Shown here: in pieces, positions 1 through 64,000 of the stretch | How positions within the stretch are numbered: the first letter of the stretch is position 1 | Layout: each line of letters starts with the position of its first letter | The notes under the pieces: model-generated | What the model was told of the DNA's origin: nothing | What the model saw: only the letters and a program-made list of their open reading frames with translations | Database searches by the model: none | Program-made: the position numbers and the translations under genes | Assembly (NCBI GenBank): GCA_904063045.1 | Contig: CAJFCJ010000011.1 | Coordinates: forward strand, 620,001 to 684,000 | DNA: 64,000 nt | Reading direction: 5' to 3' | DNA from: Dimorphilus gyrociliatus | Lineage: Eukaryota; Animalia; Annelida

Positions 1-2
1 AT

Positions 3-1404
3 ATTGATGAAAGTGCAAATAGCATTCAACAATCGAAGGAGAAAGAGGCAATTAACATTCGTGAGGAAAATTTGATAATTAATGAAAACCCAGCAGAAAA
101 TAACGATAAAGACGATAATGCTATGATCCAAGACAATATAGATGATAAGACATCTCCGAAAAGTCCCTTAGCCCTTGAAATAAAAAAAGAGAAAAAAAAC
201 AAGCGTAAATTTTGGAAACGAAATCATAAGCCTTCAAACATAGAGGATAAATCTTCCAGAGAAGACTCAAAAAGACGATCTAAAAAACGAAATTTACTTA
301 TCAAATGTTTAATTGGAGGGGGAACAAATTCTTCAATTGATCTCAGTCGACAAGAAGTCAAAGTTAATGAAGAAAAAAAACAATCAGTTATTGAACTTAT
401 TGATAAGATAAGATCAGAGGAAAATATCTTGAAACCCCAGTCCAAAAAGAGTAATATATCTATGAACTCGTCAAAAACTTCTATTAAATCAAAGAGATCA
501 CAAGCTCTACTGTCTAACAGACAGAGATCTATGGGAAGTATAAACTTGCTTTCACAGAAGGAAAGAGAAGAGAAGGAGCAGGAGGATAAAAAAAAAGATG
601 AAGAAGAAGAGAAGAAAAAAGTCTCAAAATCTAATAAGAAAAAATTTTTTAATTTCAAACCAAGAAAAATTATTACAAAGCATCCTAAGAAGTCAGATTT
701 AAAAAAACGTGCTAGTGTTCGCCTATCGGAAGGATCTCGAACAGTAAGGAAAGCAAGAGAATGTAATGAAACTGAGGAAGCGCTCTTCACTATGATCTCA
801 CAGGGAAGTCAAACTGCTCAGAAAAATCCTCATAGTGAAATTTGTGAAAAAATAAGTCCATTTTCCGTTAATGAACCTCAATCCCTCAGGGAAGATATTG
901 TTAACGAAATAGAACGTCGTATTATTCAAGAAGCTACTTTACATAAATACCTTGCCCTATGGTAAAAACTTAATATTTTCTTATTATTTTACCGTATAAT
1001 GATTTACTACCCAAAAAAACATAGGAGAAACGAAGAGGAAACTAACAAAAGGATGGATCTTTTAAGTGAAATGCTTAAAAGAATGGAAGAAATAGAATCG
1101 GAAATGATGAGAACTAGTTTACCTCCCGCTCAGGCTAAAAAGACAGATCTTACAATGACTGTATTCGAAAATTCTCCACTACAAGGTTTGCTAAATATTT
1201 TTCGATACTTTTTGTTATTAATTTAAACATTTCTCATTATATATAGATTTATACAAAGAATTTATAAATGATAGATCAAAGCTTAAAGCGAAATATGACA
1301 TGATAACTAACAATGTGCAAAAACAAGCCGTACTTGAAAGCGTGGATGAGATTATTAAAAGTTATACTTTATTTAAGAAGGCATTGGAAGCAAAGATTGT
1401 ATAA
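3..1404 (+). CDS. Uncharacterised Lys/Glu/Ser-rich protein, 5'-partial (frame open from window start); 3 exons visible (..961, 1025-1185, 1247-1404)
   Basis: ORF 72-965 is open back to base 3. GT-AG introns 962-1024 and 1186-1246 keep the frame to TAA at 1402-1404. No recognisable domain. Confidence 0.6.
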
Positions 1405-1453
1405 TGTGCAAAAGAATAATATCTAATAAACTGTCAATCCTCACTCTTTCTCC

Positions 1454-1474
1454 CTCTCTCTCTCTCTCTCTCTC
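1454..1474. repeat. (CT)n microsatellite in putative 3' UTR
   Basis: About 10 CT units read directly. Confidence 0.9.
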
Positions 1475-2115
1475 TTTTGAAGTATTATCTCAATGAAAAT
1501 AATAAAGTTTTTGTAAATTGTCTTTAATAAAAATTTGAAATGATTATTATAAAGTTTAGGAAAGCGATATTAAAAAAGTTGGTTATAAATTAATATGCAT
1601 TTATTAATAGTAAATGAATAGAAAAATACTTGAAAATCAAATATTTAATCTTAATTAGCAATAACAATTCAATTTGAATTCGTACTCTTTCACCGAGCTT
1701 ATTGATCTGTGCCAAAGTACAAAGAATATTTGAATATTATCAATAAAAGGAGAGCTAAAGTATTTATAAAAACTTATACTTATTGTTAAGCCAAACATAT
1801 TTTTTTCTTTTGGTTACAATTGTTTATATAAGTTCAAAGGACTCGTAATAAAAATTGTAGTTATATACGATTATAAACCATTTAATCTACTATACACGTT
1901 ATCTTCTTTTCTCTTTTTCTATATTTATCTTTCCAGCAAGTCGTTAAATGTAGCTAAAATCACGAACTGGAATATCTATTTAACGAAGTAAATAAATCAT
2001 TATAAGTTTATAATGAATTTAAATTTTAAACTAGTAATTAATTAAAAACAATAACACAACTACATACATAAATATAGATAATATACGTTTAGAAGATAAT
2101 AGAAATTGATATAGC

Positions 2116-2472
2116 ATGTGTTGGCATACAGAGTTTCAAGGAAGTTCTGGTAAGTATACTTGAATTAAACTATTATTTCCATATTATACATCCATTGGGA
2201 CGTTTCATCTTACTTTATTAGAAGACTTTCAAGAGCGAATTGACAGCATTCGTAAGCCATTTCACGGGCCAATGCTATTATTTGTGGGAATTATAGGCTC
2301 TATTGTCTGTATCTTTATATATAGGTTTACTGTATCCCTTCTAAACATATGTTGTGAAAAAGTTGATAACATTCCTAAAGACGAAGAACAAGAAGTTTTC
2401 TTTCGAGCTTGGTCAAAGAACTTAAAATCTCCACTTAATCGAGATATAAAAAAAGTAGATACAATAAAATAA
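2116..2472 (+). CDS. Small single-pass membrane protein (~94 aa; 5' end may extend upstream)
   Basis: ATG 2116, donor GTAAGT at 2150, acceptor TTAG at 2221, in frame with ORF 2272-2472. Hydrophobic segment MLLFVGIIGSIVCIFIY. AATAAA overlaps the stop. Confidence 0.5.
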
Positions 2473-2706
2473 AAAAATATATATGCGAATTGAATATTAT
2501 ATCTATTGTCCATTTTATTACAATTTATTTCATTATGCTTCTATTTATGGTAATCGTCATCCTTGCGCAATATTCATAATATTGTCATCATCATTCCTCT
2601 TCAAATGTAAAATTAGAAATCTTGCTGTAAATTTGATAATTTTAAAAAAAAAAACAGAAACAAATTTCGTAACGCCATCTGTATTATTTTTATTGCTGGA
2701 GAGGCC

Positions 2707-2716
2707 GCGCATGCGC
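2707..2716. promoter_or_regulatory. NRF1/Erect-wing-type palindrome GCGCATGCGC in the MLF promoter
   Basis: Exact match to the NRF1 core consensus ~120 nt upstream of the MLF ATG. Confidence 0.55.
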
Positions 2717-2834
2717 ACATGTTTTGTATATGTGACCAGACTGCCATAAGAGAAATATAAACAGTGATCTATAGAACATTCTAGAAATCGAAATTACATA
2801 CAGGAAGATAGCTCTACTTGCAAAATAATCCGCA

Positions 2835-3701
2835 ATGTTTGGACACAACCTTTTTGGATCTTTCGAAGGCGATCCGTTTTTCATGTTAGTAATACTTATC
2901 AGCCATCTTTTGTAGTAATTATGCAAGTGTTCGTATAACCGATTTTCGTCTCGTTTCCAGGGATCATCGAGATCATGTGCGAATGATGAATGATATGATG
3001 TCTCGACACTTTCAACCTTTCGGACAACAACTTTCTCTTGAGAATTCACGCCCTAACAATCAAAGGCAAATGGCTATGAGAACTCACGATCCCTTTTCCA
3101 TGTTCAATCATATGAACAGCTTCATGGGGAATTTTCACTCAATGTTTGATGAAGTGAACCGTCAAATGGTTAGTAGCTAATTTTCACCCATTTCTATAGT
3201 ATTAAAAGAAGTATTTGCAGCGGGACCCAAGTAGAGGTGGAGGTGGAGCAGTCTACCAACAGTCTACTGTAATGACTTATTCGAATGATGGATCGGGAGC
3301 AGCTCCAAAAGTTTTTCAAGCAACTTCAAGCACAAGAACTGGTCCGGGAGGCGTGAAAGAAACGAGAAAATCTGTAAGAGATTCAAGTAGAGGAGTTGAA
3401 AAGATGGCTATTGGACATCATATCGGGGACAGAGCACATATCATTGAAAGAAAAAAGAATACCAAAACGGGAGATATGGAAGAAAACAAGGATCTTATTA
3501 ATTTGGATGAGGGTACATAAATTTTTCTCAAAATCCATATTCCTTTAGTAATACACTAATTTTTGTTTAGACGAAGCCCCCGATTTCGAGAGAGAATTTA
3601 GAGAAAAGGCCCATGGAAGTTCCTCCCGTCATCACCATTCTGTTCGCACTGGCAGGTACGGTCATCCTGCTTTGGAGTACACACCATATAAACGAAATTA
3701 A
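2835..3701 (+). CDS. MLF: Myeloid leukemia factor (MLF) family protein; exons 2835-2884, 2961-3168, 3221-3512, 3571-3701 (possible alternative last exon 3846-3912)
   Basis: N-terminus MFGHNLFGSFEGDPFF resembles MLF F.DDPFF. Core ATSSTRTGPGGVKETRKSVRDS..GVEKMAIGHHIGDRAHIIERKKN.KTGDMEE matches the Mlf1IP domain. Confidence 0.92.
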
Positions 3702-4266
3702 ATTAATATAATTTACATTTTGTTTGAAACATAAATTAAGGTGATATAAAAAAAATATGTTGTATTAGGGCTCCTTTTAGTGAGATTGTATGCTAATATA
3801 CAGTCGCCTTGCCTGGGATTAAGTAACAACATTCTTTTGTTTCAGGGGAGACAAAGTTATGAAATCCCTTCCAGATTCAAGGCGACGTAATAATAAACGC
3901 TTTGAACATTGAGAACGAGAGGTATGAGAAAACAAGCATAAAAAACAACTAAAAGGTAAAATGAAGAAGATATTTATTTTATTCAACAGTATTGACTTGA
4001 CCTTACTTGGTATAACTTAAGCAATATCAAATTATTGAAGTTTGTTTTTGCAAACCTTTCTTTTCTCTCTGTTTTTATCATCTGAATCTTTTATGGGCAA
4101 AAATTTATATGTATTTTATTAAATAAAGATTTAAGCTAAGTGATTATTACATGACTGACTCATTGTTTTACTTATTATTTGAAAAGTTAGCAGATTTCAA
4201 TCAAATTGCACTTTTAGTTAACATTTCCAAATGAAGACTAGTTCATATAGCATTTATCGTACAATT

Positions 4267-4807
4267 TTAGTCAGGAATTTGAATGAATAAAGTAGTTTTA
4301 TCGGCGAGATCAACATCATGTAAAGAAAGTTCCATATCTCTCAGAATCGAACGATTATGTGGATTAAACAGTTCATAATTACAAAAGTCTTCATTGGAAT
4401 AATTGGAAGCAAATTTTAATAATTCCAATAGTTTGTCATTTCGGTTGAATCTTCGCTGTATCCGTTCCCCATTAAGAAGCTTCAGCGCAATGTGTAGGCT
4501 ATTTGCATCTGGCTCAGATGAAAGATTATAGGGAGTAAACGGTCTTTCACCATTAATATCAGGTAAAACAGAGTAGCGAGATAGAGCGGAACTGGTTGGT
4601 CTTGACTGCACTCGATTGATATCTGAATCGACTTTAAATCATAAATTGTATTTTTACATAACTTGGCAAAAGAGTGTTACCTGAGTCAAGTGATTGTCGT
4701 GACGATTTTCGTCTTCTGAAGTTCCTCCTAGACATATTTTTAATCGGTGGAGGTTCGTTTGGTGGAGTAGGGTTCAATGGGTTATGATGTGGATGAGACA
4801 CAGACAT
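4267..4807 (-). CDS. UBXN10: UBX-domain protein, UBXN10-like; exons 4807-4681 and 4622-4267
   Basis: C-terminal UBX fold (IALKLLNGERIQRRFNRNDKL...). The upstream motif SALSRYSVLPDIN resembles the UBXN10 S..KY.VLPSI motif. The 58-nt intron 4623-4680 is in frame. Confidence 0.7.
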
Positions 4808-5606
4808 TGTTGGAAGTATAATAGTAGAAAATCAGTTATCACAATATTTGGACGGAATATTATAAAGCAGTATCATAATATTAAAAGTTCATTGTCATCT
4901 TTTTTACACTTCAAAAGAGAGTGTAAAAACCAGTTAAGTCGCCATGAATGTTTACGTGCGATACGGGCTAAATATAGTTCTACTTTTATTGTGGTGTCCT
5001 TACAGCATTAATTTGTAAAACAAAACCTTTTTCATTTTCGATTATCTACCTTAAGACTATATTATTTAGGAAAATATTCAAATAATAATAAATTTAAATA
5101 AGCTGGAAAGACACACACATCTTAGATAAATTTAGATTAAGTATATCTTTAAAAATTTTAATTCCTTTTAAGAAAAAGAGTTAGTTTAGATATGTCAATC
5201 TTTGTATTTCAAATAGATTATAATTTCTGATTTATGATTTAATATGATATAATAACATTAATACTGTAACGATTATACGCCTTTTAGATTACATTTAGTT
5301 TTTGATAAAATATTATTACAATTTATATTAATTTAAAATATCTAGATATAGATTGCATAACAATCAATCGAAAAAATCATGAAAAATAAATGCAAATATT
5401 TCAAAACATTATGTAGTATAAAAATACACTTTAAGTTGATTTCTTTTATGGAATCAGTTTGGATTTGGAAATTTCTGTGATTGTTAGATTTCCCTCATGG
5501 GTGCTATATTGCAATGGTGATTATTGGTCATGGAATTTTGTTTGTCCAAGAACATCAGTTTTTTCTTTTTCTTTTTATTTTTACCCTTGTGTTCATTCTG
5601 GAGTTT

Positions 5607-8600
5607 TTAAATTGCAATATTATAAGAAAAAGCTATTTTATGAGTTATTCGGGAACTTACCTTGTTCATTTTCTCGATATTAGAGCTCTTTTTTTCCGGG
5701 AAACCAAAATTATTTTTGTAGTGAAGAACATCTAGATCATCTTTCGTTCGTTTTTCAGGTAGAGAAAATTCCTTTTTTCTTGGTGTAGAATCTATTGAAT
5801 TCCTTCTACGATTTGTATTAGACTCGATAGAACATGTTGATGAAGTTGATCTTATCCTTGCAGATGAATGAGTTGATTGAGCTTTCCCTTTAAATAAAAA
5901 CCATACAATGAAACATATCATAACTTCGAAAAAATGAAAGTGCCATTGACGATCTATTCTTAGATGAGCTTTTTCGAGAAGCATTGTAGCATTTCTAACA
6001 ACAAATTTCAAAGCAACAATTTCTCGATGCGATCGCTCAATTTGTTCTCTTTGCTTTTGTTCTCTTGCAGTAAATGCCTTGGTCATATTAATTATTTTAG
6101 AATTTAACATTTGGTGAGTCTCTTCCATTTTCTTCCGATATCTTTGGCTAAGCTCCTCCAAATATCTAGAGGTTAAATGGAGATCCAGCTCCAACTCTTT
6201 TATTTTACTCCTAAGACGATTTACCGCGGCAAGCTTCTTGTCATAAGGCAATTTAACTGTTCCTTCCTCGGTCTCAGTTTCATCTACTGTCTTTTCCGGC
6301 TTATCTTTGCTTTCATCTGCATATATATGTTGTTCTGTAGCATTTTTCTCTAATTCCTCAACAGACATCGTAGTGTTCTCTTCTAAAACTACAGAATTTT
6401 CAAGTGTTGATTCTATTGGCTTATCTAACTCGCTACTGGATAATGTACTTGATATGTCGTCGTCAACGCTCTTTTCAATTGGAGGATTTGAAACGACAGA
6501 GGTTGGCCTAATTTGGGCAGTGTCTGGACCGAGGGTAGAAGTGTAGACCTCTTCGTTTGATGAGAAAGTTGATTGAGTGGCTTCAATTTCTAAATTCTCA
6601 GACGATTGTGTCGAAAGCACTTGTTCTTGTTTTGATGAAAACAATTCCTTAGTTTCTGTTGACATATCTACAGATGAAGATTTTTCCTCCTCTAAAGAAG
6701 ATGAAATAGTTGATGACTCTATTTCAGAAGATGTAACAGTTAATTCAAGTGAGCTTGTTGTTTGGCTTAAGGAGGGCTCAACCACTATTGAAGCAGTAGG
6801 TGAATTTTCTATAGCTGATAATGTAGAAGAATCTGTTTTGAGAAGTATTTCTGTGCTAGATAAGTCTGGTACACTGGACACACAGCAAACAGATAGTCCA
6901 ATAAAAATTTCAAAGTATCGGCATAAGAAAACTGAAGGAAAGTATGAACATTGAAAAGATGAGTCAAGATGAACAGGATTTTCACAATTCCAGCATATGT
7001 TTTTTAAATTATCCAGAAAAAAGCCGTGTGTTGCAGATTTGGATATTGCGATAGGAATTTCAGGGCAATTTGTGGTTTTATTTATCACTTTGTTGTCCTC
7101 ATTTGTCCCATTTGAACTAAAACATTTAAAAAATTGTGAATGAGAATGTTTGACATCATATACTTACGTTGCATTAGGGGCACAGGGACCAGAAAAAGTA
7201 CCATTTGAATTTAGGGAAGTGGAATTGTTTTCCATAGTTTCATTACTATTAGCAGAATTTTTTGTATTGAATCCATCTTTGCCTCCTTCCTCTTCTTTCG
7301 AGAGCATTTTATGCATTAGGCCTATTACAGTATCCTTCGCTGTTTTAAAAAGAGTAGGAGATTTCTCATTTGGTGGAACAACATTAGCATTGTCATCTTC
7401 CTGATTGTTTTCTACTTGGTCAGGTTCAATTGTATCAGAATCATCATAATCATCTGTTATACCATAAACTCTCAAAACACTTACAGGACAGTAATGCTCC
7501 TTTCCAAAGTGTTCCATCATGTCAATTCTTATATATTTTGTAAAAGTTTCAATACTACTAGGCGGAAGAACAATGTTGAAAAGTTGTACATCCCTTAACT
7601 CCCTTGCATGAAAAATACCTAAACTTTTCCACTCTTTTGTTGGCCATCTTTCACTAACTTTCACACTGAAAGTCTTTGGCAAGGAACTGAACAATTCATA
7701 ACTTCCTAATTTAATTGCTCTCACAGCAATGCTTTCACAAAGTTCAACAGTAAAGAATTTTTTGGCAGAACAAGGAGAGTTCATGTAGGAGTCCTTATTT
7801 TCAGTTAATATAGCATGAACATTTGATGAATCAGTGTTGGAATTCAAAATTTTTGCTCCACAACGTGAAGATGCATAATTAACACCATTAGTTTTCCTTT
7901 TGCCACTATTTGCACCATTATTGTTTAAAATACCATTTTGGTTATTTGTGTTAGCCACATTTGACTCTGAGGGAGGTAAATTAGTATTACTAGGGGTGCT
8001 ATGTATAATAGGACCTTTATTTTTCTCTGCCTCCAACTCTTTCTGTCGCCACTCTTCAAATGATGGCAATTCTTCTTGAGATGATTTAGCTGTTTCTTCA
8101 GCATTAGCTATTGATATTTCATCAGTCTCCTTATTAGGAGATTTTGAAGTACTTTCTTTATCAATAGAACTCCCAGTTTCTTTGTCTACTGATTTATCTG
8201 TTTGAGAGTCAGTCTCCGGTCCCTTAGCACTTTCTATCTCCTCCTTTCCAGTATCAGTATCTACTGTTACAACTTGTTCAGAGATTATTTCCGTTTGAAT
8301 GTCCTCTGTTAGAATTGCTTGATCTACTGGGGAAGATTGAATATTTGGATTGGGAATCTGTGGATCTGATGGAACTGCATTGATGCTGGTTTGTAAAGTT
8401 TCTTCAATTTCTGTTGAAACACTCTCCTTTTTTTCTATATTCAGCGATGGATCGTCTTCTGGAGAGCAAGGTTCGATAATTCTAAGAAAGAATAAAAAAC
8501 ATAGCAAACAAGATTAGCATGAACTGTTATTTGAACAAATAGTTACTATTGATTTAATTTATCAAAATAGTGACCAATATTCTAAAGTATTTTAGACGAC

Positions 8601-8913
8601 TAACAATTGTACGAAAGGGATTAAGGCTACTTACTCTACATTTTTTACTGTAGTCTTTTTCTCTTCAGGGTCAATTGATACAGCTTTCCCTCCTAAACCT
8701 TCTGATACAGTGCTTTCAGAATTGGGTGTGGCATCAAACCTTCTTTGAGTGGCATCTGCTCTTTTTACATCTATATCTTCAGCCAATGTATATAACCTTA
8801 AACTAAAATAACAAAATTAAATGAAAGTTGACATAAAAGTTTTACACTTACGTTACGCATAAAATGCCTGACATAATGTTTAAAATCCATATGTACTTGA
8901 TCAAAGACGTCAT
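5607..8913 (-). CDS. SUCO: SUN domain-containing ossification factor (SUCO/Slp1 family), multi-exon
   Basis: Signal-peptide exon from ATG 8913 (MTSLIKYIWILNIMSGILCV). Mid SUN domain NYASSRCGAKIL..KDSYMNSPCS..VELCE..YELFSS..HYCPVSVLRVYG. Coiled coil IKELELDLHLTSRYLEELSQRYRK followed by a TM segment. Confidence 0.93.
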
Positions 8914-9441
8914 ATCGAATTATCTTGTATCTATATCCTTGATACTGTTAACGATATGTCTTTTCGATGGCATTATGCACAGATTTTCATCATTTCGACT
9001 GACGTGTTCTTCCAGGAGGCGCTGAAAGATAAATTCTTTCTACGAAACTGGTCCGAAAAACAGTATTAGAGTGGATCACGATTTATTCAAGATATTATAA
9101 ACGAGAAAACATGTGGGAAATGGAACCAAATAAAATTAAACTGGTTACCCACTCCTCATCCAAAATATTCATGTTCATATGCGTTTGGCCTCGGATTATT
9201 TTATTCTCACTTTAAGCAAAATAGTAAATTGTAGTTTTGCTCCTCGTGGTTTCCTTCAATTAAAAATTAACTTTTAAGATTTAGGATATACGAAATAATT
9301 TACTGTTGAATTGCTAAGACTTATTGATTAGAGTTCACCAAGAAATACAATAGAACTTTTGATTTCTCAAAGCAGAAAATTTGTCTATTTTAAAGAGTTC
9401 GGGAAGACATAATTCGATATTAGGGCGATAATTACGGAAGC

Positions 9442-11161
9442 ATGTCTAACGATATAATTCAATTAAATGATCAAGTCGTTGTACGACGAAACGAACATCT
9501 TAAAATTTTTCGTGTTCGAAAAAATAGGTATGGTCTAAGACTGTTCTCTCAATAGCTTGTCTATTTTATATTTTTTAGGACTATAATCATGGGCAAAATT
9601 AAGTTTCATTTAGACAACTCTATCGGAAAACCTTACGGATCGTCTTTTGAAGTCAAGAATTCACATTTAGTAGATCACAAGTCTTCAAGCGACTCAAACT
9701 GTAAGAAAAAGGATTCTATAAATTCTCTCCAATCAAAAATTTTACTTTCCAGCTGTAAACATACCAGTTAAAGACAATAGAAATCTACGAGATTCTAAGC
9801 TGAATCAAAAACTATCTAGAGAAGATATTCACAGTCTAAAAGATGAAGGTTGTACAGGAGAAGTAGGATATCGTTATAAGATTTATATTTTTCGATGAAA
9901 ACGTTTTACTTCTTCAGGAAATTATTGAAAAGTTAATCGAACATAGTTCGACATTCAATGAAAAAACCGAATATTCTCAAGAGAAGTATGTCAGCAAGAA
10001 GAAAAAAAAGTGAGATAAGAGTAATTTTGTGAGAACGTTTCTGAATTTTTCTGTTTCTTCAGGCATAATCCAATATTCACTATTCTCAAACCCTGTACAA
10101 GATTAATAGCGGAAATGTATTGGAACACAGGTCCACAGAGATTATGGTAAGGCATAAAAGCTTCCTAAAAATTCCGACATTAAAAAAATATTTCAGCAAC
10201 CTTCGTTTCGACACACTTTCTCAAATTCTGGCCTATGGAAATGTTTGTGCAAATAGAAAATTGCTGGTAGTTGATTCAGGAGTAGGATTAGTGTCGGCTG
10301 CAATTTTAGAAAGGATGCAAGGAAAGGGGAGTGTTATACAACTCCACGATTCTTCATGCCCTGTTAAAGCAGCAACAGAATGTTATAACTTCTCAAAAGA
10401 GATATGGGATAGTCTACATTGCATTTCCTTATCTGAGGTTCGTTACATTATGAAACATTGTGTTCAGCTAATTGTTTGGGTTACAGCTTCCAGAAGTTCT
10501 CAAATTCAAGCCTCAAGATGATCCCGAAGACGAAGAAAAAATTGATAATGAAGATGATACAGCTTTATCATTAGCTCAACCTAATAAACGTAAATTTTCG
10601 GAAAGGGTAATTGATCAACACTTTATATCTTTGTAAATCACTATCTGTATGAATAAAAACATTTTAAAGGTAAAAAAGAAGGAAAAAAAATTTGGTATCG
10701 TTAAAGACATACTGGCAGATTCAAATGCTGACGGGTTAGTGATCAAAGATATTTTTCAAACATTGTAGTCCTCTAATCTTTCAGACTTATTGTGGCATCT
10801 AAGTTTCATCCCACTCCAATTGTTTTGAATCTCATTCAGTTTATCGCTCAAAATAGACCTATTGTAATTTTTTGTCAACATATTGAAGTGAGTTGTTTTT
10901 TGTACTCTAATTTTTCACTCAAAATGCATTTTATCAGCCACTTTTGGATTGTTATAACCAACTGAAAAGCAAAGGTAATGTTCTTATGCTTAAAATCTTT
11001 GACATCTTCTTAAGAGAACATCAGGTTTGTTTACAATTGATGAAAGAATGCGGAAAGAGCTTTCGTAACTTTTTCAGGTTCTTCAAAATCGAACTCATCC
11101 CCATATAAACATGAGCAATACTGGTGGCTATTTATTGACTGGAATAACCGTATCGTCGTAA
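9442..11161 (+). CDS. TRMT6: tRNA (adenine58-N1)-methyltransferase non-catalytic subunit TRM6, many short introns
   Basis: MGKIKFHLDNSIGKPYGSSFEV, DNRNL.D, EKYVSKKKK, LRFDTLSQILAYGNV, QVLQNRTHP and C-terminal MSNTGGYLLTG are all Gcd10p/TRM6 hallmarks. Confidence 0.93.
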
Positions 11162-11583
11162 TTTTTCTTTAACCCATAAAAACAAAAATAAAATTTATCT
11201 ACATTCGTTCATGTTCTTGTCATTCATTTTTCGCTAGTCCATAATACTAAAGTTGATCGAAGATAAGTGTCTAAACCTTTGAATCCCCCAATTACCAATT
11301 TGATAATTCTCTCTTCACGAAAGTAACAATTTAAAAGTTGTTTATTAGAAAATTTCTGAAATAACGGGTAAACTATACCAGTTTTCAATATCCTTATTAT
11401 CGTTATTACTATAGTTTAAACCGGGGGATTCTACAAAACGATTTCGACTTTTAGATGAAATATACTGATCTTAAATTATTTACCATATGGTTTCTTTTAG
11501 AATCATAATATAGTAACAGCCAAGAAACAATAAGGGTAGTTCAAAATGAATAATTTTGAGTTAAGGCTTTAGTTTACTGATAA

Positions 11584-14500
11584 ATGATGATGAATAATGA
11601 CATCCAGAATTGTTTAGACCTTATCAGCATTTTGGTCTCCCCTTCCACTCAAGCAACATCTGGTTTGGAGAATCACTTTATTGCTAATAAAACTTTAATA
11701 GAAGATAAGTTAAAAGAAGATCAATATTCTTCACTTCGAAACATCTTGAAACGGAAGAAACTAGAATATTCAATACCGTTGACGTCCTTGGATCTAGAAA
11801 TTGCAAATTGCCTGATTAATCTTCTGTATACTTACAATGAGTTAAAATCCATCGAAAAAGGAAAAAATTCTTCTTTTGAGGAAATTTTATCACCCGAACA
11901 GAATCTGAACTTTTCGAGAGCATTCAAAATAATCTTCTCTTTTGGTTTAAACCCAGCGCTCGAAAAAGAAATTGTTCTTTGGGATGCTGATCGTTTAAGA
12001 TTAGGACTCTTACCATGGAATTTGAGACATTTAAGCAAACATCAACGATTCGAACAACTTCTATTCTTTACTCATCACTTATTGTCACTAGCCCAATGGT
12101 ACAAACCATACATGATTTCCAGATCTTCTCTACCTGTGGATATAATTTCTTCCTTTTTAACACTTGCTTTTTCATCAAACTGTCAACCCAATGATTTGAA
12201 AGAAAGTCGAATGGTGTACTTTGATCAATTGCAAAGTTTGTGCAATGTTGGAGACTTTGGCGGCGAAGCCACTTTTACTGCCATATTCTTAATGAAAGAT
12301 ATTCATATAAGTAGACCAGATAATTGGTTTAAACGAAAGATTAATCATTTTCTATTAAACTCTCTCCTTCGCAAGGGTGGTCTTGCTTCTTTCCTTTTAC
12401 TAAATGATACAACTAACTATGATGATGATAAGTCGGAATGGCGAAAAGCTGAAATTTCTGCTAAAATAGTCGTGGAGTGTTCGAAAATGGCATCAACTCA
12501 AGAGAGATTTCTAAAGTTCATTTGTCCTCAAATTATTGATATATTCCTCAATCCACAATATGCAAAAAGTCCAAGAATAATCTTTTACTGCTTGAGTACA
12601 ATAATTCATTCTCTTGTGGCTCACAACAAGCATTTTACAGCCATACTAGATAATTTGTTCTATCCTCTATTTTATTATCTAAATCCACCTACGGTTCAAG
12701 ATGAAACTCGTAAACCAAAAGGAACAGATTTGGTCAAGTGTATTGAACTTATGCACAAAATCTTTATCGGCTTTTGTGATCAACCAAATGAGCAGATGTT
12801 GAGATATCTAATTCCTTATATGCCTCTTTTATTCTCAATTTTGAAGGACTGTAAAACAACATACACAGCTACTAGATGTAGAGACATAATAGTCGCTTAC
12901 TTAATGCATCATGAAAAAAGTGAAGAAACTTTTTATAAGATATCTAGTGATCAAATGAAAAATGATATATTGTTACTTCGATTTAGTAATAAAGCAGATG
13001 GAACAGTGTTTGTATTGGAAAATTGCGAAAAGCTAAGCGACAAACATAGTGTAGTTGTTGAAGCGTTTACGTCTATTTTATCATCTACTCCAAAGCAATC
13101 GAAAATACTTTCACGCATTTTCTTACTTTTGATAAATAAGCTGGACGAAATTATTAAAGATGAAACTGTTATTGCAAATAACATACCAGTCGAAAAAGGA
13201 AATGTTGAGGAACCTCTAATGGAAATAGAGAAGAAGCTGTTGTATATAGAAGAAAGAAATGATAAAAAAATATTTGTGATGAAAAGCTTAGAACGACTTT
13301 GTCAGATGTCTCCTATTGTTCTTTTAGAAAATGTTTCAAACCTTATTCGATTCATAGCCCTAACTTTGAAAAGAGCAGCCATTTTACTAGAAGATATCAC
13401 TGATAGTGAGGTTATAGAATTTCAAATAATCAATGTAAACATGATTGCGGATATGCTACTATTCCTGTTAGAAACAAATTCAGATGAAGTATTTCAATTG
13501 AAAGCCGAAAATGTAGACGAACTCTCAAGTTTACTCCCTGCTTTATCAAAGTTAGAAATGATATACGGAGATTCTGAAGCTGCTGAAAAACTATTGAATT
13601 TGCGAATTGCTATTGCAACAAGGGGCAAAGTCATGAATGATAAATCTTCCGATGAATACGAAATTGTCCCTCCAACAAGTTCTAATGTTATAGATGAGGA
13701 ATTAAAAGCTATTACGGCACCTTTCTTAAGTAGATTAGAGAGCTTGTCAGCTAATACAGTTCATAATGGAATAATAAGCATACCTGAAGAAATTGAACAG
13801 GAGGAAATCAATGAATCTTTTCATAAAGTCATTAAAGACATAAGTGATCCGCTTATTCCTGTGAAGGGACATGCTTTAATTGTTTTAAAAAAATTGATTT
13901 ACAGTCGCGATGAAGAAACAATGAGAGAACAAGATCTTGTTGTACAAACTGTTAGAAAATTGCTTGAAAATGAAGACTCTTATGTTTATAGTGCAGCTAT
14001 CCATTGTTTACAAGCTCTTGCATATCAGAATGGAAATATTATGATACCTATTCTGTTAGATGAATATTCAAACGCCAAGCATCTTGCTATTAAAGTTCGA
14101 TTAAAACTAGGCGAAAGTCTTCAAAAGATAATCTGTGACCTTTTTGAAATGTTACCTAAATATAAAGACAGTATACTGTCGGTATTAATAGATGTTTTGT
14201 CAGAAGAGTCCGACATATTGAAAGTTAGTGGCTTATCGATGTTGGGTGATTGCTGTCGAATCCTAAAATACAACATTGGTATATATTTGTCTAGAATACT
14301 AACTATTGTAGAAAATCTACTTAACCTGGATAAAAGTATATTAGTCAAGAGGGCATCCGCTATGTTTATAGAATTTTACTTAAGGGGGTTTTCTACAGAC
14401 ATGATGGCAGTGAGTATCTGATAATATTAAATTAATATATTGACCATGTTTTCTTAATCTAGGAATATGCATCTGAATTGAAATCGTTGTACAAGGTTAT

Positions 14501-14672
14501 CAAACTCGGATTAAGCAACGAGATTGATGATTTGGTTATACATCATTTGTCTGCTGCCAAAGAAAACTTAGACGAATTAATGAAGTTATTTTTCCAGCCT
14601 GCTCAAAACTTAGAGAAAACGATATTTGTAGCTGACTCTGCACCAGATCCTTTCAAAGACGCCTTTCTTTAA
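11584..14672 (+). CDS. TANGO6: Transport and Golgi organization protein 6 (TANGO6/RTP1 family, HEAT/ARM repeats); intron ~14410-14462
   Basis: RTP1_C1-like segment ISDPLIPVKGHALIVLKKLI..EDSYVYSAAIHCLQAL..RLKLGESL. C-terminal exon DDLVIHHLSAAKENLDE. Confidence 0.88.
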
Positions 14673-15061
14673 ATTTTACATTGTTGTAAACAGATTTCCT
14701 CACGTACTTGTTCAATGGACATTCATATTAACGAATAAAAACATTGATAGAGCTGAAAACCCCTTACAATAAATGATCTTTTGTATCAATAGCCTTTTGC
14801 TCTTATTGATTCTTATTTGTAATAAATTATGTAAAATAACTAATTTAAGTTTAGAATTTAATTCATGAATAGTATTTTCTTTATATTGAGCAACCAAGTA
14901 CTTGTCACTTTAATAGGCAAATTGTCCCACAAAAAAAAATGAATCAGTGATAAATAAAGCTGTAATAGTAATAAAATAATAATCTGCAACAAATATTGAA
15001 TTGATTTGAAATCTGGCAGAGTTCAAGGCAATGAAGCGCCTTGCCTTAAAAAATTTAATGT

Positions 15062-18000
15062 CTATTTTTCTTCACCACTACTTGAGGATGGTGGTGTGCC
15101 ATTACTGTCTACAGCCACTCGAGGAGGATGCTTTAGGATGCGCTTTGCACGAACATCATAAACCCTATAACACAGGAAGACAGTATCAGGACTGGCATTA
15201 GCATCCGGCATTTTAACGCAAGTTTCGCCGGGTGGAACAACTGGCATCGAAAGAGGTAGATGAGCTCTCAAACGCTCTTGCTCCTTCTTAAACCTGCAGA
15301 ATTGCGCTTTGGTAAGAACATGACATATGTCGTCAATAGTCTGCACATTTGCAATATCAGCATGTCGGGAAGCAAATACTTCAGATTTATGATGGGAAGG
15401 AATATGACTAGCCTCTGTTTGTTCTGGTCTGTAATACCACAGAATGCTCATCATCATCTCTCTAGAGTTTTCATCTTCCCATAGGGCTGCCACTTTGGCA
15501 ATGAAGGGTGCAGAAGCTTTACGCCTATTAGCTTTGACAAGAACGCAATCCCGAATTCGCACAATGTCACCGTCTTTATGTTGGATTGCAACATAACATT
15601 TTCTCTTAACTAACTGCATGGGAGAATTATGCGGCGAATTTGGGCTTGCTCCACAGGACGACGTTCCGTTACTCTGTTACGAAATACAAACACATTATCA
15701 TACAAAATCTACAATCAAACATATACGTACTGATTTCGTTGGCAAGGGGGCATGGTGAGAAGGTATCATTTTCATACTAGGTTCACCAATCCATTGCCAC
15801 TTGCATTGCTTTTTCGATCCATTGTCCTCAGGCGGACGTCTTTTTGGCGTGGAACCATCATTACTTCCCGACTGGCGTTTTCGTTTTGTAGATTTGCCAC
15901 TACCAGATGAACTTTTAGACGATGGCTTGCTGGCTGAAGTTGGAGCGTTCGGTGTTTGTTTAACAGGCGAGGGAGGTTTTGGAGAAATCCTTGGCTGAAG
16001 CTGAATTGGAGTTGCCACGCTATGAGGCGTTGGTAAAATATTACCTACAACCAAGTGCGAATGAGGTTGAACTGCACTACCTAAACGTTGTACCATGTGG
16101 CGCTGAGGCGCTATAGGCCTAAAAGCACATGCTAGATTCGTATTTGTTTTAATATCATGCCTTATAAAGGGCAATGGCTGCGGCCAACATTGTTGTTGCT
16201 GCTGGACGTATAGTCTCTGTCTCAATTGAGGGCAAGGCGAAATTTGATCATAAACAGGAGCTCCATGAACAGGCACATTGAATAACGAAAAAGTCGGTCT
16301 GTTGTCCGAAGCTTGAGCGGCGACTGAAGGTGCAGTGAAACATTGAGAATTTGAAGCGAAGGAAAAAGCGTGTACAGGAGGACGTTGCAGTCTGCTAGAA
16401 GGTCCCAGAGGAGTTGGAACGAACGGCACAATAGGTTGGGGAGGAGCTTGCTGTCTGGGTTGAACGGACGCGGACGGACGAGTAGATACAACCATTACAG
16501 CTGTACAGGAAGTTGTCAAACTTGCTCTGGCCTGATCAGGTGAAGATGACGATTTTGACGATTTTTCACTTTGGGAAACTTTTCCTTTTTTCTTCCCTTT
16601 TGACGAATCTGTAGGAGTCTCTTCGCTATAAGCTGCCTGAAGTATAGCCTAAAAAAACCGACAATACATATTTGAAATATTATTTTTGCGTTATAGATAT
16701 AAAACTACCGTTGCATTCAGTGACGCCATTCGCTTTGCAGTCGGGCCATCTATTACAACATTTTCTGCTGCCTGCTTCCTCTTTCTGACTTTCTTTTCCT
16801 TTTTCGTGACTTCCGTAACTTCTTTTTGACCTTCATCCTCATCTTTCTGTTTCCTAGCCGGACTTTTTTTCTTGGATTTCTCAATAGTTTTATCTTTAGA
16901 ATCTTTTCTAGACTTTAAACTCATCTTCTTTTCTGAGTCATTTCCATCTTTTACCGAGGATTCTGTTTTCTGAACACTATTCATAAATTGAAGTTCTTCG
17001 TCCGTATCCTTTTTTTTAGATTTTTTCTTATTAGTTTTTGTCGTATCATCTTTAGGCCTTCCTCTTTTTGCCTTCTGCACCTCTGGTTCTTTTTTTCCTG
17101 TCAGACTAGAGTCAACTGATGAAGCATTTGACTTAGGTCTAATTGGTTCGTATATAGCTGATAATATGGCTCCGGCGTTTAAGCATGCTGTCCTCCTAAC
17201 ATGAGGAGATCTAAGGTTCACCTTTGGTTTGCTTTTAGGAGATACTGATTTCTTTTTTTTCGAAGGAGGTTTTTTAGACGACGAATTTACAGGCGGTGTT
17301 TTTGCCGGTGATGTTTTTGCTGGAGATGCTTTTTTCGATATTTTTACTGGCGATGTTTTTGCTGGTGATGTTTTCTTCGGTGATGTTTTTGCTGATGATG
17401 TTTTTGCTGGTGATGTTTTTAATGGAGGTGTCTTTTCGTTATCTTTCTTTGATTTTGTTTTAGAGTTAGTTTTATTTTTTTGTTTTAAATCAGGAGAGTT
17501 GGTTACTCTTCTTCTAGTTTTCGGTAATGTTGCAGAGGGCTTTAATTTTTCTTTCTTTTTCGGACTGGCTCTTTTTTCTTTCCGTTGAGGTTCGTCATCC
17601 CCTTTCTTTTTTCTTTTTCGTTCTGGCGAATTAGACTTCGACCTGTTCTGAGCCCTTTTCACAGGGGTTGCTCGAGTAATTTTTCGTCGCCCTCCTTTAT
17701 TCCAATCAACTTTGACGCCTTTATGAACGCCAGGGATAATTAAAGATACTTCGTTTTCATTATATGTAGGCTGTTTCTCATATCTTCTGCGCCTGCTTGT
17801 GGTATGCTTCTTAGGACTAGGTGTTGTAGGAGTAGATTTTTGTCTCTGTACACAAATACACGAGAATATAAAATAAATGTGGCTAATGACATTATTCTGA
17901 AGTAATTAAGGCCACACTTTTGTCTCCAGACGCACGACGTTTCGTCGAATGAAAAAATGTATCATATGAGTATTTTTACTGTGGTGTACGGGTAAAATTT

Positions 18001-19144
18001 TTATATTTCTGACTATGAACTAGAAAGCGAACTACAAAAAAAGCTTTCGCACAATATGTGTTTTTGTTTGTTGCTTCGCAATAAATCGTCGTGGCGCAAA
18101 TTTGCGCCTTTCACTTACAACTCGCGACACCTATCGGACAGCTTTTTTTTTACCTAAATGAAAATAGACATTAAAAACAAACAACTCAACACGTAATTCT
18201 GCTCTTTTCCGTAAATAATTCGAGGACAGATTCAAAGTAATGATAGTACAATTTTATGCATTTTATAGTCTTAGATTTACTTGCAACAGTTTTATCAGAA
18301 CTATGCAGTCTGAGGAAATAAAAATGTCAACGTATCGAAGCAAATCAATGGAGTATTCAAACCAATGCCTTTTTGAATCTCGTTGAAGAATATTAGTGGC
18401 TGTAAGCTATAGACCAAAACTAAATATGAATATTAAGATTATGCTATCAAAATGCCTATTGTTTTATTATGAATCTCACTGATAGTTGGATAACGGACAA
18501 TTCCAATTTAGATGAACAACAGTTTTAGCTTGCCTATCTAGACTCTCCTTTAGAAGCATGGTTAAACACCTGCTAAGCGACCTTAGCGTTACCCAGTACG
18601 ATTACGATGAGAATCGGAATGTTTTTTTCCGAAAATGATGCAATCGAAGATCATTAGTCTCTCCTAGACACCTATATCGTTGAGTAGATCAGCACTAATT
18701 GTAATCCTAAGACAATTAGAGCCAAACGAGTGGTCATCTTAATAAGTTTTAGATAAAAACAGCTTTTGGCGGGACGGCGCACTAGAGACAATTACATCAA
18801 TTAAATTATTCCCTTTTATTTCCCAGGCAGTTGGTCATGAAAAATAGATTATAATTGTCCATATTTTGATTTATAGAAAGCTACGGAAACTTTAAAAACC
18901 ACAATTATTATAGTTTCACAACATTAGCGCGCGGAAACTAGAGCGTTAAGGAAGCATTATCGGCGCGCACAACGATAAACACACATCAAATTTCTGAAAT
19001 CGGTAACGATTCTAAACTATTTACTTAATTAAATCGATACTTGAATGTCTTAAGAATGAAATCCTTTGCAAAATTTACCGTTAATTTGTTCTTCGTTTGG
19101 TTATTTTTCGACTTTACAGTCGACGATGCGCTGCCCGCCGCCAT
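15062..19144 (-). CDS. BAHD1: BAH domain-containing protein 1 (heterochromatin adaptor); proposed exon 1 19144-19079, large exon 2 from 17845
   Basis: The C-terminal BAH domain (IRDCVLVK..PFIAKVAALWED..MMMSILWYYRPE..EVFASRH..VFLCYRVYDVRAKRILKHP) matches BAHD1, as do the RRTACLNA and KRMASLNA motifs. Exon 1 (22 codons, phase 0, GTAAAT donor) joins in frame to the CAG acceptor at 17846, and that frame is open into ORF 16691-17662. Confidence 0.88.
17292..17420 (-). repeat. 15-bp coding tandem repeat (TSPAK-type S/T-P-x-K units) in BAHD1
   Basis: ggtgatgtttttgct-like unit repeated about 8 times; translates KTSPAKTSSAKTSPKKTSPAKTSPVK..ASPAKTSPAKTPP. Confidence 0.9.
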
Positions 19145-19198
19145 GTTGTTGGGATGACGGTCGTTCGCCAAATGCGTTCCGTTCTTTTCGCCGATTGG
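19137..19198 (-). promoter_or_regulatory. BAHD1 core promoter: CCAAT box (19194-19198) plus YY1-type AACATGGCGGC overlapping the start codon (19137-19147)
   Basis: Motifs read directly in a locally GC-rich patch. Confidence 0.55.
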
Positions 19199-19441
19199 CG
19201 CGCGTTTTTTAACCAACCTCTGGATTTAAATTTACTTTTAACTTGTACGAGTATTACTTAACATTTTGCAGTGTCTTATACTCAATAATTACTTTTTATT
19301 AAGTTATTTGTATAAACGGATTTGGAGAACTGCCAGAATCAAAATTCAATTCATTTAGATAAAAACACCATTCATATTGTAAGCATAATAGATAAAAAAA
19401 AATGTTTATACGAGCTTAAATTATTAATAATTTCTACCAAT

Positions 19442-19921
19442 TTACACATTTGTCGCATTTTCCTCTTTTTCGATTTCGGCCATGACCTTGTTAAAATCTT
19501 GAGAACCGTCTGGCAAACTACCCCGCTGTTTTGATGCTTTTGAGATTGGAACTGTAGGTTGTTCCTCATCAATTAAGAAAGAAACACTTTTTCGTCTAGG
19601 AGAAACCGGTGCAGGCAAGACGCAAGAAGTACCTTTTTGGATTGCCTTCGGTTCTGGGGGTCGAGGCAGAGCGCTTCTTTTAATAAATCTCACGGCTGTC
19701 TCCTCAGAATTCCAAGACTTTTCCGGTATAGTTATTTTCGTTCCATAATATAATTGGCTAGATTGTCTTTTTACATTATTTTTGGGTGAATCCATGCTCG
19801 AATTTTTATCCATTATATAGGAGCTGCTAACTCTTCGTTCAATTCTTCTGATATTTGCATAGCTATTACTTACCAAAAAATTTGGAAGAGCAAAAGTTCC
19901 CCTTCTAGGTTTTGTCTCCAT
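19442..19921 (-). CDS. Orphan, likely disordered protein (start ATG 19921 or 19813) with RVxF-type motif RRKSVSF
   Basis: Long stop-free ORF in AT-rich DNA with protein-like composition. Candidate TATA (CTATAAATAG on minus, 20206-20215) upstream. No family recognised. Confidence 0.5.
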   Translation of the reverse strand: METKPRRGTFALPNFLVSNSYANIRRIERRVSSSYIMDKNSSMDSPKNNVKRQSSQLYYGTKITIPEKSWNSEETAVRFIKRSALPRPPEPKAIQKGTSCVLPAPVSPRRKSVSFLIDEEQPTVPISKASKQRGSLPDGSQDFNKVMAEIEKEENATNV

Positions 19922-21150
19922 TATTAGAAACAGACAGGTCAATTTTCGATATAAAAAATTTGATTAGACAGAATTGAAATTGGGCAATTCCACTGTAGGA
20001 TATGACATTATACACACTCAAAAATTAGATTTTTCCAATACAGATACATTAAAATATAACACTACGTATTAAATGATCTATTTTAATCAATTATCGCATA
20101 AAATATAAGAACTCTGGGAGTATATTCGCTTTAAATCCCTTCAACTAACACAGTAAATATGAAAGGCAATTACGGAGAAACTGTCTTGAGCGCCACATTG
20201 CGTAGCTATTTATAGCAATTAAATAAACTTGTCCTTTTTTTTCATCCAGTGCACTTATAATAAATTCTTTTAATAAAATTGTAAGAATATACCCGAGATA
20301 TAAAAAGAACGAGGGGTCAAACATTCTTCACTGCTATTATTATCAGTACCCTAAATAGGAACGCTCTTAAAGTTTATTCGATCATTGTTGTTTCTACCCA
20401 GTTGCCATCAACAAGTTGACGCTACCGTCACTTAGATACTACCTACCTACCAACAATCACTGTCATCTTTTCGAAAGTATAACAACTAGCTGAATATATA
20501 ATTTACTATTTAAACAAGCCATGGTGTCATAAAGTATAAGAATTTCTCATCCTGTAGTTTTCGATATTTCTTCTCTAATACATCTTCTCTATTTACATTT
20601 GTGGCAAAAAGCACATCATATCTTCCGTCTTTAAAATTCTATTGTAATGTAATAGAAATACAATCAATATAATCCTAACATCAATATAGCCACTAGAACT
20701 TTAGTGGTAGCGTTCAGGGAAAATAACTTGATTGATTTCAATCAGTTTTCATTTGAAAGAAATATAATGGTTCATAGATTAGCTTTAATAATAGCAATAG
20801 TTGAGGGTATTAATCGCTTGAATAAATTTTTAGAGTGAATATATAAGTGTTATATTTTGAATAGCAGTTGTAACGCCTTTTATTCCACGGCGTGTGTCTG
20901 CCAAACAAGAAGGTAAGCGCTATTTGGCTATAACAATCGAATCAACTATGTGATTGTTTCGTTAAAAATAAGCATTAATGAATAGCATCGAGGGCCGTGA
21001 TATTTTGTTCATTGTGCAGAACCCAACTCTATTTTTGTTCTTTGTATTTCTTTAATACCAATATTAATGATTATACAAGATATGCTATAAAAAATAAATA
21101 AATCTTAAATGCAGATGAAAGTATGAAAACACACGATATAAGAGACACGT

Positions 21151-21213
21151 AGTATATATACTGTATATACTGTATATAAAATTTATACTGTATATATACT
21201 GTATATATGCATA
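21151..21213. repeat. Short imperfect tandem repeat (tatatactg)n
   Basis: About 4 copies read directly, downstream of astacin A. Confidence 0.6.
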
Positions 21214-21363
21214 TTATATGCAGTTGCTTAAATATTCTAAATCCGTCGAATAATAGTCACTGTCGATCATTTTATTTGAACCTAAGTAAGCCGTGACCAG
21301 CAACGGCCTTCATTAATTTTTTAATACTTATCAGAATCAATATTGCAAGAATTTCACTCCTCT

Positions 21364-24300
21364 CTATCTGGACTCTATGCAGTCAGCAGTTTTTGTAAGC
21401 TTAATTGTATCAATGGCAATATCTCCGGAATAGCCTTTGGCTCTCCATGCTCCAAAGGTAATCTGGGTATAGGAATCAAACTTATACATATTTCTTAAAA
21501 AAATCTATTTCTTACTTTGTCATTGTAATCTAAACTTATAGAAACTGTGGCTTTCCTCCAAATTGTACTTGTTGTTTGTTGTTTACTTAAGGCCCAAACC
21601 TCTTCAAGTTTGTTGGCTGATTCTTTAAAAATTGATAGTTTACCAATATGAAATCCATACATGTTGTACATAAATTCTAGGCAGTGTTGTCCTCCAGAAC
21701 TTAATGCCGGAGTGGAAATTCTAAGAATATTTAGAGTTTAGAGATTATAAAAAGGTTCCATTTCCTATAATAATACTTACAGTGCATAATCACGATTATT
21801 TTTATTGGTGGCTTCAATGTAAAGGTAAAAAGGTAAGGAATCTGCTTCTCTCGGACCTGTTTTAGAAGATTTTGTCTCGCCAGAATGAATTGTCCAATCA
21901 AACTTATCTTCATCAGATTGAATCATATTGCAAAGAGTTTTCTGACCACTCTCCGTTTCGAAACTGCAGGAAAAAACTATTAGGTCACCTTTAGTTGTTT
22001 GCAAAGTTGAAGTTTGAGATTCTGTTGTGCTTTCGAAAAAAACTGAATCGCTTTGTGTTGATAATGACGGAATCGTTGTTATCTGGTAAGTTGTCTGTTT
22101 CGAGGTATTTTCGGTTGTTTCTGATTTTGAATCAAAAGCTGTAGAGATTTTAGAAGTATCAGTTGTAGATGGAGCTAATGTTGATTTTAAGTCTTTGAAA
22201 GTAGAAGGATTACTTTGTGTTTCTTCTACAGACAATTCATTTGTTGTGATGTCATTTTTACCGACTGAGACTGAGAACTTTGTTGAAGATGTTTCGTGTT
22301 GAATTTCTGTTGTTTCTCTATACGTATTTGTTTGAGACGCCGATGACGACGACGATGATGATTCTGTTGACATACTTGGGGTTTCAGTTGAAGGTGAAGA
22401 CATATTAAATAATGATGTGGTCAAAGTAGTTGGGAATTTCGTTGAAATTGTAGTGTCTACTGTTGATTCATCTTTGTAAAGTGAAGTTGTTTGGGAAGAA
22501 TCTGTCTTGGAATGGGAATTTTGCGTAAAATACGTGGTAAAACTTTTTTCTGTTGATTTTTTTGTCGTAATTTTATTTTTTTTATTAGTTGTCGCCAACG
22601 GAAGAAGAGTCCAATATGTAGTGTCAATTCTTTCTGTAACGGCTGCAGGAGTTTTTGAAGTAGTTTCTTTAATTAGTGTGGACAGGTTCATTGTCATTGT
22701 GGATTGTTCTGGATCCTCCTTTGTACTTGTCATCAAAGGAGTAGAAAATTCTGTGACAATATTGCTTGTAACTGAATCTGCCGTAGATTGTTTTAGACTC
22801 GTTTCTCTATTTGTTATTTTAGACGTAAACGATTCGGTTGGAGGGTCTGTCTTAACTGAAGCTGTTGTAGATATCCCTAGCGTTGTTTCTTTAGTTGTTG
22901 AAATTAATACATCAGGATTTCTATGGCATATTTTAGATTGTATCCAACTAATAACAGACTTCTCATTCAGCGTCTTGAAATTTCTTAACCATATAGTATT
23001 ATCGCCATAGGGCTCCGAAATTAATGGTCCTAATTCTTTCCATCTAACATATCGTGATATACTAACTATGACTACTTTAACACCAAGCTCCTTGAGTTTG
23101 TTAGCTTCTAAAATAGTCTGATCATTCTCCACAGATGACGGTCCATCTATAAACATTAAAGCAATTTTATGCCGCAACATTCCTAACTGATTATCTTCGT
23201 ATAATTTTCTTGCTTTCCTGAAGGCGTCAGCAACATTACATCCTAAACTTTTCTTTGGTTTAACTTTAGATTTAATAGCCTTAGCAAAATAAATGTAACT
23301 TGAGTAGTCTCCAAAATCTATATTAGTTGTTGCTTCATCTCCAAACGATATTACACCAAGTCTAATTGCATCTTCCTGCAAATTCAGTGGTCTATTAACA
23401 GTAATTAAGGTCCTTTGTAGCTGTCCAACGTTAGACGATTTTGTAGAATCGAGTAGGTACAATATATCAGCTGCTTGACATTTCTCAAAGTTAATTTCTT
23501 CGATTTCAAGCGGTGGTGGTATAGGTAAATATTCTACTTTCTTTGTAGTCAATGGAACACTAGTTGTTGCTTCGGTAGTTTCGGAAATGGTTGTTGCTGC
23601 AGTTGTAACTGTATAATACAAGTTATATAGTTTTTGATTTAAGATTAGATAGGGTTCTTATTAATATAATAAATTAAAATATCTTTTTCAGAAACTAGTC
23701 TGCTTGGCGTGGTTTTGAATGAAATATTTTAGAATACTTAATTATTCATTGATCAGGCCTATTTTATTTGCAGGAGAACTGTCAGTTACAGTTGAACTCA
23801 AATAAAATTTGTTTGTATAAGTTAAAATATGTGGATCCACTTACAAACATAATCTTTCGGTACAGCCTTTAATACCAGTTTAAATCCTTTATATTTCTGT
23901 GGAAGTTTTACTTTAGAACGAAACGTAACAATTATATCCGTTTTTTTACTTCTTATAACCGATTTTGGTCGATTGAAACCACAAAATCTATAATTCATTA
24001 ACTATATCGAAATAATATTAAGTTTTTGTTACGATATTTACCTTGGTCCCGTCAAGGATTTATCAGGTAAATACTTGATTTCAACCCAATGATAACAAAT
24101 CGTATTTAGATAAATAAATATTTGAAAGTCATTGACAAATTCGGCTACAATATCTGCATTTTTTGGCCCTGATATTCTCCAGTTGCATTCTAAAAAGCTA
24201 CTATACATAGAATCACCATAATTAGGGCTAATCAGCTCTTTTGTTTGCCACATATCTAAGAGAATATCTTCAGAGCAATTACCTAAAGTCGGAACATAAT

Positions 24301-25928
24301 TATTTTTGTATATAACTAGTTTAAACTGAAAACAAATGTCTACTTACCACCTATTGATTTAGCCACATCTTCACATTGTTGTCCTCCAAGTCCATCAGGA
24401 CAGCGACACTTGGAACAGTCGTTAGGATCCGGATATCCCCCATATTTGCAATCAAGTTTCTTATTTCCACACGAGTCTATTAAATTGTTCGAATTTTTTA
24501 CTAAATGACTCATATGACTTTATCATACAAACTTTTACAATAAACTTCATTTATTAATTTTGAATCAAGAAAAGACAATCCAACTAGCTGACCTATTGTT
24601 TTATCAAATATAGGGTTGTGAGGAGCGATTGTTTTTTTATGTTTTCCACCAACCTGTAAGATATTTTGTATAATTTTTAGATAAATAAGATTCATAGGAA
24701 AACGCCCTATTTATTCATTCTTTGATTTCTATTTTTTTCGTTTTGAATTTCATAAATTATATTTATATTTTGGTGTAACTATTTATAGAAATATAGAAAA
24801 TATTTAAATTCTTACATAGGCTCCATAATGCATCAAAGAGGCGTAGTCATAAGGAACTAGATCGTCCGTATCTTTTTTAAGAATAATTTGATAGAAAAGG
24901 GATTCATCTGGATAAAAATTTTTCTGTCGAATTTCTACATAATCATCTCTATCATTTCTTTGATGTTCATGCCAGAAACCAACCGCATGTCCTATTTCAT
25001 GAGCTAATCTTGGCCAATCATTTAAACAAGGTTCGGAAAGGCTCAAGTATTGACCCTCCTGAGAATTACCATATATATTGCCAACATAAGAGGAGCATCT
25101 GTTATATGAAAACTCCTATGAAAATAATATAAAAGGCTAAGGGTATCAAATAAAATACTAAAAGGTTAAGGGATCTCGACTATAAAAAAAATTAGATATT
25201 TCTTACCCATTAGAAAATTCTAAATTTAAGAATTCGTCATGTTTTTCATATTCTTTGACTTCTTTAAATCTCAAACAGGTTTCGTTTTCCCAATGCTTGA
25301 ACGCGGTTTTTAAGTTCACTGTATGTTTTTCGTTTCCCGCTATATAAAAAGAATTGCGCGTTTTTATCAGCAAGTTATTGTAAACACTGACAAAAACTTA
25401 CTAATTTTTTTTGATACATAATATTTAATTGGAAGTTTCCATAGTTTAGCTTCATGACCCAGTTTTAATGCCTTTCTTTTATGCCTTGTTTTTTTTAATT
25501 CATTTAGTACAAACTTTGCTTGTTCTCGGGTCAACTTAATGTCGCCGTCGATCGTATCATCACCCTCATAATAGTATCTTTTTAACTGAGAATAATAGAG
25601 AAAAGCAAATATTTTTGAATATGAAGGAAAAATGAGCAACGATCAGGCTTCAAGGACAATGAGAAGCAGGATAGTCATAAGAAAAGAATTTACTTACAAT
25701 TTCCAGTGGAACACCGAAAAATTGACTCTCAATTTTACGTATTTCTTCAACATCATTTTTCATCAGAGGATCAGGAACTCTTCCTATCGGAAGATTCTGT
25801 TGTTGAAGAGTTAAACATATTTAGGGCTCTACAAAAGTAGGAGACAAATTATTTCTACTCACGTTTGAAAAATCTATTACATTACATAAAAATACTAGTT
25901 TCAATGCGTATCCAAAGAATATACACAT
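21364..25928 (-). CDS. Astacin (M12A) metalloprotease A: signal - propeptide - astacin - EGF - CUB - VWA - Ser/Thr-rich linker - MAM
   Basis: HEIGHAVGFWH zinc motif (24969-25001), Met-turn SLMHY, prodomain DGDI, furin site RHKR, EGF CKYGGYPDPNDCSKCRCPDG, CUB (SPNYG..ECNWRI..WVEIK), VWA (DILYLLDSTKS..RLGVISF..IDG), MAM (CSFE..C..DKFDW..GP..FYLYIEA..CLEFMYNMYG..GDIAID). Introns checked are in frame. Confidence 0.9.
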
Positions 25929-26431
25929 GTTTTCAGGAATTCGAAGTTTCTAATCTCTGTTGGCTGAAAAACGACATAATATAATGCACACAAGTTTTGG
26001 CCTACTTCATTGAAGAGTTGCTACCTGCTTTGCTGGGTGCGGTAAACGATCTTTGTCAATGGCCTCCTCCTCATTCACATTCTTTTGTAGGCCTCCAATG
26101 TGTTTCCTATATTTCCAATTAAACCTTATTTACTCAACCATATACCTTGGAAGATTTATTTATTTCACGAATACCCTTTATATCATTCAACGCTATAACA
26201 AGTAAACATTTAACTCGTAAACATTGCTCCGGAAACTGTTCAAATTCTCATAAAACCTTCATTATTCGCATTTGCAAAACTTTTTATTGAAAGAATTTAT
26301 ACAATTTGATTCACAAAAAAACAAAGTATTAACATAGATTAACAAATAATTCAGTTTGTCAACTTCAATTTTTAGATAACTCTAACATACTCTTCCACAG
26401 TTGATCAAAAGTAAAAGGTACAGTTGAAGGT

Positions 26432-29400
26432 TTACTCTGGAAGGCAAAATCTGGCTTCTTTTATCAATACACCAGAACAACAAGCTGGGCATGGCCTATT
26501 GAATAGAAAAACTCAATAGATACAATATAAATAAATATATACTGTAAACATGTAAAGATTTAATATCTATTCCATCATGTATTTTATAATAATTTTTCTT
26601 AGATTATATATTATTTTAATATTTTGACTTACGATCGAATAACTTTTCCAAAAAAGGAGAATTCAATGAAATCAGATTCCGAACAACTATTTAGGCAGCT
26701 GCCTGTCTCGGATAATAGAATCCCAGGAGGTGGATAGGGTAATGAAGAACATCTAGAAAAATTTTCATTAAATATGTAAAATAAAAAGAATATAGATGAG
26801 AATTTTTCTTATCTTCTCATTTAACCTGTCTCTTGTAATTGGATAGAATCTACTCACAATTTTCCATCACAAATACGATAACGTGTTCTGACAGCACACC
26901 CGCCGCAATAACATCCTTTCTTCTTTCCACACTCATTGTCCCATTCTCCCCAAGTTATAAAGAAAGGCGTATAAACTATAACATATAGAAATAATAATGA
27001 ATAATAGAATATTCGTATTCAAATTCAGATCTAACATGGATTATTCAAATGATCCAACGAAGGTCGCTTACTGCTAGTCTCATCTATCTGCGTTGGTTTA
27101 GATGAAATTGAATTTCTACTTGTGCTCACTTGCTTTTTCGTTGAGTTTTCAGGTTCAGCTGTTGACTTATTTTCAACTGTAACCAAAGCTTTTAATGTTG
27201 AAATTTTTGATGAGATTTTCTTTGAAGGGAAAGAACTTGTTAAATAAAGTTGCGAAACGGTTGAAGTTTCTTCCGTACTAGTTGATAAGTCCATTGTTGA
27301 TGGTTTAATTCTCTTCGTAGGAAATGGAATTTTTGAACTGAAAATTGGCCTTACCGAGGAAAAACGAGATGTTGTTAACTCCTCTTTAGTAGTTTTTTCG
27401 GTAGAAGTTGATAAACTTGTTGTAGATTCTCTCCTAACATAAGTCTTTGGTACACTTGAAACTTTCACTCGAAATCCTTTCCAAATCTCGTCAGCCTTTG
27501 GTTGCACAGGATGTTTAGAAGCAAAAGATATTAACATTTTATTTGTCTCGGAGAGCATATGCTCCTTAGGTCTAGTACCACAGCAGAATCTGTAGCCGTT
27601 CAAACGAAAGTCACGTTTATGTTGAACTTCTACCCAGTGATAGCACGTCGGGGATTCGCAATATATGCCAAACTCCCCTTCAAATACAAGTAAAATTTTA
27701 CGATTTTTTGGGGCAGTAATAAGCCAACTACAATCTTCATCTAATGAATAATTTTTTCCAGTTTTGTAATTTGGCGACTGAATTATCCTTTGTCCATAGT
27801 TGGAAAGATGAATAGTTCCTCCACATCTCTCTTTATAGGAATCTCATATCAATAAAATATGGCATAATTAATTTACCATTAAGTTACCTGTTCCTAAACC
27901 CATTGTGCATTCTTTACCAGTTAACCCATGAGGACACTTACATCTATAACAGCTATTAGGATCCTGATAACCTCCATTAGCGCAAACAGGTGAGGGTATG
28001 TTTTGGCAAATATTATTGCAATATGCTTTATTTATTGCCAAAGCATCAAGGAAGGATAAATGAACTCTTTGTCCAATATTTCCTTGATAATTCTTGTCAT
28101 GTGTTTTAATCGTATACTTGTTGTTTATCGAAGACCCCTGAGGAAAGAGTTTTTATTTTATTTATTTACCGGCATTCCAAAAATCTATTTACCCTTGAGC
28201 TATAGTGCATAACACTGTTAAAGTCATATGGGATACCATATGTATTCATATAATTTGGGGATCTTTTTCTAAAGTTGATTAAATTTCCTGGATCTACATG
28301 ATCAGTTTTAATCGTAACATATTTATCTCGATCATAGCGTTGATGTTCATGCCATAGTCCTAGAGCATGTCCTATTTCATGTATCGGCACCCCAAGCTAG
28401 GTATATAAAACAGAGTATTTCTAAGATCTCTTTTTTACAAGTACATGATAAAATCTACGTAGACTTACGAGAGAGAGACATTTATTAGCTATTGGCAAAT
28501 AGATGATATCTGCGTCTTCTCCTCGTCTACCTACACTTGCCCTACACCTAAATATTATAAAAAGGGCCAGGTTTAGTATAAATTTCAATCAGTAATATTG
28601 CATATCAACAAAAAATTAATGTATCAATCAATTTTCTAAACCCAGCCCTCAGTAAGTTTACAAAAAAACTAACCTTACGAAGGCAAACAAAATTCAGTCT
28701 TATAGCTTGGCCGCCATTTGGCCGTGCCTTTCCAACAAACGATTGGCACCTATTATTCGATTAGTAGTGAGTTCAATTAGTGAAGAGAGCGAGAGTTAGA
28801 ATTTATATTAGTCTTAGGTTTATCAAGTAAAACAAGGATAGATTTAACTGCTTAAGATAGACATAGATAATAACTTACCCGAAGCCGAAGTTTGCAAATA
28901 TTAAATGAGGAACTTTTCGGTTGCTGTCTTTCTTCATTTGTTGAAATCGAACGCAAGTTTCGTTTTCCCATTGTTGAATAGCCATTTCAATGACATCCTT
29001 CTCATATGAAACTGAATTTAAAAAATATTATAAAAGACATAAAAAAGAGAATAGAGAAATGTTGACATGATCTTTTCTCTGTTGAACAATAAGAAAAAAC
29101 AGCATAGTTCAATAAATTTGTTTTAATGCGTAACTTACCATATCCTTCATATCTGTACTGAATTGGTAATTTCCATTTTTTATCTGCTGATTTTTCAAAA
29201 TTTTCTACCTTTCTCCTCTTTCTTCTGTTGTCTGAAAGAGGTCTTTCGATTTCATCAATGAACTGCTTAGCTTGCTCATTCGTCAAAAGGATGTCACCAT
29301 ACTCTTCATTATAATCCGTCACCAAATCGTCATGCACGAAAGATTGCGATTTATCTCTTTTCTAAAGAGTATTCAAGTCTTTGTCATAAACCCCGCAAAA

Positions 29401-29645
29401 TAAGTTTATATTACTTACCGTTTTTAAAACCGATTTCAAATTTTTCCATAAATCACAAGATAGTCCATTACACTGCAACTGGTTTTTAATATAATCTTTG
29501 TCCAAATCACTTATAACATCACGACTTGGAAAAGTGCAGATAAGCGGCTGTTTAAGTTATAGAAGAAGAGATCTCTGTGAATCGAATATAGAAATATAAA
29601 GAAAAAATATACCAAGCAAAATAAAAACAGAAGATAAATTGCCAT
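26432..29645 (-). CDS. Astacin (M12A) metalloprotease B: signal - propeptide - astacin - EGF - CUB - Ser/Thr-rich linker - TSP1-like Cys-rich C-terminus
   Basis: HEIGHALGLWH (28349-28381), SVMHY, YGDILL, furin site RRKR, EGF CANGGYQDPNSCYRCKCPHG, CUB, WGEW..CGGCAVRTRYRIC, terminal PCPACCSG..C. Signal peptide MAIYLLFLFCLPLICT. Confidence 0.9.
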
Positions 29646-30154
29646 GAAGAGAGGAAGTTGAACTGAATATTAAAATCCTACGCGATGAGACAGCCCAGTG
29701 ACAGTCGTTTCTACATAATCCTATTTATTTAGGTTAGCAGGCCTAAAACATCCTACAATATAGAAAGTCATACAAATGAAAATTTTAATTGAACGAACTG
29801 AACTTGTGAAGAGTGAGCAACTGAATGTCAAGTAAGAAAATGTTTTATAAATTTTATTTCTAATTGAGGCCTACAAACCAGAAATGCAGGTCACGACGTG
29901 TCTTTGTCCGAATAATGATTACAGGGTTTTGAAAACGGGTGCAACCAAACAAAGAACCTACGTGAAATGATTTGAAAGAATGAAGAATAAAAGTTACAGA
30001 AAATTTCAAAAGTAAAGCTCAAGAGAAATAGGTGAATTTTGATATTCCAAAGGCATTCCTATAAATTTGGTATTCTAATCAGTTCACCAAACTTCCACTT
30101 GAATCAAAATAAATAAAACAATTGACGTCAGATGGCGTAGCAAGATATTTATTG

Positions 30155-31558
30155 TTATAGTTCGTCTTTTCTCGTAATATGTTTTGCTTTAAACGGCCAT
30201 AAAGTATGTTCCTTCTGCTTTGCATCGAAGAAGATTATATCTCCATTTTCCTCCTCTATTACATCGCTTTGCCAACTTGTTGGTTTAAAAAAAGCAAAAA
30301 TCCCTTCGACGTCTTCACTTATAATCATTCTTAATGATTCGTATATAAGTAACGAATTCTTTCCTAATACTAAACTCTCGGTGGAATCAGAACTTCTTAT
30401 TTTAATGATTTTTTCATGGTTCTCTTTATAAAGCAGTGCCGTGAAAACTTTATCTGTTGCTTTAATATTTGTTTCGGTAAATCCAATAAGCTCTACATCA
30501 CATTGACAAAAGCTCATTATAAGAGGTGTTAAAAATTTGTTTATTTCTGTCGAACTATCGTCAGAGTTTAAATTTTCCATCTGAACTAAATCTGTGAGAG
30601 GAGTTGGTGTTTTTGTTTGCACAAAGCCAATCGAATGAAATTCAGTTACTATTTCAGGTAATTTCATTTCAATAATTTTTTGGATAAATATCTTCTTTAA
30701 ATATTCTCGAGAAAAAGCATAATTTTCGTTTAAGGTTTCAAAAAGCGACGATTGATATGAAACACTTCTCCGATGGGTTCTAACAGTATTATTTCCCATG
30801 AAAATTTTCTTATGGTCAGTAATGTATTCACCGGTAATGAAGATATTCTGTTTTCCTCCGATCGCGAAATAAAATACTGATCCAAACTTGCAATTTAATT
30901 TTAGACTCCTTCCGGGATCAACTAAATACAAGTTATTAGTTTTGACGTCAGATTGACCCTCGCTCTTTGGAATTTCGATTTGAGCCATTTCGTCTTTTCC
31001 TTTACCTTTACCTTTACCTTTACCTTTGCCTTTGCCTTTTCCTCTCCTTCCCTTGGATAAAACCAATTGAACTTTCAACTGCTCATTGTAACTGTTAAAT
31101 ATTTCAATCTTGAAGTCCAAGTTGCTCCAGAACCAATCGTAGAAAAATTGCTTATCATCATTTCTCCATCGAGAGGATATCATGCCGGGCATTGAGCCCT
31201 TGGAGAAAAACAGTCCCTCAGTACAGGATTCCACGCGATAAATCGAAAATAAATTTTTTTCTACTGTCCCCCTCTGGATGGAGAAAATTTCTTTATGAAT
31301 CAATATGTGAAGATACGGATCTTCGAGGTAATGCTCTGTAACACTTGCTATTTCTTTCAAGTCATAGTCACACTTTTCTCTAACGAAAATAACAAGTGTA
31401 TGTCTTTCTAGTTCTTGATTTCCATCCCACAAAATTTTTTGCAAATGTTCATTAGAAAAGATGTATCTTGCCACATCACTTAACTTTTCCGGTCGCTTCT
31501 GTCTGTCTTGATCAGATAGTGCTAATAAATATAGCAGAAAAACGGACCGAAAGAGCAT
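30155..31558 (-). CDS. Intronless ER-luminal protein (signal peptide plus C-terminal KDEL); probable thioredoxin-like + beta-sandwich + degenerate 2OG-Fe(II) oxygenase-like domains
   Basis: ATG 31558 starts MLFRSVFLLYLLALS and the ORF ends ...TRKDEL*. The domain assignments come from remembered motif resemblance only (see findings). Confidence 0.75.
   Translation of the reverse strand: MLFRSVFLLYLLALSDQDRQKRPEKLSDVARYIFSNEHLQKILWDGNQELERHTLVIFVREKCDYDLKEIASVTEHYLEDPYLHILIHKEIFSIQRGTVEKNLFSIYRVESCTEGLFFSKGSMPGMISSRWRNDDKQFFYDWFWSNLDFKIEIFNSYNEQLKVQLVLSKGRRGKGKGKGKGKGKGKGKDEMAQIEIPKSEGQSDVKTNNLYLVDPGRSLKLNCKFGSVFYFAIGGKQNIFITGEYITDHKKIFMGNNTVRTHRRSVSYQSSLFETLNENYAFSREYLKKIFIQKIIEMKLPEIVTEFHSIGFVQTKTPTPLTDLVQMENLNSDDSSTEINKFLTPLIMSFCQCDVELIGFTETNIKATDKVFTALLYKENHEKIIKIRSSDSTESLVLGKNSLLIYESLRMIISEDVEGIFAFFKPTSWQSDVIEEENGDIIFFDAKQKEHTLWPFKAKHITRKDEL
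30999..31040 (-). repeat. 6-bp coding repeat encoding (KG)7
   Basis: ccttt(a/g/t) x7, translating GKGKGKGKGKGKGK. Confidence 0.9.
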
Positions 31559-32098
31559 TCCTAATACTTTCCCTATAGTTCTTTTCTCGATCAATAGTAC
31601 AAATCATGTATTTACTATACGAGTTACGGTAACCCGTAGGAAACTAAATAGCTTTTGTGGGCAAGAAAAAGGTTGCACAACAGAAATTCAAGTTTCTTAA
31701 TGAAGAGTTTAATTTCACAGTAATTAATAAGTAAACAAATATCCAAAAATACAATCAAGAAAAATTATGTTCTATATAGTTTGTTCGAATTGCTAAAAAT
31801 GCAAATAATTAAGAAAATCATGATAAAAAATATTCTACATTTATTGCCTAGTCAGCTCATTCAATATAAAAATAGCCAATCCTTTTTTAATTGTCAGTAT
31901 GACATAGTAGGTAAAATGAAAACCATTTCACCAGTTAAAGTTTTATTAACTTGCACTTTTTCGACATTTATAGATAACAGCAGACAAGAAATAGAAAAGA
32001 TATAATACAGTTGCACGCATTTAATTCTACCCACAAGAAAAGCCTTTTCCAATGGCACAATAATTTGATTTGTTAGAGACGGAAATCCATTTTCATTA

Positions 32099-34993
32099 TC
32101 AGCATTTTTCCTCATGGGGTGTTATGTTAGTAATATTTGAGTTTAAATTACGCTTTAGACCCTCAAAATCGTTTAGAGAATCTTTTTTAATATCCAGTTC
32201 GAGTAATTTAGTCATTGCTTTATGGGACGGAAGAAACATGTCAGCCCTACCGTGATAAATACTTTCTTTAGTTTTAGTGTTAAAAAAATATTCCTTCCTG
32301 TGCGTCTTACTGAATTGCATTGTCCAATGTTCGTTCATTATTGGAACAAATAATATACCGGACAATGCTGAAAAATAATCGGAATTGTCTTGGGGTATAC
32401 ATGGACGATATTCCTTAACAGTTTTCATAAGTATCCATGTAACATCTTTAAGTATTTCACCTGCTCTCTCACATTTTTGTAACTTAGGGGGCCGTATAGT
32501 TATCAAGTCCGGTCTAGTTTTCATTTCTATACACGAGCAAAACTTAACAATTTTTTGAACTCGGTCATTGTAGTGATATGAGTGAATATCCTGGCCATTT
32601 AGAACTATAGCATCGATAACATGAAACGCCTCCTGTTTCCTCTGACCTTTAGATTGACCTTTCACTTCTTGGCAGAAACTTCCTATCAAAATTGTTTTCT
32701 TGGGTATATTCAACTTATCTCTTCGTTGTTTTTCTGAATAATATTCGTAAACATTGCTTTTACCACCACTTACGAGATATACAATTCTCTCGCCACAAAA
32801 TGGCACGCAACGCCAATTATAGGAATTTTTCAAAAGAGACTGAAGGTCGCTAACGTTAACTTTTTTTTGAAATTCTAAACTCAGCTCTGTTATTGGTAGG
32901 TTTGATAAACATAACTTTTGAATATCCGCAAATAAAGTATTTCGAGAAAGATTAGGTCTTGGTTCATTAGGAACTTTCCACGCTTTTAAGCATTCTAAAC
33001 GAACATCCACTTGACGAGAATCGATTAACGTACTATTGGTATTATTAATTTTAAAGTGAATAGTTGATATTAAAATTTCTGAATTACATACACGTTCTGA
33101 GAAAATACTCGAATTTTTTCTAGTGCCTTAATTTGTCTCTTTCCTAATCTGAAAATACAAACACAATCAAAAGGAGTCTCTATTTGAAATTATCATTTTA
33201 CTTACTCATTATTACTGTCTTTAATATAGCTGTAAAATTCTTGATCTCCTGTTATAATTTCAAAAGGAACTATTTCTTCAACTGATGTGTCAGCTTCAAG
33301 TTCTTCTAGAATTTTATTTATAACACACATGTAGTCATAAATTTTTTTCACATTTTCACCTGATTTTAACCCATTGCAAACAATATACCGTTCGGAATTA
33401 GCGGGTCTACTTGTTACGGGCTTGAAAATTAATATTCTCTGGAACGACTGTCTCATCAAATATATCAAACCAACACTAAAACTTGTAAAAATGTCAAATA
33501 TTTTGCAAACGAAATTTCCTCCTGCAATGTAATAAGTTAAAACGTTTATTATCAAATCTTAATACTATCTTACCAGGTCTCAGTATACTCAAGGCAACAG
33601 CAAATTGACACAAGTACAATCGTTTTGAGAGAATCTCTTGAATATTCTCCTGTCCTTCAACGGAGAATCCCTTTTGTAAAAAAGTTTTTAATAAATGAAA
33701 AAAAGAGCCATTTTTATGATGCTCACTCCATCAGCCATAACAAAATGAACTCCCCTATTCTTTGTACTATTCATCACAAATTTTTTAAACGCCTCTTGAT
33801 TATCACTTTTATAAATATCCCCATCTCCATCTGTTTCATTGACTCCATAATGTGCTTCAAACATTTCTTGTGAACCCGACCTAAAATCGTACAGCTTAAA
33901 ATCATTTGCTCCCTCTTTCAAGGTAAATCCAAATCCTACGAAAGACACATAAAATATAAACAACGATTATTATTTCTAATAAGGAGTCAAACCCTTAGCG
34001 AAATGCTTAGTAGATCTCCAGAGTACGTATTCACTAAAACCTCCCGGACCGGCACATATATCAGAGAAATAGAGGGGTTCGTCTTGCTTTATCAGACTCT
34101 GGGTCATAATTTGCATTAGTCTTAAGAAATAAGTGTACTCAAAATTCTAACTTCGCCTTTATCATCCTGAGGATCAGTAAACATGTAATTTAACACTGCA
34201 TCCATGTTTGCCATTTTCATTGCTGCACGGTTCAAAAATATTCCCCCTTTAATTGATTCATATGGATTGGAACGAGTTCTGGCTTGCCGCATTTCCTCTC
34301 CTTCGAGGTTGTCAAAGACTGACTATAATATATTTTAGTACAAATCATGTTATGTCCCAGAGAAATCCTTACCTTGCATTTCAAAACCTGATCTAATACT
34401 TCCCTATCAACGAACTTGTCTTCGTCAAATAGAGACAGTTTCTTAGGATTGGTTTTTAACCACTCTTGTTTCATTTCTTCTAAGTCAATGGATGCTTCTG
34501 ATGCGTTTTGTAACCAATCTATCGCCTCCTGAACTTGTGCCTAAAATGACAAAGTAATTTTATTACATAGGTAGCTAAAATGTTGCAGATGAAAGACCTC
34601 TTGTTCAGTGAAATCCCAAGTAGCATCAGGAGCACTTTCTAATCCTTGCGGCATTGATAAACCCAAACCTCTTCTGCCTCTCTGCTTAGAGCTCTCGACA
34701 ATTTCTTTTCTCCCCTGACCACGAGACCCTAATCCTTTATCAGGCTCAAAACCCATTTTAGTCATCATCTTAAGCGTTTTTTCATCATAATTTTTGGAAA
34801 ATTTTTTCAATAAATCATCAGGACGATCGTCTTCCAGCCTACGCTTAAGATTGGGTCTTGCCATTGCATTCGAGGTCAACTTATTTTCAGGCTCTTCATC
34901 AGAATCTTAAAAAAAGTATAATTATTAATCACAAAATATCGCCCATCCATAGAACCAACCACTTGACAATTTATGTACTTCATTTGAAGTCAT
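32099..34993 (-). CDS. CMTR1: Cap-specific mRNA (nucleoside-2'-O)-methyltransferase 1, multi-exon
   Basis: G-patch ([24 protein letters not shown]), FtsJ-type MTase ([44 protein letters not shown]), C-terminal GTase-like region and WW-like [16 protein letters not shown]. Confidence 0.95.
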
Positions 34994-35682
34994 TATGTTT
35001 TTTGGCTTATATGCTTTCCAGTAAATACGTCGTCTGCAGCTACTAAAGTTTAGTTTCGAGTGAGTATAAAGTATCGATTATTAATGTTTTGTTCATGGAT
35101 TCTCCAAAACGAAGAATAGCGCACTCTACCAGTTTCCCAGAAACTTTCCTTCGATAACGAGATTTTTAATTTAAAATAATTTACAGAATTAAGGGGAAAT
35201 GCGATGTATTATTTAGAACAAATGCAATTAAAAATAAAACAAACAACTGAAGAATGCAGAGACATAAAATTCAAACATTGGCAAAACGGAAGCAACAGCT
35301 TGATTTCCGTTAGTTTTATATAAAAACAAAAGTAGCTTGTTTTTAATTATTATATGGGTGGTTATAAAGCTGAAGCTTTCTTTTCAAACCCTTTGTAATC
35401 AGATATAAGTTACTTTTAAGAATAACTTTTCATCTATTACAAGCTCGATTTGCCCTTTACCTATACCCGTTATTATTTCGTATTCCGAAGTATTACAACA
35501 AAAAAGGAACTGATTGTAAATAATCATATTTAAAAGATAAATAGTAATAAAAATATTGATAAATAGCATCTAGTAATCCTACCTTTTTAATAAGTAGTTC
35601 GTATAATCATCAGGCATTAAGAGACAACTTATCTTTCATTGGACGATAATATAGGATTAAGACTCACGTGCAATCTGGCTCA

Positions 35683-36754
35683 ATGTCATCCGTTAAATTA
35701 TTATGTGAGAAAGTTCTCCCTCGATTTTCACAACGGCATATTAATTTAGCATTTGCGTATGGGTCTGGTGTTTTCCAACAAAACAATCAAGCACCACTCA
35801 GTCAACAAATGCTAGATATCATATTAATAGTTAGCGATGCCAAGGCCTTTCACAAAGAAAATTTGGATAGAAATAGGAAAGATTATTCTTTTTTGAAATA
35901 TTTTGGAGCAGATAAAATAAGTCATATTCAGCAAAATTATGGTGCAAAAGTTTTTTTTAATACCCTTGTCCCCATTGGAAATAAACGAATGATTAAGTAC
36001 GGTATTATTCAAACTGATGACCTTCTACGAGATCTTTTTGATTGGGAGACTTTATATATAGCAGGAAGACTACATAAACCAGTTCTCATGTTAAACGATC
36101 CTGAAGATTATATAGAAGAAGCTTTAAAAAGTAATTTAAAATCAGCTCTTAATTCTGCAACCCTGCTGCTACCTAGAATATTCGATGAAATCACTTTATA
36201 CAAAACTATTGCAAGCCTTAGCTATACGGGAGATTTCCGCATGGTTGTCGGAGAAGATCGAGATAAAATTGAAAACATTGTACGCCCAAATTTTGTTCAC
36301 TTTCAAAAATTGTATCAAAATCTTATAGAGAAAGATGACAATTTAAACTTATCAAATGGCATGATTGAACAGAACTTGGAATCATCAGTTGTTTGTAATA
36401 GGTACAGTTTTACAGTTTCTATAATTTCAAATAATTAGCATCACTAATAACAAATTAAACTCAATTTTTTTTCCTTTGATTAGGCTCATAAGCTTACCTA
36501 GGAAATTAGCCAGAACTCTTGTTTTGAAAGATGGCAAAAGACAAGTAAATAAAGATATAGAGGATATTATGTGTGACTTAATGTATGGTTATGAGATCGA
36601 GAGTGAGGTTAGATCAGCCGTTAAAAAAATAGTTTCAAGGACGAGCTCCTCACAAAGTGTCAAAGGAATATTCAGCGCAGGAATGTTAAAGAGTTTGAAA
36701 TACAGTGGAAAAAAACTTAACAAATGGCTTAAATCAATCTATCGTTCTTCATAA
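35683..36754 (+). CDS. TAMM41: Mitochondrial phosphatidate cytidylyltransferase TAM41; one intron ~36402-36483
   Basis: AFAYGSGVFQQ, GAKVFFNTLV..IKYGII, DWETLYIAGRLHKPV, SYTGDFRMVVGEDRDKIENIV and QSVKGIFSAG are Mmp37/Tam41 motifs. Confidence 0.96.
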
Positions 36755-36968
36755 ATAAATTAATTTATTATAAACCAAAAGCCATTTGCGTTGTATGAAT
36801 ATACTTTTATTCGGTAATAGAAGAATATGTTTGAATTTAGTACTTCGTACAAAAATTACAACGGCGGCCTCTACAAACCGGAAACGGAAACTCCTAAAAT
36901 CGTGTGGAGCCCATACCGCAAAGATTCTCAAACGACTTTGACTACACATCGTCCAAATATAAGCTAAC

Positions 36969-37631
36969 ATGCTTCGTCAAGTTTTCAACTTACCTCTTCA
37001 TTTTACTAAAAATAAAGGATTAAGAATAATGAAGCATTTTCCAGCACAAATTCATACGACTTCTTGCATGTCACTGATGGAAAAGGTTGTTAAAGGGAAA
37101 AAGAAATTCATCAAACAAGTGATGTCAGAAAAAGAATCCCAAGATATCGAAGATAATGATACTGAAGAAGAACTTAGTGCAGTAAATGATTTTTCTTTCC
37201 CTGGTCATGAAGAATATGGATTTTCAATTCCAACCATGCAAACTCACGAAACGTTGGTCAACGACATTAAATATCGCGATTTGCCGATCGTTCACATTCA
37301 ATCAACGAAAAATAACACTATAATGACATGCCTCGATGGGGATCACCAACCAGGAGTCCATGGTTTAATAAATTCCTGCGGCAGAGAGGGTTTTCGAAGT
37401 GCGAAAAAAAGTACTACTGTTGCAGCACAAGCAACTGGTATGAGTTTGGGTGCCAAAATGATTAGAAAAGGCTATAAAGATATTCGGGTTAGAGTTCGAG
37501 GAACTGGTGCAGGAAGATTTCCATCAATCAAGGGACTAGAGATGTCTGGCTTGAATATTATGTCGATAACAGATGCAACTTACTATGGGACTATGGGTTA
37601 CAAAAAGCCTCGAAAGCAAAGACGTGTCTAA
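36969..37631 (+). CDS. MRPS11: Mitochondrial ribosomal protein uS11m, intronless
   Basis: IVHIQSTKNNTIMT..SCGREGFRSAKKSTTVAAQ..RVRVRGTGAGRFPSIKGL..ITD is the S11 signature; N-terminal presequence-like extension. Confidence 0.93.
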   Translation: MLRQVFNLPLHFTKNKGLRIMKHFPAQIHTTSCMSLMEKVVKGKKKFIKQVMSEKESQDIEDNDTEEELSAVNDFSFPGHEEYGFSIPTMQTHETLVNDIKYRDLPIVHIQSTKNNTIMTCLDGDHQPGVHGLINSCGREGFRSAKKSTTVAAQATGMSLGAKMIRKGYKDIRVRVRGTGAGRFPSIKGLEMSGLNIMSITDATYYGTMGYKKPRKQRRV

Positions 37632-37713
37632 ATGTGTCTAAATATATATTAATAAATTATATTGCTTTATATTTATTATTTAAAATTGTTAATTGCAAGT
37701 ACACAATTATTTG

Positions 37714-37727
37714 TCGCTAGGTGGCGA
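37714..37727 (+). promoter_or_regulatory. CTCF-like motif TCGCTAGGTGGCGA between MRPS11 and TTC8
   Basis: Close match to the CTCF core (ccrsyAGRKGGCr). Confidence 0.5.
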
Positions 37728-37819
37728 TCTACCGAGTAAACGGTTAACAACTCTGACAATTTTGCAAACATTCCAACATTCGAATTTTTCGAGGGATAAA
37801 ATTATTTTGATTCTCATTG

Positions 37820-40240
37820 ATGGACCCCCTATTCCTCGCAATAAGTCTTTATCGAAGACGCAAACTGGAAGAATGTGTAGAATTATGCACTCAGTTATTA
37901 GACAAAAATCCCTATGATCAGGTAATCTTGGGTGAACAATAAATCATCAATCACTGTCATATGTCTATCAATATCCGTGTGCTGACGTTTTAATTTACAC
38001 CCTTTGTGTAGGCAACGTGGTCTCTGAAAACGAAAGCCCTTACAGAGCAAGTCTATGTTGATGAAATTGAAGTTGACGAAGAAGGTATTTCAGAGCTTAT
38101 GATGGACGATAATGCTATTGCAACAGTAGCTCGACCAGGAACCTCATTTCAAAGACCGGCAACAAACAGCGGTGGTCCTAGTCCGAATGTCAGGTTAGCC
38201 TTCTAATAACTCAATAACGAAAGCTTTTGATGGAATATAAAAACAGACCAACTACTCAATCTGGAAGACCAGTTACAGGTTTTACAAGACCTGGAACTCA
38301 ATCTGGTAGACCAGGAACAATGGAGCAAGCGCTAAAAACTCCAAGAACTGCTCATACAGCCAGGCCTGTAACAAGTGCCTCAGGGAGATATGTACGACTA
38401 GGAACGGTAATCATATTTCTTTGATAAATTAAATTAGACTTTAGACAAAAAAAACTTTAGGCTTCTATGCTATCAACTGCTGATGGACCTTTTATTAACG
38501 TTTCACGGTTAAATCTTAACAAATACGCAAGTCGACCAAACCTGGCGAAGACCCTATTCGAATATATCTTTCATCATGAAAACGACGTTCGCACGGTAGG
38601 ACTCGTAGATCAAAATAGGCGTAGCCGAGGGCGTTAATCAATTCTTTTAAAAATAAACATTGTTAAGGCTTTGGATTTGGCGGCAGCTGCCACTGAAGCA
38701 GCTCAGTATAAGGACTGGTGGTGGAAAGTTCAAATCGGAAAGTGCTATTACAGATTGGGCTTATTCAGAGATGCGGAGAAGCAATTCAAATCAGCATTGA
38801 AGCAGCAAGAGACGTTAGATATTTATTTATATTTGTGCAAGGTCTATGTGAAACTCGATCAACCACTTGCCGCCATCGAAGTGTACAAGGAGGGTTTGGA
38901 GAAGTTTGCCGAGGAGAGTTCTTTATTGACCGGAATAGCTAGAATATACGAGGTTAGCGTTTGAGGACGTAATTCAATAATGCTTTCGGTCTATACATTG
39001 TGTCGCTTCTCTTTGTAGGGTTTGAACGACATGGAAAATTCGATAAAGTTTTATAAAAACGTTCTAAAATCGGATAATATGAGTGTAGAAGCAATTGCTT
39101 CTATAGCGACCCATTACTTCTATACTGATCAGCCGGAAGTAGCCTTGAAGTTTTACAGGCGTCTCTTGCAAATGGGAGTTTCGAACGCCGAAATGTATAA
39201 CAATCTTGGGCTCTGCTGTTTCTTTGCTCAACAGTATGACATGGTTTTGACATGTTTTGAGAGAGCTCTGTCTCTAGCAAATGATGAAAATGTAGCGGAC
39301 GTTTGGTACAATATCGGTCACGTAGCTCTGGTTTGTGTTTTCTGCTATTCTGATATTAACTGTTTTACGTTTACTATACACGATACAATTACACTATATA
39401 TATTCAGAAATTTACCCACATCATAATTCCAATTATTGCCTTAGGGTATTGGGGACATGAGTTTGGCGTATCAGTGCTTTCGATTAACCCTTGCGAATAA
39501 TAACGATCATGCAGAAGCCTATAACAATCTTGGTGTATTAGAAATGAAAAAGGGTAGAATAGAACAGGTAAATTTTGTCCTTAATTTTTGAAATTTTATT
39601 TTCTTAGAAAACTGCTGTCAAGAATGACAGAATAGGTATTTCTGAGACATGGCCAATAAGATAATAATTTTAGAAATGCACAGAATTAATATTCTTGATA
39701 TTTTCAACATTGTTAGGACATAACAGATAAGCATTCTTTCCTTTTCAGGCCAGGGCCTTCTTTCAAGCCTCATTCAACCTCACCCCTCATATGTTCGAAC
39801 CGCATTTTAACTTTGCCATCTTATCTGATAAGGTAAGAAATTGATTGCTACCATATGTCGTCGTATTTTCGATTCTCCTTCGATGTCCGAAACAAAGGAG
39901 CAAATAATAATAATTATTGTCTGAACTCCCAACGACCGTTGACGCTTCCGTAATGGCAGCCTTTGAAGTTAACCGACCGTATTGTCATTACTCGTCACCG
40001 GAGAAAACTTGAAAACAATGAACAATTAAGCATCTGCAGTTTTCTCATATACCTGCCGCTGCGAAAGCGACATGTGATTTCATTTTGCTACCGTTATAAT
40101 AAATCTTTTTATTTACCTTCCAGATCGGGGATCTACAGCACAGCTACAATTCTGTTAGACGCTCACTCGAAGCATTTCCGGAGCATACGGATTCAAAAGA
40201 GTTGTTTAAAGTACTTAGGGAACAATTCGCAACATTATAA
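37820..40240 (+). CDS. TTC8: Tetratricopeptide repeat protein 8 (BBSome subunit BBS8), multi-exon
   Basis: MDPLFLAISLYRRRK..KNPYDQ, RPGTQSGRPGTMEQALKTPRTAHTARPVTSASGRYVRLGT, YKDWWWKVQIGKCYYRLG and last exon IGDLQHSY..AFPEHTDS are near-identical to BBS8. Confidence 0.97.
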
Positions 40241-40712
40241 AATCATTTGCCTTATAACTAAAAAAACTTAATCTCAAGCCGTCCTTTATTTCTTATTGAG
40301 AATAAAAATAAAAGCTCAAAATGTGATATTTTGTTTTGCAAAAAGTGTTCGCACCGTCATGTTGCTATAGTTCAAATACCATTCCAAGTAAAAAAGTACG
40401 CGCCATTATTGCGGATCGGACGATTATTGGATAAATTTTGTCACGTGATCCAAAACATAAAAGGCAACGTAGCAGAGCGGCGCAGAGGCGAACTAGCGAG
40501 CGTTGCTATCGGTTAAGGTCGGATCGAAACTGCTTTTCCCCCTTCTTTCTCTGTTTCTTGATTCGTGTCTGGATTAAACTCTACTTCAAGAAGATTTTAA
40601 AAGGATGCTTATTTGAAGAAGAAGCTAATTTGTGTGTTTTATTTATATCTAGCCATTTTCTTCATAAATCTATCGATAATCGGAAATAGGCCTGTTCAAT
40701 TGTTCAATATTG

Positions 40713-43700
40713 ATGGCGAATTCAGCTGGAATTATGGCGGATGGTGTAAGGGCGGATGGTTCCTGGGAACTTCATGTTCAAGTTGATGATGTTCCTCTCA
40801 GGGAGCTTGGATCTACTGACCCTTCTACAAGTGTCGACAAAAAGATACGTGTTAGAGGAGACCAACAGATCGGCAGCGTTATGAGCAAGATAACAGAATC
40901 TGTATCGGGTGAGTTGTATAGCGAATATACTACCCGGCATGTGTTCACCATCTGCCTTTCGGCCGCTTTTTTCTAAACATTCCCTTGAGGTTTTATACGA
41001 CGAAGTGTAGAAGGTGGAAATGTCACCAACAGTGCGAAAACTGTTGTCCAACATTACATAACTTAGGCAATTTTCCCTTCGCTTTTCTTTCTTTTTCGTC
41101 TGTGTACTAAATAGAGAAGGAAAGACGAACTTTTGTGTGTGGTCACTTATAATGAATGCAAAGTCTGTTTACAGCGTGTACAAAACCTTCTTTGTCATTT
41201 TAACTATTTCACACGAGGATAGTACAAGCTTCCCGCTGATTTATTCTCATTTACATATCCTTACCCATTTCCGATTGAGATATATTCATATTGTGCGCCT
41301 ATTATTTAGACAAATGCCATGCGTTTTTATAGATATGTGCCATATTAAAAACTGTATGCCAGTATATTCCTTACTTATTTCAATATATTCATAAGCTAAA
41401 TCGTAAGGACTTTTTGAATGTAGATGAGGTATAATATGTATAAATTGTATATAGTGGAGGCGCCAGCAAGCCCTATTGGCTGGTTTCAATTGTAAACGCA
41501 AATGTTTGCTTTGCTGTTTAATTGTGTGCAGAAACTAAGCGAGATACCTCAAATTTCTATATTTATTTATTAAGAAATAATCGAAAATCAATAAGTCAAA
41601 GGACATTTATAAATTGCTTTTATTGACATTAATATCTGTATATCTTTTGCCGATTGTTTTTATTATTCTATTATGCATTCCAAAAGCGTTGGGCGTATAA
41701 CGAGTTTATGACCTTTTTAACCTATGTGTTTAAAATGTCGGATGACCCGGAACAGTTTCACTGTCCAGGTGTTTCAGTATTATCATTATCGCTCAAAATA
41801 TTAGTCATACAAACAATCTTATCTTTAAGTTACGTTCATTTTATGGCAGACTTGTTTTATAACATGTATCATTCAATACTAGTTTTTCCAGATATTTTTA
41901 GGGTCTGTACAAAATACGCCGAGTACTATATTTACGAACAAACTAAACAAACAGCAAACGTGATGCTGCACTCCCCCGACCTGAATTCTTGCCTACTTGG
42001 GATCACTAGGCCTATTTCACAAAGCGGAAATGAAGTTTGGTCTCTTAATGATTGGCATCGTCTAATTTGACATGGCTTAACCGCTTTCTGTCATCTTTTG
42101 AAATTGCTGTACCATATTTCCACGGTTCGCTGTTACCAGCCAAATATGTATGAAATAAAAATTCAGAAGTTTCCTGAATTATGCGATTACCGCACAATCG
42201 TAATAGTTTGTACATATAATTACGCACCACAGATGTTAAATTGCCATTCCTCTATTGTCCGTCGGCTATCCCAGAGAATCAATATTCAAATCACGAACTA
42301 CGAGAACGCAGTTGGAAAAACACTACGATTTTTTCATATTTGAAGTAATTGTTTATAAAAGCTGAGGCCAGTGTCGTGGGGCCGATAAACCTTTTAGGGC
42401 ATTTCCGGTAACGAATCGACGTTGACCCGCCAGCAGCGTTCCGTTGAGTTGATGCTTAATGACATCAAGCTCATTCGTTGGAAATATTTAGCCTATAATA
42501 TACACAGTGTAATGCAGGCCGCTTTATCAAATTAGCTGAGCTATCAACAATCCTTCAGCAAACCGGATCGATGACGTAAATAAATTATTATAGAATACAC
42601 TTAAAAGCAATATATCATTCGTCCGCTCCCTTGCGGACATGGAACAAGAGACGCCACCATGTTAAAAAGACACAAAAGGAACAAAAGTCTTTCTTTATCT
42701 ATTTTAGATTATCAGATATGGAAATAAAAAAAACGTGTCCCCTCCCCTCCTTCAGCCACTTAACTGCCAAAAAAATTGGACATAAATACAACAACAAGCA
42801 AAGGCACGGTACTCGTCTTGACAGTTTTGACAAACTTCCGCCCCAATGACTCGCTACGTTTTCCAATAAATGGAAAATTGTATCGTTTTGTAGGGAGTTT
42901 TGTTTGCAAAAAAGCGCTCAATATATGCGGAGAGTATTTTTCTGTCGGTTTTAGCAAATACAATAGGCTAACATTCCGTTGTTCAAAAAAGAGAAATCCA
43001 CCCATCATCCCTATTTCTCAGAGCCCAACGGGGTAGTATAAATATAATTTAGTTGATCGGATTCCAACTCTGATGCTAAGTTATGAATGAAAGATTAATG
43101 GTGGCGCCCAAATCGCCTTTGTGTCCTCTATGATTATGTAATCGATTTCTCATTGCGTGACGCGAGGAATATTAACAGATTAGTTGATTAGGTCACAGAC
43201 TCCCTTTGTTTGTTCACGTAGAATTAGCTGTCGCTCACCTTTGACACTCGTTCAGAATTATTAAGCGCATTTAGACGCTCTGGCGTCCTCTCTTTGTCAT
43301 CTTCGGTTAATGAGTACGGGCGTCAGTCAGACCACATTAACAACAGAGATTGTTAAAGGCGTCACGGAAATGCTCGTGCGAAATTTCAACGCCCAATTCC
43401 TGAATTTGCGCTAATTCATCGTAGCGGTCGATAAATAATAGCATCTCAGTTACATCATAATTTCGTACCCAGATGATTGAACGTCTATAACGCCTTGCCA
43501 GGCCAACAGCTAGTCAGTATTAATCTAATTCCTCACTCAGTGCTTAATGAGCCGTAGGAGACGCCTCAAGGGAGGGCGTCGAGAGATACTTGCGACGCTA
43601 CTTTCTAATCAGCCTCCCCACAAAACGTTGCTTGATCAAATATTACGTAAAGGCGAAGGTCAGGTGATCTCTAATGGGCAAAGTAAAAATATCAACTTTT

Positions 43701-46700
43701 GTGTAAGCAAAGACTGGAGGATGAAAAATGAAACCATGTGAATTACATAACTACCATTCAGTCTTTTTCTGCCATAAATATTGAGGAAAAACGTCTACAT
43801 TCTTCTTTTGTACATTGCAGTCCTTAGGGAAAATCTTCTATTGATCAAGTTATAATACAATGCCACTTTCTGCCGTTCTTGCTTGATTTAGGACGATCTA
43901 GGCGCTGCGTTTAGACGCCTAGGGACGTTAAGCTTTCAGCGGGTCAAGGCCATTTTCTGCGAATATTTTATTCATGCTGTTTATCACCTATTTATTATAG
44001 ATACTAACTCGTTTTACCTGTTATTCATCAATCGACAAAATAAAATTTTCCAACTAGTCACGATATCATACAATGTTCAGCTGCTTAAGTCATTATCCCA
44101 ATCGACCACCACTTTTTAGTTCTTTACAATAATAGCATGAATATTATTTCTCTCTCTTTGAAATAGGCGCGGAAGAAAACAGAGTATGTTTGTATGAATA
44201 AATATGGATTATACATAGCCATGTCGAAAATATTTGCCCATTTATTAGTTGGTGTGTATTTACAATGGAAATGACTTTTTCGACGCCCTGTTTGTTCAAC
44301 ACGGACGGGTAATATTTCTTAGTCTTTGTTTTGTGTACCAGAAGACGAATCGATTCATAAATATCGTATTGCCTCTTTTGTTATCTTTGGCAAACTTTCG
44401 ATCATGTTTTTGTTGATTTTGGCGTGGCTAACTTATCAATTAATTCACAGATTACGTAATTTCACAGTGTTTCTCCAACATTGGGCCTGAGATCAGGAGG
44501 GTGTTGCTCAGCTGTTAGGGAAGGTATTTTTTTAAGCCAATGCAGCAGCATTCCAAACAGTCTAGTGCTGTATAGAGAGAGTTGAGTATTTGACCTAATT
44601 CTAATAATCTTCGAGGCATCGTATTGATGTGTACGCAAAAAGAGAATAAATAAAAAAAATAGAAAAAAAAACAAGAAATTTCCGATCGATTCCTGTTTGA
44701 CGCATGTGTTGTATACTTGTATTTAAGTTTATATAGTGTGGATTTATTTGGACTGTAAGGATAATACTGAAATGAAAGGCGTTGGAGCGGAACGCCCCGA
44801 AAATTTTCGATTGATGTGAATGCAGTTAGTTAGTCGTGGGAATATTTGTCGTATTCGCAATGCGGCCATTTGGAAGAGCTATAAAAGGAAAAGACAGCAG
44901 AAAAAACGCAAAATGAAGGTTTGATGAACGACGCAGATGTCCTGCAGTCGTGCGGAACTCGCGTCTAGCGATAAGTTGATTGAGTATGTGATTTTCTAAG
45001 TGCTGTCCGCTGTCCAGCTCCGTCGATTGATAAGCATTTAATGAGATTTTGCAGAGTATATACTTTGCAGTCGCACGGCGTCGACGCTAACGACTAGGCG
45101 ATGCGCTATAGTGACGCTTAGAAGGATCAATTGATTTGTTTACGGGCTTTACTCCTTTAGTGCCTTCAATCGTATCAATGCTATATAACCGCAAAGACTT
45201 TTACAATTGTTGTTCGGAAAAATGGTATCGTTTGTCGCTGCGACCTTTGAACTAGGCGGAAAAAAATTCCACAGTGTATTTTTTGTCTTCTCGGCACGTT
45301 CTGTTTGCTGATCTAGTGTATACGATTGGAATTTCGTGCTATGATACCTCACTATAGGCCGACTAAATATATATTCTTGTAATAAATAATGTATACAGTA
45401 TATAAGAAAACTATCCATAGATATAAATCGTTGGAATATTTGCATATAAACTGGATTTTTACTAGCTGATTCGCAATATTTTACCAATTTTTCTTATACG
45501 ACGTCTAATCGCCAATTATCATGTAAATTATTGCCGTCGATTGCACTCAAAACTGCGGGTTGTTTACCAATTAACCACTAAACATGTCCTTACCCGTACT
45601 TTAACTTTATCGTATTCTGAATCTTTTATTTTGTTATACAGATATAGTTCAAAAAGATTGGTCTTGCTACCGGCTATGGTGGCCAGAAAAAAAGTTATGG
45701 CTGAAAAAAACGAGATCTACTTTGGATCAATGTGGTGTTTTATCCACATCGAAATTGGAATTTACTCCAGCGTACAAGTCAATCTACGTTCAATTGCCAG
45801 ATTTGCAACAACGTGAACTGACCGTTGATTTTAGTATGGACGTTTTCGAAGTCATAATTGACTTGTGCAAGCGCTTCAGTAAGTTTTAAATTGAAATTAA
45901 GTAACAGTTTTAATTTAGTACTGCTGTTCTATTATAAAATTAGAATTCTGTTTACAAGAAAACAGGCTGTTTAGCATCATTTTTTTGACAGTTTTAGGCA
46001 ACACCCAACATTTAACTACTTTCAGTAGGCCCACAGTTAGCTTGTTCAAGGTATACTACTCATAAAAAGTTAAAATCTATACCGTTTAAAAACAGTTTAT
46101 TTGTTCTGAAGAGAGAATTATAGCTATATTGCATCAATCGGACGGCAATTGTCAATATTTAACTGCTCTTTTTGCCATTTATATTTATGACTTTTCTATT
46201 AAAGAAAAAGTAACAAGAAAAAGGTTGTCCTTCCTTTAGGAACGGATAAAACTTACAAGTGCAACATTCGAAAGATTTTGAGTGCTTCTCAGCTGTAAGC
46301 AACCGCGACCTTTTGCCCTTTATTTCCTTTAGATGACAGTTTTATATATGACTTTGGATTACATTAGTCTTCTTATCAGTAAAGAGTAGAAATTTTTGCT
46401 CTAGTTTTCATTTAAAGGATATAAGAGCCCTCAAAATACACATAGTAAATATATATAGAAATAGGTTTCGTAGATATTATGTATGCATAGGGCGAATTCT
46501 AAATTTAAGATGAATATTTGTCTTGTGCCCAAAGCATTTTGCACGTGGTAAACATTTACTTAGTCTTAGAAAAAAATTTACGCCTACATATAGCGGCGGA
46601 GTATTGGATTTCAGCTTTCCCCAATTAATCCTATGAGTAATTATTGAAATTGTTCTCTATTAACTTAATTAACTGTATAGTTGAACCATTACGTAGGCAA

Positions 46701-48859
46701 TTCAATCCATCAGCCATACTGGAAAGCGATTATCCTCATTGCTTTTTCAGAAATTCGACACCCGGAAGAACTTTCGTTATCAAGGAAATTAGACAAAGAA
46801 GAGCTTCGCCGCAATCAAGGTATTTCAGCTACAAGAAGACAAGCACTTGGAAATCATTCCCTAAATGGTCACTACATGAGCCACTCTAGTTTGGATAACT
46901 TAGCCAGCCCAAAATTTAATGGAGTAGGATCACCTAATACGCCACAAGTAATACAAGTAGTGCCATCTGCAAGCTGTCAGTTTTTTAAAAAGAGATATTT
47001 GTCCTACAGGGCACATTACGACCGCCTCCTTCACCATACCCATTTTCTACAATTGCTTCTCATAACAATTCTTCCCTACTTAACGGTTCTTTACACAGCT
47101 TGTCATTCGAATTGGACGAAAAATCCTTCACGAATAGTCCACAAGAATTAGATGTCCAAGCAACGCTGCGAGGCTTAAACAGGCCTAGAAACCTGTCTGA
47201 AAAGGCTCGAATAAATGCTGGTTGGTTGGATTCTTGTCGATCCTTAATGGAACAGGATATCGACAGAGGTACTTTACTTCTGCTTCGATTTAAATATGCT
47301 TCATACTACGATCTGAATCCTAAGGTTCGTATTTATTATTTTTTTTTAATGTCTTTTTTTTTAAAACAAACATGTTATATTTGATTTTTTTGAATACAGT
47401 ATGATTCAGTACGAGTCAATCAATTATTTGAACAAGCTAGATGGTCACTTCTAACAGAAACAATTGATTGTACTGAAGAAGATATGGTATTATTTGCAGC
47501 TTTAAATGTAAGTTAGAAATAGCCTAATCTGGTGAAATGATAAGTTTTATATTTTAATTTTTTCAATATAGCATCATATATATTCGAAAGCAAGGAGGGG
47601 AGAGACTGATTTTGTTGACGGAGAAAACAATGTTGATAATGTTGACTCGATGTTGGACGAATTAGAGGTTTATCTAAATCTTTGAGCGTTTCAAGCGACG
47701 TGTAATTTAAAAAATTCTTTTATAGAGTGCTCTTGCGGGAACACACGGACTCAATACTTCGATTGTTATCGAACACGTTCCGGAATTATGCAGTCAACTG
47801 CAATATGTCACAAATAAGTAAGCCTTGTTAAATATTATGAACTACAGATGGCACCACGCGAATAACAAATAATTTTTTAAATAATCGATAGACCAAAAAA
47901 ATCCTTGTTACCGGACTTGTCAAAAAAGAGGAAACAAACTAGCTTTTTCCACTTGAAAGAAAAGACTTTAAGTGCATACAAACGGCGAGAAGATAAAGAC
48001 GTCACAAATCCGTCGTGGTCGGTTGATTTGGACGAATGTGAAGTTAGGGAAGAAGTGAATCTCAGCACGAGACTCTTCGTTATTCGGTTATTCACTTCAT
48101 TAGGTTCTGATGGATTTTCTGAATTATGTCTACACTGCGATAGCGTGAGTAATGCTTCTAGGTAAAACCTTAAAATATTAAAGCGTCATACCTTTGTAGC
48201 AAGAACAATTCAAAGATTGGGTGACAGCCTGTAAATTAGCCTCTCGAGGAAAAACGATGGCTGATTGTTCCTACCAGTTGGAAAAAGACGCTCTACAAAA
48301 AAAGCTCGACATGCTAACTTTCGAAACGTCTTCTCCTACTGAGCGCCTGTCAAGCGCCGAAATGTACGTCTCTCCAAAGTATATGAAGAAACACAAGTCG
48401 GGAATTATTTCGAAAATATCGGCTGTGTGTAGTAATAGTAAATTAAATAAAATGAGCATAAATGAAGCTAAGATGCAATATCTAAAACTATGGCAAGACC
48501 TACCTGAACAGCCTTTGACCTATTTTATAGTTCGTTTCGATGGATCGAAAAAGGAGGAGCTGTTAGCGATCGCTGCCGATAAAATAGTGAGAATGGATCT
48601 AATAAATGGGTCTGTCATTCAAAAATGGCCTTTCAAAAATATGAATCGTTGGCACGTAAATTGGCAAACAAAACAAGTTTGTATTGAATTTAGAGAAAAA
48701 ACGAGAGAAAATACCGTCAAATTTTACTGTTTAACTGCTGACTGTAAAACTGTTCATGAATTTATCGGTGGATATATTTTCGTGGGGATGAGGTCGGCAG
48801 ATAAAAGCCAAACTCTGGATAAAAGTAAATTTTATAAATTAACTGCTGGAAGAGAGTGA
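40713..48859 (+). CDS. FERMT: Kindlin/fermitin family FERM-PH protein; exons 40713-40908, 45642-45878, then 46751 onward (several)
   Basis: F0 [18 protein letters not shown]. Exon 2 (absent from the ORF track in this frame) reads DWS..LWWP..WL..TLDQCGV..FTP..VQLPD..VDFS. Then [22 protein letters not shown] domain, [13 protein letters not shown] and F3 [18 protein letters not shown]. Confidence 0.95.
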
Positions 48860-51800
48860 AAACTGGTGTAGTGAATATTATAGTGAAAGATGCAAAAAAT
48901 GCTTTGGAAATTGATGATGCGGTGCTGTTGCTTAAAAGATTATTTAAATTTGTTAAATTAATTTTATCTATTATGGTTTTAAAAAACTGCAGGTGTATAT
49001 ATCATATGTATACAGTATACATGGTAAATTTATACTTCCAATTTGTGGATAATAATAGTGATATTATCAATATAAGTAGTTGCAAGCACTAGTTGAAAAC
49101 GGAATCAAGTCTGATACGATTTTAATCATTCATTTCTTATTACTGGAATCATGTTAAGATTAAATAAAAAAGATTAGCACAAAGACAAATTAACGCTAAA
49201 ATCATATACAATTAAATTGTGGAAGTGCTTAAATTTTTCCTATCAATACTGAGTGCAACTCGTATGAAATATATACGAAATGTTACATATTAATGTCACA
49301 AAATATCTGTATACATGTATGCTAATATACGATTCATATGCTATTTTCATAAAAGTTATTAACTCTTATTATTCTAACTTAATATTTCTCTCTATTGCTG
49401 TGACACTTGTTGATATTATTCATGTTGTAACGTAAAAAATGCTTGTTTGTGTAATAGACTTTATAAAAAGAATAAAAATCTAAGCAAGCCGATAGATGTC
49501 GCCACCAATTTGATTTAGATGAAGAAAACGAAGGGAGCGTCAATAACGTATATGTTCTCGGATAAATAATAAGAGGAGAGTATGGAAGTAGGCGGTTTGT
49601 AGTGTGCGTGACTAGAAGAAAGCGTACAAGTCTGGCTGTCAGCGAGGCTTGTCATAATGTCGACGTGCGTATGACGCTTTTGCGGTAGAGACGCTCGAGG
49701 CAGGTACGCGATGCTAAGACGGTTGCTTGCGACCTCTGAACAAAGAGATAGGCCGCTCATCTTCTGTGTGATTAGTCCATCAGCGCAAGACTATATGCGT
49801 TCTCTGATCACAGGCGTCATCCTTCCCGCAGGCAAACGACGTCTCTTTTTTGTTCCACTCAGCGTGATCTTGCCCTTTGGTCTGTTCGTTTTTAATAGCG
49901 TGTATATGCACTATACACATTTCTCTATAGCACGGCCAATAAGAATATAATACGATCAATTGACCCGCGAGCACCGCTCAACGGCGATAAGACGCTCAGA
50001 CCACAAAAGACACGCGAAATTGACGCCCAAACACGCACCGAGACACGTGCACATACGGACGGCGTCACTCTAAACGCGCTCTTCGGACAAATGAACATTG
50101 TCACGTGACCCTTCCGACTTTATATGACTCTAATTGCGTGTGCGTGCGCCCTGACCTTGCAGTCGGATCATCGTTGGATTTGCTATAAAATAAAGATTTC
50201 ACTAGATGGTAAAACTCCTTTTAGTTGTCTCTTTTAATAAATAATGAGGGATAATAGTTGAATTGATATAAATATAGTTGTATGCATACGGTACACGTTG
50301 TGTGAGCGAGAAATAAGAGGCGAAAGTCGATGGGGGGGGCTTGATTGAATTATTTCAAAGTTATTCCTTGTACACATATGAATATGCAAATACATGTCTC
50401 TATTTGCGTATTGACCCAACATTCACCCGAGCAGAGCAGATGCAGATAACGGAATCGGAAGAAAAGACGCGCCTTCTGCTTCTATTACGTCATACGTACC
50501 GAGTGACGCGCTGATGATTTATATGTGCTGCGAGGAGTAAGCTCTTTTCTTACACGCACACACGTCTTCTACCATGTGTATTGTAACAAAGCTTTTACTG
50601 ATATAAATTATAATAAAAGAGAAAGATAACGCTTCTTCGCGGCCTATTTATCTCTTGACCGGTACAAAATAGATCACCCACATTCCAAGTATATTACGTC
50701 ACAGCAAGAAGCCATACAGCACCAAAGTGCATCTGTCCCTGCCCCTTGCAATTATCTATACATATGAACCTTAATGTATGCAATATGTATATTTGGGTGT
50801 GTATTTGAATGCATAAAGATTTTAAGCATACATATACTTATATTTATTTTTGGTATTAACTTATTTATTTGTATTTGTTCAATTTTATAGGAATATCGTT
50901 AAAAGTATTAGCTCGATAAACAATTTTCGTATGTCTAATTCAGAAGATTTGATATTTAATAACCATACTTACATAATACAGACAAAAATTGGTATAAATT
51001 ACTACATTTTCTACATTTCCGTTATGTTCTGTACAAATAGTTATCCAATCCATTATAAAAATCGGTTTATCTATATGTACAAGATATAGATATATTTATA
51101 TAAGATCATAGTCTAGTGCCCAAGTTAGATTCGTGACTCTTAACTGAATATTGGCGTTTTATTGGCATGTATTTTATCAAAATCAGTACTTACGATACAT
51201 GCATGCATGCATTTTTATTTGCGTGCTTGCGTGTCTTTTTTAAATATAGATTCCTTAACCGTTAAGAACTTTTTAAAAGAAAAAGTGAGTTCAAAAGCTA
51301 TTCAACTCAACAATCCAGAGATCCAACGAAACCGAAGGAGTATACATAACGAGTAAAAACCCGATATGACTTGTTAACTGTGTTACGTGAAATCGCGCAA
51401 GAAAATATTGCGCAAGTAGCGGATATATTATGCAGTAGGGCATTTGCCGCACGCTTGCAGATTAATCGTCAGAGCTGGTGGTTCTGTCTCAAGCAAATAA
51501 ATAGTTGATGAGAGTCTAGGAGAAAATGTAGATACAAAAAAAATTGTGTATTTTTTCGCGTACGTAAGTGTAAATAAAAACTATATAAATGTGTAATTAA
51601 CAAAATTATCATTAATCGTTTGCTAACAACAATCAATCGGATTAATTTTTATGTGTAATTTATTGTTATTGCACTATTTATATACTTTAATATGTAGACC
51701 TTTATTGTTCACTTATGGCCTCCTCTTCACGACCTTAAACATACATGAATATATGGTGTATATTTATATATTTGCATATATGGTATATCTATTTAATGTA

Positions 51801-53550
51801 CAGAGAAAATGAATAATTTTCCAACAGGCCCGTAATAAAAGTATAATTTCCGCCTTGCGCCTATAAGCAAATTAATTACAACGAACGCGTATACAATTTA
51901 ACGAAACTATATAGAAATATATTCGAGAGTGAGGAAAAAAATGCAATTTGAAACGTATATGGAAAACGGTCAAACTATGAATGACCCCGAACGTGAACGT
52001 ACGCAAAGTGATGTAACGACACATAAGCGGAAAACAACGAAATCATGGCGCCCATACGCATAACGATTACTCAATTTTGCATATTCGTCGGCTGCTTAAT
52101 TAGAATGCTGATTGTTGAACGAAAAACTCGCTCAGCTCTTAGCTCAGCTGACCGTTGCGTAATTTATCGGTGACCCACTTTTCAGCGGTTGTCGACCGAT
52201 GCACGTCCGCATAGCGTCTCTTCCATCCACGGTTTTAAGTTCTAGGAGAGCAACGAAATATAGGATTTTTCGAGGAACAAATTAAATAAATGTGTACTAT
52301 AATGTTTGCGTAATAGCCTAAAGCAGCTTAGACGAGAATATAGCACGTGTTGCGCGGTTCGACGAGATTACGTCATACTCGCTGTGTTCTGTTCTCGTTA
52401 CAACCCAAGTTTTGACCTCTTCCTCAGCTATATGGCGTTGTTTGCTTACAACGTTTTCGTTTAGCCTGTATATATATAAGATTTGCGTGCGTTGATTTTC
52501 CGATCATCCTAATATCGAAACGGATCGTTGAAATGCGTGCGCCGGCGCCTTGAACTTTGCCGTCACCTTTCCCGCCTCCTATATATGCACGATGGCGTCT
52601 ATTCTAAGAAAAAGTAGATCGATTGTATCGTGCCGTTTTCGGCGCTAATGACCAAAATTAATTTTAATTTTGCTTTCAATTTAAGCCATTTTTACGACCT
52701 TGTAAACGCCTTTGAACGTTTATATAGACTGATGCATGCATGTGAACGGAACTGATTGATAACGCCAACTTTTCGCACACGTATAAAAATTTTAATTGAA
52801 AAATTGACATTTTTACTTTTTAAAATAGGTGAGTTATAAAAAAGGGCGCCAAGGAGCTGGCGTCGTTATTTTATTAAGCTTATATATATTTTTAGCAAGT
52901 GCAAGCACGTTGCACAAAGTATGATATAACAACAGGCCTGAGCTGATTTCAGGACTCAGCCTGGTCAGGCAGCGGTCAGAATGTTCCATCGATTTATTGC
53001 GCCATTTCTGCGCGCTGTTACGCACCTCTGACGCGTCTTGTGACCTACTTACGCAGTAACGCCGCAACGTCTACTATATATGTTCGCATATAGAAACGCT
53101 ATACAGCGCCTACCTTATATATTTCCTGCTTTGAATGGTTTAGTAGAAAATTTCTCTTTTCATCTATACTACTTTCTATTCGATAAAATGAAACTGACAC
53201 CGATGACGTAAGAGAACCTAATGCGTTATTTACGACCGTCCCATACATCACATACGGCGTCCTTTCAAACCCCTTATGGACAACGATCGCGTAACAGAAC
53301 GTAATGGGGATGCGTAACGCTGCAAGTGACGCTATAAATATAACCGCGATCGAACGATGACCGAAAAGTGAATTTTTTCAATTTTCTTATTTTTTTACTT
53401 CCCTGTCTTTGAAACGAAAAAAAAGAAGCCAACATCTACTTTTCATAGAAAAGTTAGACACTTTTTTGAATATAAACCAGAGTAAAAGAAGCCACGCCGT
53501 TGGAAATTAAGTAAAAAGAGAGAAGGGCCTCGCGATGACCCCAAGAGAGC

Positions 53551-53640
53551 GTTACGCAACCCTTATACGCAGTGCATTGGAAGAAGGGCATGTATATGAA
53601 AATCGGTCGCTGATTGGTTGATTTCGCTGCGCGCATGCGC
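53551..53640 (+). promoter_or_regulatory. Proximal promoter of the bZIP gene: GTTACGCAAC (53551-53560), reverse CCAAT (53613-53617), NRF1 palindrome GCGCATGCGC (53631-53640)
   Basis: Motifs read directly 210-300 nt upstream of the ATG. Confidence 0.55.
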
Positions 53641-53852
53641 CTCTTCTCTAAAATGTTAGTTTCATGCTTGGCGCGCTTTTGTCCACATTATTGTGCAAGG
53701 GGTCAGAGTTGGTGCAGCAGTCGGCATTCTCACGCCCAGATCGAAGGTGGACAGGCCGCTGAAATTCGATACAATAAAGGTAGGTTGCAGTTTATTTTCT
53801 GCATTTGCAGTAGGCAAATGGCACGACGTGATGACGTGATGTTACAGTCAAA

Positions 53853-54584
53853 ATGGCGGCCGCAGTAAGTGACGGCGCGCTGGATCTATCGAAATCTACA
53901 TCTGCAATCAGCCCAAGCCCCGAACCTGCAAACAGCCTCTCCTCCGACTTAGAAACCGATGACATGAATGCGGCAAGCGTTAAGGAGGAGCTCGACACAG
54001 AAACACCGAATGCCAATCCACCATCTCCATCACCTTCAAGACCATTCAAATCCTATCCGTTTGAGTCACTGGCCAGTTTGTATGGTCCTCTTGGTCTTGG
54101 AGCAGCCTCTCCCGCCCCTCACCCTGCCCTCTATAACCCGTATGCTCCGGGTTCGACGCTCGGTGGTTTATCGGCCCTTCCCGGTTTCGATACGGCCGCT
54201 GTTTCATTGTCGTCGCCTATAGCTCAATATCTTCAACAACGGAGACGACGAACGGAATCGAGAAGTTCCGTTTCTCAATCGGCGTCTACTTCTTCTCAAT
54301 CATCAACCAACCAACTTAACGACGCTCAGCAACCTGCCTCTTCCTCATCGCCCAACAAGGTAACAAATTCTGGTTCAGAGAAGAAGGATGACTCTTATTG
54401 GGAGCGCCGACGGAAGAATAATGAAGCTGCGAAAAGATCGCGAGATGCTCGAAGGGCAAAAGAAGAGGAGATTGCCATGAGAGCAGCATTTCTCGAACAG
54501 GAAAATCTAAAACTTAGAGCGCAAGTCGCTATTTTAAAGAACGAGACAGCGAAACTGCATTATATGCTCTACAATCGTATGTAG
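53853..54584 (+). CDS. ces-2: PAR-related bZIP transcription factor, CES-2/Giant-like, single coding exon
   Basis: Basic region [41 protein letters not shown] plus leucine zipper; RPFKSYP motif; ALDLS CtBP-type motif. Assignment to ces-2 rather than giant or another paralogue is tentative. Confidence 0.88.
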
Positions 54585-56147
54585 AATGTATCTGTTAGGT
54601 ATAATTGTGTGCAAGACCGGTGCTTATCTGTATTTGACCTAGAAAAAAATTAAAAGTTCGGAAACAACGGGTGACGCTTTGTACATATACATTTCTTCAC
54701 GTTTCGTTTTTGTATCCATGTTTCCTTTTCAATCCATGTATAAATGAAAAGCGCCGATCTAATGGGTTTCGCGGTCGCGGCTTTTCGTTAAACAAACATT
54801 CCCATTTGTATAGAAATAAGTTTTTAAACAGCTGCGAACAAATCGAACAGTCGCGCACGGAAACCCGTATATTTGCATCTGTACATGATCCATTTTATCA
54901 TTAATGACGTAACACCACCGAAACTAACCATTATATATGTTTGTGCTTATATACTATACAAATATAAATATAAATTTAAACATACGATGTAGTTGTTCGG
55001 AAAGGAAGTATTCATACTTAATAGTTGCTTAAAAAGAAATGAGATGACTTAAGAAAAAGCATTAAGTGATAAATGTATAAATTTTTCACATATCTAATAG
55101 ATAGTTTATGTAATTTAAACTATAAACAACTATATCTTTCACGATATATGTATAAATAGATACATATTTAATATATATTCGCTTGTGGATAGGGCATGCA
55201 TTTTATACATGCATAAATCAATTCACATGCAAGTAGGCATGTAAAGAAAATCGTGCGTCAATCGACACGCCCGCTATAGAGAAAATCGTACGAATATTTA
55301 TTAAATTATATACATTGTTCTTTGAAGAACGATGTTAATTATGCACTCGTCAAGAAAAACCGAAAAATATCTTATTCCCATCACCGTATTTGTCGACTTT
55401 TAAGAAAAAGAGGAAGAGAAATCAACGCTTAATGTTAATGCAGAGAATGCTAAGTGTCAGGGCAACCGGATACTCCCAAAGTGCGGTTAAAGAATCTCCA
55501 TCTATCTCGCATCCCTTGTCTTTCCCGAGAGATTCTGTCAAGCTCTCCCACGTTCACGAAATTTGGAATTTGGAGCGGTCTGATTGTCTTTTAATAAGAA
55601 AAGTGGAAAGTAAAAGTTGATGAGTCGTTTTCGTCATTCTATTTGCGGACGTGGCGGATATGACGTAACGTTGGCCGTGCATTACTGTCGCGCACGATTT
55701 GCATACATCCCGCCCCCTTTCCGCTTTTAGAACCCTTATTCGTCGTTGTGCAATCAATCGTAATGCGGCGATACGCCACCGCAATTTTGCGTCATAAGGG
55801 AAATTAGAAGAGTGACGTCACGATAAGGGTAAGGTCTATACAGTGTAGAAGGAACAAGCCACACCCGACAATCGTATCTACGAGCCATTAGGCAAGTTGC
55901 GGCTCTTTTGAAGTGTCAGTGACGAGCGGTAATCAGCGCATGCAGAGTTCGCCAAATTTAGCGTGCGTTCAGGAAGAAAGAGGCCATTTGTAGAGGAAAT
56001 ATACAACGTTAGATCTTTCACTTTCCATTTTTTTTTATTTTCACCGTCTTTTTTCTTTAAAGTTCGTTTATATGTACTCTCCGTATACATATACATACAC
56101 ACGCATCAACGAACGAACACCTGCTCTCTCTAGACGCTCGGAGACGT

Positions 56148-59100
56148 CTATACCGTTATTTCATTTAATAGAACATTTTGAGCTGCGTGAAGTCCTTCTG
56201 ACACCTGTAATAATAAACATCATTATTTGTCCGTTCTCAAAATCGTCCCCGATAAGAACGTCTACTATTTCACAACCCTAAACTTTCTTATTATGAGTCG
56301 TTCATAACCTGTGCATACGCCTCAAAAATGCATTACAGCTTTATATATACTTTCCCTTTCCTACTTTACATATATAGCCCAAGTTGCGTAATAAACTATT
56401 AGAGCGATAGATGGCGCCACAAACCTCTTTAAAGAAAGTAGACATGTAGCGTATAGGAAATAGAGCTGTACCGTTGGTTTCGTAACCGTCTCTGCCGACA
56501 CCGGGACTTCCAACGGTGCTGAATATTTGCATTGAAAACAAGGAAACTGTGCCGAATAAATGGCACAATAAAGCCCCGACAGAACTCTCAGGCAGAATGT
56601 ACTTGCTGCACAAATTCCACATTCCTCTATACAAGAGTAGTAAAGCTATTAAGGCGAATACATAGACACAATCTTCGTAGATTAGTCGCCATCGTTGCCG
56701 ACCGTCCATCGACGCCGACACCCTGGCTAATTTTGTTTGGAAGACGAAGAGCGACGTGCTTATAAAATAACCAGCTACCACGCAAAATAAATCGGATATT
56801 CGTGGTTGGTTCGGGAAAATAAATACATCCATTAGATCCCAAGCGTTTTTCCAGACAGATACTGCTAGGCCAAAAACAATCACGTGACTAAGAAAAGCGT
56901 CGAGGAGGTAGGGGAAGAGGTCGTTTTTTCGAGGCTGAAAATAAACAGAATGACGTAATCGAATTGACGAATTCACGCGGAGAATGTGGAAAAGAATTCA
57001 CTGAAAGGCACGACACATCAATTAAACGTGCGATATTGGCGGGAAGCTACTTGAAATTAAAGAGGACGTCCCTTACCATACGATTCATCAAGGTTGTAGG
57101 CCTAAGGAGGTCTGGTCGAAAGTCCAAATTAACGGTAAACGGGGGCCACATGCTCGTTCTTGACGTCCTCATTAAAACGAGTAGGAAATAAGACACGGAA
57201 AGCACGATTGCTGATCGTTTCCAATTATCTCCTTCCGCTTCACTCAGAACACCCCAGCCTCCCCTCCATACACTCATGTTCATCCAACTGTAAGCATACA
57301 TGTAAAAGCGGCATAACATACCCCTCAGTGTTCCGTTAATATTACGCAATTGGCGTTCCAGTAGAGGTTGAGAGAAATAAGCTGCTATTCCAAATAAACC
57401 AAATATGTACATGCTTCCGAAACGAATAATCTTAGAGTAACGAGGTAAGACATAAATATCTAATAGATCCCAACTACCTCGCCAATAAATAACAGTCATG
57501 GGAAAGAAAACTATCGAAGATAAGAAACAATCTACAATTTTGATTCTTACTCGGTCCATTCTTTCTAGATAAATCTGCGCTTTATCAGTTGTTTGTCAAA
57601 CATGTCAATAATGATGAATATCCAGAATTATCTATACTCTTTTAGTTGTGCTATTTCTTTTCTAGAAATTAGATACTTTAAATTTAATTTTATTCATTTT
57701 AAAATTTTTTTGTCACAAATCGGAAAAAGGTAAAGTTTGGAGTTACAAGAATTTATAATACCACAGACCTCTAATAAAAGCGTAACTCTCTTTCATTGAC
57801 GTAAAGCGACCATTTAATTTCTTTTACTATTTTTATCGAGAGTATTGGCACATCTTTATGCTTTCCGTTTTACATTTCAATTATCAGAAAGCTCTAAAAT
57901 TCCTTGTTACATAATTTTTATTTATAGAATACTTTATTTTTTCTTCTTTTAAAAAATTGTTACAATTAAATGGATCCAAGTTATATATATATATTACCAG
58001 TGCTTACAATTTAGAATATGCAAATTGTACTTTCCTTTCTTATTACCTTTTTTGACAAGTAGTTCCTAATAGATATAGGGTTATTCAGACTTTTCATTCT
58101 GTTTTTCCTCAAATATTTTACTTATACAATAATAAATCGTTTCTAATTGATTATTAAAGCCAGTTCATTTTTAAAGTTTTGCAATTTATTAGTTAGGATT
58201 CATTCAATATAAAAAAAACAACATATAATGTTCAAATCCTGACTTCTAGGAAAGGTATTGTCAATTATGATTATTTAATATATATATATATATATTCTAG
58301 TGATGTATTTTGATTTCGTTGTATTCTTTGACAGGACTAAAAATATTCATCACTTCTATCTAAAATGACATCCAAGGCAAATTGTTTTTTTTTCTAAATA
58401 GTAATCTAGAAACATCAATGATAAATTGGAAGCACCTTCCCTTGAATTTTTACACGCGTTAATTTCTTGTTAGATTGTGCTATTTTGGATTTTTAAAATT
58501 GTTTAAAACATTTTAAAATGAACTTTAAGATTAAAAGCTTTCAATATATATACTAAATCGTTTTTGCTATGAGGGTTTCAACTCTGTTCCATTTCGCCTA
58601 GTTTCAAAATGATTGAATAAGCTGAAAGGAACTTATATCTTTTATGTTGAAAAATTATAAACGGAAGATGGAGCTTCATTCTGGGTGATGAACCAATGCC
58701 CCCTATAGTGCAACTCTGACATATTTATTACTTTCCAAGGAATATTGTAACTTTCCCTGCGTTTAAATATTTGTCTATTTTGGGAGACGTCATACATAAC
58801 ACTTTTGCCATAAATTAAGCAAGATATTTTTTATACCATACTTTCTTTGAAAATGATTTAGCAATCGTGTTTGACGGTAAAACAAGTTGCTTTTATCTGA
58901 GATAAGATTTCAACTTAAGAATTCAGCTGTAGTATGAAGAGTTCTTTCTGTTAGCATATTTAAACAATCAGCTTCCTGTTAGAATTAACACATTGCATTT
59001 TACAAATCATTTTAGCTGATCTTGATAGAATGTATATAATAAATATTTCGAAGATTTTTTTCTTGAGTACTTTTACAAGCATATACAAAGCATATATTCA

Positions 59101-61284
59101 AATATTTCTCTTCAGCTTCTCAAAAGTCAACTACAACACAAAATTGGCTTATTAGTTGTGATAGTAATAAAAAGTACATGTACTTATTATGTTAAAACTC
59201 AGGTATACAAATAAAAATGAACATAACTATTAGACTTTCTCAGTCTAATCACGAATGTCAAACATTAAATTCTAGGCGACAAGAAAAAATTTACTCTCGC
59301 TGTGAGAATCCAGATGGCACTACCCTTTAATTATAACAAAGAGTTTACATTATGAGAATTTCGAAAGATAAAGTGTTGGCGACTTCATCTGATATTACTC
59401 CGAATACTAGCTAATATATACTTATATGTTTTAATACATAATTAATTTCCTCAAATTTCAACAATTGCTTTAAAAAAATTCACGCTCCAGACATAACTTG
59501 ATTAAGGATTTATTTAGGTTGAGTAACTGACAAACATTAATATTGAAGTTTATATGAAGAAAAATTTTAAACAGCTAATAGAATTACTATTTTTTCACGA
59601 TAGGATACAAATCTTTGTCACCCGCAATCCTTAAAATATTCAACCTATTGAGGATAACAATAACGTTTCCTGAGTGACCCATTAATCAAATCAAGTGGCG
59701 GATAAACAGCCCTTCGTAATAAAATACAGTAGTCTTTTAAAAAACGAAGGGTGTCAGCAGGTGTGCGCAAACAGTTTAGTCAGATTAATACGCTAATGAA
59801 AAGCTGCTGCGTCAATAATGACATTTGGTGAGACGTCCAGAGAGAATTTCACGTTTTCATGATCAAAGTAAAGAGGTTTTGAACGATTGTCTCCCTTTTG
59901 CTGCTGTAATTAACTGGGGTTCATATAGAACTTGCTGTTCAATCTAATATGAAGAGTATTGGTTTCAAATGTCACGCTGTTGGAAATAAGTAAGCATTAT
60001 AACATTGTGCCATTTTATCTGGAAAAGAATATTATTGTCATACAAACAACAACAGTTGGTCAGAGTTCGTACTTTGCTGACCTCGACCCTATTAAGTGAC
60101 ACTCATCTGGCGAAGAACTTTATTTAAAGCATTCCACTCATCACCTTATACCCAACGCAGATGTTGAAGGTGTCTAATTGAACAATCGGCGTCATATTGT
60201 TGTATTGTTAACGTCAGCGTCTTTTTATTAAGAGTAAATGGTAGAAAGATTATACTGTATATCTGATCGATTATTTTTATATAAATGATTTCTATGATGA
60301 TTAATTCCGTAAAAAACCGATATTGTTTACTTTTATCTAGGAGTATTTAGAGGGACATCCTTGCATAAGAAGTAATTAGACGAAAACGATCAACATGTCC
60401 TTGGCTATGTGGTATTCCATTCACATACTACTGTAAATAAAGGGTAAATTGATAATTTAACGTTTCATTTCATACTTAGGCAGTAAAACAAATTTTCTTT
60501 CAAGCACTGAATATGGAATCTTATACATTCATTAGTGGATATGACGATCTTAACTTTTTAATACATGAATATTATTCAAGTTTTATTTTATTTTTTTCAA
60601 ACAGCAAACAAAAAGATAAAAAAGCTGAAATAACAAAATGAACGTTCTAAAAGTTCCTCGCTACAGTTAGTTTTTAGAGTAGCAGATGGAGCTATAAGAT
60701 ATGCTTTTTTCGTTGCTTAAAAATGCTAAAGGAGGAAATTCTTTACCTACTTGTATTTCACTCCTGCTAAGTAGGTTGATGGTCAAAGCTAGATTTATTA
60801 TTCCTTACTACGCAATGAATTTTTCAAAGGAATGTTAATCCACTGCATAAATTGGAGCATAAAACACGTTTTGTTCATTTTACTTCATTTTTATCACAAT
60901 TTTTAATCAGATTTATTTTTTTAATAGCCTTCAAATAATTCATAACTAATACTCAATGTTCTATTACATATCTATTACTTGTTATACTGTATTATAAAAT
61001 CAATTTTTTTATGCTAAATTAAAGGATTAATGATGAATTTTAATATTTCAGAGTATCTCTATTTTAAAGCGTGTTAAATTTCATCAGTTGTAAATAAAAG
61101 TATGAATAGGAAAAAATGCTAAATAGATAAGTGTCGAAAAAATAATATTTCTAAATTTTATATATAATATAACCCTAAAAGAGATATTACGCTCTGTAAA
61201 AACGATGTTAAACAGTACATTCTCTACTTCACTTCGCAGATGCTCCAGGCGTCTAATTGACCAAAGCAAACTCCCAGCCGCCAT
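56148..61284 (-). CDS. fusl: Fuseless-family multi-pass membrane protein; core exons 57564-57077 and from 56934; putative exon 1 61284-61191; putative last exon 56204-56148 (otherwise stop at 56341)
   Basis: Repeated W-R/K-G/N-x-W motifs (YWRGSWDLLD, VWRGGW, VWKNAWDLMD, LYRGMW) in a duplicated hydrophobic unit. The GTAAGG donor at 57076 joins the TTTCAG acceptor at 56935 in frame. The terminal exons are inferred from splice sites and frame only. Confidence 0.8.
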
Positions 61285-61323
61285 ATTGTGATGCCTCGTA
61301 ACGTGTTTCACTAAACTGATTGG
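61277..61323 (-). promoter_or_regulatory. Minus-strand promoter candidate: CCAAT (61319-61323) plus YY1-type AATATGGCGGC (61277-61287) over an ATG
   Basis: Same arrangement as at BAHD1, in a GC-rich island within AT-rich DNA. Confidence 0.5.
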
Positions 61324-62430
61324 CGACGCCTTGCCAGATGCGTCCTATTGTACACGAGGCGTCTCTTTCTAGATATGATGCGAATACAAAATTTTTGGCC
61401 ACCAAAAGCGTCTCTTTGTGCGATCGGCGCCGTCTAATGCGTTCGAAATCTAGTTAGAATTGATTGAAAGAAAAAGAGCATGTGCGACGGAACGTGAAGG
61501 CGAAGAGGCGCCGTATGGGCGTTTCTTTTTGACGTAATTCGACTGCGATTTCGTCTGGTAATTGAATAACTGAATTTCTGTCGTTGAATTCGAGAATTTC
61601 GTCTTTCCTTGAGAATCAGTAATAGCTGATGACTGATAGAAGCTATCCTTTCTTTCCTCGCTCAGAATAATTTAATTTAAAATCAAACTGAGTTGCCGTT
61701 AACTTTTAAAAGAAATTTAAGATTTACAAATTGCTGGACAATAATACATATATTTATGCTATACTCCAGACTGTTTTAATGTCGTTAATTCACATTGCTA
61801 TTAATCAACGTCTAGAAAACTTGGTAGAATTCTCAAAGGCATTGGGTAGCTAAATTGGACAACTTAAAGAAAATCAATCTTGGAGGAGACTTTTTCTATT
61901 GTTAAATAATTTTGGATGATGTATCAAACTAACATTAAGGCCTCAATCACCAATTGAATACGTTTGATAATTAAATTTTCTTTTGATTAATTGTAACAAA
62001 GTTGTTAATTCTACTTTTATTAAAAGCATATAAACTTTTGGGTCACATGACATCTTATGGAAATTAGTCCATTTTTGCATGAATAAACAATTCGTGAGCA
62101 TCTGCTAAGGGATAACAAATCTGTTGCGGCATTTTAAAGTTATACTATCTTCATATCATTCATATTAGACTTTCAAATATTTTATAAGCACCTCATAAAA
62201 TTAAATTTTAAATTTGTAAACAACAGATATTGTGATAAAGTAGTAGTGAAAGTAGTAAATAGGCCTATTAGCTTTACGTATTATTATGTTTTGCACTTTC
62301 AGGAACAGGTAACAAAAACGAATGTTTTACTTTACATTTACATCTGAAAAACTTAAAAACAGCGAAGGTAATATTTTTTACATTCGTTCTGTTGTCACTT
62401 AACCTAAAAATCTCAGCCCTTGAAAACATC

Positions 62431-62445
62431 AGTGCCCTCTGGCGA
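62431..62445 (-). promoter_or_regulatory. Strong CTCF-like motif TCGCCAGAGGGCACT just upstream of the bHLH gene
   Basis: Near-consensus CTCF core on the minus strand. Confidence 0.55.
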
Positions 62446-62511
62446 TTGCCTCTTCGCAGTCTCATTTCACTTTCAGCTTTTCAACAGTAGAAGTGATTCA
62501 TACTCAGAGAA

Positions 62512-62931
62512 ATGTCTAACTTTCATTCTTCTTCTACTGATGAGTGCGATTTCGATGATATTATTGATCCATCATCTCCAGGTGGTTCGAAGAAACCTCG
62601 ACTAACGATAAATGCTAGAGAGAGACGTCGCATGCATGATTTGAACGATGCTCTTGATGACTTGAGAAGTGTTATTCCTTATGCCCACTCTCCGAATGTC
62701 AGAAAATTATCTAAAATTGCTACACTTCTTCTGGCAAAGAATTATATTTTGATGCAGGCAAACGCCCTGGAAGAATTAAGGCGGATGATTGGAGTGATGA
62801 ATGGAAATGTTGCTCTTGGTCTAGGAAATCAAACAAATTTAACGTCTTTTGGAGCGAATTTTGGTTTTCAAAGTTTAGAAACATCAGGAGATTTTAACAG
62901 ATGTGGAAAGAGAAGAAAAATTGACACCTAA
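62512..62931 (+). CDS. BHLHE22: Beta3/Olig-family bHLH transcription factor (BHLHE22/23, Drosophila Oli-like), intronless
   Basis: [62 protein letters not shown] is nearly identical to the Beta3 bHLH. Confidence 0.95.
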
Positions 62932-64000
62932 TGTGTGTTCAAGGCTCAACTGATTATCTGCTTGATGTATCTTCATTCTAGCAAAAAAAAACAGAATATT
63001 CGTTTCCCTAAATGTATTAAAGGACTGTAAATTACATTTTATTGTTATCTTGAAAAAAAAACGTGTTGCAGGCAATAAAGTGTTGCATTTTGTATTATTC
63101 GGATAATAAATATATCAGACATACACCCAATATTATATTTTAACGCAAAAATATCATAGTAATTGAATGCTTGGTATTTCTGAGCTATCTGTATAATATT
63201 TTTACATGTATAATGGCTGTAATCTCCTATTCTCTTTCATACATACATTATTTACTTTTAAGATGTCTTTGTTGACTTTCAGAAAGATTCAATTTTAGGA
63301 AAACAATTTAAATTATGTTACTTTCATTTTCTGTGTTGTATTGAATTCTCCTTTGTATAAATAATGATATAGATGGCGTTATTCATCTACTACAGATCTG
63401 GGGTAGAAAAGCATAAACATACTTAAAATTGAAACGATAGTGAGACGTCAAAATGTTTTAGTAATATTTTAAAAACGTTTGAGGCGTTATAAAAACTCTA
63501 TAAAAAATTTAAGTAAGTCAAATTCAAGCAGATGAAACTGAAATTTGATGACAAGATCTGGGAATATTCTTTTGTATACTTATAAAGCAATGGTCGTGTA
63601 AGAGAAAACTTCGAATAGCAGGTTTGACAATTTTAAACTAAATCAGTTCTTATAAAGTTTTAGATAACTCAAACTGCAATAGCAATATCAAATCTATGAC
63701 ATGAGTTAACACAAAATTAAACTGTTTTATTAAATCTGTAGCTTTATTGCCAATAGACACAGGCGCAGAATCTTAGAACAAAAGTTATAATAAATTTTAA
63801 TAAATTAATATTATAAATATAATTGGAAACTTATGAAGATTTAGCAAGTTAGTAGTTAAATTTTTCATGCTTACATCCCAAAATAAGTTTAATCGATAGA
63901 AAGCTGGAAAGTAGGACTACTAAAGGAATGTTTATTTTAATATTAATACGATTTACTACATATAAACACAACGAAAATGAAATATTAAGTCTAAGTTTAG

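Follow-up and report, generated by a model that had tools for sequence, protein, structure and literature searches.

A transcribed, intronless Dimorphilus gyrociliatus gene for a probable ER-lumenal pseudo-oxygenase with a thioredoxin fold

Results

The locus and its transcript

Positions given here refer to the window, the whole stretch of 64,000 nucleotides of Dimorphilus gyrociliatus DNA that was analysed. On the minus strand of the window, one unbroken open reading frame (ORF) of 467 codons extends from an ATG at 31558 to a stop codon at 30155-30157, and the predicted protein ends in ...HITRKDEL. The features assigned to this gene, referred to below as the KDEL gene, are the following.

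30155..31558, minus strand: complete intronless coding sequence (CDS), 467 aa plus stop (ORF call; transcript contig collinear)
31514..31558, minus strand: signal-peptide-like N-terminus, aa 1-15, MLFRSVFLLYLLALS (hydrophobic segment; cleavage predicted)
31112..31489, minus strand: thioredoxin-fold domain lacking CxxC, aa 24-149 (C63, C112, W142)
30773..31111, minus strand: middle beta domain, aa 150-262 (second HMM domain; alignment block)
30995..31042, minus strand: (GK)8 hexanucleotide-repeat insertion in a loop of the beta domain, aa 173-188 (TRF, period 6, 8.3 copies)
30503..30772, minus strand: long helix and linker, aa 263-352 (with the motif LPEIVTEFHSIGFVQTKTP)
30269..30502, minus strand: putative eroded double-stranded beta-helix (DSBH) core, aa 353-430 (alignment; Foldseek matches to PHD2 and 6n1f; Atlas clusters)
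30158..30169, minus strand: KDEL ER-retrieval signal, aa 464-467 (fits C-terminal [KRHQSA]-[DENQ]-E-L)

Contig 1 of the public run X1 (2017, contigs), with a length of 2483 nt, is collinear with 31608..29613 with 0 differences and therefore covers the CDS of the KDEL gene without a splice. Its last 487 nt resume at 29547, beyond a 65-nt GT..AG intron (29548-29612) of the downstream astacin gene, the length of which agrees with the median intron of 66 bp in this species (PMC7854359). Since the contig skips this intron, run X1 is RNA-derived, and the KDEL gene is transcribed and intronless; the earlier sequence-only reading had been right both on the lack of introns in this gene and on their presence in its astacin neighbour. 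An out-of-frame ATG (31605-31607) at the extreme 5' end of the transcript contig begins a 31-codon uORF overlapping the main start, and this ATG may precede the true transcription start. An AATAAA is found 4 nt past the stop codon of the KDEL gene.

The downstream astacin gene has its ATG at 29644 (start MAIYLLFLFCL|PLICTF...) and its astacin domain at 28166-28390 (PF01400, E 1.3e-25). A single RNA-derived contig thus joins the 3' flank of the KDEL gene to astacin exons 1 and 2, which could reflect read-through, overlapping UTRs or merging during assembly. An operon was rejected as the default reading, because contigs are no proof of a single transcript and the genome paper finds neither operons nor trans-splicing in Dimorphilus gyrociliatus (PMC7854359). 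VWA and MAM domains are located at 21780-23621, and the neighbour that had been called CMTR1 has a sub-threshold WW match as its sole match to Pfam. Two more long single-exon ORFs lie at 7164-8507 and 5607-7088 (minus strand), one of them with a Sad1/UNC (SUN) domain (E 1.2e-27) and the other, of 493 aa, without a Pfam match.

Targeting signals

The N-terminus of the protein, MLFRSVFLLYLLALS|DQD, harbors a basic residue (R4) followed by an 11-residue hydrophobic stretch (aa 5-15, Kyte-Doolittle mean 2.26), and the small residues at -3 and -1 in ALS|DQ agree with the -3/-1 rule, suggesting a signal peptide that would be cleaved after ALS. Of the cleavable signal peptide claimed earlier, the hydrophobic segment and the fit of the site are thus borne out, the cleavage itself being a prediction. 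A Kyte-Doolittle scan revealed no second transmembrane-like segment in the protein (top 19-mer 1.36), and a hydrophobic N-terminal segment is also found in nearly all full-length relatives described below. The terminal KDEL had been recognized correctly; the relatives end in KSEL, KIEL, KDEL, RDEL, HDEL, HEEL, KNEL, SDEL, KDEI or RKEL. The worm protein therefore has both the secretory signal and the KDEL-type end of the family, the latter being present in one subgroup, and is predicted to be a soluble, ER-lumenal protein.

A parent family in marine metagenomes

Pfam searches at E up to 10 with the whole protein and with pieces of it returned nothing but a low-complexity EBNA2 match, and a sequence search of the PDB returned GK-repeat matches only (DNMT1, uS5), these spurious EBNA2, DNMT1 and uS5 matches being caused by the (GK)8 run. 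A word-index search with the same query gave 0 matches, probably because GK words swamped it, and ESM Atlas feature searches gave scores of 0.76-0.81, which is the noise level. A phmmer search run exhaustively over 1.84 billion representatives produced one marginal match, P0001, which has 498 aa and aligns over aa 33-159 with E 9.9e-4. With P0001 as the seed, 16 and then 21 clusters were retrieved, with no Pfam domain in any of them; one cluster record (P0030) bears the JGI label 'prolyl 4-hydroxylase'.

A scan of JGI metagenomes using two conserved peptides as probes revealed 346 related loci, mostly of the catalytic part alone (P0001 aa 269-445) at ~40% identity, indicating that the family is large and that a shorter form is present in prokaryote-like contigs. 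The family set comprised P0001-P0031 plus metagenomic ORFs in L008-L058, and its sources include a TARA scaffold, long-read metagenome contigs, the transcriptome of the foraminifer Ammonia (MMETSP1384, P0011) and many marine contigs. The long-read metagenome contigs that hold family members also carry MADF and Harbinger genes as well as tandem copies. All family members are uninterrupted ORFs, those in genomic contigs included, so that intronlessness is a habit of the family and not a quirk of the worm gene. There is no Pfam model for the family and no member reaches a Pfam cut-off, some relatives giving weak matches to PF13640 (2OG-FeII_Oxy_3; E 0.0011-0.0043), and family profiles found no PDB relatives for the oxygenase part. 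Literature searches on thioredoxin-P4H fusions, on pseudoenzymes of the 2OG type in the ER and on architectures that combine VHL-beta with P4H yielded no relevant paper. In our judgement it is highly probable that the parent family consists of undescribed eukaryotic 2OG-Fe(II) oxygenases of the secretory pathway, in which a thioredoxin-fold domain without redox activity is followed by a VHL-beta-like domain, a helical linker and a DSBH of the P4H/PHD kind.

A family HMM built with the query left out matched the worm protein with 61.4 bits (E 3.8e-21), as compared with 8.9 for the best of 2000 shuffles. The match falls into three pieces, aa 32-167 (43.1 bits), aa 198-325 (13.7 bits) and aa 396-461 (1.7 bits), all of them collinear with the model. 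Family motifs are found in the worm protein in the correct order and spacing, as listed here.

Query LPEIVTEFHSIGFVQTKTP; family QPxxxPxFTxxGFKKxxIP
Query PLIMSFCQC; family PLxEEWSG (CxC also in P0005, P0027 and P0028)
Query LLIYES; family EMLxYES
Query FFKPTSW; family HYRPxxW

On the strength of these alignments the worm protein is a member of the P0001-like thioredoxin/beta/DSBH family, and the 2OG-Fe(II) oxygenase-like pattern that had been read from its C-terminal motifs holds. Within the 64-kb window, the KDEL ORF is the sole ORF to match the family HMM (E 2.8e-18; next best 1.2), and no further members of the oxygenase family were found among the window ORFs.

Domain architecture

Prediction with AlphaFold2 (AF2) from the single sequence was uninformative (pLDDT 33.7), and prediction with a 24-sequence alignment gave a model with pLDDT 73.5 and pTM 0.70. 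The region aa 24-149 has a thioredoxin fold. The family profile places an invariant cysteine on the first Cys of WCGPC and a second cysteine directly before the cis-Pro position, and the worm protein retains both (C63 and C112) together with W142, the conserved Trp of WxW; the Pro that follows the second cysteine in relatives is Thr113 in the worm protein. In the sequence C63-D-Y-D there is no Cys or Ser at +3, and the CxxC (CxxS) redox motif is absent, as had been noticed from the sequence. The two cysteine sites are in contact in thioredoxins, and a disulfide between C63 and C112 is therefore likely.

The middle domain (aa 150-262) is all-beta in the AF2 model. PF01847 (VHL) matches this domain in 4 of 13 relatives, the best match (E 2.6e-4) reaching 19.8 of the 21 bits that the cut-off demands, and gave no match in the worm protein itself, which keeps N155 and the DPG...FG.xFxF pattern. 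The second HMM piece is homologous to the VHL-beta-like module of the family, consistent with the small beta domain of prolyl-hydroxylase-like proteins proposed for this region. Full-length proteins with a VHL-beta-like middle domain (W...PGE...LGHxF; PF01847 E 2.6e-4 to 8e-4, below the cut-off) are encoded at L012:2680-4077 and in L013, L023 and L050; a phmmer search with the L012 middle domain found no match in the PDB. The middle domain of the L012 type may be a hydroxyproline-reader module joined to a P4H-like enzyme. The (GK)8 run in the worm domain is a gap in all relatives and has pLDDT <50, and is specific to the worm lineage. Being an in-frame microsatellite, it is probably variable in length between individuals.

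The third region (aa 263-352) contains a helix at 265-303 in the model and a linker that keeps P301, G311, P318, E328 and P345. In the C-terminal third, AF2 with the family alignment gave pLDDT 80-94 over aa 340-430, and Foldseek matched this third to PHD2 (5la9, 6yw1) and to the Burkholderia protein 6n1f (prob 0.99-1.0, ~200 columns, TMt ~0.4); matches to Atlas 2OG/P4H clusters (TM 0.50-0.55) were obtained too. The C-terminal third is thus modelled as a DSBH (jelly-roll) core, in line with the fold anticipated earlier, by a model that leans on the family alignment and is not independent of it. Pfam at E up to 10 found no features of the collagen P4H alpha subunit (P4Ha_N/peptide-substrate-binding domain and PF13640).

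Homology of the C-terminal third, taken by itself, is marginal at the sequence level: a catalytic-only HMM from 27 metagenomic sequences ranked the query first with 10.4 bits, narrowly over the best of 3000 shuffles (9.2). It might accordingly be asked whether only the N-terminal two thirds are common to the family and the C-terminal third adopts another fold, such as a PDI-like b-type thioredoxin, which would make this an ER protein resembling the PDI family, a reading with which the tiny core HMM score of 1.7 bits would be consistent, as would language-model features of aa 295-467, which retrieve QSOX, PDIA6-C and Thioredoxin_6 clusters. The scores of these features (0.81) are, however, within the range of shuffled proteins, whereas hhalign with the C-terminal part alone aligned 120 collinear columns to the family (E 8.6e-4), and LPEIV..GF..K.P, PLIMSFCQC, LLIYES and FFKPTSW match family motifs in order and spacing. 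We therefore consider a different fold very unlikely, and a DSBH core the better description of the C-terminal third.

Loss of the iron site

Each of the three ligands, the H and D of HxD and the distal His, is conserved in 20-21 of 21 relatives. In the worm protein, a 9-column gap covers HxD and the distal His column is occupied by I413, so that alignment to intact relatives leaves no HxD...H iron triad, as the sequence-only reading had proposed. The family TH is DK in the worm copy, the sole His of the worm core, H381, falls in a variable loop, and HY[RK]P has become FFKP, with K425 kept at the R/K position, and the GRP that follows the distal His in relatives is SED. These two motifs are where a basic residue for the C5 carboxylate of 2OG might be sought in the family. 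Within the catalytic motif YGIREY..HVDR..TH..S.IL...YESAKLIHGRP...HYRP the survivors are G359, E362, Y406-E-S408, F421 and P426. Judged from the alignment, then, the metal ligands are lost, and with all of them gone and the HxD stretch deleted, the worm copy cannot hydroxylate.

That the protein is still an enzyme, with a metal or cofactor bound at an unconventional site such as a C351-x-C353-D354 cluster or other acidic residues, appears extremely unlikely. A CxC just before the core is common to some relatives, and K425 occupies the family R/K position, both of which would be expected of such an enzyme; but 3 of 3 canonical ligands are lost along with the strand bearing HxD, and the relatives that have the CxC keep the full HxD...H, for which reason the CxC is no substitute site.

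The core is 78 residues long as compared with 101-104 in relatives (25 shorter), with three deletions, and retains 8 of 33 family-invariant positions. Identities within the family and of the worm protein to the family, which are as follows, show a strongly diverged core next to a thioredoxin module whose conservation is close to that among relatives.

DSBH core: family pairwise mean 54% (minimum 37%); query to family 20%
Thioredoxin domain: family pairwise 26%; query to family 20%

Selective erosion or decay

The worm copy is, with high probability, a very fast-evolving member of the family, its terminal branch measuring 4.21 substitutions per site versus a median of 0.5 (8 times). Such a branch, together with the three core deletions, the in-frame microsatellite expansion and the retention of just 18 of 49 family-invariant positions overall, would also be expected of an expressed but functionless relic, i.e. 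a duplicated oxygenase gene in decay whose ORF is open by chance. Yet the gene is transcribed, and 467 open codons are unexpected by chance at this divergence and at a genome GC of 34% (4.5e-16 at the base composition of the window); the open frame despite extreme divergence thus argues for a surviving function. Further, the signal peptide, the exact KDEL, both thioredoxin-domain cysteines, W142 and the linker prolines are kept and the core is not, so that erosion is selective rather than uniform. Decay without function is for these reasons unlikely, and binding is the most likely surviving function, given that targeting signals, thioredoxin module and linker were retained selectively.

Discussion

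Our results make it highly likely that this worm gene encodes an ER-lumenal pseudo-oxygenase with a binding role, derived from an unstudied family of 2OG-Fe(II) oxygenases. The signal peptide and KDEL would keep the protein soluble in the ER lumen, and with its iron site gone the worm copy would carry out no hydroxylation; its action would be one of binding. It could be the non-catalytic partner of an active paralogue, or its regulator; alternatively, it could bind the secretory substrates of the active enzyme in the manner of a chaperone. The data show the ORF, its transcription, its place in the family, the thioredoxin fold and the loss of the metal ligands; localization in the ER, a role in binding and the identity of a partner are what we infer. 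On this analysis the protein is most likely a non-catalytic binder or partner in the ER, the mechanism being conjectural. The non-catalytic ER chaperone or partner envisaged by the sequence-only reading is thereby largely supported, with the mode of binding a matter of inference.

Compared with the P0001-like family, the worm protein has the same collinear architecture, signal peptide, cysteine pair and Trp, linker motif, KDEL-type end and uninterrupted ORF, but differs in having lost HxD and the distal His, in its shortened core, in the (GK)8 insert and in its long branch. With P4H/PHD-type prolyl hydroxylases (PHD2 5la9 and 6yw1; 6n1f) it shares a DSBH fold, as modelled for its C-terminal domain, but not the iron ligands, and the peptide-substrate-binding and N domains of the collagen P4H alpha subunit are absent.

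CRTAP and P3H4/SC65 are non-catalytic partners of P3H1, and PDI is the beta subunit of collagen P4H. The binding role of the worm protein is proposed by analogy with them. Like the predicted worm protein, they are ER-lumenal, carry a KDEL-type retention signal or depend on one, and are not hydroxylases in their own right; each has a 2OG oxygenase as a relative or as a binding partner, and a thioredoxin-fold module is likewise tied to a P4H-like module. In CRTAP and P3H4, however, the oxygenase domain is wholly missing, whereas the worm protein keeps a dead one, and PDI, with its active CxxC sites, is a chain of its own; these analyses found the worm protein to have no homology to CRTAP, P3H4 or PDI. 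The redox-inactive or single-Cys proteins ERp44, ERp29 and ERp27 also have an ER-retained thioredoxin fold that lacks CxxC, and ERp44 structures (5hqp, 5xwm, 5gu6) were among the Foldseek matches of the worm model. The likeness extends to the generic fold only, as C63 is probably paired with C112 and not free, and the other domains differ.

The VHL beta domain (PF01847) is the hydroxyproline-reading module of pVHL. Relatives resemble it through their sub-threshold matches, and the worm middle domain is homologous to that module of the relatives by sequence; the worm protein differs in giving no match and in having L/Q and GS at the W and GH positions of the L012 subgroup. A bolder proposal would be that the family is a self-contained ER hydroxylation system, in which a PDI-like thioredoxin, a VHL-beta-like product reader and a P4H-like oxygenase are combined so that a single chain would do the work that collagen P4H splits among subunits, and that the dead copy serves, without catalysis, solely as a 'reader' or regulatory subunit, with the adjacent astacin zymogens perhaps as clients. 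We regard this proposal as unlikely. The first exon of the possible astacin client is on the same assembled transcript contig as the KDEL gene.

Few pseudoenzymes are known to derive from 2OG oxygenases. A worm pseudo-oxygenase that is predicted to reside in the ER and to have a binding role would be of interest among them as it erodes domain by domain, and a gutted catalytic core beside a preserved thioredoxin module and linker points to a binding function that has outlasted the catalytic one. The parent family deserves notice as well; it is frequent in marine metagenomes and unites, behind a signal peptide, a P4H-like core with a thioredoxin fold and a beta domain that is possibly of the VHL kind. 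Through the targets of the active members and the ligand of the dead copy, a new modification in the secretory pathway of protists and small invertebrates could come to light.

Further variation is seen within the family. One eukaryotic metagenome contig (L003:3797-13742) has three tandem intronless family copies, the third of which (P0003) diverges past YESAK, without the distal His, and is possibly frameshifted or dead. In a prokaryote-like marine contig, a single ORF (L045:2074-3537) encodes a canonical P4H (PF13640, E 3e-18) followed by the family domain, so that its product contains 2OG oxygenase modules of two kinds.

Follow-up and report, generated by a model that had tools for sequence, protein, structure and literature searches.

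A conserved cluster of bZIP sites at a CES-2/Giant-type bZIP gene of Dimorphilus gyrociliatus is a candidate feedback array

In the annelid Dimorphilus gyrociliatus a bZIP gene is surrounded by short words which resemble bZIP binding sites. Does this gene lie within a regulatory array to which its own product may bind? The first-pass annotation of the window (the whole stretch of DNA analysed, 64,000 nucleotides of contig CAJFCJ010000011.1) had proposed a dense cluster of such sites from 50485 to 57804 and negative autoregulation or a related feedback loop.

The bZIP gene is transcribed and spliced as seen in an RNA contig at least 99% identical to the window (run X10, record 4). A first, non-coding exon (53673-53777, plus strand) is followed by a 68-nucleotide GT..AG intron in the 5'UTR (53778-53845, plus strand), which is defined by the joint 53777/53846 in the contig. 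Because 53673 is the start of the contig, transcription may in fact begin further upstream. The coding sequence (53853-54584, plus strand) specifies a protein of 243 amino acids. The 3'UTR (54585-54984, plus strand) has at least 400 nucleotides according to the contig and carries TGACGTAA at 54905. It is very strongly conserved in a close relative, dinophilid L011, with 7 differences in 396 nucleotides versus 53 in 243 at third codon positions. Coral metatranscriptome contigs which are 95-99% alike were dropped as evidence of transcription; they extend over non-coding DNA and resemble dinophilid genomic DNA present as a contaminant.

The bZIP domain (residues 178-236) is located at the C-terminal end. 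PF07716 (bZIP_2) matched residues 178-231 of 243 with an E of 1.7e-17, and the protein ends 7 residues past the zipper. Among solved structures the NFIL3 bZIP comes closest. When aligned to PDB 8K86, the protein was identical at all seven DNA-contact residues listed for NFIL3 (PMC10941009), i.e. R80, N83, N84, A86, A87, S90 and R91. With base-contacting residues of the NFIL3/PAR type the encoded protein should recognise TTAC half-sites, as had been anticipated. Homo- and heterodimers of DBP, HLF and NFIL3 bind TGACGTAAT in SELEX (PMC5349851), and the binding of NFIL3 to the hybrid TTGCGTAA is weaker than that to TTACGTAA by a factor of only about 4 (PMC10941009). The annelid and mollusc orthologues in the alignment share the pentapeptide ALDLS (residues 9-13), for which Lingula has ALDFS. 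In EBNA3A ALDLS is a proven non-canonical CtBP-binding site (PMC2883600); judged by its sequence the N-terminal ALDLS is a motif of the CtBP-binding type. The region upstream of the basic region is low-complexity, serine-rich and poorly conserved, with no evident PAR domain as judged from alignment A1. Among the database matches the Lingula orthologue was named 'protein giant' (NCBI), and many others were named 'ces-2-like', 'HLF-like' or 'DBP-like'. By domain, contact residues and source names of the matches the gene is classified as a CES-2/Giant-type bZIP, PAR-related without an evident PAR domain. The identity given in the first-pass annotation was supported, and so was, as a sequence match, the putative CtBP-type motif.

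Are the sites more frequent than expected? All 22 positions listed earlier were found exactly. The region 50485-57804 comprises 7320 bp with a GC content of 0.39. As background we used 2000 dinucleotide shuffles of it, which underestimate the background for palindromic sites: TTACGTCA/TGACGTAA was observed 8 times compared to a shuffle mean of 0.33 and a shuffle maximum of 3, TTACGCAA/TTGCGTAA 5 times compared to 0.54, and the pattern T[TG][AG]CG[TC][CA]A 18 times compared to 2.5. The Poisson P for eight copies was 2.5e-9, and 8e-5 when corrected for all 32,896 8-mer classes. TGACGTAA was joint first among the 8-mers of the region, and six of its eight copies extend to TTACGTCAT. The flanks of the copies are all different; therefore, they are not part of a repeat. 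A CpG or methylation artefact was ruled out as well. Dinucleotide shuffles retain the CpG content, and in D. gyrociliatus 5mC is negligible and the CpG observed/expected ratio is 0.9 (PMC11292947), hence CpG depletion is no confounder. Within the window the enrichment is confined to the bZIP locus: the remaining 56.7 kb contain two copies of TTACGTCA/TGACGTAA, and the nine-word half-site family showed no excess in the rest of the window (8 observed, 7.3 expected). Among isolated half-sites only TGACG was enriched (21 observed, 9.5 expected), which is largely explained by the full 8-mer sites.

Next to the bZIP gene is fuseless (PF15993; 56025-57650, minus strand) with introns at 56203-56422 and 56935-57076 according to RNA contigs. 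The sites had been described as nearly all non-coding. This is correct: RNA contigs place 57342 in a coding exon of fuseless, and 53832, 54905, 56384 and 56951 in introns or the 3'UTR, with 56384 and 56951 in introns of fuseless. The variant site TGACGTGA at 53832, within the 5'UTR intron of the bZIP gene, is conserved in the relative.

We then asked which sites are retained in the relative. L012 and L013 are the same species as L011 with identical sequence, so this is a single site-level comparison. Between 50485 and 55813 all twelve family sites survive in L011. Eleven are identical and one is altered within the family, from TTGCGTCA to TTACGTCA, i.e. TTGC is replaced by TTAC. The divergence at third codon positions is 22%, the probability of neutral survival of an 8-mer 0.14, and that of at least 11 of 12 by chance 3e-9. 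Compared to the very conserved local background the sites were only modestly more conserved, with P = 0.011 for all 8-mers and 0.05 for CG-centred 8-mers. The locus of L011 itself shows the same pattern: of its family sites 13 fall in the orthologous 6.7 kb and only one in the remaining 14 kb. Of the sites within fuseless, all three (56384, 56951, 57342) are lost in L011, and TGACGTAA upstream of fuseless (57797-57804) is located in DNA which cannot be aligned with the relative. Accordingly, the positions given on both sides of the gene and in fuseless introns were right, yet none of the four sites toward fuseless is conserved, and the selected cluster is 50485-55820.

The twelve sites of this core cluster (50485, 50694, 51408, 52155, 52306, 52368, 53204, 53552, 54905, 55661, 55787 and 55813) are made from TTAC, TGAC and TTGC halves around a central CG over a 5.3-kb stretch. 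They are distributed from 3.2 to 0.1 kb before the earliest mRNA base known, within the 3'UTR, and as far as 1.2 kb past the stop codon. Read directly from the sequence, the promoter-proximal group (53204-53559) consists of TGACGTAA at 53204 and, at 53552, TTACGCAA; the DNA from one to the other also has three CGTAA half-sites, a single TGACG half-site and, near 53333, a TATAAATA box. The downstream group (55661-55820) in the convergent intergenic region consists of TGACGTAA, TTGCGTCA and TGACGTCA, and the block is 95-96% identical in L011. The copy of TGACGTCA at 55813 is the only full CRE of the core cluster.

Is the cluster a peculiarity of dinophilids? It had been suggested to look for the same clustering at orthologous loci, where the non-coding DNA is far too diverged for alignment. 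It recurred in at least four other annelids, with 19, 28, 40 and 11 family sites observed compared to shuffle means of 3.7, 3.6, 3.5 and 1.9. When all 2080 NNNCGNNN words were ranked over seven pooled orthologous loci, TGACGTCA was first, TGACGTAA second, TTACGCAA seventh and TTACGTAA tenth. The Capitella bZIP locus has 1.91 sites/kb including 24 hybrid sites; the control, a single non-orthologous locus, has 0.35/kb and no hybrids, a 5.4-fold difference in density. In Lingula and scallop the excess was 3.7-3.9-fold. This is only suggestive because the Capitella control itself had 9 sites compared to a shuffle mean of 3.6. Synteny with fuseless or with a bHLH gene was rejected as a cause of the cluster since in L001-L006 the orthologue has neither gene within 10 kb. 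The mix of half-sites varies between species, whereas the bZIP domain hardly varies, and its DNA-contacting basic core does not vary at all. This points to more than one class of bZIP as input and is a poor fit to a single autoregulating homodimer.

Enrichment, site conservation in the relative and recurrence at annelid orthologues indicate, as far as sequence can tell, that the cluster is a real, selected cis-regulatory array. The occupying factor, the sign of regulation and any dynamics we infer as follows. The segment 50485-55820 would be a bZIP-responsive array of the CES-2/Giant-type gene, bound by PAR/NFIL3/CES-2 dimers including its own product, with negative feedback as a consequence; we consider the chances of this reading about even. 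PAR/NFIL3/CES-2-class dimers, among them the own product, would bind via the TTAC half present in 9 of the 12 core sites. The product would probably recruit CtBP through ALDLS and dampen its own transcription. The TGAC or TTGC half of these sites would serve activators of the CREB/ATF or C/EBP type. Together this would make a feed-forward loop combined with negative feedback, as in the vertebrate CREB-NFIL3 circuit. By analogy to this known circuit negative autoregulation is plausible; CREB/ATF, C/EBP or another PAR factor as input fits equally well.

Possibly the array is read only by other bZIPs, CREB/ATF via TGACG and C/EBP or true PAR factors via TTGC/TTAC. The gene would then be an inducible or clock-output target of a signal-responsive enhancer without self-feedback. 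We regard this as a serious possibility, toward which we nevertheless do not lean. The half-CRE TGACG is present in 8 of the 12 core sites, so CREB/ATF factors could account for most sites, and TGACG is the top over-represented NNNCG 5-mer of the core region. At the orthologous loci of two other annelids, L001 and L003, full CREs dominate, with 10-12 perfect copies. TTACGTAA, the optimal PAR palindrome and the optimum of the family, was absent from the cluster in a position search, and vertebrate Nfil3 is a CREB target. However, four conserved sites have no TGAC half, and TTAC, which most core sites carry, is not preferred by CREB. The hybrid sites at the Capitella bZIP locus and their absence from the control also speak against it, and with contact residues identical to those of NFIL3 the own product is expected to bind in any cell that expresses it.

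The hybrid sites may, like ATF4-C/EBP composite sites, be targets of one specific heterodimer of a TTAC-preferring and a TGAC/TTGC-preferring monomer. We consider this improbable. Thirteen of the 16 sites in the window pair TTAC with a different half and none pairs TTAC with TTAC (P = 0.013 by random re-pairing); when only the 12 conserved sites are taken, the bias lacks significance (P = 0.087), and by a hand tally half-sites in Capitella and Paralvinella pair about as chance would predict. Heterodimers of PAR/NFIL3 proteins with partners from other families are rare. In SELEX conjoined half-sites made up 72% of heterodimer motifs (PMC5349851). Very improbable is a functionless by-product of composition, chance or passive survival, or a cluster which serves fuseless, because even though the block at 49.3-57.6 kb is about 90% identical in the relative, so that sites would largely be conserved in any case, and the non-conserved sites are all on the fuseless side, the excess over shuffles is 24-fold with CpG depletion no confounder, and the same words rank first and second at unalignable orthologous loci without fuseless within 10 kb.

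Beyond Dimorphilus, we can only speculate about an ancient annelid-wide, possibly spiralian-wide circuit of which the cluster would be the surviving core, and think it rather unlikely as a whole. Hybrid PAR-CRE and PAR-C/EBP sites would be shared competition sites: a signal-activated CREB/ATF or C/EBP factor would induce the repressor, which would displace this activator from the sites at its own gene and at targets and so generate a pulse. Such a circuit would share a common ancestral bZIP feedback module with CREB-NFIL3 and any autoregulation of Giant, kept in a compact genome. In the literature searched we found no description of ces-2 autoregulation, a search with the raw 8-mer returned nothing but noise, and the D. 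gyrociliatus genome paper and its supplements mention neither bZIP motifs nor the bZIP gene.

If confirmed, the array would be a clear spiralian case of bZIP feedback, backed by conservation at the level of sites and of the cluster, and it would join the vertebrate CREB-NFIL3 pulse generator, Drosophila giant and C. elegans ces-2 by a common regulatory logic. It would reveal no new kind of mechanism as the feedback circuit would be of a known type. The twelve sites would be a defined set on which reporter and binding assays can be run, and the animal is tractable, its genome of 73.8 Mb being among the most compact of free-living animals. ATAC-seq and CAGE data exist (PMC7854359), as does staged RNA-seq. 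Distal regulation is thought to be largely lost in D. gyrociliatus, yet the bZIP gene retains about 8 kb of highly constrained non-coding DNA.

How does the locus compare with known systems? C. elegans CES-2 and the PAR family (HLF, DBP, TEF, Pdp1) have similar basic and fork regions, and the same half-site recognition is expected for the Dimorphilus protein, which, unlike the PAR family, has no evident PAR domain upstream of the basic region. ICER, expressed from the P2 promoter of CREM, is an inducible bZIP repressor behind a CRE-type cluster which its own product can occupy. There, full CREs form one compact promoter cluster, whereas in Dimorphilus mostly PAR-CRE and PAR-C/EBP hybrids are located upstream and downstream. 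Giant is a short-range repressor, partly CtBP-dependent, and has its bZIP at the C-terminal end as in Dimorphilus; the proteins are alike in domain position and in the names of matches. We know of no gap-gene role in annelids. In Drosophila, binding of Gt to the enhancers of its own gene has been predicted, and there is weak genetic evidence for gt autoregulation (PMC3016493). The giant evidence suggests auto-activation, not repression.

In the vertebrate CREB-NFIL3 (E4BP4) incoherent feed-forward loop the bZIP repressor has the same base-contacting residues as the D. gyrociliatus protein. In NFIL3 the bZIP is close to the N-terminus, and a long repression domain comes after it. Unlike this, the Dimorphilus protein has a C-terminal bZIP and an N-terminal ALDLS, as CES-2/Giant, and its 12 sites are dispersed over 5.3 kb, with binding and repression as predictions. 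First identified on an ATF-type site, NFIL3 is a CREB-induced factor that competes with CREB and C/EBP for their sites; it also binds to its own promoter and represses it (PMC4629104, PMC4438979). Its own regulatory DNA contains CRE-like and PAR-like sites, as does that of the Dimorphilus gene.

Eight copies of TTACGTCA/TGACGTAA were found in window positions 50485-57804 (7320 bp, GC 0.39); 2000 dinucleotide-preserving shuffles averaged 0.33 copies and never gave more than 3. The Poisson probability was 2.5e-9 and, corrected for 32,896 8-mer classes, 8e-5. In the same shuffles TTACGCAA/TTGCGTAA (5 copies) had a mean of 0.54 and T[TG][AG]CG[TC][CA]A (18 copies) one of 2.5. The first-pass annotation had described a dense homotypic cluster of bZIP sites near the CES-2/Giant-type bZIP gene; each site position was exact on recheck and the shuffles bore the cluster out. 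By unbiased count TGACGTAA was the commonest 8-mer of the interval, tied with an AT-rich low-complexity word, and the words ranked just below were mostly of that kind, too. Six of its eight copies extended to TTACGTCAT. The remaining 56.7 kb of the window, which served as background, held just two more copies of TTACGTCA/TGACGTAA. The family of nine CG-centred 8-mers that combine TTAC, TGAC and TTGC halves occurred 16 times in 49300-57900 (2.1 expected) and 8 times in the remaining 56.7 kb (7.3 expected). Thus the excess is local, because the remainder of the window is close to expectation. A repeat family is ruled out as the origin of the TGACGTAA copies because their flanks are all unlike each other, and CpG depletion cannot account for a cluster of CpG-centred words because in D. 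gyrociliatus DNA methylation is negligible and CpG observed/expected is 0.9 (PMC11292947). Copies of ATGCATGC in the region derive mostly from a short (ATGC)n microsatellite at about 51199-51212. In a GC-richer stretch that lies at or close to the 5' part of the upstream FERM/IRS-domain gene, 1.9 kb hold three sites (42572, 43643 and 44452): a copy of TGACGTAA and two TTACGTAA palindromes, both perfect.

The bZIP coding sequence (53853-54584, plus strand) is a single open reading frame of 243 amino acids with a C-terminal bZIP_2 domain. In run X10, RNA contigs matching the window at 99% identity or better delineated mRNA exons at 53673-53777 and 53846-54984 (plus strand); the 68 nt skipped between 53777 and 53846 are a GT..AG intron of the 5'UTR. 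This intron holds site 53832, the 3'UTR holds 54905, and the promoter-proximal sites are 53204 and 53552. The bZIP gene and fuseless are convergent; sites 55661, 55787 and 55813 are intergenic between the two 3' ends. In fuseless the X10 contigs delineated introns at 56203-56422 and 56935-57076 (minus strand); the introns contain sites 56384 and 56951, and 57342 falls in coding sequence. Two stretches may be promoter elements. The first (53280-53345) has three CGTAA half-sites and TGACG, followed by a TATAAATA box at about 53333. The second (53596-53640) combines an inverted CCAAT box (CTGATTGGTT) with the NRF-1-type palindrome GCGCATGCGC, 30-70 bp upstream of the RNA contig start at 53673.

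The cluster was then compared with a single close relative, another dinophilid, in Logan contigs (L007/L011; L012 and L013 are from the same species) collinear with 44195-57638. Identity was 75% at 44.2-47.7 kb, 84% at 47.7-49.1 kb and 89-92% at 49.3-57.6 kb; past 57.6 kb the relative aligned in short patches only. An 8.3-kb block with the bZIP gene and fuseless (49335-57638) is 89-92% identical in L011, with flanks at 75% or unalignable. Of the 243 third codon positions in the bZIP gene, 53 differed (22%). By this yardstick the non-coding DNA around the bZIP gene is under strong constraint, because its upstream part (51815-53672, 6.3%) and the 3'UTR (1.8%) diverge far less. All twelve family sites from 50485 to 55813 (50485, 50694, 51408, 52155, 52306, 52368, 53204, 53552, 54905, 55661, 55787 and 55813) were retained, eleven of them identical; 55787 changed from TTGCGTCA to TTACGTCA and stayed within the family. 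Under a neutral survival of 0.14 per 8-mer, eleven identical sites have P = 3e-9; over the highly conserved local background the excess in conservation of the sites is modest (P = 0.011 for all 8-mers, 0.05 for CG-centred 8-mers). In L011 itself the orthologous interval (6.7 kb) holds 13 family sites and the other 14 kb just one. The three sites inside fuseless were each lost through a transition at CpG (57342 also has another substitution); 57797 is in DNA unalignable to the relative. Thus, of the originally proposed extent (50485-57804), 50485-55820 was upheld with all twelve family sites retained, whereas the fuseless side was not.

Regarding the neighborhood, the alignment ends before reaching the site at 44452, and the sequence of the relative used here does not reach 42572 and 43643. 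The Beta3/Olig-type bHLH protein (window 62512-62931 vs L007 10001-10525) is 73% identical between the dinophilids, the bZIP protein 95%. Near the bHLH gene short non-coding patches only align, 59637-59867 at 88% and 61255-61545 at 79%. An EHD gene adjoins the bHLH gene in the syntenic relative; EHD and Yippee are adjacent in both Capitella (L017) and the dinophilid (L007), and the bZIP-fuseless-bHLH linkage was observed in dinophilids only. Contigs from coral-tank and reef metatranscriptomes (X1-X4, X7, X9) were 95-99% identical to window 52000-57900, non-coding DNA included. Probably a dinophilid worm was present in these samples, with some genomic DNA in the RNA libraries.

At more distant loci, with orthology taken from source names and alignment, protein identity beyond the bZIP domain is about 50%, and the comparison therefore used site counts in place of aligned non-coding DNA. 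Family sites were counted up to 10 kb on each side of the orthologous gene and compared with the mean of block shuffles. The counts were 19 vs 3.7 at the annelid locus L001, 28 vs 3.6 in Paralvinella (L003), 40 vs 3.5 in Capitella (L004), 11 vs 1.9 at L005, 12 vs 3.6 at L006, 4 vs 1.1 at L009, 12 vs 3.1 in Lingula and 11 vs 2.9 in scallop; 9 vs 4.2 in the hemichordate Saccoglossus was not significant. As a control, one non-orthologous Capitella locus was used (EHD/Yippee/nuclear receptor, 25.6 kb). It had 9 family sites vs 3.6, all nine palindromes and none a hybrid of two unlike halves. At the Capitella bZIP locus 24 of the 40 sites were hybrid and the density was 5.4 times that of the control. 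Judged from this single control, the true background is about 2.5 times what shuffles indicate. On that scale the annelid enrichments of 5- to 11-fold are solid, and those at L006, L009, Lingula and scallop (3.4- to 3.9-fold) are only suggestive. The clustering therefore recurs at orthologous annelid loci, a check that the first-pass annotation had proposed. When the 2080 central-CpG 8-mers were ranked over seven pooled loci, TGACGTCA came first (34 vs 1.9), TGACGTAA second (41 vs 4.7), TTACGCAA seventh and TTACGTAA tenth, the words in between being largely simple repeats and GC-rich words. The annelid locus L001/L002 also carries eleven copies of TGACGCAT, an 'emergent' JUN-ATF3 heterodimer site (PMC5349851), frequently extended to TGACGCATATA; they may be part of a dispersed repeat.

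Which factors might bind? The best named homologues of the bZIP protein are annelid (Paralvinella, Capitella), followed by mollusc and brachiopod, with source names such as 'ces-2-like', 'protein giant' and 'HLF-like'. In an alignment of 15 orthologues the bZIP domain is almost invariant and the motifs RPFKxYP and SPIxQYLQQRKRR are shared; near the N-terminus, the annelid and mollusc sequences in the alignment carry ALDLS and Lingula carries ALDFS. In EBNA3A, CtBP has been proven to bind ALDLS, a non-canonical site (PMC2883600), which makes the D. gyrociliatus protein a plausible candidate repressor. The nearest solved structure is the NFIL3 bZIP (8K86). In the NFIL3-TTACGTAA complex R80, N83, N84, A86, A87, S90 and R91 contact bases (PMC10941009). 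All seven are identical in D. gyrociliatus, and thus its protein should recognize TTAC half-sites.

CREB/ATF factors are one class of candidate binders. TGACG is present in 8 of the 12 conserved sites and is the sole half-site enriched by itself (21 vs 9.5), and L001 and L003 are dominated by full CREs. The PAR/NFIL3/CES-2 class, including the gene's own product, is the other. A TTAC half is present in 9 of the 12, the product's contact residues match NFIL3, and exactly these hybrid sites are bound by relatives of the protein: the affinity of NFIL3 for the hybrid TTGCGTAA is only about 4-fold lower than for the palindrome (0.18 vs 0.042 µM; PMC10941009), and in SELEX DBP, HLF and NFIL3 homo- and heterodimers had 'an unmistakable affinity' for TGACGTAAT (PMC5349851). 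The window's cluster has no copy of the optimal palindrome TTACGTAA. None of the 16 sites in 49300-57900 pairs TTAC with TTAC (P = 0.013 under random pairing of halves; P = 0.087 for the 12 conserved sites only); in Capitella and Paralvinella a hand tally gave pairing near random expectation. Sequence alone cannot decide between the two classes. We read the sites as common to several bZIP classes, because the half-site mix differs from species to species while the bZIP domain hardly varies.

Taken together, the bZIP-site cluster was confirmed, and conservation strengthened it; its fuseless side falls outside the selected cluster. The autoregulatory interpretation is supported in part. Very probably 50485-55820 functions as a regulatory array of the bZIP gene that responds to bZIP factors. 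That autoregulation contributes is an even bet, and oscillation or pulsing is speculation. In Drosophila, Gt is a predicted binder of its own enhancers and gt mutants display a late intensification of gt domains (PMC3016493). In vertebrates, Nfil3 is induced by CREB. NFIL3 competes for target sites with both CREB and C/EBPbeta, and it also binds its own promoter, which it represses, resulting in a pulse (PMC4629104; PMC4438979). The genome of D. gyrociliatus, a miniature annelid, is very compact (73.8 Mb, median intron 66 bp, short intergenic regions; PMC7854359), and the chief interest of the locus is its deep conservation together with an unusually large constrained non-coding block in such a genome. 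The type of circuit is already known, and this locus would be a further member; the vertebrate CREB-Nfil3 circuit is an explicit precedent for feedback at a bZIP gene's own promoter.
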